Part shown: positions 1-64,000 of the stretch, piece after piece
How positions within the stretch are numbered: position 1 is the first letter of the stretch
How the letters are laid out: the number at the start of each line of letters is the position of its first letter
Assembly (NCBI GenBank): GCA_024137785.1
Contig: JAHRHZ010000025.1
Location: 22,986,219-23,050,218 of the forward strand
Reading direction: 5' to 3'
From: Ginglymostoma cirratum
Lineage: Eukaryota
DNA: 64,000 nucleotides
The notes under the pieces: model-generated
Told to the model about the DNA's origin: nothing
Database searches by the model: none
The model's input: the letters and a program-made list of their open reading frames with translations, nothing else
Translations under genes and position numbers: made by a program

Positions 1-109
1 AGATCATTTAAGATTCTAACACCCATGTCAGTCCTTGAATCTTCCACAAACTTACAGTTTAATTGCTCCATCTTAGGAAAATTGTGACAAGCATCAGCAC
101 AAGCCTATG

Positions 110-231
110 ATAATAGAGATAACAAGGTGTAGAGCTGGATGAACACAGCAGGCCAAGTAGCATCAGAGGTGCAGGAAAGCTGACGTTTCGGGCCTTGACC
201 CTTCTTCAGAAAATCTGCAGTTCCCACTATC
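110..231 (-). mobile_element. Short non-autonomous PLE terminal-repeat element with minimal hammerhead ribozyme
   Basis: Minus strand reads TTTT-CTGAAGA-A-GGGT-CAAG-GCCC-GAAAC-GTC-AGCTTTCCTGCACCTCTGATGCT...GTTATCTC. Flanked by the 16-bp direct repeat TCAGCACAAGCCTATG (94-109, 232-247). Same family as 9027-9124, 16263-16393 and 23588-23670. Confidence 0.85.
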
Positions 232-429
232 TCAGCACAAGCCTATGCCCTGGAAAACCCCACGAGACAGCATTAATAGCAATCCTCAGGCTTGGGAAAT
301 GCAACTAATTCCTCATTTGACCCAAGTTTTGCCAGGTAATCCCAGAGTGCTCCAATTTATTGGCCTGTCAAAAATGATATTTGTGAATTCAGGTATTTGA
401 TATCAACTGGTTGAACACACCTCTTCGGC

Positions 430-720
430 CAGTAAAGTGTCCTGGAAAAATTGAAACTGGTTGGTATGATATGATCTCATTTTTCAGAAGCTATGTTGAA
501 AATTTTCAAGGACTCTTGGTCTATTTGGCTACATAGAGCATCTTTGATTATGCCCCCTAACAACATGTCTGCAATTAAATTCAGGCTAATGGGCCTGTAA
601 CTTCCTGGTTCTGATTGTTTGCCCTTTACGAATGCCAGCAATGTTCTTCCTCCAGACCAAGGGAACAATTCCAGACCCGAGAACACCTTTTGGTGTATGG
701 ACTAGCGGCTCCTGAGCTCA
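430..720 (-). mobile_element. Degraded CR1-type LINE ORF2 (N-terminal RT) fragment
   Basis: ORF 477-686 contains KGKQSEPGSYRPISLNLIADMLLGGIIKD, matching the CR1 RT motif KKG.K..PGNYRPVSLTSVVGKLLE.IIKD. Confidence 0.75.
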
Positions 721-819
721 GTTTCTATTTTTTGGTGCACTCTCAAGTAAACATAATCACTGCCAGTATCGCCATTTGTTTTGAGACATTATTCTCTACA
801 ATTTTCACATCTATAAAAG

Positions 820-1320
820 ATTCACAGAACTGTTACAGTTCAAAGAAGGCTATTTGGTCTACAGTGTCTGTGCCTGCTCTTTCAGCATTATATCTAAGTG
901 CCAATTTCCTAGCTTTTTCCCATAATCCCGAGCATTTTTTTCTATAAATAATCATTCAATACCTTCTTGAATGCCTCACTTGAACTTACCTCCCCCACAA
1001 TTCCAGGCAGTGCACTCCAGACTCTAACTACTTGCTGTGTGAAAAAGTTATGTATTGTCTCACGTTTTCTTCTTTAGCAACGCAGTTTAAATCTCTGGTT
1101 CTCTATCCTCATATGAGTGGAAACAGTTTCTCCCTACCTCCTCTATCCACACCTCTCATGGTTTGGAAAACTTCTATCAAATCTCCTCTTCACCATCTCA
1201 CTCCCCACTTCTGTAATCTTTCCTCCCAGCTGTATTTTCTCAGCCCTGTCATCATTCTCGTAAACCTCCTCTCTACTCTCTTCAATGTGTTCACACCCTT
1301 TCCAAAAGCTGCCACAAAGT
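820..1320 (-). mobile_element. Degraded CR1-type LINE 3' end
   Basis: Reverse complement resembles the CR1 ORF2 C-terminus and 3' UTR (FFTQQVVRVWSALPGIVGE-like). Similar to better-preserved copies at 33300-33775 and 59701-60085. Confidence 0.7.
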
Positions 1321-1899
1321 AACCATTTAAAAGTACACCATATCCGAGAAGTCCATCTTAATCAATCCCAAGCACAGAAAAAACATAGGCAGGAGAATGA
1401 ATATTTTAAGTGCATGTTTTTTTTCTCTAACTAATACAACCGTCTTATCATGTTCTTGAAGGCAAGGTAACTCGGAACAGGATTTTGCCAGTTTCACTTT
1501 ATTCTTATTATCTTTTCTAATAAGATTCTCTAATGACTAGCTTAATTTTATTGTTGGTATTGGACCTAATCAACTTTAGGCAAGGTAAAATTCTAAATGG
1601 CCATTTGATTCATTCTGTCAAACCTATTACCCTGAATGAGGATAATCTAACTTTTAAAAGTCCTGACACCATACTGCTACAATTTGCAAACGTACAGTAC
1701 TTTATGGCAAGAAAATGGTGATCAAACTTAAAGTGACTTATGTAACCCCCCCAACATTTCAACACCAACAGATCTTCACATTACTATCTTCTGAAAAAAA
1801 ATCCACTATGCACCTGTTTTCAAGTACGAATTTCTCAGTGTAAAATTTACAGAAGACAGACAGCAATAAACAGAAACCTTTTGCAGGTAATTTGGATGG

Positions 1900-3000
1900 T
1901 CATTGGGATTAGTGGGAGGTGGTGGTAGTAGCGGACGTCAGGAAAGTGGGATTAGTTTTGCATTGTTCTAACAAAGAGGCAGCAGTGAAACGATGAAGTG
2001 AATGATCTCGTTCAGTACCGTAAATGTCAATGGTTCTAAATTTAAACAAGTACAGATTCTTCACGACACCTTGCCAGAGGATTCCTCTCAGTAACACAGT
2101 AACCTTTCTGTTACTTCACAAATTATTTAAATTTGCATGTTAAAATCCACTTGAGGAGACAACACGTGGTTCGATTAAAAATCGGAGTTTATTTTTTGAT
2201 ATAGTTTGCTCTACGTGGTGATATATATGTAACATATTTGCAGATTACTTATAAATCTGTCTGAGCAGGGCTGGAATGTGTTTGGAATGATAACAAAGAA
2301 CTAAAGCATTTGTGACAGGACTACCAGGAGCTAGTGGTTCAGTTCAGATGAAAATGTTTCATGAGGCAGCACCTAGGAGAAAAGCAGCGACAGTGACAAA
2401 TCTGTTGCCCTGAACAATCGATAATCCAGACTGGTTATCCTCTATAAACTGCTCTGAACGCCAGGCTGGGCACATTTGCTATAATTACCTTGTCAAAAAA
2501 CTGCAGGCCCGCTGTTGACTGCTGTATCAGTCAGCCTAGGGATGATTGACAGCTGGTTTACATGGGGGCTGCTGTGATTGACACCTGGTTTAGGTGCTGC
2601 CACAGGCTGATTCCAACTCCCACTGCCACCTCATTCAGCGTGAACAACGCTTGTCGCTGCAGGAAAATCTCAAAGCCGTCTACACGCGTGGACTGATAGG
2701 TTGCCTGCGGAAGCTGGGGTTCAGCAACGACTACATTTCCTCAACCAAGTTTTTTATTTTAAAGAGAGGCAAAGTCACATTATTTGCAATCTTGAGCTCC
2801 CTCACTGAGCAGACTTGTGGACGGCAGAAAAAAAGTTGTCACCGTCAGGACCTGAGAGATTTTCGTAGGCTACGGTGAACATTTCTAAAAATATTAACTG
2901 GAAGGACTCACAAACTATAAGAATGCGACCTCTTAACCAAAATGCCCTCAGGACAAGAAAAGAAAGTTCACTTTAAAGTCTTTTTGTCACGTCAATGATG
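1900..3000. promoter_or_regulatory. CpG-enriched putative promoter, possibly bidirectional
   Basis: Visibly more CpG than the rest of the non-repeat sequence. CRE-like GACGTCA (1934-1940); two PBX/PKNOX-MEIS decamers TGATTGACAG/C (2543-2552, 2575-2584); ETS core CGGAAG (2708-2713); ZNF143/THAP11-like ACTACATTTCC (2730-2740); imperfect X-box GTTGCCCTGAACA (2404-2416). Outward-facing splice donors at about 2489 (minus, AAG|GTAATT) and 2874 (plus, ACG|GTGAAC). Confidence 0.55.
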
Positions 3001-3304
3001 TAGCGACAGTTACTTGATCCCAGACAAATGTTTAATTTGTTTCAAACTGAACATTGCCTTGTTTGCCACTAGATGTCAAGAGTGCATTCGCTCTGGCACT
3101 CATAAGCAAATGAGAGTCATTCAGTGGCAGCATCAGACCACTTCAGAATGTTATTCTGAACACATCAGATTTGTAGAGATTCTTTTTTCAGGCATTCTTA
3201 TTTAAACTCCGCTTTATTTGGTCTATTTTGCATTTTATGCTTTTGCTTTTTGTAAGGCTTAGCAGTGCTGAAAAACCTTCAAACTCCCAGATGCACATAC
3301 TGAA

Positions 3305-3600
3305 ATAACCACATAAAATCCATACAGTGTGGAAGCAGGCCTTTCAGCCAATTGAGTCCACTTCGGACCTCTGAAGGGCATCCCACACAGACTCACCCTC
3401 CCTCTCCCATCGCTAATCCACCTAGTCTGCACATCTCTGGACAATATGGGCAATTCGTCCAAATCTTTGGACTATGGGAGGAAACCAGAGCAGCCAGAGG
3501 AAATCTGCACAGACATGGGGAGAATGCCCAAGGATGGAACTGAACTTGGGTCCCTGGCACTCTGAGGCAGCAATGCTAACTACTGAGCCACTGTGCCACC
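3305..3600 (-). mobile_element. HE1-type (V-SINE) tRNA-derived SINE
   Basis: Reverse complement starts GGTGGCACAGTGGCTCAGTAGTTAGCATTGCTGCCTCA (A box), then GGACCCAAGTTCA (B box), the V-domain TTCTCCCCATGTCTGTGCAGATTTCCTCTGG and a LINE-like tail. Confidence 0.85.
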
Positions 3601-6329
3601 TGATAGGTTAAAGAATGATAATAGGTCTTTATCAGCCAGTACATGCTTTTTGTATTTCACCCAGACACAGCATAGCATGATTGCAGAAATAAAAAAACTT
3701 CAACTTACACCCACTCTCCTTTCTTCTCATTACCCTTCTCATTTTATACTTTGTATTTAGCCTATCCAGAGGGGCTGCGTTCTGCATTATTCTGAAGTGG
3801 GACTGATAGACTGGTAACTTGTTCTCAAGTTTCTGTCAATATTACTTGTAAGTGATGGCTGGGAATTTTAGCTGAGTGTCAGTCTCTATTTTAACCAGAG
3901 CTGATTCTAGAACCAACATGGGTCTGTCATAAAAACTTCTTTAATTGAGCACAATTTGCCTTACCTGTCCCTAGGGTCCTGTCAGAAATTATTGGTTGTT
4001 TTTATTAAATATGTAAGTAGCACTCAGTCAATGATAAATATAAATTTATTTTTTGTAAATGATTAATATTTTAATTAATAAAATATCAGGTGACTTCTCT
4101 TTTGCTTAGGAGCAGAGGATATATTGTATTATTTCTTTTGATGTGACAATGCAATAGTAATAGAACTCTATGTCATAAGTACTCCTATATCCCAGGAGTG
4201 TTAAACTGTCAGTTATGATTACATGTTGAGGGTTAAACCTATAGTCACATCTGTATTCTGGTGTTTCAATTCATAAATCTCAACATAATTTCATTCACGG
4301 GGAGGTATCTTTCCTGCTAACTCTGCAAAAGTTGAATTTTACTTGAAATCAATGCATTTTGACAAGCTTAATTCAATGCTAGTTTTAAAGACAATGATGA
4401 AAACACTAGCTATGTGTATGCATGAATGTATGCAGGTGGTGGGTGATCAGGGTTGGTATTGTCAGATAGTTTGTTGCATTCGCTGCCATGGTTCATTTAT
4501 TAAATCTAACTCTAATGTCCAGTTAGTGAAGTGCCATTCATCATCCAATATAGAAGTCAAAGGCTGGGAAGTTCTTTGAAACTGCCACTGCTCAGTTCCC
4601 TAAAATCAACAGAAGCACAGCGGAGACTCCAGCAGAATATCTTCGATGCATCTCCTTTCTGCTAGCTTTCAGATCCAGTTTGTCAATAGCTCAGAAGAGA
4701 AGAGTGAAGGTAGTAGAGGGCATGGATACAAACTCTGTCTTTGGACATCCTATGGCTGTTTCTTTGGTTATTCACACATTGTGTTTATAAATGGCTAGAG
4801 ACAAATATGGGAAATAATTTATTTTGAGTGTCAAAACTATGAAAAATTCCAATCTGATTCCTTGTTTGAATCATTCTAAATAGCACTGAGATTTTTGTTA
4901 CTGCATTCGTACCTCATTGTCCATTCAATGCACACTATTTGTGAATCATGAGTCAACACTGATATGAGAAAAACTATTTTCTTTAAAATACATATTTTAT
5001 AAAATAAAAATTGATGATTTGATATTGCAGTGTTTCCCCATTTATCTCTCTTGAAAGTTTTCATCTGAACAAATTAACACAGAAGAAAGGCTAACTTCAC
5101 AGATTAATTGCATGGTCATTTCTGTGAACAACTGGAAAAAGTCATTATATTTTAAGAAAAGCAATTAAAAACTTTGCTAAAGGCTAAACTTATGAAATTG
5201 GCTTAAAGCTCAAGATTTTTCTGGAAGCCAAACATATATGAAGCCACTTAAAAGCATGGTGCAAACTATGTTTTTCAACTTAGTAAAAGTGTTTATCTTT
5301 TTATCAGAGCCACTCGCATAAGCAAGTGCCTCTAATGTGACACAGGGCTGAAAGCAATTCTGTAAAACTAAAGCCTGATCATGCCTTCTACTAGTCCCGT
5401 CAAATGGCCAACGCAACTGTCCCAAACACTACACACCCAGATCAACAATCATCAATAAAATTTCCCTCCTGCTTCTAATCCAAGGAATGTCAAATTGGAA
5501 ATGTCGCAGCAAGAAAATTACATTTAGGTTACCCTGTTCTGTGTACTGTCAATGCTTGACGCTGACCTTACCGGTTATTCACCTCCATCATCTTGACACA
5601 GAATGAATTAACACAAAAAAGCTAAAACGACATCAGTGACTTGACCAATATTGGCAGTACATTAACTCAAGTATAGGTGTACCTGATCGGTATGTCAAGC
5701 CTTCATGCATGTGCTTATTACCTTCAAACCTACAGACGCAATGTCTGAGTTCATGCCTAAGATTTCATCTGCCAGGCATGAACATCACAGGGGCGATTTT
5801 TGTAGACGTTGGCAGGATAAATTTTAATAATGAATGATTGACAAGTATACAGAAAAGGGTATCAATCCGTATTAGAATATTACTCTGTTCTTGCACAAAG
5901 ATCTTGAAATATGCTACTTCTATAAAACAAAATTGGTCTAACATAGGGATATGAAATGGCCTCAAAAATGCCTGGTGTCAGACTGAAAAATCCAGATATG
6001 AAATTGAAATCCCTTCAATGAATTCAAATGAACAGGAAGCAAATCTCATGACACTATTCAAAGAATGAGGAGCCAAAAAGCCATGGGGTTTTCTTTTTGT
6101 CTCACCCATCATGCCCCCTTCAACCAATGTCTCCAAAACCTGATGAACTGGAGATTGACCTCATTGCTATTAATGGAATCTTGCTGTGCATATGAAAACC
6201 ACCATGCCTGCCTATGTATCAATATTTACAATTGTTTACATTACTTAAAAGTACTATATTGACTAGATTCTACACAACCCATCACAGCAGGACCATGACA
6301 GCCAAGCTCAAAGAATCAATGGAAACCCA

Positions 6330-6800
6330 TGAAAGTCTAAAGCTCCCCTGATTAATTTGCAGGGCAGAGGGCTGATAAGGGGTTTCCAGTCACTAGTTAT
6401 AGTTGGGGATGCTCTCCCTGAATGATTGATCCAGCAAAAGGTAATGGGGAGAGGCTCTTAAAGCCACCAGCACAGTCCATACCCCTTCTCCAACAAACCC
6501 CACTCCATGATCTTCATCCCACATCCATCCACCTTTGGGGTGAAGACCCAACATGATCCCAGGCCTTTGGTGGGGGCATTGGCTCTGTTGGCACTGGCAG
6601 CCAGAGATACTCTTGGCCTCTAATTGGCTGACAATTCTCAACAGGTGAATCTTGCACTGTGGGGACCTTAAACCGAGGAAAGGCCCAATATTACCAATTA
6701 AAGTGCCTAAGGGGCATTTGATTCTGTTAGTCAGGGTTCCCCACTGATTGTCCAATGAAGGAGTGAGAGCCCCATCAGCCTGACAGAATCCCACTCAATG
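6330..6800. repeat. Ancient non-autonomous dispersed repeat, probably Harbinger-derived
   Basis: GC-richer block sharing motifs (CTCTTGGCCTCTAATTGGCTGACAATTCTC, AATTAAAGTGCC) with 26815-27250 and 60655-61200. The Harbinger assignment is inference. Confidence 0.45.
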
Positions 6801-7829
6801 TTTCTGAAGCTCACCATAAAATGTCAGATCAGTGCAGGTTTCCTTTATTTCTTTAACAGATACAGATCACATTAATGTCTTCAAGTTAATTGCAAAATAA
6901 TCAGAATTCATCGTGCAGGGTTTAAATGATTTGACTTCCTTCTAACTATGTGGCAGCATATTAGGTTTTGAACAATAACTGACTCTCAACCAAAATTGGT
7001 CTCAAGGGTATTTAACTTTTCCTTTGTCACTATTTAATTCAGAAATTGGCCCATTGGGTAAATTCCTGTGAAGAGAAAAATGATAGTGAGCAAATGACTC
7101 TCGACTAGAGCAATCTATAAGTGTTAATCATTGTAAGTCAGAATAACACTGATCCAAGGTGTTGAGTAGTGTTACTCCTGGATGTTGAACCCAACGCTTC
7201 AAGGAGAAACATTTCTGTTTGATTCATCTAAACTATTTCACTTTTAACCCTTTGGGCTCTGAAAGTGTTGATCAAATTTCCAAAAACAGGCACACTTTTT
7301 CCCTTCAGGGAAATGATTTTCATCATTTTTTAATGAAAGACTGTACTGTATGAAGAATCAGAGCAAAGTGCTGAACTTAAGAATATTTACGGTGTTTGGA
7401 ATTTTAACAAAGCAGAAACAGATTGCTGCTTTGGTTTTAATTTTGGTGTCAAAATGCTACTGAGGTCACCAAAGGGTTCAACTATCAATTCCTGCCAACT
7501 TAGTTAGTTTAAGGCTATAAAAATACTGGAGGAAACAAATGCTGGTACAGTTTTATGGTCAGCTGATCCTAGCTAGACAAAACTGGACTTTCACCATGAC
7601 CCTTTATTCCCTGTTGATTCCCAACCTGACCTGCCTCCCTTTCTGCTTCCTTATAACCAGAAGCTGTTGGTAAGCATATCCTTTTCTTACAGCTACTGTA
7701 GTTTGATGATTCACTTCACAATTTGTCAAATGCTGGCAACTATTTCCTGACAAATACAAAATAGCAGGCCAAGGGTCACTTGTGTTCATCTCAATTCATA
7801 ATTCCCCATTGATCTTTGTTGCTGTCTTT

Positions 7830-8425
7830 ATCATTTGAATCCTACCAACTTAATGCACTTATGCAAGTGGTGGAGGATCAGCAGCAGATAACGCATGATG
7901 GATGTTGGTGAGAGCTGTGTATCTTGTGAATGAGATGGACCCCACTGCATACAAGTTACTGCGATGAGATGTATAAGTTGCAGACCCCCGAACCCTGTAA
8001 CAAACTGATTTACGCCCTGCTCTCTGTGCAGGCTCAGGTGCAGCTGGATCTGTGGGCATGCCAATGTTAATCACAGCCAGCACTGACAGCTGCAGTCTCT
8101 CACATGGGACTCCGTATGAATAAAATTATTCGCAATAATGGATATGAATGAATCTGTGCAACTGTCCAGGCAGAGGGAAAGCCTCCTGCAGTACAGGCAG
8201 CCACTTGCAGTTTTGCAACTTCGCTGTGCATTGGCTGATGCTGAAGTCCACACTGGCATGGACTCTCCATTACAGCAGACTCTCCATTCTGAGATAGAAC
8301 GAGATTCTTGTAAATCATGAAGATGTAACAGATCACATGACTCTGACATCAGTAACAGAAAACATGCCAGTATGTGAAGAGAGAGGTCTTAGACACTACT
8401 CCAGAGAGCTGTCTTTGTTAACCTG
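7830..8425 (-). pseudogene. Decayed C-terminal portion of a Harbinger-associated Myb/SANT-like ORF
   Basis: Overlapping broken minus-strand ORFs (SQNGESAVMESPCQCGLQHQPMHSEVAKLQVAACTAGGFPS; PTDPAAPEPAQRAGRK) resemble the low-complexity C-terminus of Harbinger Myb-like proteins. Candidate acceptor TTGCAG at about 8424-8429. Recognised by pattern only. Confidence 0.4.
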
Positions 8426-9026
8426 CAACATACAGACGCAAATAAAAGGGTATCACAGTACATAAGGACTTGACAAGCCTTACTCAGATGTATGGAGCAA
8501 GCAGTTCAGGACAGTACGTATACGGCTCAAAAACACTCTAGAGACCCGTATTCTCAATGCAGAAATAGCAACGCAGAAGAGAAAGCATATTTCCCTACTT
8601 ACATTGCCCTCAGTTCACTCAAATAAACATTTAGAATGTTACTGCTGTAGATAAAGTTTCCAAATACATTTTGTGCTGTGATTACTTTGTTTGCACTGTG
8701 TTATAAAACCCAGAATGGTCAATGGTTTAGACATTGATGAATTGATTTATGTAAAATTGGGTTAATGTGCCATATATGAATGTCAATAGCCTGCCCCCAG
8801 TGTATTAGTATATGCTTCTGAATTACGTGTTGTACTTACTACAATACAATTCCTTCAATGTTTTTAATCATTTTATGGTATTCAGTTTTTTCTCCTCAGA
8901 ACTAAGCTTAAAAGTAGCAAATCAATGATACCAGGCTTGTTTAGTACCATAATAACATTACTGATCATGTCATGTCATCAAACTCATTTCAATGAACAAA
9001 AGTAGAGAAGTGCACCTTTTTATAGA

Positions 9027-9124
9027 TTTTTCTGATGAAGGGTTTAGGCCCGAAACGTCAAGTTTTCCTGCTCCTATGATGCTGCTTGACCTGCTGTGTT
9101 CATCCAGCCCCATGCTTGTTATCT
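9027..9124 (+). mobile_element. Short PLE terminal-repeat element with intact minimal hammerhead motif
   Basis: TTTTT-CTGATGA-A-GGGT-TTAG-GCCC-GAAAC-GTC-AAG at 9027-9062. 14-bp TSD CACCTTTTTATAGA at 9013-9026 and 9125-9138. Confidence 0.88.
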
Positions 9125-10221
9125 CACCTTTTTATAGAGATGTGCTATACATGCTGCTTAAATACTCTAATTACTTTTGACTGAAAAGTTTGGAATATTT
9201 GCATCATATTCTTCATAGTCTGAGCTAGTTTAGTTGAAAGCAATAGTTCCTGAAGCTTTTTCTATTAAGTCTATCTCCAAGATGTTGACATGTGAGAGTG
9301 TTTCGATATATTTTGTTTGATGCTCACAATGATTGACTTAAAATTATGTGGATTGAAAATACTGAAATTGGAGCCACGTGAGAACCAATTGCTGTTCACT
9401 TCTTCAGATAACTGGAGTTGCAGTAGCACTCATGAGGTTGTACTAGTTGTGGATTAATTCTCCATGAGCACATATATTTGAGCAGGGCAGTTTGAAGAGG
9501 CTCTTGGCAATTGTTTACACAACAGAATCAACAGGGAACTGGAAACTAGCTGTTTCTGTTGTGTCCTGTCTGAGAATGAATAGCACATAATGGCAAATTG
9601 CCTCAAAAGGAACAGGAAAAAATTATGATTAAGCCAATTGCATTTAATTATAATGTCTTTAAATTTACAAAAGAAAGGTTTACAGAAAGAGTTAATGCTT
9701 TCACCCTTCCAGCATTGCATTGTGCTCCTTAGAAAATTGAAAGCTGGCGTTTATTGTTAGGGGAATAGATTATAAAAGTAAGTGATGTCTTTTGTAGTTT
9801 ACTACATTAACCCACGTAACATTAACAACAAAAAACAGGTTTCTTGTGAAGCAGATGTCTTGAATTTAATTTACAGCACAAACTATTTGTACAGCTACAA
9901 TATTACAGAGCTATAAACATAGTCCGGATTCATTGCTCACTTATGTTACGTTACATCACATACACATGCCTGACTGATGAAGCTGATTCCATTACATTGA
10001 GCAATTGATTTAATACGAGGCACATACTGTGATGTCAAGTAACTGTCTCTGTCTGGTCTAGAATCAATACCAGAATGCAACAATTCTCCTTTCTCTTTTA
10101 AAAAAATGGGAATTCTGTTCTGATAACATGCAAAGATACACACACTAAGGTTTTGGAGTAGATCTGTAGCTCAGGTTGTGGGTGTTGAGGTTGGTTGGCT
10201 CGCCGAGCTAGTTTGTTGTTT

Positions 10222-10263
10222 TGCAGACGTTTCATTACCGGGCTTGGTAACATCTTCAGTGCA
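10222..10263 (-). ncRNA. Minimal type-I hammerhead ribozyme motif in the PLE 3' terminal repeat
   Basis: Minus strand: TGCA-CTGAAGA-T-GTTACC-AAGCCC-GGTAAT-GAAAC-GTC-TGCA. Helix I is TGCA/TGCA, helix II is 6 bp, the core is intact and palindromic ACGT replaces helix III. Confidence 0.85.
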
Positions 10264-10727
10264 GCCTCCGATGAGGCGTCAGTGCATTTTCCCACCTGGT
10301 TTTTAAACTCTTGGGTCCGTTGAGATGGATTGCCTCACTTCCCGTTTTCCTCCGTAGTGGAATGTATATGGGGTCGAGTTCAATATGTTTATTAATAGCA
10401 TACTTCGTGGGGTGCCATGCTTCCAGGAATTCTTGTGTTTGTCTCTGCCTAGCCTGTCCCAGGATCTTGGTGTTGTCCCAGTCAAAGTCGTGGTTCTCCT
10501 TGTCCATGTGGATTGAGATGAGTGAGTATTGGTCGTGTCTTTTTGTAGCCAGTTGGTGTTCATGTACTCTTGTTGTTAGTTTCCTTCCTGTTTGTCCGAT
10601 GTAGTGTTTCTCGCAGCCTCTGCAGGGGATCTTGTAGATGACATTGGTCCTGTCCATGGCAGGGTGTGGGTCTGTAGTTCGGGTGAGCAGTTGTCGTAGG
10701 GTTGACGTGGGCTTGTGTGCCACTCTG

Positions 10728-10827
10728 NNNNNNNNNNNNNNNNNNNNNNNNNNNNNNNNNNNNNNNNNNNNNNNNNNNNNNNNNNNNNNNNNNNNNNNNN
10801 NNNNNNNNNNNNNNNNNNNNNNNNNNN
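10728..10827. other. Assembly gap (100 N) flanked by a 183-bp false duplication
   Basis: 10545-10727 is identical to 10828-11010, so the contigs overlap across the gap. Confidence 0.93.
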
Positions 10828-12919
10828 GTAGCCAGTTGGTGTTCATGTACTCTTGTTGTTAGTTTCCTTCCTGTTTGTCCGATGTAGTGTTTCTCGCAGC
10901 CTCTGCAGGGGATCTTGTAGATGACATTGGTCCTGTCCATGGCAGGGTGTGGGTCTGTAGTTCGGGTGAGCAGTTGTCGTAGGGTTGACGTGGGCTTGTG
11001 TGCCACTCTGATGCCCAGTTGTCGTAGGAATCTTGTGGTGAGTTCCAACATGTTCCTGATGTAGGGTAGTGCGATGAGTGTGTTGGGGCATGTAGAATCT
11101 TTCTGATGCTGTTCTTGTAGGCAGCTTCTGACCCAGTTCTTTGGATATCCATTATCCTTGAACACTTGGAAGAGGTATTCCTCCTCCTCTTGGCGTAGTT
11201 CTATGTTGCTGCAGTGTGTTGTTGCCCTTTTAAATAGTGTTCGCATGCAGCTTCGTTTGTGTGTGTTGGGATGGTTACTATTGAAGTTCAGTACCTGGTC
11301 TGTGTGTGTGGCTTTTCGGTGTACTTTCGTTTAAAGTTCCCCATTTGTCTTGCGCTCTACCATGACGTCCAGGAATGCGAGTTGTGTGTTCTTCTCCTCG
11401 TCTCTGGTGAATTTTATTCCCATAAGGGTGTTGTTTATAAGTTTGTGTGTCTCTTCTAATTTGGTCCGTTTGATGATGACAAAGGTGTTGTCTACGTAGC
11501 GTATCCATAGTTTAGGTTGGATTTGCGGAAGGGCGGTCCTTTCCAGTCTTTGCATCACTGCTTCTGCTATGAGTCCGGAGACAGGCGATCCCATGGGTGT
11601 CCCGTTGAGTTGCTCATGTGTTTGGCCATTGAAGGTGAAGTGGGTGGTCAGGCATAGGTCCAATAGTTTGAGCATGTTGTCCTTGGAGATGGTTTCACTG
11701 GGGTCGTGTTCTTGTTCAAGTCGTGTTGTCATTGTTTCCCTCGCTAGTGGTATGTCTATTGATGTGAATAGGGCGGTGACATCAAACAATATCATGGTCT
11801 CTTCACCCTCTATCTTTATGTCTTTGATGGAGTTCAGGAATTCTTGGGCTGAGTGGATGGAGTGGGGTGACTTGTTGACTAGGTGCCTGAGTCTTCTTTG
11901 CAGTTCCCTGGCTAATCTGTGCAATGGAGTGCCTGGTAGGAGACTATGGGTCTGAGGGGGACTTCCAGCTTGTGCACTTTAGGGAGGCCATAGAATCGGG
12001 GTGTGTTGGTTCCTTCGGATTTCATTTTTGAGAAGTCTGTTTTGTTGATCTGTCCTGTTTGTTTAAGTCTTTGTAGCATGTAGAGGATTTTGTTGCCTAG
12101 TTGTGGCGTTGGGTCAGTCTGTACTGGTCGGTATGTGTTCTTGTTGGCGAGCAGTGCTTGTGCTTTGGAAATGTAGTCCTTTTTATTCATTATCACTGTC
12201 AGGCTCCCTTTGTCTGTGGGTAGTATCGTGATGTTCTTGTCCTTCTTTAATCTGTCCAGGGCTTGTCTTTCCCATGTGTTGAGGGTGTTGAGTTCACTCC
12301 TTCTGGTTAGTGTCGGTATTGGTCAGCATGAACAATGAAATGCTCCCTGAATAGATATATACTAAACCTTTGTCCCGAAAACTAGGTCAGGAGTCTCTTT
12401 CCATGTTGGATTGGTTAGCCTGAGTTATCATGAGGAACTAAGAACCAAGAGCAACAGACTTGTCATTTCATAGTAGACCTACTTGAGGCTTTTCCGGAAT
12501 GCATTGACTTCCAACATAGTGAGCTTGCAGGGATAATAATATTGAAAAATCCAAAACTGGATGATAGAGTATTTTTGAGAGATTGAAAAATATGTTGGTG
12601 AGCTTTCTGTTATATGTATGGCATGTTTTTGTGGAGAAGATCTCAAAAACTAATTACTGTGGTCGCAAAATTTGGAATATGTGGGGATAAAAAATTAAAT
12701 AAAGTAAATTCTGTAATCTTATATATTGTTAGGATCAGGTCTAAAACTAGTTGACGAATTGATTGAACTGAAGAAATTGATTTGGCTCATGAAGATTTGA
12801 CATTTCTTTCTGTTGAAACCAAGATCCTTCTTTGAGGCTGGTGCAGCTATGAACCAATGGAAATTTGTGTCAGATTTCCAGCATCTGCAATATTATCTTT
12901 ATTTAAGTTTTGTGACTTG

Positions 12920-14811
12920 GGCATGTCCTTCCAAGGACTGCAGTGTTAGCTGTGATGCAGAGACAATGTGGTAGGTTTTCAATAATACAATCCAGATGTT
13001 GCTGGAATATATCTTGACTGATGGATAATCCAAAGTCCACATACCAGTTGACTGTGACCTTTAAGCTGTAATATTCCCGTGACCTCTTGGACTTTGTTGA
13101 TATGCTTTTGTGCCTTGGATAGAACTTTTGTTGCTTATTTCACGTTTTCTTTGGTTAGTCCTCTTCACATGCTGCTCTGGAGCACTGTGTGGCACTTTGG
13201 GTTTCTCTGGGTAATTGGATTTATTACTTTGCCCAGTGTCCTCTTGTACAGCATGTTATGAAATGCTGAACACCATCTTGATGGATGAGACAAATCAGGT
13301 CTCATACAAGACTTGAGTATCCCACTGAATCTTTTGATGGCTGTGAGAGCTATCCCAGAGTCAATAACTTATAGACGCTACTGGTCCGCTTCAAATATGA
13401 ATCCTTCTTCTAGTAGAACGTCAATGGCATATCCGTGGTATTTGTTGAGAAATGCTTTTCTGAAGGATTCAGTGGGTGTAGAGTCAAGGATCAGTTTCTT
13501 AAGCTTTTCAGGCCATATAGCTTTGGTGAAATGACACTCCGTAGCTTTGTATTGATATCTGCCTACATGTTGCAGATAAATGGTGAACATAAATGGTTTA
13601 CCTGTTTTTGGCATAATGAACAGAGTTAGATCCATTTTTAAAATGAGGAAAGCCAACTCTACTCGGGATATCACCAAGGCCACCAGCTGCAGTAAAGCTT
13701 CCCTACTTGTTGTATTATGGCATAGATTTCAGACCATACAGGCACGTACCTTTAAGACAGTCACATGTTCTTTACTTGTTGTTGTAGCTCCAAATGTAGC
13801 AATTGGCTTCTACATTTCTTACAGTATCGTTGAAAGTTTCATGTGTGCAGGTTTTTGTTCGTAGGTGGCATTTACACCAAAAGGAAGAATGATCCTGTAT
13901 GCATATTTATTTTTAATTTCCACTCCCTTTGGAAAAAGCAAATGGCAGAATTGAGTGATGCCTGGAAAAAAGATGAGGCCTCTTTAGTATTGAATGCATT
14001 TTCTTTAATGTTTTAAAACTATATTTTCTTCTAGGAGCTCTTTCAGGTGTCCTTGCAAGACATTATGCACTTCTGTGTCAACACAGTGTGGAACTGGAGG
14101 AACACAGCAAGTCAGGCAGCATCAGAGGAACAGCAAAGTCGGGTCAGGACCCTTCATCAGAACGATATACACTTCTGGTTTCATTTTAATAGGATTAGCA
14201 CCAGTCTCCCATGTTTGTATTTTTATAAATTATATATGTACATTTTATATATATGTTTATATATAAATTTTTATAAAGAGAGAATACTCACTGATTCAGT
14301 ACAGGCTTGTAGCATTTAATTTTGGTTATCGAACTTTAGTCTTGGTTGTAGTTGTAACTTTATCTCTAACCTCAGACAGACTGATGGATGACTGGAAAAT
14401 GACTTTTCTCAACTGTCATTGCTAGAGTCAGATTTTCAGCCATGACGTCCCACTCTGTCCCAGGAGCTGTGACAGTCAGCATTTGGACTCTACTTAACGG
14501 CCACCATGCTGATATTTATGGTTTATTGTAAGTTAGCCTGTGTACTGCATATCACAAAATGTCAGGTTTTTATGAGACAGATGTGTTGACAGTTCTTTAT
14601 AAAATGACTTCAATAGTACAGGCTTACATACAGTCTGGGTTCACGATGTTATACACATACAGTTATCTGTCTATTGTAACTTCACTATGCAGAAAATGTA
14701 ATTAAAGGTGAGTTGTGTGCCCCTATGCCGGGACATCACATGTTGCGATGTCATGTGACTGTCTTAAAGGTACGTGCCTGTATGGTCTGAAATCTATGCC
14801 ATAATACAACA
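12920..14811 (-). mobile_element. Decayed Ty3/Gypsy LTR retrotransposon (5' LTR, PBS, gag, protease and RT remnants)
   Basis: Minus strand: LTR 14811-14507 (TGTTGT...AATAAA...CA), followed immediately by PBS-like TGGTGGC (14506-14500). Gag-like YRIILPFGVNATYEQK near 13860-13905; protease-region FLNKYHGYAIDVL; HINKVQEVT; RT motif FGLSISQDIFQQHLDCIIENLPHCLCITANTAVLGRT (about 13035-12925; cf. PFGLSVSQDIFQ...ADDI). Confidence 0.8.
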
Positions 14812-14900
14812 AGTAGGGAAGCTTTACTGCAGCTGGTGGCCTTGGTGATATCTCGAGTAGAGTTGGCTTTCCTTATTTTAAAAATGGATCTAACTCTGTT
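13619..14900. repeat. 149-bp inverted repeat pair (13619-13767 and 14752-14900)
   Basis: Manual comparison gives 147/149 identity in reverse complement, with a spacer of about 985 bp. Confidence 0.95.
14083..14163 (-). mobile_element. PLE terminal-repeat short element with degenerate hammerhead
   Basis: Minus strand GTT-CTGATGA-A-GGGTC-CT-GACCC-GAC...; the GAAAC-GTC segment is deleted. Family tail TGATGCTGCCTGACTTGCTGTGTTCCTCCAG is present. Confidence 0.75.
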
Positions 14901-15180
14901 AGAAACAGTTCAGAGCAGGTTCACTGGAATTCTTGGGATAAAGGATTTGCCTTCTGAGGACAGGTTGACCAGGTGGGCCTTTACTTGTTGAAATTGAGAT
15001 GAATGAAAGGTAGTCTAATTGAAGTATATAAGCCACTCAGAGGATTTGACTGGATGGATTCTGAGAGGTTGTTTCCCCTGGTAGAAGAGACTAGAATGGG
15101 GAGACACTGTTTATAATGAAGAGATCTCTTTTTTCAGGTGATAAGAAATCTTTCTCTCAGAGTAGTGGCTACCACTGGTG
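14812..15180 (+). mobile_element. CR1-type LINE ORF2 C-terminal fragment; target of the Gypsy insertion
   Basis: Degenerate SREALLQL...ALV...LETVQSRFTGI...EDRLTR...MKGSLIEVYK...LFPLVEETR, typical of the CR1 ORF2 end. Confidence 0.75.
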
Positions 15181-15249
15181 TACTGTGAGAACTGTCCAAA
15201 TGTGCCCTGAAAGTTTACACATAATTTTCCAGTTACAGCTGAAGTATGA

Positions 15250-16210
15250 CCTTATGCAATGCTATCTTCCTGCAACTGCCAACAGTAATGATTCTTGCTT
15301 CCAGAACATGATACTACACAGTTGTGTACGTTGACAAGTATGTGCTACCTATCTGCCTATTCTGTAGCCTATCAATGCACTTCTCAACTCTCTCATTTTC
15401 TTCATCAAGATTTACATTCCTCCCAATTTGGTGTCAAGGATAAGTACTAGTTTTGTTCTCCAAATTACTTTTGTGCATGGTAAGCAGTGTCAGAGATAAA
15501 AATACACTGCCCTCACCAACTTTGGGTGTAAAAGGAAATAGCTGGATAATTTCGTTAACTCCTGTGGCACAAAGCATGCCTATTTATTCTGGTCTGAGAA
15601 GGTATGTTTTATTCTTCTGCTTTGTTTCCTGTCTTCAATTAGCTCTTTATCCATGTCATCATGTGCTTATTAATTCCATGCATTGTTATGTTTTTGAAAT
15701 CCATATAAACTCCATCCACCATAATTCTTTTATCCTGTTTAATGCTCCTTCAAATATCCATATGGTTGGATAACCGTAGAAATCCAGGCTAACTGAGCCT
15801 GACTAAACCATATTTCTCCAATTGTTTAGTAATATTCTTATGGTACAAGCTATTGTAGTTTTCAAACCATGGAACTAAGGCCAGCTCCTCTATAATTTCC
15901 CCAGCTACTCCTTGACTGCTTTTGTATGAAAAGGTATCACATTTGTCTGTTTCCTGTACTGTGAAACGATTTTTGTTTTCACATAATTTTCAAAGATTAT
16001 ACTCACTCCATTTCTTGCTTGGATTTCCTAAGAGTCCTCAAATGTAAATCATCAGGTGTTGATGACTGATTCACTTAAAGTTTGGGAAACCTTCTCCAGT
16101 AGCATTGTTTCATTGAATTTTAAGCTTTACATCTCCGTTATCCATCTCATTTGTGAAAACCAATGCAAGGTTCTTATTTAAAATCACTCTCATTCCCTCA
16201 ATCTGCACTT
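15250..16210 (-). mobile_element. Highly degraded CR1-type LINE RT region
   Basis: Patchy CR1 RT-like sequence on the minus strand, e.g. LNKNLALVFTNE, YGYPTIW/FEGALNR, MELIWISK. Confidence 0.5.
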
Positions 16211-16262
16211 GCTTTTTGTCTGTTACTATATTAGGAATAAATGTAGGTATGGCCTTTCTATT

Positions 16263-16393
16263 GTTTTTCTGAAGAAGGATTCTGACACAAAACATCAACT
16301 TTCCTGCTCCTCTGATGCTGCCTGGCCTGCTATGTACCTTCAGCTCCACACCATGTTATCTCTGACTCTAGCATCTTCAGTTCTTGCTATCTC
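16263..16393 (+). mobile_element. PLE terminal-repeat short element with degenerate hammerhead
   Basis: TTTTT-CTGAAGA-AGGATTCTGACACAAAACATC-AACTTTCCTGCTCCTCTGATGCTGCCTGGCCTGCT...GTTATCTC...AGCATC. Confidence 0.8.
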
Positions 16394-18849
16394 ATGGTAT
16401 TGCCTTGTGGTGTTTTATTTTAATTTATCCTCATTCTTTACCGAAATTAACCTGTTTGTAGATCCCGATGTTCTGACAGGTGAGGAAATCTCACATTACC
16501 TCTCTTATCACTGAGTGATGCTGTAACATATGGAAAAATGTGCATATTGCGATTGAAAGAGAATCAACAATATGTGATTACAGCTCCAAAATGTGATTGG
16601 TTTGTATTCACAAAAGCAAAATAAAGTATATTTATAACTTGATGTATTAATGAGCACTTTTACAAAGTGCCGGACTGAAGACTCAGCGTACATCAGTCTG
16701 AATATTTCTTATCCACAAGGCTTTTGCAAGGTTTTGTTGATATCAGAAATGATTGCACCCTCTCCATTGTTACATTTTGTGCATTCTGCCACAATTAATT
16801 TGGTAGGGAACTGCTGGTTGACCAGAGAATGCCCCAGTCTCTAAGATGCACTTATTTATTTTCCGTCAGATTGACTTCTTTGTAAATTAAGTTTATTCAA
16901 GGAACCAAATATCTCTTGGGCAAATATTTGAATCAGCATCAGAGTCCCTTCAGCTCATTACTTGAATTATTTTGCCTTGCATTGAACAGTTGCAGATGAA
17001 AGGTCCTGTCTCTTGATCTGTGTCAAGAAATCTGCTCTCTCTCCCTATCAATTATTTCTCTGCCAGGAGCCTTGCTTGCTGTCGAACTGTGGCTGTGTAT
17101 CATGTTTTCTAACTCCTCCTGACCCCAACTTACTTTCCCAGTGCTGGGAGAGAAGTTTGAAATTGTTTTGGTGAAGTCATTTCAATTACATTCTGCATTG
17201 GGAGCAGTATATGTCTCTCTCAGACAATTGGTTATTGTTTGTCAGACAGAAACTCTCATTTCGTGAGAGTGCACAGCCACAGTGACACTGCATCTGAAAC
17301 CAAATCTTGTTAATGTCTCTGTGGTATTAGGTGGTAGGGAGGTGGTAATGTTGCCTGACGGGAGTGTTTCTGAGGTGATTAACCTTACTCTTCGAGTCCC
17401 AGGTAAGTGCCTTTGGGCATTGCTTTTCCACCTGAGATTTTGGCACGCTGCCTGTGCAGCTATGAGATCTCAGCATCACCTGCTCTCAAAGCAACAGCAA
17501 AGCGTACTCAGATTTTTAGTAATCAACTCCATCCTAATGGAAGGACAGGGAATGCTAAAAGAAAGATAATTTTTAAAAGAAGAAAGTCCTGTCACATCAT
17601 TGAGTATTTTCCACTTCTCCTTTTGACTCGGTTGTGATATTATGAGGCATCAAAGAGGCAAATTTGTTTTTTATTTTATCCATTTGTCGCTGTGTTTAAG
17701 TAGCTTTGGCCCAGTGAGTGTTTAAATAGGGTATCAATGTTATATAACACTGAACAAGCTGCTAACATTTTCACAAATGAAAAATAACACAAATTACATT
17801 CATCAGATTTCATATGAAGTATTTTATGACTTTAATAGAAAATAATGAAAATTGATGCTAAATGCTCAATTTATGTAAAATAAAATTATATTCTGAAGCA
17901 GATATCCAGATTTATATTAAGCTTTATGTTCAACACTATTATAGTTATGTATTGTACAGAAAATGCTTTGGGTTCATTGAGGTTTGGAAAAGTGATATTA
18001 CAGTGGAACTTAATATCTACTAGATAAATCTTTCCCAATTCTCACACCTCTTGACCTTAAGATTGTTGTGCTCCCAGCACAGCTTTCCATCTATTAAATT
18101 TGGCAAGTATATGTGTAACATTGGAAGTGTGCAATTTCTTGATACTGTATTTTCTTCTATTGTGCATTGAGAGTCAGTGCCTAAGCAATTTTATCCCAAC
18201 TTACATCTTCCATCCCATTGGATTTGAACAGGAACTATGCAGCAAACATATACTGACAATGCAATATTACGATTGATCCAGTAGCAAGAATGCAATATGG
18301 TGGCCTCTTTTGGATGTTTGACAGCAAAATATGCACGTATCCTGTTCCAGACAGTTTATTGATGGTATCAGTATGTATCAGTTCCTGACGATTTAATGGT
18401 GATACCAAGTATGTGGGCACTCAGTTCCTAACAGCACTGTGGGCATATCTATACCATGCGGACTGCAGCAGTTCAAGAAAGCCGCACAAATAGAATTAGG
18501 AATGACCTGCAAATGATGGCCTTGTTAACAACCCTCCATCCCATTAAAGAATTGGAAGGTTCCAGGCAGATTAATGTGACAACATATGAGAAATTTTTCT
18601 TCCCTCATATGGTATGATCAATGGCAAGAAAAATATCAAAATAAGGAGATAATGAATAAGTCAGAATTTCAACATTGAGAAAAGGTTTTGTGATTTTCTC
18701 CTCAAGTAGCAACTACCTTATTTCTTTGAATTTACATCCTCCTATTAGCCCAGCTCACCTTATTTTTATCCCTATCTCCCTCCCTGAGCAATTAGACAGT
18801 TCAGATTCCTGATGTGTAAATCGGAGTAGGTAGCTGGTGGCTGCAGCTC

Positions 18850-20400
18850 CCTGAATACTTGTCCCAGCTATCATCCAACTGCTTCATCAGAACAGTGACC
18901 TTGCAAGATCTATGGCTACCATCTCACTCGACCCTCCATTCACACAAGTTGGCATCAGTAAATTACTGGCCTCACTACAACATTGTGCTTGCTCTCAGAC
19001 CAACTCAGACACCACTTCAGACCTTTCATTCTTTACTTTGGAGTTCAGGGACACCTCAGACTTGCATGCTTTTACCTGGTCACTTTGGATGGTGGGCCAT
19101 GCACATTTCTCATGCATCTACACAAGATGCTTTATTGTCCACATGGATGCGTGCATCATATGGTTCTCAGCTTGCTTCCTTAGCGTTCGCTCACTTTACC
19201 ACTTACTGAGAGACCACCAAACTCTGTATACGTCACATTTTTTTTCTTGGAGCACAAGGTCTTTAGTGCTTGATAACAGTCTGTGGCTTGCATTGCATTC
19301 TTGTGTAGAGGGAGAGGCCAGCAGATTGTGAAGGATGGGAAACACTGAACAGTCAAGGGGGTGGACATGTTTCCGTGGGGCTCCGTGCAACATCAATGTC
19401 ACACCTTCAGCATGTGCCAGAAACATATGAAGGAAACACACTGCATAAGCTTTAAGTAAATGGTCACATGCGAAAGTCAAAGGGGAGCTGTCCTTTAAGA
19501 GTTGAGGGAGAACTCAGACTGTCAGACGATACTGCCACAGTCAGTCAAGGGGTTCGTTCCACCCAGGGTTTTGGCCCTGGTCAGTCAGGTGCTTGTACTT
19601 CCAGAGTCTGAAGATCTGTGTTCTTGCAATCTAGGGAGAGGGCCTCAGTTACTCTTCCAGGTTAAGTGTAGCCAGTCTGGGGATTGGACATAGGTAAGTT
19701 GGGGTTCTGTGGAGATATCAGCCTGGTGGTTTGGGCCAGTTTTTTCCAGCACTGAAGCAGACAGAGGTTTGAGTAAGATGGGAGCGGATGAAAGATCAGT
19801 TAGTCGTGATGCATGATGTGTCCCCAGTGAGTGAATTGGAAGCCTAGATGGCAGGAGGAGTCAGTAGTTTGGGACAATGAGGTGAAAACTGCTGGGTGGA
19901 CATGAAATAAACAATACTGAGTTACAGTCCATGACCGTTGGGGAAATATGTGTATAGTGGCAAAATTAGAGTGAGCACTTGTCCTGAGAATGTGAAATTG
20001 CAGAAAGAGGGTGGTGGCACTTAGCCTTGCAAATTGCAGAAGTTCATTGATCTTCTTCCCATACTGTTGGATGTCCTGCTTCACTTGGGACATAGCACTG
20101 ACCTGGGCTGCAATTTGTGCCCAAATTGGCTGGTCTGGTGTCATGGCTTCTTGTGGCAGTTCACTGCTGTCCTGTTTACTTCTCCGTACACCAAGTTCAA
20201 ATAAGCAGGGAGCGATCTTTCTTTTCATCTGAGCCATGTTCTCGGTGATGACTTTGCAAAGCCACAGTGTGAGGAATAGTTCCTGACTTACAGCACCTGA
20301 CGTGATGCACTGTTGGGTTTTTAAATGTGCTGTGAAAGGCAGAAGGTCCCAGCAGTGGGGAACACTTCAGTCTCTCAGTCTGTAAGATTCCTCCAGTAGG
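18850..20400 (-). mobile_element. Ancient PIF/Harbinger-type transposon relic with a Myb/SANT-like ORF
   Basis: ORF 19800-20237 contains IWAQIAAQVSAMSQVKQDIQQYGKKINELLQFAR, matching the Myb/SANT-like pattern AW..IA..VSA.S...R...QC.KKFNDL. 18900-19450 is homologous in opposite orientation to 32150-32710. Confidence 0.65.
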
Positions 20401-22387
20401 ATGTCCAACCATCCATTGCCCATTTAATGAGATGAAAAGCGATATGTTTGGTGTGAAAAGTACCATGAATCTCTCTCAATAAAACACTTTAACTGAAAAT
20501 GGGAAAATTACACCCTATCTGTGTACCAAGTTCCTGCAGATTAGTGCAATAGCTATATGTATGTATGTAGCTTCTGGCTTAGTGGTAAGTATCAAGCCCA
20601 TATCAATCGAAAAGGAAGCTGCACATTTACCAGTTTCCAAGCCAAACTTGAAAACCATATTTTCTGAACAGTCAGTGCACTGCAATTTGTAATTATTGTC
20701 TAGTTTTATTTGAGGTCTGATACACATGATGGAAATCTGATGGACTGACATTCTATCTTATGATCTCCTTCCCTAGCATGTTGTATGGCATTAAAATGCT
20801 TTTGTTCATGGTTTTATGCTTAGATTCAGTAACCAGTGACTCAGTGCTTGAGTCAGTGTCTGCTCTTCATAACATTGCATATGAGGTTCCCTGAATGTTG
20901 CAACACTGTTCAAAGCACAGAATATGGGAACTTTCAATTTTCAGAGATTGGATGCAACTTTTAATATTGACATCTTTTCAAGTGATAAGTAATGATAAGT
21001 TTACAAGAACAGACCAAGTTTGAAAAATCTTGCAAAATGATGCCTTCCGCCCTCCAGCTATTGGGTCATATAAAAATGTTTTGGAAAATGAACTCCACTC
21101 TTCAATAAACTTTAATCTTCTTCACTCCTGCTTGTGCCAGGGGCACAGGATTAAATGTTAGGAAGTAATAAATGAACTGAAGGACAAAGACAGTAATGCT
21201 AGTTAATAGAAATATTGTTAACACGAGTAATCTTTCTTGCAAGTTTAGCTCTTGGTTTAATTGATTTTGAATTTGTTTAAATGAAAGCTGGTGTGTTTAG
21301 TTTGCTGGGTGATTAATTTTCCACCAATGTGTCCCAATTCAACATCTGAAAAGAAGTTTAATGTGTCATAAATTGTCTACTCCTTAATTACAGTGCAAGT
21401 GGCCCACGCAGGTCCAAAGCAATTCAAGGGTATGCCATTTTTCGGTGAATCAGTTCTGTACCTGTCAAAACTGAACTGTGAAGCCTGTGTTTGAAATCAG
21501 ACCCCAGTGATGTCTCAGGGGCAGCTCAGATTTCCTAACAAGGTGTTTTCAAAGGGAGCAGCCTTGGAGATAGCATTCAAGGTATATGTCCCTAAGGGCA
21601 TTGCTCTCTCTCACCTGTGCTAGTCTCATACCAATTGCACAGCACTGTCATGTCAGCGTCACCTGTGATCTGGTCCCCAGAGGCATAAGTTCACTCTTGA
21701 GAACTGTATTTTCCTCTGTGCAATTACGCAAATGAAAAATTATTTGTGCATGGGTGAGGGTGGAATGCCAGTAAAAAGAATTATTCATTCATATTTAATG
21801 TTGTAAGATGAACACTCCTACCCAATAATTGATTCAAGAAAATTACCCAACAGTTAAAAAAAGTAGGTTTTACACGTTTAGGCCTTGTTGAAGGATAATT
21901 GTGACAAACTCATGGGGAGTGAAATAAAAGAAAAAGTGAATACTGAGCTTCAGGTCAGCCTTAGCCTAGGTGGGATTAATTGTGAGGAAGGTTTTGAAAT
22001 GCAATTACTCCTTTAGGTATACTGAAAGAATAAATGAGGGACAATATAATAAATGGGAAGAAAAAGGTCACTTCAAGGACTGACACTTGAATTGGCTTCA
22101 GTCTGTTCTAAGTGCTGTACTCTCCAAAGCTATCACTGTGGAGAGTGGAGCATTCATTGACTTACACTTCATTTTGTTATTATTTATAGAAATTTCCTCT
22201 TATTTTCCCTCTCAATATTTCATAATTTGGTTCTGGCCATCCCGATGTCAAAGAACCCAAAGTCCTTTCCATGTCTTCATGTCATAACCATTCCCATGTT
22301 ATTGTCTTGAATGTCTCCATCAGAGAAATCTTTTAGGAGTGCTTTTGTTTATTTTCACCTCAGTTTTACAGTAAAAACATTCGGTTC

Positions 22388-23230
22388 TGTTACGATCAGG
22401 TTAGGGGAGGCCAAATCACTTCCCTTATTTGTTTGACCACAACAAGTTTGTTTTGTTTGAAAAGGATGTAATGGTGGCCAGTTCCTTGAATACTTAATTG
22501 TTTATGCATGAAATAACCAATAGGACAGCTTTTATTTCTCAAGTTTACCAAAAGGTTCACTTTATTATGCTTAAACTTATCTAAATAAAATAATGAAATG
22601 CATCTTCAGCATTCATCCAAAAACAAATATAGATTACAGAGTGGGGAAGGAGTGGTGGGTCAAACTGGAATAAAAGGAATTAAAATAGAAAGTAAAATAA
22701 ATACTACGGTAAAAATAGCACAGAATCTATCGTTAGGGGATGTGGCTGGCTTCAGACTGACTTTAGCTGTTTTGGTGCTTCTGATTTAAGGTTGTAGATG
22801 ACCAAGTTGGTTGCTCTTCTAGAAGCGGTAGTGCTGGGTTGAATTCTTTCTCTGCTGCAGAGCACCCTTGGATGATCACGACCGGCAAACAGTGTTTGCA
22901 GCTGACCAGGTGGGTTGGAGATGGAGGTGGGGAATGAGGGACCTCACTTGTCTTCTGTCCAACCCGGTTGCCCTCAATCATGCTGAGAAAGCAGGTCCTT
23001 AAAAAGCACAAATGTAGGCTTATCATGTGATCTTCCCTAGTTAACGACCAGGAGGACCTGAATAAGGATGTTTTGGTGGACCAGTGGCAACAGTTGGGTA
23101 CCTTATAATTGTCACCGATGCCTTGCTCGTGAGATAGGAGATGTGAGCCCTTCACACACTCCTAAAGTCATTGTCTTTGATAGGTTTTATAGACAATTCA
23201 TCTCCATTGCAATGAATTGGAACATAGAAT
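22388..23230 (-). mobile_element. Putative solo LTR
   Basis: Begins TGTTACGATC, has TTTATT (minus-strand polyA signal) clusters at about 22530-22566, and a possible CA end near 23224. Right boundary uncertain. Confidence 0.35.
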
Positions 23231-23587
23231 ATTTAATAATGCAAATTGGGGTAACCATTTTTGGCAAGAATCTCAAATACTAACCTTTTTAGCTAAGGCT
23301 GAGTTGCAATAACTTTTATGAAAGGAATCTTGCTGCAAGATGTAGTGAGTTTTAATATCATATCTTAGCAAACTTGCATCACTAGCTACCCTCCCCATCC
23401 CCACGGTGTCTTCCACATCTGATTTCTGCTCCAACTTGCCAAGTAACACTTGTGAAAGAATGTGTCACTCAGCAGTTATCTGCCCTTACAGCAGCATCTC
23501 TGGTGTCTGCACCATCTTTGGAAGCTCTGGCATCTGGAAGCTGCCCGACTCATTTTTGGAGATTATGTAAAGAAATGGCTGAGAGGG

Positions 23588-23670
23588 TTAACAAGCATGG
23601 GGCTGGATGAACACAGCAGGTCAAGCAGCATCATAGGAGCAGGAAAACCTGACACCTGGGGCCTAGACCA
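23588..23670 (-). mobile_element. PLE terminal-repeat short element (partial)
   Basis: Near-identical in reverse complement to 9041-9121 (GGTCTAGGCCCC...GGTTTTCCTGCTCCTATGATGCTGCTTGACCTGCTGTGTTCATCCAGCCCCATGCTTGTTA). The hammerhead core is lost. Confidence 0.85.
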
Positions 23671-23681
23671 AGTTGGTACCA

Positions 23682-23870
23682 TGTCTCTCCAATAGAGAGC
23701 TGGAGTTCCTGGTCTTTGGGGTGGTGCAATGAAGAGCTGTCCTTTTCCCAGGCAACCTTCAGATGAGTCAGCGTTTCTAGATGATGCCAGCCTGGTCAAA
23801 GGTCGCCACCTGGGTCAATGTGATCTTGCAGTGCCGAAACAAGGTCAATAAGCTTTTCTGTGCTGCCAGG
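23682..23870 (+). pseudogene. Harbinger-associated Myb/SANT-like domain relic
   Basis: Translates CLSNRELEFLVFGVVQ*RAVLFPGNLQMSQRF*MMPAWSKVATWVNVILQCRNKVNKLFCAAR, matching the FS..ELE.LV..V..R..VLF...AW..VA..V....QCRKK.NDL pattern. Two in-frame stops. Confidence 0.75.
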
Positions 23871-24937
23871 GCATGTGTCATGCTCTACATTCTGCTATCT
23901 CATACTCATTTTAACTCTGCCACTGCACCCACCTCCCACCAAGGCTGATGCTCTGACATCCCTTATGTTACTTTCGATACCTTCCCTATCTTGTTCTCAT
24001 TGATCCTCCATTCTCCCCTACCACTAACCCAGCATACTCAGAGATGCTTAGGGAGGGAATCCCAGAACTTAAGTCCCAGGCAGTTGAAGACATGACTACA
24101 AATGGTGGGGAAAATTCTGTTGGTCAAAAAGCCAGGATTGAATTCAGAGATTTTGACAGATCTTATCGTTTAACATAGAACGAAAAAACAATGCACAGTT
24201 CTAGTTATATTTGAGAATGACCATGACAAAATTAGGATCATAGAGGCTAAGGTAGTTTACAATCTGCTATAGTTGGATGTTCAGCCTGATTTAGTCACTT
24301 TCCTTGTTTGCCTTTTTCTTCTGTGGAGCAGAATCTATTTAAAGATGAAATTTGGAAGATGATAAGATTTTATTTAAAACCATCCGAATGCAAAGGATGA
24401 GGAGGGCAAACGTCTTTTGAAGATTTCTTTTCTTGCATGCTACAAATTAAAGGAAATGCTGAAAGAAATGAAAGTACCATTCTAAACTTCCAAGTCAGTA
24501 AATCTTCTGAATGGAACTTCCTTTTCATATAAGTGTGACCATGTTTGCAGAAAGTGCCCTAAAGGTGTCGAAGCTTATTGTGAAGCAAGAAAAGATTTGC
24601 CTTGGTTGATAATCAAAGGCACCTTCTGCAGTAAATTGTGACCAAAATGCCCAGCAGGGGACAACTGACGTGGTGATTTCTCTCTCCAACACCCAGAGGA
24701 CATGGCTATAAATGTGGAAACAAATGGCAGACCTGAGGAAAGGTGCTGAGATAATGCTAACCAGCAGATTTTTAATGCAAGTGCCTCTTCCAAGGAGGCA
24801 ACTGCAAAATGTGTACAAAAAAATTGTTCCTGTGTGACTTGCTCCTCCAAAGAAACCTGACAGCTCTTGTATATTTAGCAAGCATGGCATAGAAGGTGAC
24901 ATGAATAGCATACAAATTCACATTTGAATCTGTTGAT

Positions 24938-25246
24938 GCATAGAATCATTGATTTCCTACAGTGTGGAAGCAGGTCATTCAGCCCATTGAGTCCATACCA
25001 ACCCTCTGAAGAGCATCACTCCAGACTAACGCCTCTATCCCTGTAACTCTATATTTCGCACGGCTAACCCACCTAGCCTATACATCCCTGAACACTATGG
25101 GTAATTTGGCAATCCACCTAACCTGCAGGTTTTTGGACTGTGGGAGGAAGCCGGAGCACCCGGAGGAAACTCATGCAGACATGGGGAGAATGTGCAAACT
25201 CCATACACACAGTCACCCAAGGCTGGAATCAAACCACTGAGCCACC
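24938..25246 (-). mobile_element. HE1-type (V-SINE) SINE
   Basis: V-domain GGAGTTTGCACATTCTCCCCATGTCTGCATGAGTTTCCTCCGGGTGCTCCGGCTTCCTCCCACAGTCCAAA on the minus strand. Head partly deleted. Confidence 0.88.
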
Positions 25247-25289
25247 ATAACACCCGTGCATGGAGTGTGAAGGTGCAGCAGGGGGTTAG

Positions 25290-25600
25290 AGGAGAGCTTT
25301 GGATCACTCCTATTTGTAATGTAGATGGTAGGAGTCAATTTACCCACAGCAAGGTCTCCACAAATAGCAATATAACAATTACACAGCAGCTGTTTTAGCG
25401 ATGTTAGTTGAGAGATAGATATAGGCCAAGATACTAGAGAGCTCCCTGGTTCCACTTTGGATTAGTCATATATCTTTTAATTCCTGAGAGAGGGCCCCAG
25501 TTTAACATTTCATGTGAAAGTTGGTGCCTCCAAGAGTGCAGAGTTCCCTTGTTACTGCATAACAGTGTCGATCTAAAACTTGTGTTCAAGTCTTGACCTG
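25290..25600 (-). mobile_element. Old DeuSINE-like (SacSINE1-like) SINE
   Basis: Reverse complement is similar to 47750-48090 and 59155-59520 (GACTTGAACACAAG...GCAGTAACAAGGGAACTCTGCACT...GGCCTATATCTATCTCTCAACTAACATC). Confidence 0.6.
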
Positions 25601-25832
25601 ACTCGACCTTGCCAATATAGTCAAGAATGCTACAAGGCCAAAAATACCCAGTGTTCATGGGAACTAAGAGGATGATGATAGTGAGAACAGTGGCCCAGAG
25701 ATCCTAAAAGTAAAACTGATGAGCCCACTGTGGTAAGGTGAAAGTAGAGGTAGAATTAATCCTTTTGTCTTGGACGCATCTGAGGAGAGAGACATGTTGA
25801 CTGTGAGCACTTTATGGACAGAAGAGAGAATA

Positions 25833-26160
25833 ATCACTGAATCATGGAATCCCTACAGTGTGGAAACAGGCCCTTCAACAAGTTTACACCAACCCTCACA
25901 GCATCCCACCCAGACCCATCCCACTATAACTCACCTAATCTACACAAGCCTAAACAATGGGCAATTTAGCATGGCCAACCCACCTAGATCGCACATCTTT
26001 GGACTGTGGGAGGAGACCGGAACACCTGGAGGAAACCCATGCAGACACGGGGAGATTGTACAAACTCCACACAGACAGTCGCCCGAGGGTGGAATCGAAC
26101 TCAGGTCCCTGGCACTGTGAGGCAGCAGTGCTAACCACCGTGGGTGGCACTGTGGCGCAG
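25833..26160 (-). mobile_element. HE1-type (V-SINE) SINE with an inverted 5' tip
   Basis: Well-preserved A and B boxes (GGTGGTTAGCACTGCTGCCTCACAGTGCCAGGGACCTGAGTTCGATTCC) and V-domain. The first ~19 nt (GGGTGGCACTGTGGCGCAG, 26142-26160) lie on the opposite strand. Confidence 0.9.
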
Positions 26161-26814
26161 AGTAGGGAAAGAAATGAAGACTCCATGGAATGGGTCCTCC
26201 CCATTTACACAAATGACCTGTTTCTCCATCCACAGACGCTGCCAGGCCTGCTATGTATTTCAAGCGGCTTCTCTCATTGTTGAACCTGATGTTTCTTCTT
26301 GTGACAGCTCCAGTGTAGCTATAAGCTTCTGCTTGCAACAGACGAATTCATTTGGTAGGGATATCATAATGGCCGCTGAACAGTTCTATCGCAGTTCCTT
26401 TAAGGAGACATCTGCCCCAGGATTTCAGATTTTCTGGGATCGTCCTTTCAGATTGAAAAATCTATTGGGAAATACAACTTCCTTGGATTGTGCTACTGCA
26501 CTGAAGCTTGGAGCTTATAGCTTGATCACCTTTAGACAGCAATCGGCAAACTGACAACATCTCAATCAAGGGAATCTTCCTACCTTTATTCCAAGCAAGT
26601 GTTTATTCTTAAGTGGTGATCCTACCCAGAGTGTGCTCAATATGATTTACATGCTGCAACTCAAACACAATCTGGTTCAGTATTCAAGTGCTAAATAACA
26701 GCTGACAAAATAAGGTCATACAACATTCAAGTCCATAAATCAGCTACTTAAACAGGAGCATTTTTCAAACCAAAGACGAGAGGTGGAATTTAATTTAAAA
26801 GACAAGGGTCTCAC

Positions 26815-27250
26815 TCATTGGTTCTCTGGCTGGTGCCAGTCCCGTGACATCTCCTCGAGGAATACACGCTGTGTCAAGGACCCGGGGATGAAAATTCTGC
26901 TCCTGAGAGCTGCCAGCCAAATGGAGGCCAACAGCTCCTCATTATCACGAGTGCCAGTGAAGTGATGGAAATCCAAAAAAAGGGCCAGAGACTCTGGAAA
27001 CAGGTGAGTAAGATGGGAATGGGTTTTCTGGGAGGGGTTTGCTGGCTGTATGGAAGGTTGTGGGGAATGGGGGTGGCAATGGGGCAAGTGTAGGAAGTTT
27101 GGAAGAAAAGGCGGGGAGGGGATTCCCAGAAGGCCCAACATCTCTGTAAGCAAACAGGACAGGATTGCTATTTGGGTTCCCCATGAGGCAATTATTCCAG
27201 CTCCCACTGGTCAAATAGCAACTGAGGGACAATGGGGCCCTTAAATTGGT
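26815..27250. repeat. Ancient non-autonomous dispersed repeat (same family as 6330-6800 and 60655-61200)
   Basis: GGATGAAAATTCTGCTCCTGAGAGCTGCCAGCCAAATGGAGGCCAACAGCTC matches 61090-61140 in reverse complement. Ends GGGCCCTTAAATTGG. Confidence 0.5.
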
Positions 27251-27894
27251 CCTAGAACAAATGATGGCAGACTCGTAGTCACCATTACTGAAGCTAGCTT
27301 TAAACTTCAGATGCATTAATTAGTTTTTAATTCCACCAGCTGCCAAGGTGGCGTTTGAACCCATGCTTTTTACCTGTACCCATGGATTGCTAGTCCGTGA
27401 TATTGCCATTGAAGCTGGATCAGAGCTGTGTGTCCCTAACTGGACCACAGAGTATCCTGGGACAGTGTAACCAAGTTTGAGGATGACATGAACTATGGTA
27501 GAGCATATTCCATTGGAGTAACTGGTAGAGAGGTTCAAGGTGTTTGAGAATGTCACAGTAATTTTATATGATCATGGTACATTTGGACAGTGGATGGATA
27601 AGGAGAGCTGAATATTCTTCTTCTTCTTCTGAAGTTAGACAGAATGTCTTTTGAAGCCACAATGCACACACAGCACAGCCACTAGGGGTCAATTTTGAAT
27701 GCCCTAGGCTGGCATTAATAGGACAACAATAACCTCAGGATGGATGGTTATTCACAAAACACTTGTTTGGTGGCACGGTTCCTTTTAGCAAGGCCTTAAG
27801 ATCGGTGTCTAAAGCACCTGCCTATTTCAGGTTATAAAATGAACACCATTATGCTATGATGTGAAGAGTTTCCTGATTGCCATTTTATAAATTA

Positions 27895-28250
27895 ATTGGC
27901 AAGGACAGCACTTGTTGCCTGAGAAGGTGACAATGAGCTACCTTTTTCAACTACTGCAGTCCACCTGATGCAGATACACTTATGGTGCTGTTTGGAAGAG
28001 GATCTTTGATCAGTAACAGTGAAGGATCTAAGTCGCAATGATACGTGGTTTGGAGAGGATCTTGCAGCTTGTGACGTTCCTGTGTATCTGCTGTGCCTAT
28101 CTTTCTAGGTGGTAGAAGTCACAACTTTGGAAGGTGCAGTCAGAGGAGCTTTCGTGAGTTGCTGCAGTTTGTGGGCCTCAGACAAACACAGCGAGGAGGA
28201 CTTTGTTGTGTAGCCATGGCTGCAACTGCGAACACAGTCTGCCTTATGTA
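27895..28250 (-). mobile_element. Old LINE (CR1/L2 group) 3' end
   Basis: Homologous to 52372-52800 (GAGAAGGTG...GAGC...TTGCAG...TGTG...TTTGGAAGGTGC), and in reverse complement to 18410-18545. Confidence 0.6.
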
Positions 28251-30654
28251 TAAACAGATCTGGCTCCCCAAAATGCTTATCATCCACTGCCAAAGTAAAA
28301 AAGGAAAAAGAGCAATTTCGATGAATTACTATGGTCTGACTTGTGTGAACAGCAGCTGAAATTGTAGACAACCCTAGAAATTTGGATTTGGCAAACACAA
28401 AAATTTAAGTAAAACAGCAAAAAGACGTTACTTGAGGTAAAGGCAAAGTAACAAACAGTTGCAAGCAAACAAAGCAAAAATGTAAAAGCACCAGCTGCAG
28501 AAGGAAATACTGTTTACAGCCTTGTAGCTCTCAAAGGCCAAAATATGTTTTCCCAACTTTACTGATTTTGTAAAAACTCAGCAATCAGACAACACTTTGA
28601 GAAAGCAACACATAACGTATGATAACTTAATGCATTATTATGACTTTGTGATTCTTAATACATCCTGTTGGTGTAATCTCCACGACAATGAGGTATAGCT
28701 GATCAGAAATTGCACTTTGTGCAGAGTGAGCAATGAGTAGCTAAAAGGCAGATTGCGCTATGCTCAGGCCTCTGTCTGCCCATTTTGTACCTATGTTACA
28801 GACATTTGGAATATCCAGAAAATAACTGTTTAACTGCAAACATTATTAATTTTCCTTTGTGATGACACTGAATATGCAAATTTCCTTGTCTCTTCAAGTT
28901 CGAGTAAATGATCTTAATCTTGTCTTTCCCTGTGTATAAAAACTAAACATTTTGCAAGTTCCAAGCATCAATCAAAGGGCCTTTTTGAGATATTGAACCT
29001 CAAAGAAGGTAGAAGCAGGAGCAATACATTTGAATTTTATTGTCCCTGGCTAATCCCGAGGATCATTTTCCTGATCTTAATTAATTAACCCTTGCTTTAA
29101 GAGCTGAATGAGAACAGAGCTAGGCTCCAGTGTAAGAGTATCTTACAAATGCTCACTGCTGATGCCTAAGTATTGAGAAGACCCACTTGGGAAAGGTAGC
29201 AAACAGTTTGATGACATTTGGATCCACATAGAAGTCATTTTCTGCAGGAGAGAAAGAGATGAAAAAGGGGAAAATAATAATCTAAATGGCTTCCAGTGAT
29301 ATTAAAAGCTGACTGTAACATAAAATATTAATTACTGTCTGATATCTACATTCCTGAAAGTATTTAAAGCAAGTCTCTTGATCTTTAATTCAGCGCCATT
29401 TCTTCTTTATAACTCTTTAGGATGATTATTTTTCTATATTAATGGTGCTAATAGAGCAGAAATTGTTGTTGAGTGCTACCAAGGAGAGTGGCTTAAGGAG
29501 AGGACTGGAGATGTAGAGAGAGAGGTCTGTGGTGTCCACTGGGCTTCACTGACTCTACTGGACTTTTAGCACTCAAATTTATTTAATATATTGAACAATA
29601 ATGGTGTATAAGATAAATCTCTTCCATACAAGAAAACAAGAAATTTCAAGGAATCTATCAACTAAAACAATTGCGTGTCTATGCCTAACAGAGTATCCCT
29701 AGAGATCCATCCATATATTTTGGACAAAACTGAAATGCTGGTTGTGTATTCCTTGCTGTGTGCGATGTGCCAAATGTATGTTTGGGTAGAGAGAGCAAAA
29801 GCTTAAATATGATTCTGATAAAACTGAAGATGGTTCATACATACTGGTTTGCTAAACATTCTTTAAAAGAAACTGAATGTGAAAATCAAACTTCTTGTCT
29901 ATAAAAGTTCACAAAAGAGGTACTTGTCCTTTCTTTGCTGATGTAAGCACTGACGCGTTACTCCTCAGTAGCCTTCAATGGAACATTCACGTGCGAATGC
30001 TTGGAGGAATATGGGGCCAAACACTTATCAGCTGAGCCTTCAGTTGACATTTCCTGGAAAATCTGGATTTCATGGTCAGCCCTTTATCCATTCATAGTCT
30101 CAATAGAAGCCTCTTGGCACCTGGATGATGCCTCACAAACACAAGTCTGCCTTTCAGTTGGTTATTGTGGCAGTAGAATGCTACTTGCTTTTCTCCAACA
30201 TTTAGAGAATAGCAGCTGTGATCGAAGCACTATTTCACCATTCAAGATTTTGGTGACTTTCCAAGTTTTGCAGGATTTTACTGTTTTCCCTTCTGGGTTT
30301 ACAGCTGCAATTCATTGAATGATATGAATGCTGGACCTGTAACATGTCTATACACACATTACACTGATGCTGGGACATTACCTGACCTACACACCAGTGA
30401 CAATAATAGCAGCAGACTGCTTCACTCCATTTGGAGTAGGATTGTAGGAAGCTGGGGTCCCAGCAAGCGGGAGGAATGCACACAGAACATAGATAACACT
30501 TGGAGCTGAGATATAGTTAGAAGAATGCAACAATGCATTAATGTATTTTGAAACCAGTTTATACCATTGAACATGCAAAAATGCACAGTAAAGAAGTCTG
30601 TACATCACATACCAATTTCTATTTTATGCAGCAACTCATTTAACATGGCAAAAT

Positions 30655-31075
30655 AGAACGGAATCACAGAAATGTTACAAAGCAGATGGAAGTTTTTTAG
30701 TCCATCATTTCTGCTCCAGCTCTTCAAATGAGCATCATGAACTACTGCCAATCTTCTGCTTTTTCCCCAAATCCTTGCATATTATTTCTTCTCAAACTGG
30801 GGACACAAGTCACAGAATAATGGTTAGGTCATTGAGGATTGAGATGAGGAGGAATTTTTTAACTTAGGGCTGGTGAAACTTTGGAATTTTCTGGCCCAGG
30901 GGGCTGGGAAATCTCAGTTGTTGATAACATTCAAGACTGAAATCAATAGATTTCCAGATGTTAATATGATAAAGGAATAATGGGAGAGTACACAAGAAAA
31001 ATTTTAAAGTAGGAATTCTGCCATGGTTCTATTGAATGGTTGAGTCTACCCAAAGAGCTGAATTGTGTATTTCCG
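30655..31075. mobile_element. Two abutting degraded CR1 3' fragments (minus, then plus)
   Basis: 30655-30790 resembles 820-950. 30797-31075 resembles the CR1 C-terminus and UTR (GAGATGAGGAGGAATTTTTT...TTGGAATT...TTCAAGACTGAAATCAATAGATT). Confidence 0.6.
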
Positions 31076-32099
31076 TTCCAACGTCCTCCCTTCTTATGGA
31101 GAACTGGGTGAAATCTGACAGAAATTGCTGCATATATTCCCATTTTTGTCTCCTGTGACACTCTCAGGTGCCTCATGTCAGGGCAGACAGAGTCAAGGAA
31201 GGTTACAAAGGAGGTCTGAAGTACTTTAGAGAAAGGTCATTTCTGACATGGCTCTCCAATCTCCCATCATAACAAAAGATCAACAGAAACCTTGGAGAAA
31301 TGGTTTGGATCAGAATGTTACTCACCAATCCAAGCAGAAATCATACTCTTGAAGTGTTAAGTTGCAGATGCCGACCATCTTGGAGGTTTGTTTTAAAATC
31401 AAAAGGAACAGTCGACTATGCCCCCATCCTAATTTCTCTCTCATTACCCTGCTGTCGAACACGTGTGAGTTTCAGACACAACCTAAAATTCTGCATTTCA
31501 TCATATGTTATGGCGTTATGATTTCATGAGATGTGTATTTTTTAATTTTGCCAGCATGCTTGCATGGACGTCAGTCTCACTGATTGATTTGGCTTTCAGT
31601 CAGACAGGGGTGAACCCTCTTAAAAAGGCTTCAGCTCCTACTGAGAGCACTGCTACACACCGACAGCAATGCAGTTTCCTTCCTTTAACCCAGGTTTAAC
31701 GCCCCTGCCCACCCAGTCGAATAGCTACGTGCAGTTCGGGAAATGTGAGCTCACCATATCTCCTGCACATGCACCGTCTCTAATTACTCTTCCAACAGAT
31801 TCAATCAGTCCCTTTGTCTCATTAACCTTCACCCCAGACTGATGTAACCACAGCACCCCAAATAACTTACCTATAATCCTTGGGTTGATTGTATTTGATC
31901 CACAGGACTGAAAGTGGCCTAATTCCCAGATTTCAAGGACACTGATCCCCAGATTCTGATAGGACCAGGCTGCTGACTGGATCTGTGGCCAGCCCCTAGA
32001 CTGGAATCAGAGCAGCACCTTGCCACACTGGTGGTGACACTGCTCTAACTGACGATAGTCCCTCTTCACTCAGTAAGAATTGCTTCTCTTTGATTTTCA

Positions 32100-32880
32100 T
32101 ATTTAGCCAGACTTGAAGCAGATTCAGTGTGTTTGCTTCATAAGTTGCTTGTACATGTTACAGGTATGATGTTGACATAGCACAGTGCCATACTTTAACA
32201 TGTCCACCCCTTTAAACTGTCCATGGATCCCACTGGTAAGAAGCCTCCTGTGTTTCCCTCTGCATTCGAAAAAATACAAGCCACAGGTGCCGGTTGCTTG
32301 TAGGTCAGCACTAAACAGCCCGTGCACTAAGAAAACAATGAGATCCACAATGTGGCTAGCAGCCTATCAGTTAATGTTGAAGTCATTGACTGTGTGCTTA
32401 GAAAGCAATGTGAGTTATACAGAGCTGGCAGTCTCAGAATAAGCATGGATGTGTGAGCACTAAGGAAGAAAGCTAAAAGCTGTAAGGTGCATCCTGTATG
32501 TGCATGAGATGTGTGTGGCCTGTTCATAAAGTGACCTGGCAGAAGCTTGCAAGCTGTTGGTGTCCCTGAGCTCCCAAGCAATGTTTTGATGGGCCGAAAT
32601 GACATGTGAGGTGCTCAGAGAGTAGGAATATTGATGTGGTAAGGTTCTCGGTTTGCTAATGCTGACTGATGTGGATGAAGGTTCAAGGGAAATGGTGACC
32701 ATGAAGCATGCAGGGATGGCATAGTGAACAGGCAGTTAGATGGTAGCTAGGATAAACATTCAATGAGCTGGAGCTGCCAGGTGTTGTGTAAGGTCATTAG
32801 GACCCTGGAGCATCGTTGTGATGTTGTCATTGAAGTTTCTGCTCACTGGGCACAATTGGTACAGTGTGCATGAAGTTATG
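32100..32880 (-). mobile_element. Ancient dispersed repeat homologous to 18900-19450 (Harbinger-associated)
   Basis: Conceptual translations align: MVTISLEPSSTSVSISK...ELRDTNSLQA...HISCTYR versus MATISLDPPFTQVGISK...EFRDTSDLHA...HFSCIYTR. Confidence 0.6.
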
Positions 32881-33299
32881 GAGAGAAGGGAGAGACAAAT
32901 GGAAGGCTAGTAGAAGGCTGATGGTCATCCATGTGAATGTTAGAAAGGTATGTGGAGAAGCGTGTGGATTAGACCAACTAGCATTGGATGGTACAGGGCT
33001 ATGGGGCAGTTTTAAAACAATTTACTGGTAAGTTTAGCTGTGTGTCTCCAAATACCTTCTATTGTATTGACTGTTAATGTGTAATAAACATGGTTTTAAA
33101 CAAAAGCATGAAGACAGTCCTTGATCTTGCCTTCTCCTCAACTTTTGACTTGAACCCAAATTCATGGATGTGAACATAGAAGCATAGAACAAAGGGCCAA
33201 TTAGCTGCTGTAATTTACACTGTCAGGAATTTGTGCCATATTGTTTCTCGGACAGAAGAAGGAGAAGAGATTTGAAAATGGCAAACAAATAAGGTGAGT

Positions 33300-33775
33300 T
33301 AGGGTGCAGCGAAGGCTTACCAGGCTGATACCGGGGATGGCGAGACTGACGTATGAGGATAGATTGACCAGGTTAGGATTGTTTTTGCTGTAGTTCAGGT
33401 GAATGAGGTGGGATCTCATAGAGGCTTATAAAATTCTAACAGGACTAGACAGGGTAAATGCAGGGAGGATGCTCCCGATTGTTGGTGTGTCCAGAACAAG
33501 GGGTCATAATCTGAGGATTTGGGGTAGACTATTTGGACGGAGATAATTGGTGAGCCTGTGGAATTCAATATCACAGGACGTAGTTGATGCCAAAACATTG
33601 AAGGTATCCAAGAGGTGGCAAGATATAGCAGTTGGGGTGAATGGGATCAAAGGTTATGGGGAGAAAGCAGGATTAGGATATTGAGTTGGACGATTAACCA
33701 TGATCGTGATGAATGGTGGAGCAGGCTCAAAGGGCCAGATGGTCTCCTCCTGCTCCTATCTCCTATGTTTCAATG
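33300..33775 (+). mobile_element. CR1-type LINE 3' end
   Basis: VQRRLTRLIPGMARLTYEDRLTRLGLFLL*FR*MRWDLIEAYKILTGLDRVNAGRMLPIVGVSRTRGHNLRIWG, followed by a UTR ending CCTGCTCCTATCTCCTATGTTTC. Confidence 0.92.
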
Positions 33776-34847
33776 TAAATGCATAGAAATAATGTGGTTG
33801 CTGCTCAATAGCAAGATTCTGAAGTCACCATTTAAGGCTTGAGGGAAAAATTGCAAAATACTATCTCAACTTTGAGATTCTGATTTCTTTCATTCTTTGT
33901 ATTTTCTCATCTTTCTCATCAGCACTGATACCAATCTGGGAGCAGAAAATTCCACCCCGAGTATTCTAATGTGGCCATGGATTAATAAATATAGTGGAGT
34001 TTATATAGCTGGTGAGTTGTGTATTCTGTGACTCTAATGTGCTGCTCAAATAGTGTAAGCAAATGATAATTCCATACTTTTGTAAAGTGACAATTCAGTA
34101 CCTTCAAGCAGGAACTGTTTGAAATGTAAGATTCTTTTAAAATTGTGTTTTATTACCAATTGTGTTCAGCAGGCAGTAAATTCGAGACTCTTTTTTTCAA
34201 AATATATCAAACTATATGGGTTGCAAAGCTTTATTCAGGGGATTAGTGTAAGCACAGAAAGGGAAATGACATTTCCAAACCCAGAGTCATTGTTACTGTA
34301 CAATAAAGAAACACCATCCAGAAGGAGTGACTACAAAGACCCCTTTTGATATGCATACTCCTTTGCATTCTGTTCAAATTCACAGGTCAAGAGGCCAGAT
34401 GGGTTAATCATGTCTTTACTGTCCCAGCTGATGCACATTTGCTAGCACTATAATTCTGTCTATCTCATTTTTGAGGTGATCTGTGTGTGTTTCTCAGCTT
34501 TGTGTGCTGGGTATAAGCTGTTATATCCAGGTGAAGAGGGTGACTCATTCTCCTCTTTTTAACCTCATTAGCTGGCCACAATATGAATTTTGAATTTGTT
34601 TGAGACTGCAGTTATGTCATACTCCAATTAAAAGGAAATACTAGTTAAAATTGAGAACCCAATTACATTGTTTTCTTGAGAGAAAGAAAGAGGATTTTTT
34701 TATTTATTAACCCCAATAACAGTAATTAAATCAACATCAACAGAGAAAGTTTAAACAGGGGAGAATTTCTAATGCAAAAAGGACCATCAATAATAGGTAG
34801 TTTAAAAAGAAAGAGTTAGAGTCTTTGGGATCTCAGGTTTTGATTGA

Positions 34848-35075
34848 TTACAAAAACAGAAATTGCTGGAAAAGCCCAGCAGGTCTGCAGCATCCGTAGG
34901 GAGAAATCAGAGTTAATGTTTCGGGTTGAGTAACCCTGAGGACCCTTCTAAGGAAGGGTGACTCGACCTGAAACATTAACTCTGATTTCTCTTCACAGAT
35001 GCTACCAGATTTGCTGGGCTTTTCCAGCAATTTCTGTCTTCGTTTCTGACTTACAGCATCCGTAGTTCTTTTTGG
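34848..35075. mobile_element. Fold-back PLE terminal-repeat insertion (two inverted arms)
   Basis: Arms at about 34852-34938 and 34956-35045 are diverged reverse complements. The plus arm has a decayed hammerhead, CTAAGGA-A-GGGTG-ACTC-GACCT-GAAAC-ATT-AACT. Confidence 0.85.
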
Positions 35076-35171
35076 TTGTTGATGTCTTGTATCAAAATCT
35101 GTAAACTTGTTTGTGTTCTTGGTAAATGGAAGTTTCTACAATTTGTTCCATTACTGGGTTTAGTCTTTCAA

Positions 35172-36732
35172 TATGCTGGGAGAAGGGGATGGGAGCTCAG
35201 AAGTGAATGGGGATGGTTTGGTAGGGGGTAGGTAGGATGGTGATAAGTGGATGCATGTGGAGATTGGTCAGTGGGAAGGTTGGGGCATTTAGGAAGATGG
35301 ACAGGTTGTGTCAGGTTAAGGAGGCGAGGATGAGAGGGAGGGTAGGACATGGGATGAGGCCAGGGGTGGGTGGAGAGATTTTGAAGCTAGTGAATTCTAT
35401 GTTGAGACCATTGGGCTGTAGGCTCCCGAGGCGCAATATAAGGAGCTGTTCCTTCAATTTTAGTGTGGCCTTATTGTGACATTGGAGGAGGACCAAGATG
35501 TACCTGTCGCCAAGGGTGTGGGAAATGGAGTTGAAATGGCTGGCAACTGGAAGGTGATGTTGATTGGAGGGTACAGAGCACAGACGCTCCACGAATTGGT
35601 CACCAAGCCTGCACTTGGTCTCTCCGATGTAGAAGAGACCACATTGGGAGCAATGGATGCAATAGACCAGGCTAGAAGACGCTCAGGTGAATCCCTGTCC
35701 GATACGGAATGGTTGTTTGGGGCCTTGGATGGAGGTGAGGGGGGAGGTGTAGGGGCAGGTGTAGCACTTCCTGTGGTTGCAGGGAAAGGTGCCAGAGGTG
35801 GTGGGGTTAGTGGGGAGTGTTGAGGGGCTGAGGGAATCATGGAGAGCGTGGTCCCTACAGAAGGCAGATAGGGGTTGGGAGGGAAATATCTCTAGGGATG
35901 TGGGGTCAGATTGTAGGTGGTGAAAGTGGCGGAGAATGATGTGTTGGATGCAGAGGTTGGTGGGGTGATATGTGAGAACCAGGGGGATCTCTGTTCTTAT
36001 TGTTGTTGGGGGGAGGGTGTTTGAGGGCAGAAGTGTGGGAAATGCAGGAGATGTAGTTGAGGGCATTATGAATCATGGGAGAGGGGAAGTTACGGTCCTT
36101 GAGGTGGGAGGACATCAGTGAGTGTCTGGGAGTGGATCACTTCATCCCAGGAGCAAACGCGGTGGAGACGGAGGAATTGGGAGTATGAGATTGCATTTTT
36201 GCAGGAGGGTGGGTGAGAAGAGGTGTAGTCAAGGTAGCTATGGGATTTGGTGAGTTTGAAATAGATGTTGGTGCTGAGTTGGTTGTTGGAGATGGAGACG
36301 GCGACAGGAAGGGAGTGAGATGTCGGAGATGGTCCAGGTGAATTTGAGGTCTGGATGAAAGGTGTTGGTGAAGTGGATGAACTGTTTGAGCTCCTCATGG
36401 GAGCATGAGGAAGTACCGATACAGTCATTGATGTAGCAGAGGAAGAGGTGAAGGATGGTGCCAGTGTAACTGCGGAAGAGGGACTGTTCCATCTATCCTA
36501 CGAAGAGGCAGGCATAGCTCAGACCCATTCGGGTGCCCATAGCCACCCCCTTGGTTTGTAGGAAGTGGGTTGAGTTAACGGAAAAGTTATTGAGGGTGAG
36601 GACAAGTTCCACCAAGCGGATGAGAGTGTAGGTGGAGGGGGACTGTTTGGACTTATAGGAGAGGAAGAAGGGGAGGGCTTTTAGGCCCCCCTCATGGGGG
36701 ATACAGGACATTCAGTCTCTCTATACCTGCAT
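35172..36732 (-). mobile_element. Penelope-like retroelement (Neptune-type), 5'-truncated and degraded
   Basis: RT: LVELVLTLNNFSVNSTHFLQTKGVAMGTRMGLSYACLFVG*, LFLCYINDCIG, SHSYLDYTSSHPPSCKNAISYSQFLRLHRVCS. Cys-rich linker GTFPCNHRKCYTCPY (a Neptune-clade feature). GIY-YIG C-terminus PVASHFNS...LKEQLLILRLGSLQPNGLNIEF. Confidence 0.92.
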
Positions 36733-37131
36733 GCTGTGACCTGTGTAATCACTTCTCACAATCTTACAATCACAATCTTACACCCATGTCTTTCCAGTTT
36801 AAAAATAATCTTCATACATGAAAGTTGCCAGATATTAAATTTAAATGATGCAAGTTAAAACTTGATAGTGGTAAAAATGGACTATCAAAAACCTCTGAGT
36901 GATGGTGCTTTGGAAGCTTAATACAGTTATGCATAGATCATCATCCCCTTCAGCCCCTGGAGGGACTAACCTCTGATGCAGTATTACATAGTTAGAATGA
37001 TCATGGAGACATTTCCTAGGCTGTGTTATGAGGTTCTACCAGATTTACACCAGCACCTAAACAAGACTCTGATATAACTGCCTGTCAATTTTAAGTTATA
37101 GTTACTGAGGTTGGCCAGGGCTATTGACTGG

Positions 37132-37317
37132 AGTCAATAAATATGGAGCTGAAAAAGCGCAGCAGGTCAGCCAGCATCTGAGGAGCAGGGAAGTCAATGT
37201 TTTGGGCCAGAAATGTTGACTTCCCTGCTCCTTGGATGCTGTCTGACCTGGTGTACTTTTTCTGCCCCACATTTATGTTCTCTAGCTTCCAGCATCTGCA
37301 GTCCTTACTGCCTCCAA
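37132..37317. mobile_element. Fold-back PLE terminal-repeat insertion with TSD
   Basis: Inverted arms at about 37137-37203 and 37210-37276. Imperfect TSD GCTATTGA(C/T)TGG at 37120-37131 and 37318-37329. Confidence 0.82.
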
Positions 37318-38065
37318 GCTATTGATTGGGCCTTTGTGACATTCTACAGCTAATTGCAAAGTGCATATTTGGACTGGGATTATAAAGATTTTCATTCAGT
37401 ATATGTGCAGTTCTATTGCAATGATAAACCTCATCTCTTGAAGGTAGATTCACAGCATACTGGGCAATATTGTGAATTTTTGATGCTTCGTCGATCTGTT
37501 ATTTTCAGTTTCAAAAACAAAAAAAAAAGCAAGGTCAGGATGACTTCTGGGTGACAAGGGAAACCTATTGTGATGGGCTATGGCTCCTCTTCATTGGACT
37601 GTCAATACTGCACAGGACCCCACAAGCTACCACAACGCTAAGCACTGAACAAGCAATTGGGTCAAAAGATGTCTTTGGCTTCTGTTTAGATCCAGGATAA
37701 CTCATGGTCTGCACCCTACATGTGGTTTGAACTGAGCTAGTGTGATGTGTACTTCTAAAAACAGGAAAGGATTAATGACCAAGTTTTCTGTGGTTGCCAG
37801 AGATTGGATCACTCTGCTGATGCTGTAGCCCTTAAAGTACAAGAAGTAGGTGCAGAGTAAAATGTTTCGATAGACATTTCAGAGATAGATTCATTTGATG
37901 CATTTCTACAAATGAATATCACTCAAATACATACTGCCTACAAATAAATCCTTAAAATATGCAAAATAAAAACCAAAAGAGCTGCGGATGCTGTAAATCA
38001 GGAACAAAAACAAAGTTGCTGGAAAAGCTCAGCAGGTCTGGCAGCAACTGTGGAGGAGAAAACAG

Positions 38066-38103
38066 AGTTAACGTTGCGGGTCCTGTGACCCTTCCTCAGA
38101 ACT
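38066..38103 (-). ncRNA. Minimal hammerhead motif (one core mutation) in the Neptune terminal repeat
   Basis: AGTT-CTGAGGA-A-GGGTC-ACAG-GACCC-GCAAC-GTT-AACT. The inverted copy (38758-38795) reads AGTT-TTGAGGA-A-GGGTC-ACCG-GACCC-GAAAT-GTT-AACT. The consensus of the two is an intact core. Confidence 0.75.
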
Positions 38104-38630
38104 GATGGTGGCTGGGAAAACCTCAGTTTATATGTAGAAAATAGTGAGGTGGGTGGGCTAGGGATTAAACAATAGGATAGAGCCCAAAGAGAGAGAAAGA
38201 CAGTTGGACAGACAAAGGAGTTGCTAACGATCAGGCTGGGAGGGTGAATAGTTGTTAATGGGGACTGTTAGTGACTAACAACAGGGGGTGTGTAGTGGCA
38301 GGCTATGTGGTAACAAGGCCTGGTGTGTGGGGTGGGGGGCTGGGACATGGGAGAGTTTAGGCCCTAAAATTATTGAACTCAATATTGAGTCCGGAGTGCT
38401 GAAGGGCCCCAAGCGGAAAATGAGGTGTTGTTCCTCCAGCTTGCGCTGGGCTTTACTGGAACACTGTAGCAAGCCGGAGACAGAGATGTTGGCCAGGGAG
38501 CAGGGTGGTACATTGAAGTGGCAGGTAACAGGTAGTTCAGGGTCTTTTTTGCGAGCAGAATGTAGATGTTCTGCAAAGCGGTCGCCAAGTCTACGCTTCG
38601 TTTCCCCAGTGTAGAGGAGACCACATTGTG

Positions 38631-38722
38631 CTCCTATGATGCTGCGTGACCTGCTGTGTTCATCCAGCCCCATGCTTGTTATCTCAGATTCTCCAGCATC
38701 TGCAGTACCTTTTATCTCTGAT
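38631..38722 (+). mobile_element. Short PLE terminal-repeat element nested in the GIY-YIG coding region
   Basis: CTCCTATGATGCTGCGTGACCTGCTGTGTTCATCCAGCCCCATGCTTGTTATCTCAGATTCTCCAGCATCTGCAG. 8-bp TSD ACATTGTG at 38623-38630 and 38723-38730 splits the CSQC codons. Confidence 0.88.
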
Positions 38723-39712
38723 ACATTGTGAGCATTGTGGTTTTCCCAGCCACCACCAGTTTTGAGGAAGGGTCACCGGACCCGAAATGTTAACTCTGTT
38801 TTCTCCTCCACAGATGCTGCCAGACCTGCTGAGCTTTTCCAGCAACTTTGTTTTTGTTCCTTAAAATATACATATCCCTTGCATTCTGTTCAAAATCACA
38901 GGTCAAGGGGCCAAATAATTAACGATATATCCTTTGTCCTTGCTGATATACCTGCAGCAGCTGTTGGTCTCGAGCTTGAGGTGACCTGTGTCTGTGAGTC
39001 AGCTCTATACACTGAGCATACGTTCAGCCTGATGGAGCTCTCAATACAATTCTGTTCTGATCATCATCACCTTCGCCTTGAAAGCAGGAACTGGAATTTT
39101 TAGCCCATCTAGGTTGCCTTGTCATATCAGAGTCATTGTGGTTTGCATAATATCCTTACCCTTCAAAGCTGGCTAATTACACTAATTCTGAGCCACTTTA
39201 AAGAATTTTGCAAGTATTGAGCCATCCTTTACAAATATTCCAGTGAGTTATAATTTATAAACCTCATTTGGCTCTGTCCTGATGTACACACCTTTGTAAC
39301 TACACAACCTTTATCCTATTTTAGGCCACTCAAGGGCCTGCAGTTCTGTAACGTCCTTTTACTCAGTCTCAGTCCATATTAGTTCCTCATCAACATTATC
39401 TGGGCTAGTCCATGCAAGGGAGAAGTCGAGTTCTCACAATGTTGCTTTTTTCCAACTTAAAGATCCCACACAAGCAAAATAGTACCAATAATAGAGATTG
39501 AAGAATAAATATGGAAATTGGGCTTCCTGTGGAAAAGTGACCTCTCTGTTCCTTCCTACCTCCTGTGAAGGCTTCCCACGCTAAATCTGAGAGTTTAGAA
39601 GTGTTCTATTTGACCTGCTGCTCCATTGAGCTGATCCTCCTGCTTAGAAGCTCTTTCACAGCCACTTTGAGCTACTGTTACACTCTTGTGACACACTTGA
39701 GACTCTTGCAAG

Positions 39713-40048
39713 GAGAGGCAATAGCCTGATGGTATTGCCACTGGAATATTATTCCGGAGATCTAGGTAATGTTGTGGGACCCTGGTTCAAATGCTGATAT
39801 GGTGGCATTTCAATTCAATAAAAATCTGGAATTAAGAATCTAATATTGATCATGAAACTGTTGTTAAATGATGGGGGAGAAACCCATTCAATTTGCAATG
39901 TCTTTTAGGGGAGGAAGCTGCCATCGTGAACTGGTCTGGCCTGCATGTGACTCCAACATGGTTGACTCTTAAGTGCCCTTTGGGCAATTAGGGATGAGCA
40001 ATGAATGATGACATAGCCAGTGATACCTACATTCCTTGAATTAATGTT
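39713..40048 (+). mobile_element. tRNA-derived SINE with a LINE-derived 3' tail
   Basis: Head GGCAATAGCCTGATGGTATT...CCCTGGTTCAAAT. Tail GGGCAATTAGGGATGAGCAATGAATGATG is shared with LINE ends at 52372-52440 (minus) and 57308-57388. Confidence 0.7.
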
Positions 40049-40410
40049 TACAAAAGAGATGCAGCTGCACTTGAAGAACTGTAGACGTCATAATAGATGT
40101 TAAGCTTAAAACAAACCTAAGTACCTCTTAAACATGAAGCCACTCAGCAGTGTGTTTCACATTGGACTGTATTCATGTAGCCGAGTGGATAGCGTGAAGT
40201 TTTTAGGCATGGGGTAATCACACGTTTGTGATCCATGTACTTATTAATGAGTGTTATTTTTATCCTCTAGTGTCTGTAATAAGTTAAGGCATTAATTAAT
40301 CTCTAATTCGTATTATCCAGCTTAACATTCAATGTAAGGCCACTAAAATACATACATCCCACTGTGTGACATGTGGTTGACTGGATGTCTGTTCACATTT
40401 GCAGGAGAAT

Positions 40411-40911
40411 TTAATTTGAATTTGGACCTAATGTGGAGGCCGGTTTACCTTTGCTGACCTGTTGAATGATGGCGATCATTGTTCCTGGGCTAGAACTGTT
40501 TACAATGATGTATTTCTTCAAAAATCTTAGCAAGAAATTGATTGTCCCACCTAAGCTGTGGAGTATGAATCTTACTCTGTCCATTGTGCTCAACCTCAAG
40601 AGATGCTCGGCTTGAGAATAACTACAAATCACAGACCAAACAGCCGATGCTGACAAACTGTTAAACAATGGGGAAGGTTTTTCCAAATGGTGGCAGTGAA
40701 GATCTTGGGAAGGAAATGGACATGGATCACCAGAGGAGATGACCCAATAGTTAGGTGTGCGGTAACAATGCCAGCCTGCTGTAAATAGTTTGCAGTCAAA
40801 GTAAGGATGGGGAGAGAAATGTAATTCAGATGAAACTATACCAAAATATCTTTGTGCTGGCACAGGAAACTGAGCACAAATCGCTAGCAACCCAGAAAAT
40901 AAGTACTCCAC
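40411..40911 (-). pseudogene. Highly decayed HARBI1-like (PIF/Harbinger DDE) transposase fragment
   Basis: LAICAQFPVPAQRYFGI...AGWHCYRTPNYWVISS...RFILHSLGGTINFLLRFLKKYIIV is collinear with the Harbinger motifs VCARFPGSCHDAFIL...GWLLGDKGYPL..WLMTP...RFRCLDRSGGALQY...IIV. Catalytic acidic residues appear lost. Confidence 0.5.
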
Positions 40912-41716
40912 TCCAAGTGCAAGATAAATGCCAGCTCTTCAACTTGGTCTCATGTGCATTGGAACTGACTCCTGTTACCTAAATAAATGACATTGTTTGC
41001 ACTCAGCAGCAGGAAGCTATTAATTTTCTCTCCTCTTACGGGGCAGAATGGGATAGATTGTTTCAATTTGTTAGCTGGCATATTCTTACCACCAGGCTGT
41101 TGCAAATCACGATGACCTGCTTGCTCGGACTATTAGGCGATTTGTTGACCAAAACCATAATCTAAATGAGTGGAAATTTGAAAGACACAGGCAGTTATAA
41201 TTTAGTGATAAAAATTAAATCCTGCAAACAGGTCTGCAGCTGAGAAATACAAGAGGAAGAGACTGACATGACCAGGTGTGATTGGAATTTAAGACAGAAT
41301 GTAAGCCAAAGGTGGGATTAAAATATTTTTTGAGGGCTGCCACAGTTACACCTAGGTAAGGACATGATCTGGGTTAAATTTCAGTCCGGTTGAGGAACTG
41401 TAACTGAGAATTAAATACAAACATTAGCCTCCATTCTGCACAGGGAATTATGACTCATCCAAACAGTGATATAGATAACTCATATATAGATGAGTAACCT
41501 GAATTTTGTAACCGATAGCGACATCATGCTAATACCCTTCAACGTATATTGTTCTATTCTTCACACTAATCTGAAGGTAAAGAGCCATTCTCTGAACTTC
41601 CACAGGCTGTAACTTTGGCAGGTTGTGTTGGGATCTACTTGATTATACTTTCCCAACATTGGTGTATGCAGGGTCAGGGAGAGGGAAATTATATTAGCAT
41701 GTTGTAGATGGAATCA

Positions 41717-42860
41717 TGGGTGGGACTGTGGCACAGTGGTTAGTAATGCTGCCTCACAATGCCAGGGACTTGGGTTTGATTCCAGCCATGCGTGGCTGTC
41801 TGTGTGGAGTTTCCAAGTTCTCCCCGTGTCTGTGTGGGCTTCCTCTGGGTGCTCTGGTTTCCTCCTACAGTCCAAAGATGGGCAGGCTAGGTGGATTGGC
41901 CATGCTAAATTGCTCCGTAGTGTCTAGAGATGTGCAGGCTAGGTTGATTAACCAGGATGGCACAGAGGTGTCTCCTGTATGGGCTGCTGCAGCACTGTCT
42001 TCATTTGATGCTTTTGGACATGCCTTGGTGTGCCATTTTGGCCTCCAGTGGTGGAGATCCCCAATGGAAAGGCCCTATACATAGGGGTTCTCCCCTTTTC
42101 CATTAGGGATCTGGGGTGGAGAGTGCTGCATGCAGAGGGTCCTGTGCAACTGCAGTTTGCATCATTTCACCAGGTGCCTAGCCACATGCTGTTTTCGTGG
42201 GCTGGATGAGATTGTGTTCCATGTTTATGTCACGTGTTCGTGTTTCCAGCTCCTCTTTAGGTATTTGAAGGGGCTGCTCCTTATGTTTTGGTTACACTTC
42301 GGACCCATGCTCCTGATCTACTAGCACATGGTGTGGGCAGGGGCAAACCAGTCAAGTGGCCTTCTCGTGGTTCTGCTCCTGGGCCTGGCCATGCTGGCCA
42401 TCAACAGGTCCAGTCAGTGGGCCATGGAGGGGCTTGTTCCTGACTGTCTGTTCCTCTTTTATGGTTATGTCCGTGCTCGGGTGTCCCTGGAAAGGGAGCA
42501 TACGGTGCTCACTGGCACAGTCAAGGCTTGTCAAGACCAATGACACCTTGGGGGCTGGAGTGCCTCATTGGCCCAGATGGTATCATTCTGATTTAGTAAG
42601 GTTCTGTAAGTTTCCATTTGACATCTTTGTTTGTGTTTGATTTTAAAACAACGCCCCTGCAAAGGCTGTTACACTACTATTCATTTTTGGATTCCCTGAA
42701 CAAATCTAGGGAGATTTATTCTGTCTTTTAACCCCTTGTTGTCCCTGTTCCTGGAGTGTTTAATGGAGGCAGTTCAAAAGAGTTGGGATGCTCTTCGGAG
42801 GGCCGTCGCAAACTCAATGGGACGAATGGTCTCTATCTGCACTGCAGGGATTCTATGAAT
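41717..42860 (+). mobile_element. HE1-type SINE split by a Tx1 insertion (41717-41953 and 42783-42860)
   Basis: The 5' part has A/B boxes and the V-domain. The SINE tail GGGATGCTCTTCGGAGGG...AATGGTCTCTATCTGCACTGCAGGGATTCTATGAATC resumes at about 42783. Confidence 0.85.
41955..42782 (+). mobile_element. Tx1/L1-clade non-LTR retrotransposon, ORF2 C-terminus and 3' UTR
   Basis: LLYGLLQH...DMPWCAIL...PQWK...IRDLGWRVLH...CCFRGLDEIVFHVYVTC (zf-RVT-like C..C...E...H...C)...LLLGLAMLAINRS...YVRARVSLEREH. Confidence 0.85.
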
Positions 42861-45800
42861 CAACGCTTCAGGTTGAGTACTGCCTTCTTGCAGGAGTTGC
42901 CCAGGCCCCACTCATGACCTTGGTGCTGCTTCAGTTGGTCCTTAAGCCAAAGGCCCTAGTCCAAGTTTTTTTTTCTCCCACTCGTTATTTTCTTCTTTGA
43001 GGATCTTTAATTGCCTGGAGGCCTCTCTCAGTTAAACTGTTCGCAGTGAGGAACCACTCCCAGCTCCAGTGGTGACTCCTTGTGAGCCCGCTCCCTGTGT
43101 GCCTCCCATCCCCTGACCCCCAGGGAGGGTCCCGCTGCCTCTTTGGAAAACAGCTTGTCTCACTTCACTGGGCACTTTTGCTGTCCTGTCAATGATAAAG
43201 TCCTTTTCCATTGGTGTCTTAGGAAACTGTTCTCACTAGCCCTGTCCATCTCATGTCATTTACCTTCTTTGCATCAAGCCCCACCATCTATTAGGCTTCT
43301 CAGGAACTCCGAGAGGCTATGGATTTTCAACATAACCAAGCAACAGTGATGTAGGACGCCATGAAGATTCTTTTGGGTGGCACCATCACAATCAGAAGTG
43401 ACTGGCTAATTGGCCAGGAGATAATTTTCATTTTAAGCTGCATTATGGATCATATATGATTTGGGATTTTACAGGTTAATTCATAAATAACATGCTTACA
43501 TTTAAACAGCGAAAAGGATTCAAGCGACTAGACAAAAAGAGATTGCTATATTAATGAGACTGCCAATTAAGCTCATGCCCACAATGAACTGGGAAATAGG
43601 GGGTTTGTTATCTGATTTCGACAATTTCTACGAGGCATTTATCCATAAAATGGTGCAGGAACAATCTTCCTACATTCACAACATGGGTTTATCTTAGGAA
43701 TTTAATTGACAGTGCTTCAGCTCAAGCCCTGGGCAGGGAAGAAGTCAGGGCTAAAATTACCAAACAACCTTCTCAGCAGTAACACATGAAAGAACTGCAT
43801 GTGGTTGGGATGCAAACAGAATCTGCTCATGGAGAGAGTTGGGCCCTAGGCCTGTCAACCTAAAGAAGGTTACAAACTGTTCCAGAGAAGGTGGTCTGAA
43901 TGTGGTGATAATGGTGAGCCACGGAGATTGTAATATTGCATTATCTGAGATACATCATTCAGTTTATTTTCTTTATGCAATGGAGAAACTGTTCACAGTT
44001 AAAGTAGGGTGACAATTTGAGATGTTCTGTTGTGCTGTGCAATCACTTACTGCAATTAAAGCAGTTTAATTCTTCATACTGAGCCTCTTCTGAATGCAAT
44101 GATAACTATTGTGGTGTATGATAGATTGGAGGTGTGCATTCAAGAACAGGTGCAAGGATTATGACATCCAATTTGTATAAGTAGATATTGTTGCACTCAC
44201 TGAGAAATGCTGTTGTATGTCTGGATATTGGGTAGCAAAAATAGATTACTGATAGTGAGGACACATAAACCTATTTACAGAGGAGCCCAATGACGTTAAT
44301 AAACATGAAGTTTGGAACTGGCAGATGTGTGTGTATATATATATTATATATTTGAGACATCCAATAACTCAATTTAAATAAAACCCCCTCTTTTACTGCT
44401 CTTTTGTTTTCTGGTTATCAGATTGAAATCAGATGGTAGATTAGAACTGTGTACTGGCTGCCAGGAAATGCACAGGTAGCTTGTTTGCTCATGTGCCTTC
44501 CGGTGTTCCCCTGCCCCCTATAGAGTAAGTGTGGCGCTGCCAATCAGCAGCTTTTGTGACATCAGAAACTCTCAAATGAGTCTCCTAATGCCTGTCCTTA
44601 TCTTTTAAAGATTCTGATGCTTATCGCATTTGTTTATTGCCAGAAGTGTTACATCTTTTCACAGCCTTTGTAATCTTTCATCTAACCTGAGGAAGTGACA
44701 AGCATCCCATCTTCTTCCCTCATACACCCAAGGCATTGAGTGATTTGAAATATATTTGTGGGCAATCTGACTTTACTGTCTTTACCATCTATTTTCTTAA
44801 ATTGAAATAAATTTAAATTAATTAAAGAAGTTCCCCACATCCTGGCTCTGAACTAGAATTAGTGTACTAAAGGAATAGTTGTACACTCCTTGACCACATT
44901 GGGACCCCATTGGTCCCAAGGTGATCTCAGTGACGCTACATCTAATGTGGGGGAAAATGAAAATAAAGCTATTCAGGATAAAATCTCTCAGATTACTTAT
45001 AAATTATGTACTAAATGCGTCTTTTTATCTGGAGTGGTACCCATTTTGTATAGCAGCAATGCACAGAATCTGCCTCAGTTTAAGGTGACAGCCAGACAGG
45101 GGGAGATACAAGTTCCTGCTTTCCTTTCTGCAGGACTGTCAGTCACTAGGTTGATAATGGGGACTCGCAGGATGGAGACTTCGAAAAGGGTTGAAGCACA
45201 GCACGCCCACAGAAGTGGTGCAGAAAATTGCAGCTGAAGCCACCTTTAGTCTTTCACATCGGTGGGGGTGACCGGGCTCAAGTGGAGGCTTTGTCTCTCG
45301 CCGTTTAACTCAGCTGCCTGCCTGCTGCTCAATATCATGGCCTGTCCTTGCAGCTGTCTGCAGTAATCCCCTGCTAAGACAAGCCACATCATCTCTAACC
45401 TCTAAGCATCGGCTCCTGTTGGTGTTCATTTGTACTTTTCAACTGTTTCTTCAACCATGGAAGGAAAGTTCTTCACGGGCTAAAGCCCTGCTTTAATATA
45501 CACACTTAAACACTTAAACCAATTACTAGCATGCGTGAATGGGCTTTTCTTATGCTGCCTGAATGCAAAGCAAACTTGCAATAAGATTAGCTAATTGCTA
45601 TGTAAACCATTTAGCCTCTCTGGTTTTGAATTGGATTTAAGATCAATGCGCCTACAACTCAGTTTCCTGATACACTATTATTAAAATCCCTGGCTCAGAT
45701 GTTACAATATAATGATTTATTCATATCCACTTATAAGTGCCCTAAATTACCAACGCCTCCCTCCCCCACACACATATGAATCAGTAGTGGGCTTATGTCT

Positions 45801-47749
45801 TATTGCAAAGACTACTGCCAATGTTAAATTCTCCTCCACAGTCTTTAAATATTGTTTTATGGAGTAGGCAGGGTGTGTGAGGGGTTGGGGGGGGGGGTGC
45901 ATCCTATTATTTTTATTGAAATTTTCAGTTTAGCTTTCAAATGGAAAGTCAGTCAAACATGTGCGCACACGACATGTTAATGGGACAATGAAGTGAATGT
46001 TGTTTCCTGGGTGATGCAGAACTTGCTGAAGAAACAAGTGTGATTACAATTCAAAAAAGGTAAAAATTCCCATATCATTGAATTAAAAGACCCTTTTAGT
46101 ACTCAGTTGTATAGAGGCAGAGAACAATGAGGTTGTTGGTTGCTTGAAGTGATTCTACGAAACATTACTATAGTTAAGAAATCACCCAAACTAAATCCGG
46201 AGATATATAGTTCCAAACTTATGGTGGCAAATACTACACATATAACTGCAGTCTTATCTTATAAAATGAGAGCACTGGAATAGAGGGACTACACAACAAT
46301 ACAGTTCAGCGTTTCATATGGAGACAATTTTCATCTGCTTACTGCCTGAAACAGACTGGAGAAAGGGAAGATTGACATGAGTTTTGAAATGAGAGCTGAC
46401 CAGCTGCCCAAGGCCTGCTTGAATTGATTTTCACTTCAGCCCAAAAATAGGCTGGACATCTTTTACAACTATGACTACCTGGATTGTAGAACACATGCAC
46501 GGTTTTCAGGCACAAATACAGAATGTTCAGCAGCAATCAAAGTTTGTTTTAATTGAACTGCTGAAGTTCCATCTTAAAAGTATTTTTACAGGAACAAGAG
46601 GAACATGTAAAATTGTCCTGCATGGATCCATAAGTACCTTCTTACCAGTGGAGCAAATGGTTAACTATATCATTAACCTACAAAAAGCTACATAGCATGT
46701 GTGTAGGAGCTATGTCCCAGTGAAGTGAGCTCACATGCAACTGGTATCTGTCTGTCATCAGACTCCTGTGCGCCTAGTGAGGGCAAGAATTGAAAATTTC
46801 CCTGCTGGTTTTTCAAACTTCGAGAACACATAATGGGTTTTTTGTTTTTTATGGCTTCTGAAGTTACTTTCAATAACATGTTTTCAAAATATTTAGAAGA
46901 AATTATTTTATTACCACTTTGGTTGGTACACATGTTGGTTGTTCTGAAATCAACTTTCAAAATTTGGGAGATAAGATGCAATCACTCTGCTCTGTTTCAG
47001 AAATGTAAGTTTGTGGTAGGACAATGACAGAGATGATGTGGGAGAAGCAGAGAATATTGAATAGAAAGTAATCAGATGTCTATTATCTACTTCTCTATTA
47101 ATTCTGCTGCATCTGACTTACAAACATTTCACACAGACTACCAATGTTGGGTTTTGGTTGAATTACTTGAAGGATTCCAAGCTGTATTGTCTTCCTGTCT
47201 CTAAGGAATAAAGAACTTAATTACACTTAGCCATAGTCTAAAGGAAACTTAACAGTGTTTAACAGGTTGAGAATTGCTCAAACCTGGGGATGATCTAGAG
47301 CTTGCCTACTGTAACTTCAGCTGTGATGTACTGGAAAATACACACATTTGAATTGCTGTTTTCTTCCCTTTTGATTTTGAAGCCAAAATATTGTTACACC
47401 CCTTTGAGATTTGTGAGAATGCCTCCTCTTTTGGGTTAGGGTTTTAAATAATTCTGTCATGTTCATCAGTTTTACTTTACATTTTCTAATTCTTTGTATT
47501 TACATTTTCATTTTCATGGATTGCTCAAGTTTGGAATCAACAAAATGAAATGTCCCACTGTGGGCTTTCTCAATACATAGTATGCCTTGATGTAAGGACA
47601 CTAAGCACAGGTCAGGCAGTCCTTCATAGTGAGGAAAAGTGAATGAGAGGGATGATAACCCCTGAGGTTGTTTGGATGCTGGCCTGTTGGTACATAGTGT
47701 CAACCCTAAACGCTGAAAATGCTAAACCAAAGGGATAGTGTGAGTGCCA

Positions 47750-48090
47750 GCCCTGGCTCAGTGATTACACCCGCTCCTCTGAATTAGAAGGATGTACTTT
47801 CAAGTCCCACTCCAAAGACTTGAGCATGAAGTATGAGCCAATACAGCAGCATGGAACTGAGGGATTTGCACTGCCGGAAGTGGTGCCTATGGAATGACAT
47901 TTTACACTGAGGTTCCTTCTACCTTCTATTATGGAAGTAAAGATCCCATTTCTCATAGATTTTCAGGGGATATTGCAATTTGTACTGAAATAGTGACCAC
48001 ACTTGAAAAGTACTTATTTGGTGGTATGGTATTTTGAAGATTGGGTAGTTCTCCTGCAATCATAAAGGTGTTTTATAAATGCAAGTCTAA
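47750..48090 (+). mobile_element. Old DeuSINE-like SINE
   Basis: tRNA-like head GCCCTGGCTCAGTG...TTCAAGTCCCACTCCAAAGACTTGAGC. Central ACTGAGGGATTTGCACTG...GTAAAGATCCCAT. Tail TATAAATGCAAGTCT. Confidence 0.7.
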
Positions 48091-49767
48091 TTTTTCAATA
48101 TTTATAATACTTACAAATACAAATACTTAAAAGAAACCTTACAGAAATAGACCTACATTTTATGACAGTAATGAAAGCATAATAGTCTGTGTCATTACTT
48201 CACTGAAACTGACAGCAATGTATAGAATGTGCTAGATGAGGCAGAAATCCAGAATCTGTTCATGGATTCCATGCTTCTTCAGACACCAGGTTATTGAGAC
48301 ACCTCCATGATTCTCCACCTTCATGCCCCCACCAACCCCCCCCCACTCCCCTCCCCACCCGAGGCAATCAATAATAATGGGAAATCAATTGAATTAACTG
48401 AATTTGCCAGTCTTATGCTGTAGGTCTGTGACAAAAAAAACCCTGATCCAGCCCCAAGCTTGTTATCCCTGAAAATGTTATGCCTTGTTGCATGAGGCGA
48501 ATCTCATTACTGCTAAATAACCTCACTAACCTATAAAAGTCAATTTTACAATTGTGGAATATTAAATTTCTTCATAAAGATAACATGATCCATATTTAAA
48601 AAAGTAAAGTTTGTTTATTTTTAACTTCTATTGTAATCCAATCATCACCATTTATTTTATGATTGGAAAGGTTAAATTAAAAGTGAGGGATATTATTTGT
48701 TTTTATCTTCCTGATTTGCTCTTTGTGAATACTACAATGTGTTTGGATGCTTACTTGCTTGCTGACATATTTGGAACCTGTGCTCCAAGATATCTCCAGT
48801 CTGCGAACAGAGAGGCTGTCTCCAAGATATCTCCTTGACTTGTCACCAGATATAAATGTCATCAGGAAAAGGGAAAACTACAACACAGAGAGGTTTTGAT
48901 TCATGTCAGCGGCTTTCTGAAGGTCAGCACCAAGCTCAATACTTAACCACTAACTGCAAGATCTGAGCCTGGAATAAACGCTTGGTCTTTTTTTTTGTGT
49001 GCTGAATATGTTGCAAACTTGAGGCCAAATGGTCTACTCCTGCTCCTAATTCTCTGATTTCCTTACCGCATCAAAGATCTGTTTTTGAAACAGCAGCAAT
49101 TTTTAGATGAGAGCATGGGCTGCCAATTCTGTGCTCCATTTCATTAAAATGTGAAGGGATTATGCTAAAGGGTTATTGACTAATATTGATTATGCTGAAT
49201 TTATCCAGCTTAATATACAGCACAATCAGCAGAAAATTTTGTTGTATTCTGTTACAGCCATACTAATATGTGAACATCAATGGAGCAAATTCTCATGATT
49301 CCAAGCCTGCCATTATAAACAAAATGTTCTGGCTGAAGCTCCCTTAAATCTAGAGACCAAACTCTTTGAGGAATACACTTGTTTTGGCCAGACTTCACAA
49401 GGTTATGCTAATGTGGTTCAACCTTGTACCTTGTTTTACTGTAAAACAGAGACAGAAAAAAAGTATTTTTGAAGCAACTGTTTTAAACCCTGTCTGCCAG
49501 AAAGGTTCTAGAGAGCGTGCAAGCAGAAATAAGGATTTTCTGTCCATTATAATAATGAAATCTTACAATATGTTCATGTTCTTGTTTGGAATGTTCAGAT
49601 CACACACAGGACCATTATTTGCACCACTGGATAATGACTTGGCAAAGGCAGTAACCATTGGCTGTGGCCAACTGGTGGTTTTAATATTGAAATTTTAAGC
49701 ATCATTATGGAGGGAGATAACACTTATTTAAACAAATTCTTGCAGCAGATGATGCAGGCTGTGACCT

Positions 49768-49900
49768 AGTTTTGAAGAAGGGTTATTTGAACATGCAAAG
49801 TTAACTCTATCTCTTTCCACAGATGCTGCCAGATCTGCTGAATTTCTCCAACAATTTCAGGTTTTGTTTCAGATTCCCAGCATCCACAGCTCTTTCTTTT
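49768..49900 (+). mobile_element. Old PLE terminal-repeat short element with decayed hammerhead
   Basis: AGTTTTGAAGAAGGGTTA...GTTAACTCT...CCACAGATGCTGCCAGATCTGCTGAATTTCTCCAAC...TTTCAGATTCCCAGCATC. Confidence 0.75.
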
Positions 49901-51511
49901 ATTTAATGACCCAATTCTCACTTCTTTACCCTTTAAGAAGAAAGCACCTTATGGGCCAGACATATGCTGGCACATCTTCGGTCTCTCAGATCATGAATCT
50001 GCAAATCCTACACCACATATGCTCAACCCATGGGGAAAGTGGTAAACTTTATCTTCAGCTGTTACCTAGCTGTGGTCTGTCCTTCTGCTCACCCAAACTT
50101 AAAACCGCAGGATTACAAATATCTGGCATGGAACACAAAATGCTATCACTATGTGTTTTAATAGGATGCCAGCCAGAAAATAGCTTAGATCTGGGACAAA
50201 ATTCAGAATTTCCAAATATTGGAATTTTAGCCCCACTGAATAGCTGTGGTTTTGGTGTTGGAATACACTTTGGCACTCCTCCTGATTAGCCGAGTAATGC
50301 AGTGGAGTGGTTCCATTTTCATTTTTAAAGAGAGGTGCTTATTTTACAAGATACTATCCTACTTTTCTTTGATAAATCTCAGTGATTTATTCCTCTTATG
50401 CGTCCACTAATAACGTCCAAACAAACCAAGGGTTAGGTAGACCTACGACTGAAAGACCATGTGCATAATATGGGGCATCAAGACTAATCACTTCAATGGG
50501 AGTCTTCCAATGTCCTCCCTTCTTTTTCTGGTCTCTAGTTAGTGTATATGCTTATTAAACTTTCCTGTGTAGAAATAAAACTTCATTTCTCTAGCAGATT
50601 TCATGAATTCCACAGTTCCCAAATTGCTTTACAGCAATTACCAATTCATAACTGTTATCACCACAGGAAAATTCACAAAGGTTTATTGTGACCCAATCAA
50701 GAATGTGTTTGTTATAACTGGAATATAAGCTTTTCTTTTTGATGGTTAATATTGTTGACTGCTGCAGCACTTGGGTAATTTGGAGGAACTTCATAACAAG
50801 TTCAGCCTGAGTTGTAGTTTACCAGTTGATCTGACCATATTTATAAGCATCCCAGCACTATGATTCCTCCATTCTAATAAGGATGGGATCCTGACACCAC
50901 AATTTCAAGCAGAATATATCAAAAAGTGGAATTCCACTAATTGCTATTGTCCCCAATTCCTCCAGAACTGTGGTTGAAACCGATTTAATAAAATACAGTT
51001 CAAAAAGATGTCCAGATAAAGATTACCTCATCGCCTAGTTTTGCCTGTTTAAAACACCAATTTTCAGTAAGTACAATAGCCAATAACCTAAAAGAAAGTT
51101 GGTAAACAGTGATGTTAGCATAGAATGAGAATGATTTTATAAACACGCTTAGAATTCAAACACTGGTTTGCAGACACTTGAAACAGTTATCTCTTAGGAC
51201 AGTCAGGATCTACTGGCTATCTCGTTGCTGAATGGACAAACAGATTCAGGATCCAATATGGCAGCAACAGCTGAAGCCATGTGTGCATGAGGCTGTCATT
51301 TCAATGGGCAACTGCACATGGTGGGCATGTGACCTTCTCCCACCGAGAACCATGAAAGTGGCACTGATAGCTACTGAAAAGATGTGATCAACAATGGCTC
51401 ACTCCGAGAGCAGTCTGGCAAAAGAAGAGCGCCACTTCTGTCCAATGAGTTTTTTGCACCATGAGGAATCAACTATTTCTTGAGGTACTGGATCTTAGAT
51501 AACCCCTAGGT

Positions 51512-52150
51512 TCATAAAATAGGAGAACGTAGGAAATTGGAATGGATATAGGCTATTTGGCTGCTCAAGCCTGCTCCATGATTCAACAAGATCATGGTTA
51601 GTCTACTCCATATCTCAATTCCTCTTTTATGCCAGCTTACCACAGCCATCAACTCCATATATTTTGAAAATGTAAATGCTTCCTCTTTAAATATTTTGAG
51701 TGATCTAGCCTCCACAGATTTTTTGGGGGTAGGGAATTCCATACACTCACTACTGCAGGAAGAAATTCCTTTGCATCTCAGTTAAAGTGTCCCCTTATCC
51801 TGTAACTATATCCTCTAGTTCAAGATTCCCCCACTATTGGAAACATATTCTCAAAACCTACTCAGTCAAGCCCTGTCAGAATCATTTATGTTTTAATAAG
51901 ACTGATCCTTGTTCTTCCGATCTCAAATGAATAAAAGCCTAACCTGTTTAGTGGTTTTTGATACTTCAGAATTCAGCCCTGTGAATTTCTTTTGAACTGC
52001 CTCCAATGCCAGTATATCCTGTCTGAAATACGTAAAAAACTGTACACAAAATCCAGGTGCAGCCTCACCAATACCCCTTACAGTCATATTCCCTATTTCT
52101 AAACTCTGACCCCTCGCAATAAAGGCCAAAATTCCATTTTCATTCTTAAT
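51512..52150 (-). mobile_element. CR1-type LINE 3' region
   Basis: NGILAFIARG...FCVQFFTYFRQDILALEAVQKKFTGL; KKSVEARSLKIFKEE; UTR. Confidence 0.85.
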
Positions 52151-52371
52151 ATACACGTTTAGTCACTCCAAATAGCTTAGCCTGAGGAAGCAGTGGGACA
52201 GCATATGGCGACTTTTAAATTCTTTGTTATAAGAGATAAGGTGCATTTATGACATGCTAAGTTGGTCATAAAAATATTAAAGATTGACAGAACCATGTAA
52301 AGCTAAGGGACATTACATCTATTGAGATTATGTCCATACTCTTTTGATATTTCTCTATGTGAGATGTCCAC

Positions 52372-52800
52372 TTTTTTATTCATTCATGGGCTATAAGCAT
52401 TGCTGACTAGAATAGCATTTATTGCTCATCCCTAACCATCCTGGAGAAGGTAGTGGTGAGCTGGCTTCTTAAACTGCTATTAAGTATCCTTAAAGTGTAA
52501 GGATGCTCACATGTGCTATTAGGAATGAAGTTACAGTATTTTGACCCCAGGAACGGTAAAGGAACAATGACTTAGGATGGAGTGTGGCTTGGACGGGAAC
52601 TTGCAGATTGTGGTATTCCCATGTCACTGCTGTCCTTGTCCTCCTACATGTTAGAGATTGTAGGTTTGGAAAGTACTGTTGGAGAAGCCTTGGTGAGTTA
52701 CTACAGGGCCTCTTATAGCTGGTACTCACTGTTGCTACTGTGTATTGGTGGCGGATGTTGATGCTGATGGATGGGATGCCAATTAACCTAGATGCTGCCA
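52372..52800 (-). mobile_element. LINE (CR1/L2 group) 3' end
   Basis: ININIRHQYTVATVSTSYKRPCSNSPRLLQQYFPNLQ-type C-terminus. Tail GGTTAGGGATGAGCAATAAATGCT...CCCATGAATGAATAAAAAA. Confidence 0.75.
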
Positions 52801-53929
52801 AAACCCTTGAATGTTTTCGGAGCTGCAAAGGAGCATTGAGAAAAGTTTATTGGAGATTTTGATATGCGGTTTGGTTATGGATGTATATAACCTGCCATTC
52901 CTTGAAAAATCACGTACGCAGTATAATCAAATTGACTCTCAGGCACTCCGAACACAGACACAGCAGAGTATGCACCACCTCTGTGCTTTTGCATCTCTGT
53001 TGACTTTTTTGACTTTCGTCACTGAAAGGGTTAATGGGGCTTGCTTCCTACGCAGCATGTTCTGACAAGTTAGAGCCGGCTAAAGCCCTCTCAGCAGGAC
53101 TGTTTAGGAAATGCTATTAACAACTAATCGTTTTACAAACTCTGAGAAACTGCCTTACAGTCAAACAACAATCAGCTGGGCTAATTTATAATGAAATAAT
53201 TTATGCTAAAGACTTTCCTGAGTGTTAATGGCCGCTGGATATAACAGCCTGATTAACATCAATGTGACAATAATTTCTGAGAATTCCGTGCTCTTTCTTA
53301 ACTATTGGGAACAGCTTCTACTTTCAAAACAACAAGAAGAAAATGTTTGAATACCATACTTACTGGAAATATAACGCTCTGAAAGCAAAGTTTAGATTTA
53401 GACTCTCCAACTCGAGACAGTTTGCTTTTTTCCAGCACTCCTGTGAATGGCTTCCATATCTAAATTCTGTTCTGGTTTGAAAAGACTGAAGAGTGTTGCC
53501 TCTTCAAAAGGAGGAAAGTGTTGCTTGCTGAGAATGGATTAATCCCTATTAAAGACTTGTGTACCTGCTCTATAGGTTTGTATAGTGCTGGGATATCAGT
53601 GGAGGTGGTCAGCAATGTGGAGAAGTGGAGTAACAGATGGAACAAATCCTACCAAATGAATTATGGCACCATAGAGTGAACTGTGAAGAAACCAAAGAGC
53701 CATTCACAGCCGTGATTGCTGATAATATAAAGAACAGCAATTTGGTTCTTGACTGTGTCAAAGTCTTTGGGATGGGAACATCAAATGAATCATCAAAATC
53801 TTCAGGAGTTACTAAAGTGTGTAAGCAACTAAGAGGCCCAGTCCTGATGCATCCCTGAACACTGGAATATTCAAGGTGGTTAATTTGATAGTTCATGACA
53901 TTTTACGTCATTTTGGAAAGCCCTTAGTG

Positions 53930-54340
53930 CATCCTATTGCAGCTCAGAAACAAGCCAATTAGCCAAAAAAGCCTGTTCCAGTGTTTGTGCCCCACATAAA
54001 CCTCATACTCATGTATCCTTCTACTTCTTTCTCCATCATGTGTTAATCTAGCTTCCCATTTAATTCATCCATGATATTCACCTCGCTTACTTCTTGATGT
54101 TGCAGGTTCCATGTCGTAACTTCTCTCCGTGTAAGGAGGTTTCTCCTGAATTTTGCATTGGATTTAATAATAACTATCTAATGTGCTTAGCCTCTAACTT
54201 TCAGCTTACACATAAGTAAAAATATCTTTTCTACAGCTACTCTATTACAATTCTAAAGACCGTTATCAACTCAGATCTCACGTTCCACCTATCCAGAGAA
54301 AGCTTCATTATATTCAGATGTATATGACCCTCAGTTTCTG
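53930..54340 (-). mobile_element. Old CR1-type 3' fragment
   Basis: Patchy similarity to 820-1320 and 59701-60085 (CAGGTTCCATGTCGTAACTTCTCTCCGTGTAAGGAGGTTTCTCCTGAA). Confidence 0.55.
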
Positions 54341-57307
54341 ATGTGACATCAAATGGGCAGTTGTTAAAGGGAATTAGAGATTTTACAGCCTTACCCTTAA
54401 GTATTCTTACTTGACGTTATACAGTTTCTATTTCATTCCAGTACATACAACAGTATTCTAAGTAACATTTGTGCCACACAAAGCAGCAGCTCCTGATGTA
54501 GAGGGACAGGCGTGACTGCATGTCCTAACTTTCATGAAGGATATGGGGCTGACCATTTCTGGCACACCCATTTCTGAAGCCAGCAGTGGAGATGACAACA
54601 AAGTAATGGTATCCTCATATCAAATCATCCTCACACCGCACTAGCCCCTCATCACACGTTCTGTTCCATTTGCATTCTTCTGTACAGAAAGTTAGCAGTT
54701 TTCCAACCATGCTGTATCCACTGGAGAACTATGACAGGCAAATGGAAGGCACACATAGGTGACTATAGCATGAAATGTGGCATTGGACCACTTCTAAGTT
54801 TGGCTTGGAATGTCTATTTTAGCACTTGGCCCAATGGAGGCTGTGAAGATCAGTATCAGGTAGTTAGTCCGGGATCACACTGCTGGTGACCAGGAAATCA
54901 GGGCTGCAGCTCTTAGTGTTGTAGTTTGATTAGCTCTTCATAATCAATCCCTACACGAAAGGGGCTGTCTAGAATTCATGATTACTTTACTCATGTCTGG
55001 AAGCAGCCAGATTGTGCAGAAGCTTTGAAAGCAGCTTTCTGCACCTTCCACAGCATTCCTTGCAGACTTCAACAACTTGAAACAACCAGAGAAAACACCA
55101 AACACTTGTAGAGTTGTAGCAACATCCACAGAATAATCAATCAGCAACTTCCTTTAAATAATGCTAATGGAGTTGCCTTAAACCTGCTGAATGTATGTTC
55201 AGCTGGGTGAAGTTAACATTGGGTGGTAGCTGTATTGTTGAATTCCAAAGCACTAATGGCGTCAAATCAGTACTGGTGATCTTCCTGCCTTGGGTAGCTC
55301 CAGAAGATTTGGAAGCTCTTACCTATTTCTTTCATCACAATTTGCCCCACAATTGGCTTTATGTGTTATTGACACCATTTTGGAGCCCAAAGTGCACTTG
55401 TTGTGAACAGTAACAAGTCCATTATAGCTTGGGAACAAAGAGTTTCTCTGAATTTTGAGCAGATAAATCTGCATCAGATGCATTTAAAAGTCACTCAAAT
55501 TGACTAACTCCTTGTGCATTTGGCAGAGCAGATTTGACACTGCAGTAGATTCATACTCTGGGTGACATCAAGCCCAAACCGAGCAGGTTTGAGGTAGGAT
55601 TGTGAGAACGCATTTCCTGTCAGTCAGGTTGGAAGCCACTTTGCAGCCAAACTAAATTTGTATGCCCTGATTTTATGAAATTGCACACAGTCAGTATGTA
55701 TGGTTGTGATGTGTGTACACTTTATTTGATTCACTGAATGTGGAGTACAATATATCTGGCAATGTTGGGTAGAATCTTGTCGAGGCAATCGGGGTCTCAC
55801 CTGTTGGCTGGAGAGACAGTCAGGCGCCCGCATTGCCACCTTGCAGGGAGGTTGGCTCACAGTGTGGCAATTCAGGCAGTGATGAGGCCAGTTGTGGGCA
55901 TTACAGCAAAAGCATGACCCCAAAAGTTGGCACACCGACATTTACAGTGCTGGCATCCAACTTACAATAAAAGCCACCACCTAGAGTTCTTCTCCTTTAA
56001 AAGTTGTGATAACCACGTGGTGCTTCTTGAATAACAGCTACTGCTGATGTTCCTGCAAAGAGACTATAGTTGAATATTGTTGAGAGCTTCTAGGACCTTG
56101 AGACATATAGAGACCGCACACAAGCCTAATGCAAAATATTGTCATTTTATGCCCATAATGCATAAGCATAGAGAAAGACTTCACCAGTGCCTTCTTCCAT
56201 CAGGTCTCAGTTCCATTTGATCTGACACTGTCATGATGTAACTCCTTACACACATGTTCAGGAGCTAGTATTAAATATTGTCCAGTTAACCCTTTACGCA
56301 ACAGTGATTGTACTCGAATATTGCTCAGTGTAAAACCACTCCTTTCATAAAGGCAGTGAGATTGGCATGAAGAACAGCAATAGCGACATGGAAGCACAGT
56401 TAAGTGCACTGTCCAGCTGGTGCCTTCTTTCCAGAAGGCAAGTGATGCCCCTGTTATCCCAGGCAATCGTGGAAGTTGTCACTTGAACATAATGAGATCA
56501 CACGTGTGGATAATATGACCTTATTTTGGGCTCCAAGTATTTGCTTGCAAAATCAGGCATTCTGAAAATGGGATGCTTAATGTTGGGCACCTGACCTGTG
56601 GCCATTGCATGTAATGGTTGTGTAGGGCCTCACCAAATTTACCCTGGAATATAAGTGCATCTTTTATGGATGTTTGATCGCTTTTTCTTGAACACAAAGA
56701 CCATGTTATTTTTCAAACTAGCCCAATGACATTGCCAACTACATAGCCTGTGACTCGCTCTAAGAATAGCCCAGAAGTGACTCTACCATTATAAGTGATC
56801 CATTGACAACAGCATCACATGAACGTCTCTGACCTTGAAATTAATCCTTTTATCCTTCTCACTTGTTCTGAGTTTAGCCGACTTTTGCTACGTCTTAGAA
56901 CATTTACACTTCTTTCCATTTTCAGTAGTGTTTATTTGTGTTAATTATTTTTATTTCTAGCTTCCTTACTTTGTTCCTGGAAGTTCAATTAACATCAGAA
57001 TTGCTACATCATTACAATGATGAGAACAGGTAGGTAGCTCAAACATTGCACTGTTTTTCAGGTGGTGTAATTTGCGATTGATATCTGAGGCAGGAATTCT
57101 TTATTAAGTTGCTAAGAGTGTCATTAAACCGTCATGGTCAAGGGTTCAAAAGACCGTGACAAAAATTAAATCAATCTATTGGGAAAAAACAGCTACTTGA
57201 AGATGTATTTGAATTTTATCCAAGATCTGCCCTAATACCTCCCTTTGAAACTTGTTACTCTTTATAGTGCCTCCTTAGTACACCCCGAACAACCCCTCCT
57301 TAGTACA

Positions 57308-57388
57308 TCTCAAGGGCAACTAGGGATGGGCAAGAAATGCTGGCCAGCCAGCGATGCCCACATCCAACAAAATGTATAGAAAAAAAAG
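57308..57388 (+). mobile_element. Very short 5'-truncated LINE/SINE tail
   Basis: TCAAGGGCAACTAGGGATGGGCAAGAAATGCTGGCCAGCCAGCGATGCCCACATCC followed by an A-rich end. Confidence 0.7.
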
Positions 57389-59154
57389 AACAGAGACAAT
57401 CTGGGCAGTTGATCCTTCCCAGCTATTTTAATATCATTTCACATCTGATTGATGGGATGAGCTGTCAATAACAGGGCAACCCTGTCTCTGCACACTGAGA
57501 CTGAATGTTCTATCACACCGTGCCGCTCTTTCTATGGCCCTGGCTGAACACTCAGAACTTGCCTTCAATAAACTTGAGTAAAAGGCAGCCTTGGGACTCA
57601 AAATCATGAACATCTGCTTGAGAGGCAGGTACTCCACCAGCTGTGCTACTGGGCTTCATTTCCTCTTGTTATGGAAGCAATATCATTTCAAGTGTTTTAT
57701 GTCTGGCCTTTGGTAACACTTTTGCATCAAACAATAAATAAAAAAATACCAAAGCTGAAGTTTCCTTTTCTCAATAAAAAATGTGGTAGTTCACATTGCA
57801 AATGGAGAAATATTCTGTGCTCCCTCCAGCTGAAATCATCAGAAATCATTCAAAGAAAATCAATTCCAATTACAGCTGTACCAACTAATTATTTTGGTAA
57901 TTAAATATTCTGTCAATTACCCTGATACGTTATCAAATATTTGACTGCATTAAACTTGGCAGTTTCCTTGTTAAGTAGAGATCTGAGAGTAACATCTCAA
58001 CATTATATTGAATGACACACAGATTGTTTAGAATAGATTTTCAAATGTAACATGTGTCCACTAGCCACCCAATAAACTGAAGACTGCAGAGTCGTTCATT
58101 GTGAGTTTGCTTCTTTGTTGTTAGCAAAGTGTTGATCTAAAGGGCCAGAACAGATTGTGTGCAATTTTTGACCATGGCCAGTGCAGCTTGATAGCAAAAT
58201 GATTAAAGGCATTATTATAGTACAGGTACAGTTTGTGAGCACTGCTTGCTGAGAGGGATATGAGCTGTGGAGACATGAGTTATGCTCACAATTCCGTGTC
58301 ACTGTCTGGTAGGGAGAAAAGGAGCTCTGAGCAAGCATATTCACAACTCTGCTCACTGGCATCTGAATGCAAGTTAAGTTTTAGTATTAAGTTTCGTTTG
58401 GTTCACTTCACTGTCTGTGAACTTTCAAAAAAAATTGAGAATGAAGTTTTACAGAGCTCCCAGATGCCTCTATTTTATGGCAGATGTAAAACAAGTTTGG
58501 CCTAATGCAGTTCATGTGACTTCACACTTGAACTTGCATGGATGGAGGATAAAACACCAGCAAAGTTCAGTGAAGTCAAACTGCCTATTCCTATATTGTG
58601 AATTCTCTTATACTGTTCAACCAGGGTTGATTCAGAAGGTAAAATATTTTTGATACAATGCGGTTAGTTTTAACTCCTGGGTAGGAGCAAAACAATGAGC
58701 GATCTTTCCATTCAATAGCACAAGCAGGGAGTCATTACCTGGTCGCCTTCCTGACGAAATCAGTTCTCTGTAAGCGAGATAAGGTTGAACAGTGAATGAG
58801 ATGGTTCCTCAAAGGATGCTTCAGAATGTTCAGGGGCGTTTACAGATGGCGACAAACCCCTAAGATGGCTTTTCCTTTGACATCTTGCTGCAAAGTTATA
58901 TTACCTTTTTCAAACTCATTGAAGCTTTTCACTGTTGCACTAGAATTGTATTTCTTTTCCAGCTGCGGAGATGAGGCAGGAAAGCGCAGTTCTCATTCTG
59001 CTACTCCACATGCTAAACGAGCATTCTGGGGAAAGTTGCGTTTGTTTCTAGAGGTCATATTGGTGATTGTTAGGACTGCCTTCTCACAAATCCACAAAGA
59101 GGAGCAATAGCCAGACCTCACAGTGTCAGCCATGTTAGCAGATTTAAGTGTACA

Positions 59155-59520
59155 CTGTGGCTCAGTTCGTAGTCATGTGGTCTTGGGTTCAAGTCCCATT
59201 CTGGGGTTTAAGTACAATAGTCAAAGGTGACACTCTGCAGAGTGGTGCTGAGGCAGTGCGACTTGGGTTGATGTCAAAGATCCCATGGCAGTAATTTGAA
59301 GAAGAGCAATTGAGTTATTCCTTGTGGTTCTAGCCAATATTTATCTCTCAATCAACATCGCAAAGAAACAGCTTAATCGGTCATTATCGTATTGTTCTGT
59401 TGTGTGCTTAATGGCTGCCACAGCTCTGACATTGCAACAGTAGCCACATTTCAAAAAGCACCTCTTTGGATGTAAAATGCTTTGAGACAACCAGTGATCA
59501 TGAAAAGCTCTGTATAATTT
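59155..59520 (+). mobile_element. Old DeuSINE-like SINE
   Basis: CTGTGGCTCAGTT...GGGTTCAAGTCCCA...AAAGATCCCATGGCA..ATTTGAAGAAGAGCA...GCCAATATTTATCTCTCAATCAACATC. Confidence 0.7.
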
Positions 59521-59700
59521 TGTCTAGTATTAAGCCAAGTACTAACTCCCATCAACTCATCACGATTATGTCCTGACAAATAATTACTGTTTACAAATCG
59601 ACCAATAACACAGAATGTAAACTTCAAGTTGCATCATAAGTGGAATAGTTTTAGCTGGATAGGTAAAATGGCAACTCTAGTTGCAAAGTGTTAATATTCC

Positions 59701-60085
59701 CATAGAACATAGAACATAGAACAATACAGCGCAGAACAGGCCCTTCGGCCCTCGATGTTGCGCCGACTTGTGAACTAATCTAAGCCCACCCCCTACACTA
59801 TCCCATCATCATCCATATGCTTATCCAAGGACTGTTTAAATGCCCCTAATGTGGCTGAGTTAACTACATTGGCAGGCAGGGCATTCCACGCCCTTACCAC
59901 TCTCTGAATAAAGAACCTGCCTCTGACATCTGTCTTAAATCTATCACCCCTCAATTTGCAGCTATGCCCCCTCGTACTAGCCGACGTCATCATCCTAGGA
60001 AAAGGACTCTCACTGTCCACCCTATCTAATCCTCTGATCATTTTGTATGTCTCTGTTAAATCCCCTCTTAGCCTTCTTCTCTCCC
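59701..60085 (-). mobile_element. Young CR1-type LINE 3' end with a tandem-repeat tail
   Basis: Uninterrupted ERRRLRGDLTETYKMIRGLDRVDSE...TRGHSCKLRGDRFKTDVRGRFFIQRVVRAWNALP. (CATAGAA)3 tail at 59701-59721. Possible TSD TCCCAT. Confidence 0.95.
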
Positions 60086-60654
60086 ATTCAGGAGCTGAAA
60101 TCTCATGCACTGCTGCTGAACTCATCCAAGTCAAGTTGGGTCATTCGAGGGAACATGGTGCAGCAGAAAAATGCTCCAGGGGAAAATCAGGTGGTGCCAG
60201 CTCCCGTTGTTGTGAACATGGTGCCCAACAGTAGCATGAGATTGGCAGCAATTGGGAGATTACTGTGATCCAAGAATGAACAAGATTGCATTTAGATATT
60301 AATGCATTGAGGTTTGTACTGGAAAATTACAATGTTATCCTAAATTTTCATTGAAACTTGTATGTGAGGAAAATACCTGGAATCCTATGTACTGTTACTA
60401 AAAAAAAAAGATTTTATTTTGTTCTTGAATCACAGTAACTAGTAACTGGGCCAGAGTTTCTTTTGATGTTGCTGATGAGCCAGCTCCCAAGGAATTCTTC
60501 TGCTTTCTAAAAGCTAGAGCAACCAAATAGGAATTGTTCTGGACAGCAAGGCAATTTGGAAGACTAGATGTCTTTATTTTCAGGATGATGTTGAATTCAA
60601 GAAATATCACAGTGTCTTTATTATGCAAGTCTTTGAGCCTTAAGCCCTACTTCT

Positions 60655-61200
60655 ATAGTGGGGGAAATTTAAACAGCAAGATTGGTGGATATGGGCTGTT
60701 TTCCCATCTCTGCCTCAGCAAGGTCCATGGTAGGAAAGCCTGTAACCAGCCCTCCCTCCCCACTCTCAACTCTGATTCTTAAGAAGGCAATTTTGCCCAC
60801 TTACAGGCCTCATTCCCCCCACTGCGGATATTCACCTAATGGTGGGCAGGGTCTCACCATGACGGGAGCTCAAACAGCAAACTAATGGACCCGTCATTAG
60901 GAAAGGTAGGAAACTGCTAAGGCCAACCACTGTCCTTTCTGCTGATTCCCTTTCCCCTCCAACATAACCCCAACTCAGCAATGTCTATCCTGCCAACATC
61001 TATTGTGGCCTGAGGAGCTGGGTCTTGGGGAGGGTGTAGTACCTGCAGTTGCCACCAGCTCCTCGCTGGCACAATCTAGCAATGAAGATTTGCTGGCCTC
61101 AGATTAGTCTGGAGCTCTCAGCTGGCAGGATTTCCATCCTGCTGGGTCCTCTATCCCAGAAACGGCCCGCCATTTCCAAATGAAGTTCCTGATCGGCAGG
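60655..61200. repeat. Ancient non-autonomous dispersed repeat (same family as 6330-6800 and 26815-27250)
   Basis: Shared motif GCTGGCCTCAGATTAGTCTGGAGCTCTCAGCTGGCAGGATTTCCATCC. Begins GGGGGAAATTT. Confidence 0.5.
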
Positions 61201-62064
61201 GAATGCAGTGAACATTTCCGAGAAAAGCTGAGTGAGGCTTTTGTTGTCTACATTAAATTCCACTCTGTGTAGCATGTCAACAAGCAAAAGGAAAGACAAT
61301 GATGTGCTTTCAGCTCAAAATAACTCATCGGCTAAAAATGAACAATGATTTTCTACATATTATTCAAGTAGTTTTAATGGCAGAAAATAAGCATGATCAC
61401 TAAACTCAAAACCTGAAACTTTTGATCCCTTCAGTAGAAATTAGGGAAGGGAAAGTGATACAGGATATATGTAGCCATGAGCACTGATGCCTGGTCCCAG
61501 AAGAAAAAGGTGACATGTTTGACTCCCAGCTCCCTAGACTGGATTGTATTGTATAAACAAGCACTGGAGACAGAGGAGGCATGCTGCAAGAATGAAGGGG
61601 GAATGTCTATGGAAGGAAGGGAGGCGGGGTGGAATCAAAAGCAGACTCTATGTTGAACTATCTTGTCCCTCCTGGCAGTTGACCAGAGCATTACTATCAA
61701 TGAGCTGATGCAGACAGGCATGAGCCAAACAGGTGATATGGGAGCACAATGGAACATAGGAAGAACATCAAGGGAAAATTCACTTTCCTATCAGATCTTT
61801 ACCTCTTCTTTTGCTGCCAGAACCTTTTGACTACTGATTTGGAATCTGACTTCTTCCTCTGTTCTAGAGCATGAATTTCCAGTCAAAAGAAGAGTATTTA
61901 TAAGTGTGTGAATATTGAGTGTTGTTGATAGAGCATTTTGACGTTTTGTACTTAGTTTGACGGCAGTAACAAAGTCTTTAGATGCATGTGTGTATCTCAA
62001 GTGTAGAGAAAAGAGACATCTGTTTGTCAAAGATATTTCTTTTCCAAAGGGTTTCATTCACACA

Positions 62065-62370
62065 ATAGGTCTTTTTCCCAAGGTGGGGGATGCAAAACAA
62101 GAGAGCATACCTTCAAGGTGATCGGGGAAAGATTTAAAAAGGATCTAATGGGCAACTTTTTCAGCAGAGGGAATGAGCTGCCAGGGGAAGTGGTGGAGGC
62201 TGGTACAATTACAACATTTGAAAGGCGTCTGGATGGGTATATGAATTGGAAGGGTTTAGAGGGATATGGACCAAATGCTGACAAATGGGGTAAGCTTTAG
62301 GATATCTGGTCAGCACGGACGAGTTGGACCAAAGGGTCTGTTTCTGTGCTGTACATTTCTCTGACTCTGT
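62065..62370 (+). mobile_element. CR1-type LINE 3' end
   Basis: KVIGERFKKDLMGNFFSR..NELPGEVVEAGTITTFERRLDGYMNWKGLEGYGPNADKW, then UTR GACGAGTTGGACCAAAGGGTCTGTTTCTGTGCTGTA. Confidence 0.92.
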
Positions 62371-63559
62371 AGGCAAGAAGCCATCAACATGTGTGTTCAG
62401 CTGTCCTGGATTCTTCCTGATCTGAACTGTACAGTTAGTGCCATATTTGTTTGGGAAAATTTAAGCATTGAGTAAACTCGTATCCTGGCTGAAAGTTATG
62501 TACTAGGATGGTGCCATATTAGGGAAGTTGGAGGTTATACCCAATACATTCCTTCACATTATTAAAATACTGGCCTTGCTAGAGAAGTCTGATAGTGAGA
62601 TCCTGTAGGAGTAATATCAGTCATTTATCCCTGAACAAATAAGGTCAATAGGTTTGAAGGGTTTGCATGGTGTGAAATGGAAGGAGGAAATTACATAGGA
62701 ATGTTTTGAAAAGACAAGCTGGAACAGGTTATTTCTTTCCCTTTAAGAGTTTTGATTTAGGGTAAGGGATCACGCCTATTTCTAAAACAATCCAGAAAGT
62801 CGTTCCACCCTGTCTTATAACAAGAATTCAGGGAGGACTGTGCACACCAAGTGATGTAATGGAGAAAAGTCAAAGATATGGAGGAAGCAGCCAAGGTGCA
62901 GTCCCTTCTCACAGTGATCACCTTTCATGAGATGAACACGAGAAGGCGTGAGTCAGTCAAAGGTCTTGAGTCCCTGTTCTGCAGTTATTTTCAAACAGAC
63001 TTTGAATTAATTGAAATCTGCTCACCTTGTTGTACATATTGATGTGATACAGTCCTGCTACAGTAGCCCTGGAGAGAGAATGCACAGCGAAAAAATAATA
63101 AATGCTTTATTAAATAAACATTCAATTTCTCAATTTGACTTACAGATTAGATTTGAGGCTGTTACATTCCCTCAAGGAATTTTATTTGCGTTTCTTTATT
63201 AAAATTTCGATTTGCTAATAACCTTTTTATCAGACTTCCTCAGGAACAACAGCTAATTATATATTGGCTAAACCAGCTACACCCAACAACTGCCTCTCCC
63301 TCCACCCCCCCCCAACCCTCAGGATGTGCAGGAGTTCAGGGGTCACTGTTCCTAAAGGTCACGTACCATTTGCTGGAAGGGTCTTCCAAAGTTTTTCTTG
63401 TGGAATACTTGCCTGCAGTCTGTTAGGAATATTGAAGCTGTTTTGGAGCAGAATATTTCATCAGGAATCTTGGAAAAGACAGAATACATGTAGTTGAACT
63501 AATAAGACATAGCTAGAGGATAAACAGCGTAAAATTATAGCCACGTTAATAAAACAGTT

Positions 63560-63825
63560 TGTTTTAAATCTTTCCTCGGCTCTTGTTGCTTATTCAAAAG
63601 CTTTTGTTACTGTGCTATGGTCTGGGTGTTATAAAGTAAGGTGAGTTATTGCACTGTGTGAATTGACGCATTGAGTTCTTATTTGTTTTTGATTTATTAA
63701 GAACTTAAAGTGCTTGTCACAGGATTTGTTAGTGTTTTAAACTTTTAATAAACGATTATTGTTTTGTCACATGCCAAACTGTATAGAGTTTCAGTTCTTC
63801 ACAAGGTTAAAACTCTAGTCACATT
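63560..63825 (+). mobile_element. Possible LTR 3' portion
   Basis: T-rich stretch with AATAAA (about 63747-63752) about 70 bp before a TCACA end. A similar layout occurs at 33040-33176. Weak support. Confidence 0.25.
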
Positions 63826-64000
63826 CATTGTGCAAAGTATGGAGCTAATTTGAATTTAGTCAAAAAAAGTTCAACTTTGGCTTTCATGGTCTATCAGTGT
63901 AATGCTTCAAATACTTGCTTAACAGTAAGTGAGTAATTAGCCATCGTCCATAAAGGACTATAGGCACATCTTGCTGTTAGAATGAGATAATTGATTTTAC

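Follow-up and report, generated by a model that had tools for sequence, protein, structure and literature searches.

The reverse transcriptase (RT) of PAc, a Poseidon Penelope-like element (PLE) of Anolis, starts internally on its RNA, primes on both strands, needs RNA downstream of its start sites and uses uncut RNA, according to the accessible text of PMC11167929. For EN+ PLEs such as Adineta Pen2a, the available parts of PMC3846280 and PMC8557442 describe insertions with head-to-head arms, a one-sided tail, partial tandems and solo pseudo-LTRs (pLTRs), with target-site duplications (TSDs) of ~8-10 bp or more and an optional 30-40-bp tail. Minimal hammerhead ribozymes of metazoan PLEs occur mostly as single motifs "probably related to truncated PLEs", together with some opposite-strand pairs (PMC4209133, in the portion available). 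Non-LTR retrozymes are in turn derived from pLTRs, and the accessible portions of PMC7229834 and bioRxiv 10.64898/2026.07.22.740005 describe them as hammerhead-bearing and non-coding, with long TSDs. The insertion layout (inverted pLTR, one-sided tail, TSD), solo and opposite-strand hammerheads and pLTR-derived retrozymes have therefore already been published, as far as these sources are available.

Here we analysed a stretch of 64,000 nucleotides from the nurse shark Ginglymostoma cirratum (hereafter the window), together with a genome sample, and found short PLE insertions of 100-130 bases ("minis") from two families, A and B, that share all of the above traits of EN+ PLE insertions. They also share with retrozymes the pLTR origin, the hammerhead, the missing coding capacity and the long TSDs, and with metazoan PLE hammerheads the core, a bulged base, a G-C closing pair and the palindromic 15.2-16.2 pair. 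As in PAc, two putative RT start sites bound the tail, both strands appear to be primed and uncut hammerhead appears to be copied. There are also differences. The PAc ORF starts within the hammerhead, whereas the likely start codon of family A coding copies lies ~167 nt behind the core start; and PAc is a Poseidon element, whereas family A has the Zn-finger linker of Neptune and Nematis. Truncation at the 5' end is variable in the EN+ PLEs of PMC3846280 and PMC8557442, as far as described in the available text, whereas about half of the arms here stop at one base, and family A further differs from them in its estimated 4.6e5 insertions. Family A has a helix I of 2-3 bp and family B one of 4 bp (both read from sequence), compared with 4-5 bp in the descriptor families of PMC4209133. 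Unlike retrozymes, which form head-to-tail tandems of 150-450-bp units each with a hammerhead, the minis form none, and they end at RT start sites and a fixed 5' base rather than at cleavage sites. Run-off stubs are not described for PAc in the available text of PMC11167929, and neither a fixed run-off end nor a strong-stop model for PLEs turned up in a literature search whose scope did not extend to subscription papers and Repbase notes.

Nine module copies in the window

An earlier note on this DNA had listed nine insertions consisting only of a PLE terminal module, as members of one ribozyme-bearing family. All nine are indeed copies of such a module, but they are not one family, and some are compound or lack the ribozyme. 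Family A comprises the copies listed at 110, 9027, 14083, 16263, 23588, 37132 and 38631, and family B those at 34848 and 49768. The CUGANGA...GAAAC-GUC core is intact in exactly two of the nine (182-209 on the minus strand and 9032-9059 on the plus strand), the number given in the note, and its TSDs of 8-16 bp could be found for six of the nine. At 23588, 34848 and 49768 the search gave no clear TSD, with only a weak 9-nt repeat at 34848. Three motifs of core plus stem II were present in the window, compared with a mean of 0.01 in 100 shuffles of dinucleotide blocks; the third (10226-10259) is part of a separate PLE of a family C. A scan with Rfam called no hammerhead family at these motif sites, and its mir-1253 matches at 37159-37254 were rejected as the palindrome found there.

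The first insertion consists of a single arm and an inverted tail piece (110-231). Its family A arm (110-213, minus strand) extends from a T-run just before the hammerhead core to a short 3' site (S1) followed by a 6-nt extension, and contains an intact minimal core (182-209, minus strand) with predicted cleavage after 182 and, in the pairing read from sequence, a helix I of only 2 bp. The inverted second arm (213-231, plus strand) is limited to the last ~19 nt of the tail, ends at a long 3' site (S2) and is joined to the first via a shared AT. The whole is flanked by a 16-bp TSD, whose left copy (94-109) matches the right copy (232-247) exactly.

The second intact core lies in a family A single arm (9027-9124, plus strand) that extends from the front edge to S1 within a 14-bp TSD (9013-9026/9125-9138). 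Two arms of the same family are older: one with an S1 end (14080-14163, minus strand), its core broken by a deletion and its 12-bp TSD with one mismatch (14064/14166), and a tailed one reaching from the front edge to S2 (16263-16393, plus strand) with a decayed core and an 11-bp TSD with one mismatch (16246/16396). Another two begin inside or behind the ribozyme, namely an S1-ended arm starting at +10 within helix II (23584-23669, minus strand, TSD not found) and an S2-ended arm starting at +38, hence without ribozyme (38629-38722, plus strand, 8-bp TSD at 38623/38723 by eye), which sits in the endonuclease remnant of a family B copy. Two head-to-head arms make up each of the paired insertions, an older family A pair (37132-37317) with an S1 and an S2 arm, no intact core and a 12-bp TSD with one mismatch (37120/37318), and a family B pair (34848-35075) with an S1 arm from +8 and an S2 arm from -1. 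The remaining family B copy (49768-49900, plus strand) is a single arm that starts exactly at an initiator-like A and ends at S2, with no clear TSD.

Other repeats occur in the window. A decayed family B fragment at 26207-26290 was absent from the note's list. The insertion at 14080 is flanked by 149-bp inverted repeats (13619-13767 and 14752-14900, 99% complementary, 984 bp apart), which likely represent a young non-autonomous DNA transposon. Dispersed copies of another family, which we take to resemble a tRNA-derived SINE, lie at 3312-3583, 24947-26142 and 41732-41954.

Coding elements that share the module

The family A module is not confined to short copies. In copy L102 it ends a 598-aa open RT-EN frame that matches RVT_1 with 30.6 bits (cut-off 29.6) and then, more weakly, GIY-YIG; in copy L067 the GIY-YIG match is above cut-off (22.9 against 22.6). 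The single ORF with RT and C-terminal GIY-YIG of EN+ PLEs is thus present. Translations of L102, L067 and L111 contain a CX4CxxC Zn-finger linker between RT and EN, and a CX2-5CxxC linker is a mark of the Neptune and Nematis clades in the available text of PMC8557442. The element is therefore a putative Neptune/Nematis-type PLE, the Neptune label being drawn from the linker. A PDB sequence search with the RT-EN frame returned no matches. In tandem copies the module continues through a 34-nt tail (+95 to +128, counted from the C of CUGANGA as +1) into the ORF. One such copy, L253, is a partial tandem with a unit of 2,941 bp, forming pLTRs, and a search for a second tail-ORF junction in the L148 stretch gave no match. 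Partial tandem pLTRs, a 30-40-bp tail and an inverted 5' copy, which belong to the layout of EN+ PLEs, are present.

Related bodies also lie in the window. A decayed RT-EN body (35312-36707, minus strand) is related to family A, with 74% identity to L102. A 5'-truncated family B PLE (37970-38861, minus strand) retains an endonuclease remnant, a 3' UTR with a TATA box at 38127-38132, an initiator-like A at 38103, pLTR, tail and an inverted pLTR arm (to 38861) within a 15-bp TSD with one mismatch. Its endonuclease remnant had no Pfam match, but at the DNA level it is 67% identical to the corresponding part of L102. The family C element (10147-12310, minus strand) has an RT (RVT_1, E 4.4e-10), an endonuclease region and its own hammerhead (10226-10259), and served as a control. 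It is without the Zn linker, the helix II of its hammerhead is longer and its helix I measures 4 bp; a 183-bp duplication around an N gap (10545-11010) looks like an assembly overlap. A GIY-YIG hint at 19803-20366 (E 0.08) was on inspection not a PLE. The 188-aa frame there has a weak Myb/SANT-like match (E 0.05) and is possibly a Harbinger-type transposon remnant.

Ends of the copies across the genome

The genome sample consisted of 159 ten-kb stretches taken at round coordinates of the 4.36-Gb genome. Its 961,013 usable bases make up ~60% of those drawn, 58 stretches contributing none. It yielded, window included, 167 module matches, of which 136 arms had at least 78% identity to a family A module, 131 lying outside the window, and 31 weaker ones were left out. 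The 131 arms form 102 insertions, which extrapolates to ~4.6e5 family A insertions genome-wide if the unusable DNA resembles the usable. This bears out the great abundance claimed earlier, and far exceeds the 4,000-9,000 copies given for coelacanth and frog in the available part of PMC4209133.

The earlier note had reasoned that random 5' ends would mark the copies as plain truncated PLEs. Instead, 32 of the 61 arms reaching +1 stop between -5 and +1 (103 usable arms of 131; 28 dropped for N or edge). The stop rate is ~10% per nucleotide from -5 to +1, 2.4% from +2 to +10 and 0.1-0.7% elsewhere. Another 27 arms continue more than 30 nt into the body, eight of them up to the 700-nt alignment limit, and only 2 of 87 stop at the hammerhead cleavage site. 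The stop is repeated in family B (33 of 48) and absent from family C (0 of 9). At the front edge the T-run comprises three T's in 26 of 27 long copies and four to nine in 10 of 26 minis; such extra T's would fit untemplated additions at run-off.

Upstream modules, those followed by the ORF, behave differently. Among 30 such copies, 18 reach +1 and the stop occurs in two (for four alignments with a wrong anchor, visual inspection placed the start within the module; two copies had N upstream), compared with 32 of 61 above (Fisher P = 0.002; P = 0.02 with young arms only). Likewise, all five inverted arms abutting long copies pass the front-edge site; three of the nine inverted arms in that check do stop there, and those lie 600-1,000 bp from the junction. 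Given that upstream modules and abutting inverted arms read through, the front-edge site is not an intrinsic barrier. The stubs therefore likely come from RNA beginning at the front edge, and the long copies from RNA not ending there, or from a jump.

The fixed end corresponds to an A three bases before the core, which, compared with the initiator consensus, has an initiator-like context in both families A and B. Of 29 body-linked family A copies, 25 have a TATA-like hexamer at -30 to -32, no second one occurring in the L253 unit, and family B has a TATA-like box at -29/-31 in the window copy and at three of five other loci. Since copies sharing these elements share ancestry, the independent evidence amounts to two families. 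The box, ~31 nt upstream, falls outside the minis. Three long copies of an older subfamily (L093, L128, L193) have a different upstream sequence and no TATA-like box at -31, and this subfamily nevertheless consists mostly of minis (17 of 20). These three copies resemble the product of a 26-nt deletion between two short direct repeats, and a TATA-like word abuts their core.

The 3' ends are restricted as well. Among 129 usable ends, 47 lie at S1 (+88 to +102), 64 at S2 (+122 to +140) and 18 elsewhere, so that 111 of 129 fall at two sites 34 nt apart; none of the 131 arms has a 3' end past +139. Direct repeats of at least 9 bp bracket 37 of 89 inserts (with the stricter settings of the control, 22 of 89), compared with 3.4% of shuffled flank pairs. 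Among short inserts alone they flank 23 of 51 (9-18 bp).

Of 29 head-to-head pairs, 21 combine one S1 and one S2 end, three are like-ended and five are unclassable (21 of 24, P = 1.4e-4). The arm with the greater 5' reach may carry either of the two ends, and junctions vary from locus to locus. This suggests that both target ends prime on RNA and that each pair is made anew. An antisense reading, in which the T-run is a poly-A tail primed first, was rejected since S1 and S2 ends abut the TSDs while T-run ends meet in the middle of head-to-head inserts. A pure fold-back origin of the second arm was rejected as a rule, given that in many pairs the tail is on the shorter arm. With regard to an origin of both arms from one molecule, rare letters are common to the arms of a pair in 7 of 57 cases, compared with 1.6 of 55; the similarity within pairs (0.91) does not exceed that to other loci (0.93-0.96).

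A 4-6-nt extension resembling the end of the tail recurs after S1 (window 110-115, L005, L006, L010, L012-L015, L018, L020, L024, L026, L030). The three tandem copies searched held no template for its 6-nt form; S1 and S2 share a 6-nt word. The extension may reflect synthesis that began at S2, aborted and then realigned to S1, reminiscent of telomerase translocation. In L017, L022 and L027 the inserts contain more than two alternating arms, and in L022 a 25-nt junction spacer recurs as its own reverse complement, suggesting repeated fold-back copying.

Origin of the short copies

The insertions are genuine. The minis are terminal pLTRs, with or without tail, of PLEs with RT and GIY-YIG, and on the best reading they do not form a separate ribozyme family. 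How they are made is probably explained by run-off: because PLE RT starts internally (PMC11167929, in the text available), minis are best viewed as cDNAs begun near the 5' end of the mRNA that end at its predicted transcription start. RNA polymerase II would initiate three bases ahead of the core, at the A (initiator at +1, TATA-like box at -31), and the mRNA would accordingly be headed by the upstream pLTR. This start site is predicted from consensus matches to TATA and initiator. The endonuclease would nick both target strands, and each end would prime a cDNA at S1 or S2, a step known from PAc in vitro, with the RT presumably bound downstream of the tail, as established for PAc. The Poseidon biochemistry would thus be carried over by analogy to the elements of families A and B. 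Some 97 or 131 nt further on, the cDNAs would run off the RNA 5' end, often gaining extra A's. They would then be joined to one another or to the target, giving single or head-to-head insertions, with the TSD produced by the staggered cut. The hammerhead of a mini would be a passenger copied from uncut RNA. Lacking both the TATA box and any RNA beyond the tail, such stubs would be dead on arrival.

This scheme has a consequence for long copies. A linear mRNA predicts a stop in the upstream module as well, which is rare (2 of 18), so that a second template type must be assumed. Long copies would accordingly come from templates without a 5' end at that site: a read-through tandem RNA, a circle made by the ribozyme, or a template jump to the 3' pLTR.

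In retroviruses, minus-strand strong-stop DNA arises when RT, primed by a tRNA, starts near the RNA 5' end and runs off, the copied sequence being repeated at the RNA 3' end. PLEs could conceivably replicate in a similar manner, a proposal we advance tentatively and rate below even chances: RT would start 100-130 nt from the capped 5' end, about half of the attempts would end as integrated stubs, and a whole element with promoter-bearing pLTRs would require either a jump of the cDNA to the 3' pLTR or an mRNA circularised by the two hammerheads. Unlike retroviral strong-stop DNA, the PLE stubs would be primed by target DNA and the short product itself integrated, and strand transfer is only hypothesised. 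If true, this would explain how pLTRs are regenerated, for which a mechanism has been missing, and would give the ribozyme a function. The stubs, present in the hundreds of thousands, would record RT start sites and the template end. Terminal and upstream modules differ in a way that points to two template types, which makes the strong-stop, template-jump and circle models directly testable.

The earlier note had instead proposed a ribozyme-headed, SINE-like family moved in trans by PLE proteins. Its PLE terminal module, its minimal hammerhead and its RT/GIY-YIG mover hold; the separate family and the movement in trans are not supported, since the same module and subfamilies also end RT-EN-coding copies and the minis form no clade. 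On a tree joining 44 minis with 29 long copies (98 columns, weakly resolved), the label changed 21 times, compared with 23.1 when labels were shuffled (97 of 500 shuffles as low), and every large group mixes minis and long copies. No letter was confined to minis (at least 4 of 44, absent from the 29 long copies) except in one terminal column. The minis thus have the fixed 5' end and TSD of a SINE but, on this low-resolution tree, no lineage of their own.

A true non-autonomous family, in which tailed minis with internal promoter and RT-binding site would be transcribed from their first base and re-mobilised in trans, is unlikely on balance. Besides the fixed end and TSDs, it would account for a stop specific to terminal modules and for the uneven share of minis among subfamilies (17 of 20 in the older group, ~13 of 30 elsewhere). 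Minis might indeed be transcribed from an internal promoter, by analogy with Drosophila virilis Penelope, whose internal, TATA-less promoter is the only dissected one of a PLE (PMC2377424, in the part available), and Adineta pLTRs acted in trans according to the available text of PMC3846280. Against this stand the locus-specific head-to-head junctions and the failure of minis to include the TATA-like box or any RNA downstream of the tail, while PAc requires RNA beyond its RT start sites (PMC11167929, accessible text). Viewed as an element family, the minis amount to ordinary debris, and the appropriate annotation is solo pLTR rather than ribozyme SINE.

We consider it similarly improbable that the minis are plain truncations on long templates whose fixed end marks RT arrest or an RNA-processing site at the front edge of the hammerhead. 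The stop does coincide with the 5' strand of helix I in families A and B, truncations are continuous on both sides of it, and the older subfamily lacks the TATA-like box. Nevertheless, 16 of 18 upstream modules and all five inverted arms abutting long copies are read through, family C has a hammerhead yet no stop, and a helix should presumably block RT on its 3' side, not at its 5' edge.

Ribozyme cleavage as the process that sets the mini ends is not supported. A minimal type I set of boxes (CUGANGA, GAAA, NUH) with helix II forms a core that is intact in 19 of 44 minis, compared with 19 of 29 long copies, and MFE folding of the leader did not return the hammerhead fold. Non-LTR retrozyme monomers, that is ribozyme-cut, circularised small RNAs re-integrated by PLE RT, are a very remote prospect: a pLTR origin and presence in a chondrichthyan are on record for retrozymes (bioRxiv 10.64898/2026.07.22.740005, available part) and the core is identical between subfamily majorities, but TRF and a neighbour check found no head-to-tail module repeat among 136 arms, the ends are not at the cleavage site, helix I of family A has 2-3 bp and the core is broken in 25 of 44 minis.

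The note had also expected the core to be better conserved than its surroundings. In minis the core (22/448) is not kept significantly better than the rest of the module (200/2909, P = 0.13), while in long copies the comparison gives 7/319 versus 111/1899 (P = 0.0045); as the subfamily sorting behind both tests is crude (8 "old" rows versus ~20 on the tree), neither shows selection after insertion. Between the subfamily majorities, 0 of 12 core positions differ compared with 15 of 81 others, and this invariance fits selection in the source elements.
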